Source: Geosiphon pyriformis uo1 (lineage: Eukaryota > Fungi > Glomeromycota). From it: a DNA stretch of 11,215 nucleotides. Positions 1 to 11,215 of this stretch are shown here, piece by piece. The notes below the pieces were generated by a model. It saw only the letters and a list, made by a program, of their open reading frames with translations, had not been told where the DNA came from and ran no database searches. The first letter of the stretch is position 1. Every line of letters starts with the position of its first letter. The translations under genes and the position numbers were made by a program. Location of the stretch: assembly GCA_016748015.1 (NCBI GenBank), contig JAAOMT010000108.1, positions 1 to 11,215 on the forward strand, in the 5' to 3' direction.

Positions 1-107
1 GTAGAGTAGATACCAGGGGGTCTAAGTAGGCTAACACTGTAAAGGGATTCGAACATAATCATAGGAACAACTAAGGAGGGACACATACAACTACTGTCAA
101 CCAGACG

Positions 108-389
108 TTAGGGCATGGAGAATCCACTAATAGCAGGAACTAAGGACCAGGGTCATAGAACTCTTACAGCCAAACGAATATGGAGCCAAACAGCTAAGGG
201 ACCGTAACTAAGATATGCAACAGCCAAGTAGCGTAGGGAAGTAAGGGAGGGGTCATAAAGTAGAGGCGTCAATCTAGCCAACATTTGTCTTAAACTCAAA
301 CAACGGGTGGTAGAATCAATAGACACATGGGATCATACCAACAGTATTAGGTAAGAAGGGTCAATTACACTGATTCGGGAAATTCCCAT
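108..389 (-). CDS. 93-aa ORF visible only if TGA=Trp (copy 1)
   Basis: ATG at 389-387, TAA at 110-108, internal TGA at 335-333 and 155-153. No family recognised. Confidence 0.25.
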
Positions 390-1064
390 ATTCGAAAGGA
401 CCTAAACCAACCTACGGGACACTATAAAGGGAGAGGCTCCAGGATACGAAATGGGGTAGAAAGGGGGTGGTTAAAATCGATCTAGCTCTATACATAAGGA
501 AACAACTTACAACCCAACCTCATACCGTAATATCCCAGGACCAACCTCTCAGAGCACTACCAATCAGGGAGTAAGGATAGAGAGTAGAGAGGGGGGGGTC
601 TCAAATTCAGATGCCATAAAGAATATCCCAAAATACAGCACCATCCCCTACTAGACCCCTACAAATACCCGACCATTCAAACAGATATCAGAACTGGGAC
701 TTTGTTTTTGGGGGAGCTTGAGTAGCACAAGAAGTAATCGTAGGAGTAGACTAATAGGGCTAATAGCTACCAAGATGGGGGCTCAATAGCTACAAGGAGT
801 AACCACACAAAGCGGCAATTGACATAGCGCTAACAGGGTCCCGTATAAGTAGAAATTACCAACCTAAAATCCTTCTAAATAAACAAGAGACCAATGACTC
901 TAAACAGATATCCAAATCAAAATAAAGTAACCGGACCTAAGGATCCAACAGGTACCCAACCTACGTCCCACAACCAAGTATCAGTACCTCCCATAACAGT
1001 AAACGCCCCCAACGTACCCCAGCATACACCAACCACCTACCAAATCTACACCTCCCGGACAGGT

Positions 1065-1379
1065 CTACGTATCCACCCGGGACCCACGAACCCCAACCAA
1101 CTCCCCATACAAACCCAGGATACGTAAACCACGGACCCAGGGATACCGTAACGCGTCCACGCGTACCCCCCCGTAGATCCGCCCGACGGGGTCCAGCAGG
1201 AGGGACAGGTACGCCAGTCCCCAGAAAGCGGACTGTCCAGGCCTAAAGGTGCAAAACAGGTACAAAACCCACGCAATACAGACACCAGTATACGCCACCC
1301 CACACCCAAATCCAAGCATGCCGCGTAACCAAATCTCCGCACAGCCCCCCCAATCGGCGTCGACTATCCTACCATCCAC
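1065..1379 (-). CDS. 104-aa hydrophobic ORF with weak cytochrome b-like motif (possible gene fragment)
   Basis: TGVCIAWVLYLFCTFRPGQSAFWGLAYLSLLL resembles the Cob segment W-x-x-GV...LPWGQMSFWGATVITNLL, but the spacing is shorter and no haem-ligand His is present. Confidence 0.22.
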   Translation of the reverse strand: MDGRIVDADWGGCAEIWLRGMLGFGCGVAYTGVCIAWVLYLFCTFRPGQSAFWGLAYLSLLLDPVGRIYGGVRVDALRYPWVRGLRILGLYGELVGVRGSRVDT

Positions 1380-1427
1380 CCCAACTCGCCTCCAGGCCCA
1401 AAGCCAACATCACTATTAGAAGCCATG

Positions 1428-1625
1428 TTAACCCCACCAACTAAACACCACAATAAACCCACGGGACCAAAGAAGCAGTTTGGGATACACAACCAATTTC
1501 CAACAGGATAACCATCACCAACAAATCTCAACATCTATTACACCACCACAGCCCCATAAGTACAACTACAAATATAGAGTGGGACAGATCAACAAACCAC
1601 ATAAACCAGATGCCAAACCTATCAT
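1428..1625 (-). CDS. Possible Nad3-like fragment (needs TGA=Trp and read-through of one TAG); copy at 9365-9562
   Basis: Manual translation gives MIGLASGLCGLLICPTLYL*LYLWGCGGVIDVEICWWWLSCWKLVVYPKLLLWSRGFIVVFSWWG-TAA. CG...DVEI recalls the Nad3 ECGF...FD(V/L)EI signature, but there is an in-frame TAG at 1566-1568. Confidence 0.18.
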
Positions 1626-1692
1626 GGGTACCCATCAGCAAGTGGGTAACAAGCATAGACCATCAAGACTACCCCCAAAGACAGACCCAAAT

Positions 1693-2262
1693 CTAGGGGG
1701 TAAACACCCACAACAACAACCACAACCACCATCATCGGGGGAGGGCAGAGATTGGACAAGGGAGAGACAAGGGGTGGGGAGGTGAGAGGATGGACGGGTA
1801 AAGGTGATCACTGATCCCAGTGAACCACATGATGTACCCCCAAGAGTGGAATTGGTAGGATGGTAGGATGTAAAGGGGATGTGAGGGGATCTGGGGTATG
1901 CCGCACACCCACCCAAACAGAAGCGGGACGATGGGAGTCGCGACAGATACGAAAGGGGGGAAATAGTATAGGCCGATAGTAAATGGAGGAGATGCCGAGA
2001 TCGCCCGCCAACCCCACCTAAAGATCCGAACCCCCAACCCTAAATCACAAAACCGGGGGGAAGCCAAGGGGAGGATCCCTTTATCCCAGAGGACCATCAG
2101 GTGCCCCACAACAGAGCAAATATGGAGAATGGGGGGTGAGAGGTAATATGGGTGGATGCCGCAACCTAACTGGGGAAATCACCGCCTATAGCTCCCCCCT
2201 CAGAAATTGGGGGGGGCAGAAGGGGGGGAGTAGTAAAGAGGACCATTATCCCCAGATTCCCT
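1693..2262 (-). CDS. 189-codon Pro/aromatic-rich open frame under TGA=Trp (extends track ORF 1732-2109); copy at 9630-10199
   Basis: There is no TAA or TAG between the TAA at 2263-2265 and the TAG at 1693-1695, and TGA occurs at 2200, 2179 and 1732. The frame begins at the cassette edge. Stops are scarce here in all frames, so support is weak. Confidence 0.2.
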
Positions 2263-2264
2263 TT

Positions 2265-5200
2265 AGCCCTAAATAGTAACAAGATCAAGGGGAGTCCCCT
2301 CTATACCCATGTAGTACTCTAGGAGAGTTATGTAGTATACAATATAGCCCTATAGAAGTGATACCTATATCCCTATTCTACAAATATACCAAGAGTCCCC
2401 CTCAGAGAGTGTAGTACAAAGTAGAGCAACACTTATACCCTTTTAGAAGTAGGGTAATAGCAAATAGAACACAATCCTCATCTGGCCTATTCAACGACTA
2501 TATAGAAGGATCCTAGTAGGTACCCTATGTAGAGTACTAGAGTATCACTCTAGAGTATGATCCTATCCCTTTATACCCATAAATCTAGAGTCCACTATGT
2601 AGTCCACTAGTCTACCATCTCCTAAGATCCCCCACTACAGAGGAAAACTAGGTAGGATCACTCAGGAGAGTGGATAGATAGTAGTCACGAATAGAGGAGT
2701 CCCTAGAGTAATAGTGTTAGACCCTCAGGAGTATTACCCTTATACCTATAGAGACCAGTATAGAGTCCACTAGGGTATCCAATAGGGTTAGATCAAAGAT
2801 TTCTAGAGAGTACCGGGAGTCCCCTATATATCCCGGATCCCTTGTAGAGTAAAACCAGTGTATAATCCCAGGTAGTCATAGTATATATACTACCCAACCC
2901 ATAGTCTACCTAGTGTCCCTAATAGTCCCAAGATGGAGTACTAGTATATAGAGACTACCATTATTACCATCCGCCCACTTCACTCGTAGTCCACTTGAGA
3001 GTACCATTATACCATTCGAGGACCATCTAGCCGGAGACCCATATCCTAATATAGAGTATAATCACAAATGTAGTCACCATAGAGAGTAGTACCATATCCC
3101 CTATATAGTAACTAGGAAGAATTCAATACCTAATTAACATACTACCCTAGAGTCTCGTTACCACAAAGATAGTCCACAGTATCCGACCTTTAGAGTAGAG
3201 TACCATATTACCAGACCCAAATAGTAAAAGATCTCCATTTTAGAGTACCTATATAGTCCTATTCTACCTATTGAGTCTCTAAAGTAAAGGTCCCAGAGTA
3301 GGATCCTTCTGGAGTGTATCCAAATGGAGTACTCAATATCCCCATATCCATCTAGAGGTGGAATACTGATGATAGTACCAATGGACCTTAAAGAGTCCTC
3401 AGTAGTACCCAAATGAGTACCTTAATAACCTCTAGATCCTAGTGTAATACCAAATATAACCCCTATGGAGTACCTATACCACTATAGTCCCTATATCCAT
3501 ATAGAGTAGTATCTCAGTCTACCATTAATACCTTCTAGTCCCTCAAGAGTCCCCTATCTAATTCCTAGTGTAATACCCTAATATGAGTCCATTGCCTGTC
3601 TACAAATGGAGTACCCATAATAGTAGAGCCTGTTAAGAGTACCATCTGAGGGTCATATACCTAGTATCCAACCAATCTACTTATAGTCCCTATTATAACC
3701 AAGAGTCCCCTCTAGAGTACCAGTAGTACCAGATATCTCTTCTAACCCTAGATAGAGAGTCCACTATATAGTTATATTCTACAAATGGAGTCCCTATATA
3801 TCCTCTAGTCCCCAATAGTACCCTATAGTCCCTATCTATCCCCAATCTAGTACCATATCACAAATAGTCCCTAGTAGGATCCAATAGACAAGGAAGAGGA
3901 GGGGGGAGTGGGTAAGATCACCAAATAGTCCGAAAATCTACCAGATAGTCCCTAATAGAGTAGTAGTATCCAATAGACCAGTACCCTATTCACTAGTCAT
4001 ACCTAGATACCCATCAAGTCACCTAATATCGTCCCATTGTATAGCCCTATGGCAGAGTACCTATTAGACCCATAATACCCAAATCTACCCTATAGAGGAC
4101 CTATCTAGCCCTATGGAGTCCCTGTAGTACCTGAGTACTGGGGTAGTATCACAATCTAGCCTGTAGAGTCAGATATTAGAGTACAACTTGAGTAGAGTCC
4201 CTATTATACCATTCTAACCCAGTATATAGAGTACCATTAGGGTAATATCCCTAGCCCTATAGAGTAGTGTCCCTAGAGAGACCAATAAAGAAGGATCCAG
4301 TATACCAAATCTAACCCTATGGAGTATTCAATATCCCTAGTCTAGAGTCCCTATTCAAGAGTCCACTAAATACCTATCTACCTTTTATAGAAGAATGGAG
4401 GTACCTAGTATACCATATACCCTATGTAGAGCACCCATAGTGGAGAGGAGTGTATAACCAGTAGACTATAGTCCATATGTAGGACCTTTAGGAGAGTATC
4501 CAGTATATCACTAGATAGCCCTGTGAGAGTACCAGTAGTACCAAATCTAGCCTCTAGAGTCCCCAGAGGGAGTCAGATAGCACAAAAGATAGTCCCAGAG
4601 TGGGGAGTATCAAGGTATCCCTCTACCCAATAGAGTCTAGTAGAGTACCCAATCTAGCAAATGTAGTCCCTATGCCATATACCCAATATTCTTCTAGTAG
4701 AACCATTTGAGAGTCCCTAATAGAGTAGAGTACCTAGGAGTATCATTATCCACTCTATACAAAATCGAGTATCTAGTATCCCTAAGATAGTCCCATTTGA
4801 GATAGTACCTAGGATGCCTATAGTAGGATCCCTAAAGACCTATCCAACTCTCTACCCAGTATCCCATATAGCCCAATAGATAGTCCCTAGCAGTAGAGTC
4901 CCTAAGAGTGATAACCCTTATCCTATAGCCCAATCTACCAATATACCTAATAGAGTACCCAATCTACCAGAGAGCCACTAATAGAGAGTACCCAATAGGG
5001 GTAGGATAGGATAGATCAATCTCCCAAATAGAGTCCCTAAGAGTATCACTAGGATAGTAAAACTCTACCCAATCTACCAATCTAGCCCAATATACCAAAT
5101 AGAGTATTCTAGAGTCATACCTTTATCCCCCAATCTACCACTATTTAGTCCACATAGAGTACCTAGAGTACCAGTAGCAAATAGAGTACCCTTAGACCTT

Positions 5201-7804
5201 TAGATGAGAGTACAGTGGTTCTAGAGTACCTGGAGAGTTAGAGTCCTAGTGTAATACCCATAGAGTACCTAGTATCCAACCAGTATGCCCAATATAGTAC
5301 CTATCCCCTAGAGTTACAATTTACCTATGTAGCCAGACGAGAGGACCAAGTAGAGTACAAAAGATAGTCGATAGTCCCTTATAATACCCAAGTCTACCTG
5401 AGTCCATATGTAGAGTCCCAGTAGTACCTATTGTCTAGTATACCAATATTACCATTATACCCTATAGAGTACTAGTAGTAGAAGTCCCCTACAGAGTCCC
5501 TAATCTACCTCTATAGTAGTGTCTACCATCTAGAGTATCACAAATGGATAGAGTCCCCAAATCATAGAGTATAATAGCCTAGTCACACGAGGAGTCCCCA
5601 TATTGTAGAGTAGAGAGGATTCAATAGACCCGATATAGACCTATAGAGTACCATATACCATGAGAGTCCAAATATGCCCTATCAAGTATTCAATAGATCC
5701 TAGAATACCCCAATCATAGTACGTATATCCCAATAGGGCCCTGTATAGAGTAGAGTACCTAGTATAGAACCCAATCAAGAGTCCACTAATAGAGTAGTGT
5801 AGTACAAAAGATACCATGATAGTCCCAGGGGGGTCTAGAGTCTCCAATCTACCACTGGGGGCTACCCTGTCTCCGAGAGTATCCAGTATCCCCTAAATAC
5901 CAAATAGAGTACTAGCAAAATAGAAGGATCCCAAGTATACCAAATAGAGTCCAAACATTGAGTACCCAATAGAGTAGATAGCCAGGTAGTATACCCAGAG
6001 TAGAGTCAAACTAGGGTATACCAAATGGAGTACATTTGAGAGTCCAGTATAAAGTCCCCTATAGTAACCAATGGATAGCCTTTGAATGGAGATGATGATA
6101 GTCCACATAGCCCTTATCTAGGAGTCCTATGTAGAGTCCCTAATGTAATATATGTCTAGAGTACCCATAGATCTCCCAATATCCACCGAGAGTAGAGAGT
6201 ACAAATATACCCTTATAGTCCTCTAGTGTATTACCCTATACCATTTAGAGTGTCTAGTCCTCTAGTCTCTGACTACCCTATCTTACCACTCTCTACAAGA
6301 GCCCTATGTAGTCAGATCCCTATATTACCCTAAAGGGTCTATATACTACCAAATCTAACCTATTGTAGTGTAAGATCCCTAGTGTAGAGAGTCCCTTAGA
6401 GAGTCCACTAGTCTCTATACTACCCAATATTCACTATTTTACCTATCTACCCTCTATAGTCCCAATACATCCAATAGAGTTCCTAGTCACCCGTGTATCC
6501 CTTAGTATCTAGTCCACTATTAGAGTAGTAGACTCCTTTATAGGATTTATACCAATAGTCCCCAATATACCCAAAGAGTATATGTATAGTCCTCTATTAG
6601 AGAAGAATAGTAACTAGTGTACCAAAAAAACAATAGTACCAGTATCTACCCAGTCTAACCATATCCCTCTAGAGTATAGTGTATTTAGTCTACACCTATC
6701 TAGTCCCAGTAGTGTTATACCATAATAGGTCCCTATCTTTACAGTAATTCAGATAGTCCCCAGCAAGGACCTTATATTCACATAGAGTACCAATAGACCA
6801 TTTAGAAGGACTTGTATACCCTATCCCCTATACCAAATAGTACCACGAGTATGGGGTTATCCCTTATACCATATAGCAAAGAGTATATATCAAGTAGGAT
6901 CACTAAGGGAGTAATGCCTATAGTACGAGTCTCTAGAGTATAGTGTCCTACAAATATACCATTACACAAGAGTACCTGTATAGAGTACACTATTATACCT
7001 ACGGAGTAGTGTAATACCATAGAACCCTAAAGATGGGACCTTGTTGGATCCCTAAATATCCAATTCTACCATGAGTCCGCTATTAGACCCTATACCCAAT
7101 CAGCCATCAAGTGGATCCTTAGATATCCCTCTCTCTAGCCAAATAGAGTCCCCAATATAGAGTACAATAGAGCAGTCCCATAAGGGAGAGTCCCCTAATC
7201 TTACCTATATCAACATAGAGTCCTTTGTATAATACCAAATAGAGAGTACTCAATATACACGTGTATAGTAGAGTCCTTAAGATCCTAAATAGATCCTTAT
7301 AGCCAAAACAGTAGTGTAATACTCAATCTCCCAAAATAGGTACCTCCCACCCAGTAGATCCCTAATAACCTATTTGAGTCCCCATTTAGTAGTATCCCAG
7401 GCGTACCAATAGACCCAATGAGCACTAGAGATTACCAATACCACTAAGATACCCAGTACCCTATGGAGTCCCATAGTACAAATATTTAGGAGAGAGTCCA
7501 GTAGTATCCAACAAGTGAGAGGATACCCAATGTAGAGAGTAAAATCCAACTCCTAGATACTAGAGAGTCCATATATCAATGAGGGTAAGATCCCTATACC
7601 TAAACTAGTAAACATGTAGCCTCCAATAGAGTATAGGAGAGTATCTACCCTAAAGAGTACTTTAGTCCCTAATGGTAGAGAATCCCTTGTATACCAAATT
7701 CAATATAGAACCCAGAGAGTATTAGACCCTAGTAGTACCCAGTATAGTCCACAAATCTAACCTATGGAGTAGGATCCTTATGGGCAGTATAACATTATCC
7801 CCTA
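2265..7804. repeat. Non-coding mosaic of short shuffled words (cryptic-simplicity repeat region)
   Basis: Recurrent words include AGAGTACCAGTAGTACCA (3714-3731, 4526-4543), CCTAGTGTAATACC (3438, 3564, 5245), CCCTATGGAGT (3461, 4109, 4315, 7459), CTACAAATGGAGT (3600, 3779) and ACAAAAGATAGTC (4582, 5357), plus very many AGAGTCC and AGAGTAC. No fixed period is visible and the ORF track shows nothing longer than 84 aa. Boundaries are approximate. Confidence 0.9.
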
Positions 7805-8023
7805 TTATAACCCAGTACTACAGGAACCAAGGCCCCCAATAACCATGAACAATATAGGGACCATTGGAGCCATAACCATTAGCAAACTTCTACAAATTAA
7901 GAATCCTAATAAGCTAAACCAAACAACCAAAGCAAATGTAGAGTAGATACCAGGGGGTCTAAGTAGGCTAACACTGTAAAGGGATTCGAACATAATCATA
8001 GGAACAACTAAGGAGGGACACAT
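7805..8023 (-). CDS. 72-aa hydrophobic ORF, or C-terminal part of a longer membrane-protein gene
   Basis: ATG to TAA, with about 2-3 hydrophobic stretches (FALVVWFSLLGFLIC, LLMVMAPMVPILFMVIGG). Its TAA lies about where the word mosaic begins. No family recognised. Confidence 0.35.
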   Translation of the reverse strand: MCPSLVVPMIMFESLYSVSLLRPPGIYSTFALVVWFSLLGFLICRSLLMVMAPMVPILFMVIGGLGSCSTGL

Positions 8024-8044
8024 ACAACTACTGTCAACCAGACG

Positions 8045-8326
8045 TTAGGGCATGGAGAATCCACTAATAGCAGGAACTAAGGACCAGGGTCATAGAACTC
8101 TTACAGCCAAACGAATATGGAGCCAAACAGCTAAGGGACCGTAACTAAGATATGCAACAGCCAAGTAGCGTAGGGAAGTAAGGGAGGGGTCATAAAGTAG
8201 AGGCGTCAATCTAGCCAACATTTGTCTTAAACTCAAACAACGGGTGGTAGAATCAATAGACACATGGGATCATACCAACAGTATTAGGTAAGAAGGGTCA
8301 ATTACACTGATTCGGGAAATTCCCAT
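8045..8326 (-). CDS. 93-aa ORF visible only if TGA=Trp (copy at 108-389)
   Basis: Manual translation gives MGISRISVIDPSYLILLVWSHV...AVWLHIRLAVRVLWPWSLVPAISGFSMP-TAA with two in-frame TGA (333 and 153 in copy 1). It is in the same frame as the 72-aa ORF and ends 21 nt upstream of it. Confidence 0.25.
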
Positions 8327-9001
8327 ATTCGAAAGGACCTAAACCAACCTACGGGACACTATAAAGGGAGAGGCTCCAGGATACGAAATGGGGTAGAAAG
8401 GGGGTGGTTAAAATCGATCTAGCTCTATACATAAGGAAACAACTTACAACCCAACCTCATACCGTAATATCCCAGGACCAACCTCTCAGAGCACTACCAA
8501 TCAGGGAGTAAGGATAGAGAGTAGAGAGGGGGGGGTCTCAAATTCAGATGCCATAAAGAATATCCCAAAATACAGCACCATCCCCTACTAGACCCCTACA
8601 AATACCCGACCATTCAAACAGATATCAGAACTGGGACTTTGTTTTTGGGGGAGCTTGAGTAGCACAAGAAGTAATCGTAGGAGTAGACTAATAGGGCTAA
8701 TAGCTACCAAGATGGGGGCTCAATAGCTACAAGGAGTAACCACACAAAGCGGCAATTGACATAGCGCTAACAGGGTCCCGTATAAGTAGAAATTACCAAC
8801 CTAAAATCCTTCTAAATAAACAAGAGACCAATGACTCTAAACAGATATCCAAATCAAAATAAAGTAACCGGACCTAAGGATCCAACAGGTACCCAACCTA
8901 CGTCCCACAACCAAGTATCAGTACCTCCCATAACAGTAAACGCCCCCAACGTACCCCAGCATACACCAACCACCTACCAAATCTACACCTCCCGGACAGG
9001 T

Positions 9002-9316
9002 CTACGTATCCACCCGGGACCCACGAACCCCAACCAACTCCCCATACAAACCCAGGATACGTAAACCACGGACCCAGGGATACCGTAACGCGTCCACGCG
9101 TACCCCCCCGTAGATCCGCCCGACGGGGTCCAGCAGGAGGGACAGGTACGCCAGTCCCCAGAAAGCGGACTGTCCAGGCCTAAAGGTGCAAAACAGGTAC
9201 AAAACCCACGCAATACAGACACCAGTATACGCCACCCCACACCCAAATCCAAGCATGCCGCGTAACCAAATCTCCGCACAGCCCCCCCAATCGGCGTCGA
9301 CTATCCTACCATCCAC
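9002..9316 (-). CDS. Second copy of the 104-aa hydrophobic ORF
   Basis: Identical translation in the ORF track, at offset 7937. Confidence 0.22.
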   Translation of the reverse strand: MDGRIVDADWGGCAEIWLRGMLGFGCGVAYTGVCIAWVLYLFCTFRPGQSAFWGLAYLSLLLDPVGRIYGGVRVDALRYPWVRGLRILGLYGELVGVRGSRVDT

Positions 9317-10201
9317 CCCAACTCGCCTCCAGGCCCAAAGCCAACATCACTATTAGAAGCCATGTTAACCCCACCAACTAAACACCACAATAAACCCACG
9401 GGACCAAAGAAGCAGTTTGGGATACACAACCAATTTCCAACAGGATAACCATCACCAACAAATCTCAACATCTATTACACCACCACAGCCCCATAAGTAC
9501 AACTACAAATATAGAGTGGGACAGATCAACAAACCACATAAACCAGATGCCAAACCTATCATGGGTACCCATCAGCAAGTGGGTAACAAGCATAGACCAT
9601 CAAGACTACCCCCAAAGACAGACCCAAATCTAGGGGGTAAACACCCACAACAACAACCACAACCACCATCATCGGGGGAGGGCAGAGATTGGACAAGGGA
9701 GAGACAAGGGGTGGGGAGGTGAGAGGATGGACGGGTAAAGGTGATCACTGATCCCAGTGAACCACATGATGTACCCCCAAGAGTGGAATTGGTAGGATGG
9801 TAGGATGTAAAGGGGATGTGAGGGGATCTGGGGTATGCCGCACACCCACCCAAACAGAAGCGGGACGATGGGAGTCGCGACAGATACGAAAGGGGGGAAA
9901 TAGTATAGGCCGATAGTAAATGGAGGAGATGCCGAGATCGCCCGCCAACCCCACCTAAAGATCCGAACCCCCAACCCTAAATCACAAAACCGGGGGGAAG
10001 CCAAGGGGAGGATCCCTTTATCCCAGAGGACCATCAGGTGCCCCACAACAGAGCAAATATGGAGAATGGGGGGTGAGAGGTAATATGGGTGGATGCCGCA
10101 ACCTAACTGGGGAAATCACCGCCTATAGCTCCCCCCTCAGAAATTGGGGGGGGCAGAAGGGGGGGAGTAGTAAAGAGGACCATTATCCCCAGATTCCCTT
10201 T

Positions 10202-11215
10202 AGCCCTAAATAGTAACAAGATCAAGGGGAGTCCCCTCTATACCCATGTAGTACTCTAGGAGAGTTATGTAGTATACAATATAGCCCTATAGAAGTGATA
10301 CCTATATCCCTATTCTACAAATATACCAAGAGTCCCCCTCAGAGAGTGTAGTACAAAGTAGAGCAACACTTATACCCTTTTAGAAGTAGGGTAATAGCAA
10401 ATAGAACACAATCCTCATCTGGCCTATTCAACGACTATATAGAAGGATCCTAGTAGGTACCCTATGTAGAGTACTAGAGTATCACTCTAGAGTATGATCC
10501 TATCCCTTTATACCCATAAATCTAGAGTCCACTATGTAGTCCACTAGTCTACCATCTCCTAAGATCCCCCACTACAGAGGAAAACTAGGTAGGATCACTC
10601 AGGAGAGTGGATAGATAGTAGTCACGAATAGAGGAGTCCCTAGAGTAATAGTGTTAGACCCTCAGGAGTATTACCCTTATACCTATAGAGACCAGTATAG
10701 AGTCCACTAGGGTATCCAATAGGGTTAGATCAAAGATTTCTAGAGAGTACCGGGAGTCCCCTATATATCCCGGATCCCTTGTAGAGTAAAACCAGTGTAT
10801 AATCCCAGGTAGTCATAGTATATATACTACCCAACCCATAGTCTACCTAGTGTCCCTAATAGTCCCAAGATGGAGTACTAGTATATAGAGACTACCATTA
10901 TTACCATCCGCCCACTTCACTCGTAGTCCACTTGAGAGTACCATTATACCATTCGAGGACCATCTAGCCGGAGACCCATATCCTAATATAGAGTATAATC
11001 ACAAATGTAGTCACCATAGAGAGTAGTACCATATCCCCTATATAGTAACTAGGAAGAATTCAATACCTAATTAACATACTACCCTAGAGTCTCGTTACCA
11101 CAAAGATAGTCCACAGTATCCGACCTTTAGAGTAGAGTACCATATTACCAGACCCAAATAGTAAAAGATCTCCATTTTAGAGTACCTATATAGTCCTATT
11201 CTACCTATTGAGTCT
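10202..11215. repeat. Start of second copy of the word-mosaic region
   Basis: Corresponds to 2265-3278 at offset 7937. Confidence 0.9.

Follow-up and report, generated by a model that had tools for sequence, protein, structure and literature searches.

The 11,215-nt stretch of DNA analysed here (the window) consists of 1.41 head-to-tail copies of a 7,937-bp unit, with no flanks within the window. The best explanation, to which we give a probability of about 0.5, is a protein-free multicopy unit, most likely a small circle, with a eukaryotic carrier that supplies its maintenance in trans. Direct comparison of positions 1–3278 with 7938–11215 revealed 0 mismatches in 3,278 positions, which confirms the seamless 7,937-bp period described in the first-pass annotation. 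Exact identity over 3,278 nt cannot have arisen by chance. The junction at 7937/7938 was featureless, its position being an arbitrary origin, and no other long direct or inverted repeats, nor terminal inverted repeats, were found in the window.

What was seen is a period and not a topology; from 1.41 copies, a circle and a head-to-tail array fit equally well on sequence grounds. Because the exact 3,278-nt overlap includes 1,014 nt of slippage-prone mosaic, one physical copy that was read twice, either as a circle or as a collapsed consensus, is favoured. We consider a head-to-tail array less likely than a small circle. The molecule in the source would then be a small circle around which the assembler ran 1.4 times.

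The unit was divided into two parts. A word mosaic made up about 70% of it (2265–7804), and a unique part, here called the cassette, accounted for the remaining 30% or so (7805–7937 plus 1–2264). The density of mosaic 6-mers rose at about 2250–2300 and fell at about 7750–7800, so that the earlier description of a non-coding word mosaic and a unique cassette in these proportions holds. The two parts differed sharply in their AGT counts (317 in the 5,540-nt mosaic versus 31 in the 2,397-nt unique part). An asymmetry of the same sign, A>T, ran around the whole unit. This uniform strand asymmetry may reflect replication or transcription in a single direction, as is seen in organelle DNA.

Coordinates of features in the 11,215-nt window
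Feature	Position	Strand	Description
Full repeat unit, period 7,937 bp	1..7937	none	1–3278 identical to 7938–11215; origin arbitrary
Partial second copy, 3,278 bp	7938..11215	none	Identical to 1–3278; holds 1,014 bp of slippage-prone mosaic (10202–11215)
Unique cassette, 2,397 bp, contiguous	7805..10201	+	Unit positions 7805–7937 plus 1–2264; A-rich and T-poor throughout
A+G-rich block	1..560	+	Positive GC skew; first ~15 bases still mosaic-type words
Transition block	561..870	+	G8 run at 591–598; T5 at 705–709 is the longest + strand T run
A+C-rich block	871..1730	+	Per 100 nt, A 26–46%, C 24–43%, T 8–18%; minus strand G+T-rich
A+G-rich block	1731..2264	+	G6–G8 runs; GC-skew sign switches at ~1730
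ATG-to-stop ORF, 72 aa	7805..8023	-	Hydrophobic; T at 52% of second codon positions
Cryptically simple word mosaic, 5,540 bp	2265..7804	+	From k-mers, dinucleotide odds, motif polarity and 6-mer borders

The mosaic contained about 317 copies of the polar motif (T/A)A(G/T)AGT(A/C)C(C/A), which were irregularly spaced and gave the mosaic a strictly one-stranded character. Its polarity was apparent in individual words, with strand counts of 65:4 for TAGAGT and 46:0 for AGTCCC. CG, GC, TT and AA were depleted and AG, CC, TA and GT were enriched (odds of 0.12 for CG, 0.23 for GC and 2.06 for AG), and the C content was 23%. Comparison of the mosaic with itself, diagonal or gapped, gave no similarity above that of Markov-3 to Markov-5 texts, and its statistics matched those of fifth-order Markov text. 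No recent segmental duplication was detected inside the mosaic; its TRF arrays were short (2–4.6 copies, local periods of 6–18 nt), and no mosaic repeat was longer than 18 nt. Its many copies (about 317) of a single short polar motif, without segmental duplication, make the mosaic look like "cryptically simple" DNA, a concept reportedly introduced by Tautz and colleagues in 1986. Short motifs that slip during replication and undergo unequal exchange, always in one orientation, could have given rise to it and could maintain it ('cryptic simplicity').

A macrosatellite comprises many head-to-tail copies that diverge somewhat from each other and lie between unique chromosomal flanks. We regard as unlikely the possibility that the unit is a nuclear macrosatellite, i.e. 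a 7.9-kb head-to-tail chromosomal repeat composed of a decayed short-motif satellite and a unique spacer, in which case the window would be an excerpt of the array or a product of its collapse in assembly. The unit resembles cryptically simple DNA, decayed short-motif satellites and macrosatellites in its scrambled, irregular motif copies in one orientation, which are typical of satellites, as well as in its local slippage arrays with periods of 6–18 nt, its entirely non-coding character and its direct head-to-tail higher-order period without flanks. Low-coverage eukaryotic DNA also tends to assemble into high-copy repeats. However, the adjacent copies showed 0 differences over 3.3 kb, 1 kb of which was slippage-prone, and 5.5 kb of mosaic lacked any recent duplication. 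In addition, no transposon or gene remnants were present across the 7.9-kb unit, no chromosomal flanks were seen in the window, and the 2.4-kb unique spacer was itself strongly skewed towards A over T, which is unusual for nuclear sequence.

The unique part, with 35% A, 26% C, 23% G and 16% T, was built from G-rich and C-rich blocks. A exceeded T in every one of its 100-nt windows, in agreement with the strand-biased cassette of the first-pass annotation. If this 2.4-kb region, with its G-rich/C-rich switch points at about 560–870 and about 1730, is functional at all, it is the place where an origin or promoter, or a gene piece that is edited or very short, would be expected. The overlapping multi-frame ORFs in 871–1730 are a composition artefact. 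Only the 72-aa ORF on the minus strand had any coding-like trait among the ATG-to-stop ORFs (chi-square p=0.005, uncorrected for the about 60 frames). It belonged to no protein family and had no homologue, and the 79-aa frame at 7808–8044 gave 0 matches at E<=0.001 among 1.84 billion representatives. This ORF is probably not a gene.

Searches for protein genes were negative throughout the window. Pfam gave chance matches only against all 258 stop-free pieces of at least 20 aa (131 of at least 30 aa and 127 of 20–29 aa), and neither PHROGs nor NCBIfam matched any of the 131 longer pieces. Protein homologues were absent, with 0 found among 1.84 billion representatives, and none of 20 ATG ORFs of the window, the longest of 121 aa, was present in a collection of 15 billion proteins. 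A period-3 signal or codon-position bias was likewise absent from every block, also in a purine/pyrimidine alphabet, in which A-to-I and C-to-U changes by editing leave no trace. The period-3 test is independent of the genetic code and of base labels.

TGA was scarce on the + strand, with 42 occurrences versus about 124 expected, and stop sets consisting of TGA only opened runs of up to 722 codons. Together with the circular appearance of the contig, this is what a virus, plasmid or viroid-like circular replicon with genes hidden by an unusual genetic code might show. That reading is largely refuted and is scarcely credible. The long runs occurred in several frames because of base composition and CG/TG depletion, none of the alternative stop-codon sets opened a credible gene, and the missing period-3 signal counts against coding whatever the code. 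Moreover, no Rep, capsid or polymerase domain was found in any piece, and a rod-like fold is impossible with A so far above T.

RNA genes and signals were equally lacking. ARAGORN predicted 0 tRNAs, Rfam returned 0 matches at E<=1, ribozymes included, and RNA folding showed no excess, with z-scores of -2.3 to +1.9, near 0. Promoter-like and terminator-like sites occurred as in shuffled controls, and bacterial-type signals were not detectable. Comparison with rRNA in nucleotide, editing-tolerant and purine/pyrimidine alphabets equalled the null. With Pfam, PHROGs, NCBIfam, Rfam and ARAGORN all empty, the earlier statement that the unit has no recognisable Rep, capsid, transposase, reverse transcriptase or rRNA stands. 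Several candidates were rejected on these results. A Rep-encoding circular replicon (CRESS virus or rolling-circle plasmid) or a transposon would require a Rep, capsid, transposase or reverse transcriptase, or terminal inverted repeats, none of which was present. A viroid-like or ribozyme-bearing circular RNA was excluded by the lack of an Rfam ribozyme, by the fold z-scores and by the excess of A (35%) over T (16%), which rules out a rod. rDNA was also ruled out.

The unit encodes nothing for its own replication or movement, and therefore the carrier must copy it in trans. Judged from the style of the sequence, the carrier would be a eukaryote, and the compartment possibly an organelle. A bacterial plasmid or phage is disfavoured because CTAG and TAG were abundant and ORFs were lacking; BLAST against plasmids and phages gave no match. 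No relative, sibling or source sample was found, and the copy number, host and cell compartment given here are accordingly putative.

Gene-poor circles kept in trans are also found in kinetoplastids. The conserved region of kinetoplastid minicircles consists of the universal 12-mer GGGGTTGGTGTA and two other conserved blocks upstream, in order. A one-mismatch version of this 12-mer was present on the minus strand at 1025–1036, and the unique region was in part poor in T and rich in A/G, recalling pre-edited or guide sequences. A guide-RNA circle of the kinetoplastid type (a large bodonid minicircle) or another euglenozoan kinetoplast component is nonetheless very improbable. The 12-mer match was at the chance level (0.27 expected per window, the 2 observed being one site in both copies), and inspection of its flanks identified no other minicircle conserved block in canonical order. 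Guide cassettes flanked by inverted repeats were missing, and the mosaic, with 23% C and depletion of AA/TT, resembled neither the A-tract bent DNA of minicircles nor guide genes, which are A/G-rich.

The search for relatives was carried out with words of the unit as well as with its translations. Its unique words (30/31-mers, including those of the mosaic) were absent from viral, metagenome and prokaryote-genome collections, and no sibling molecule with the same mosaic was found in them among the matches listed. Repeated mosaic words gave single chance matches only in contig collections, among the matches listed. This outcome is expected for an unsampled protist. Non-natural DNA would also have this appearance, since an artefact or synthetic sequence would be expected to combine the lack of gene, structure and relative with Markov-like statistics. 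That the unit is an artefact of assembly or concatenation, or that its sequence is synthetic or machine-generated, is in our estimate improbable. No relative was found by any route, the unit's words were missing from all three contig collections and the 20 ATG ORFs from the protein collection, the mosaic was indistinguishable from fifth-order Markov text, and coding, structural and regulatory signals were all absent. As speculation only, verbatim repetition at a lag just under 8,192 could be a loop of the kind that sequence-generating models with a context of 8k can enter. Against this explanation, the sharp ordered blocks, small slippage-type arrays and consistent polar motif are in the style of natural cryptically simple DNA, the absence from collections has the alternative explanation just given, and no positive sign of an artefact was seen. 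If the unit is an artefact or a macrosatellite, it is ordinary. As a natural circle, it would be a replicon without recognisable self-maintenance information and without relatives, and would represent either a DNA parasite or passenger or else one chromosome of a fragmented organelle genome whose lineage has never been sequenced. The main value of the analysis is negative, in that a virus, plasmid, transposon, rDNA, mitochondrial minicircle with intact genes and any protein-coding reading are excluded.

The first-pass annotation had proposed one chromosome of a multipartite mitochondrial genome, or another Rep-less circular DNA. The latter is compatible with all observations, but unspecific. 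Multipartite animal mitochondrial genomes (lice, booklice, thrips, Globodera) consist of small circles with a large shared non-coding region and intact, recognisable protein, tRNA or rRNA genes. The layout of the unit may be alike, but such genes were absent from it (0 tRNAs by ARAGORN, 0 Rfam matches at E<=1 and no Pfam family), and an animal-type minichromosome with intact genes was rejected.

In diplonemids, sibling chromosomes that differ in their cassettes have a constant region in common (more than 90% identity), and transcripts of gene modules are trans-spliced, U-appended and C-to-U/A-to-I edited. The unit could be a multipartite mitochondrial chromosome of this type, with the mosaic as a class-specific constant region and the 2.4 kb as a long cassette that either is module-less or holds modules that escape recognition through their shortness, their degree of editing or their lineage specificity ('y' genes); we hold this to be possible but doubtful. 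Diplonemid chromosomes (Diplonema papillatum classes A and B, Sulcionema, Artemidia) resemble the unit in size range, in having a large repetitive non-coding part with one unique region, and in the lack of an autonomous replication gene. The 7,937-bp length falls within the range of diplonemid circles, about 4–10 kb (PMC5658414), and the strand asymmetry over the whole unit is organelle-like. The repeats of diplonemid constant regions all have the same orientation (PMC3035467), as do those of the unit. Constant regions are species-specific without similarity across species (PMC5658414), and absent relatives are thus expected. Modules may be very short, edited or from unknown 'y' genes (PMC5658414; PMC7049700), and module-less cassettes as well as atypical cassettes of >2 kb are known from Sulcionema and Artemidia (PMC7049700). 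A- and C-rich DNA also resembles clusters of C-to-U/A-to-I editing before editing (PMC4889940).

Several observations stand against a diplonemid-type chromosome. The unique region of 2,397 bp was 30% of the unit, whereas the usual cassette has about 0.2–2 kb and occupies 5–10% of the chromosome (PMC7049700). The A+C block of 860 nt was ten times the longest known editing cluster (range 3–85 nt; PMC4889940), and the repeats did not exceed 18 nt, in contrast to dispersed and tandem repeats of >40 bp in D. papillatum (PMC3035467). Namystynia flank motifs were absent or at chance level, and no sibling chromosome sharing a mosaic 30-mer was found in the metagenome collection. No gene module was detected either. 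Pfam identified no mitochondrial family among the 258 stop-free pieces, and no period-3 was seen in the purine/pyrimidine alphabet. In a six-frame search with TGA as Trp against E. coli CyoABC and Nuo subunits, the best match was a cox1-like 14-mer (p=0.12–0.25); a search against the same proteins that tolerated A-to-G and C-to-U editing scored below shuffled controls, and the rRNA comparison likewise gave no gene piece. These tests have low power for the diplonemid type, as modules of <20 aa, 'y' genes and heavily edited sequences escape them, and so do cob and atp6, which have no bacterial reference. A short, heavily edited or lineage-specific gene piece may still be present in the unit.

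By analogy, a diplonemid-style chromosome would fit in size and layout only, and layout is the whole basis of the mitochondrial inference. A wider version, which we judge unlikely, places the unit in an uncharacterised lineage of protists, diplonemid-like or beyond, as one chromosome of their multipartite organelle genome. The 2.4-kb cassette would be expressed after extreme processing (very short modules, or A-to-I/C-to-U editing over hundreds of bases), and the 5.5-kb constant region would consist of about 320 binding or slippage motifs. Were the organelle case true, the unit would widen the known range of diplonemid-style gene fragmentation and editing, and the mosaic would be a usable probe for the remaining genome.

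The window contains 1.41 copies of a 7,937-bp unit. Positions 1–3278 and 7938–11215 were identical at 3,278 of 3,278 positions, which confirmed the period proposed in the first-pass annotation, and a repeat search identified no further long direct or inverted repeats in the window. The sequence gives only the period; a circular or an arrayed topology does not follow from it. A small circle is favoured over an array, if not decisively, because the copies are identical even through 1 kb of slippage-prone repetitive sequence and because an A>T asymmetry of the same sign runs around the whole unit. Strand asymmetry of this kind is found more typically in organelle-type replicons than in nuclear DNA. 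A nuclear macrosatellite, in which the unit would be one repeat of an array, accommodates the same period, and we consider it about as likely as a chromosome of a diplonemid-type mitochondrial genome.

Word density rose at 2250–2300 and fell at 7750–7800, delimiting a word mosaic (approximately 2265–7804) of 5,540 bp, or 70% of the unit. The remaining 2,397 bp (7805–7937 plus 1–2264) constitute a unique part consisting of 35% A, 26% C, 23% G and 16% T, in which A exceeded T in each 100-nt window. The division into a mosaic of about 70% and a unique cassette of about 30%, also described previously, was therefore borne out by both word density and composition. Within the unique part, the sign of the GC skew flipped at about 560–870 and at about 1730, while the AT skew remained positive throughout. 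Runs of G6–G8 were grouped at 1955–2229, and C7 runs were present at 1166 and 1345. The skew switches together with the G and C runs may correspond to an origin or to divergent transcription.

Blocks of the unique part and the best coding candidate of the 7,937-bp unit
Feature	Coordinates	Strand	Remarks
A+G-rich block	1–560		unique part
Transition block	561–870		G8 run; T5 at 705–709 is the longest T run on the + strand
A+C-rich block	871–1730		unique part
A+G-rich block with G6–G8 runs	1731–2264		unique part
Hydrophobic 72-aa ORF, ATG to stop	7805–8023	-	mosaic/unique border; best coding candidate

The dominant vocabulary of the mosaic consists of TAGAGTAC, AGAGTACC, AGAGTCCC and ATACCAAAT. 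AGT occurred 317 times in 5,540 nt compared to about 83 expected from base composition, in the context (T/A)A(G/T)AGT(A/C)C(C/A), with no information past about 5 nt on either side. Nearly all of the words were on the + strand (TAGAGT, 65 versus 4; AGTCCC, 46 versus 0). Dinucleotide odds were low for CG (0.12), GC (0.23), TT (0.40) and AA (0.55), and high for AG (2.06), CC (1.96) and TA (1.73). The longest exact repeat inside the mosaic was 18 nt, and no lag in the self-comparison gave at least 40 matches per 60-nt diagonal window. Gapped self-BLAST yielded a best score of 48 bits and 203 HSPs, comparable to the 39–46 bits and 186–240 HSPs obtained with fifth-order Markov texts derived from the mosaic. 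Neither the diagonal nor the gapped self-comparison identified a higher-order repeat, two-letter alphabets uncovered no hidden hypermutated duplicates, and TRF found only small arrays of 2–4.6 copies with periods of 6–18 nt. The mosaic looks like ‘cryptically simple’ DNA built from one short, polar, irregularly spaced motif, and it carries traces of local slippage without recent segmental duplication.

One strand of the unique part is T-poor and its complement A-poor, which explains why ORFs of 70–150 codons are stacked there across several frames. A single dominant frame failed to open under any choice of stop codons, and neither reversal nor base relabelling produced a credible gene. Fourier power at period 3 was at noise level in all 300-nt windows, whether single bases or the purine/pyrimidine, amino/keto and weak/strong alphabets were analysed, and no block was significant in a codon-position chi-square test. 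As the purine/pyrimidine alphabet is unaffected by A-to-I or C-to-U editing, this result likewise speaks against a long coding region subject to editing. The 131 stop-free pieces of at least 30 aa belonged to no family in Pfam, PHROGs or NCBIfam, the only two Pfam matches having E-values of 0.06–0.08, and 127 pieces of 20–29 aa gave a single Pfam match (E = 0.018), as expected by chance for this number of queries. Homologue word searches with a mosaic ORF (3161–3421, - strand) and a unique-part ORF (1735–2178, - strand) returned no matches. The 72-aa ORF at the mosaic/unique border possibly forms two membrane helices, and it had the strongest codon-position bias in the unit (p = 0.005 before correction for about 60 frames). 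A word search with this ORF (7808–8023, - strand) identified no homologue, nor did a search of 1.84 billion representatives with the 79-aa frame at 7808–8044 (- strand) at E ≤ 0.001; the latter was carried out without a length filter so as to keep full-length relatives of a gene piece in view.

No tRNA was detected by ARAGORN, and Rfam searches of both strands of the whole unit yielded nothing at E ≤ 1. Folding of the unique part in sixteen 150-nt windows on both strands gave z-scores of −2.3 to +1.9. Bacterial sigma-70-like promoter sites (18 versus 17.5 expected) and intrinsic terminators (5 versus 8.6 expected) were as frequent as in shuffled controls. Comparison with E. coli 16S and 23S rRNA using nucleotide, editing-tolerant and purine/pyrimidine alphabets gave nothing above reversed or shuffled controls. 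An 11-mer in the mosaic (5337–5347, + strand), ACGAGAGGACC, is identical to the core of the 23S rRNA sarcin-ricin loop and fell inside the shuffled-rRNA null. The Pfam, PHROGs, NCBIfam, Rfam and rRNA comparisons thus agree with the first-pass annotation, which had recognised no Rep, capsid, transposase, RT or rRNA. We are fairly confident that the unit is not a virus, Rep plasmid, transposon, rDNA or viroid-like RNA, nor a mitochondrial minichromosome of the animal type carrying intact genes, and that no ordinary protein-coding reading applies. Such a protein-free unit would necessarily be copied in trans.

Diplonemid mitochondrial gene pieces, or modules, may be short and edited, with TGA encoding Trp. 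Six-frame and editing-tolerant searches were therefore carried out against E. coli CyoA, CyoB and CyoC and NuoA, B, CD and H–N. All six frames were translated with TGA as Trp, as written and then with every A read as A or G and every C as C or T. Modules shorter than 20 aa, the unassigned ‘y’ genes and densely edited pieces would escape these tests, as would cob and atp6, which have no E. coli counterpart and were covered by Pfam alone. Both modes gave their top score to a minus-strand frame at 1431–1514, in which LLLWSRGFIVVFSWWG aligns with the conserved cox1/CyoB sequence MLWTIGFIVTFSVGG; the frame (context 1416–1640) is bounded by stops and contains a TGA. A score at least as high was reached in 24 of 200 shuffled protein sets for the unique region and in 49 of 200 for the whole unit (p = 0.12–0.25), and the editing-tolerant score fell under that of every shuffle. 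At E ≤ 10, phmmer retrieved no cox1 chain from the complete set of PDB sequences, and Pfam was empty at the same threshold. From these data we conclude that the cox1-like stretch is a chance resemblance. A second candidate, GTGGTTGGTGTA at 1025–1036 (- strand), differs at one position from the universal minicircle sequence of kinetoplastids, GGGGTTGGTGTA, a match at chance level; it lies within the G+T-rich minus strand, and its flanks, read by eye, contained no ordered partner blocks. Motifs reported to flank the cassettes of Namystynia were absent from the unit or at chance level.

The proposal that the unit is one chromosome of a multipartite mitochondrial genome of the diplonemid type is, in our view, unlikely. 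The size of the unit falls within the 4–10 kb range of diplonemid chromosomes (PMC5658414), and its repeats lie in one orientation as in their constant region (PMC3035467); constant regions are also species-specific (PMC5658414), and module-less or long cassettes exist (PMC7049700). However, the unique part occupies 30% of the unit rather than 5–10%, and the A+C-rich block spans 860 nt compared to 3–85 nt for known substitution-editing clusters (PMC4889940). Moreover, no module was found in the unit, no sibling molecule with the same mosaic was found in the collections searched, among the matches listed, and none of the testable defining features of a multipartite mitochondrial genome was demonstrated.

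Neither the near nor the distant mode of BLAST matched the unit to a plasmid or phage. Unique 22–31-mers from the mosaic and the unique part were absent from viral contigs, and one mosaic 30-mer was absent from metagenome and prokaryote-genome contigs. Recurring mosaic 15–18-mers, scanned in the viral, metagenome and prokaryote-genome collections, gave single matches at roughly chance frequency, and none of 207 fetched loci had mosaic-like word density, in both cases among the matches listed. Twenty ATG-initiated ORFs from the window, the longest 121 aa, were looked up by exact match in a collection of 15 billion proteins, and none was present. Mosaic motif words matched only primers in the literature and were absent from the supplementary text of PMC5658414. 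The window's words and ORFs were in none of the collections searched, among the matches listed, and the repeat lag of 7,937 lies slightly below 8,192. The element is an orphan across the sequence collections searched. An artefact or a synthetic origin would account for a sequence with Markov-like statistics and without gene, structure or relative; we regard this explanation as improbable.

Two exceptions among the word matches were rejected as relatives. Locus L193 (positions 1–1700; contig WLWD01005725.1) holds a regular 30-nt tandem satellite of about 55 copies, retrieved only because one variant unit contains the 17-mer query; this satellite adjoins unique eukaryote-like sequence. The Ga0126342 contigs have nothing in common with the window apart from the 17-mer, with which the end of a shared repeat element begins by coincidence. 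Ten contigs from related metagenomes (L117, L122, L123, L125, L139, L153, L168 and L192 of Ga0126342, plus L102 and L204) share this repeat family, in which the end starts exactly with AGAGTACCAGTAGTACC followed by a conserved sequence of about 60 nt. This end probably represents the terminus of a transposable element in a host genome.
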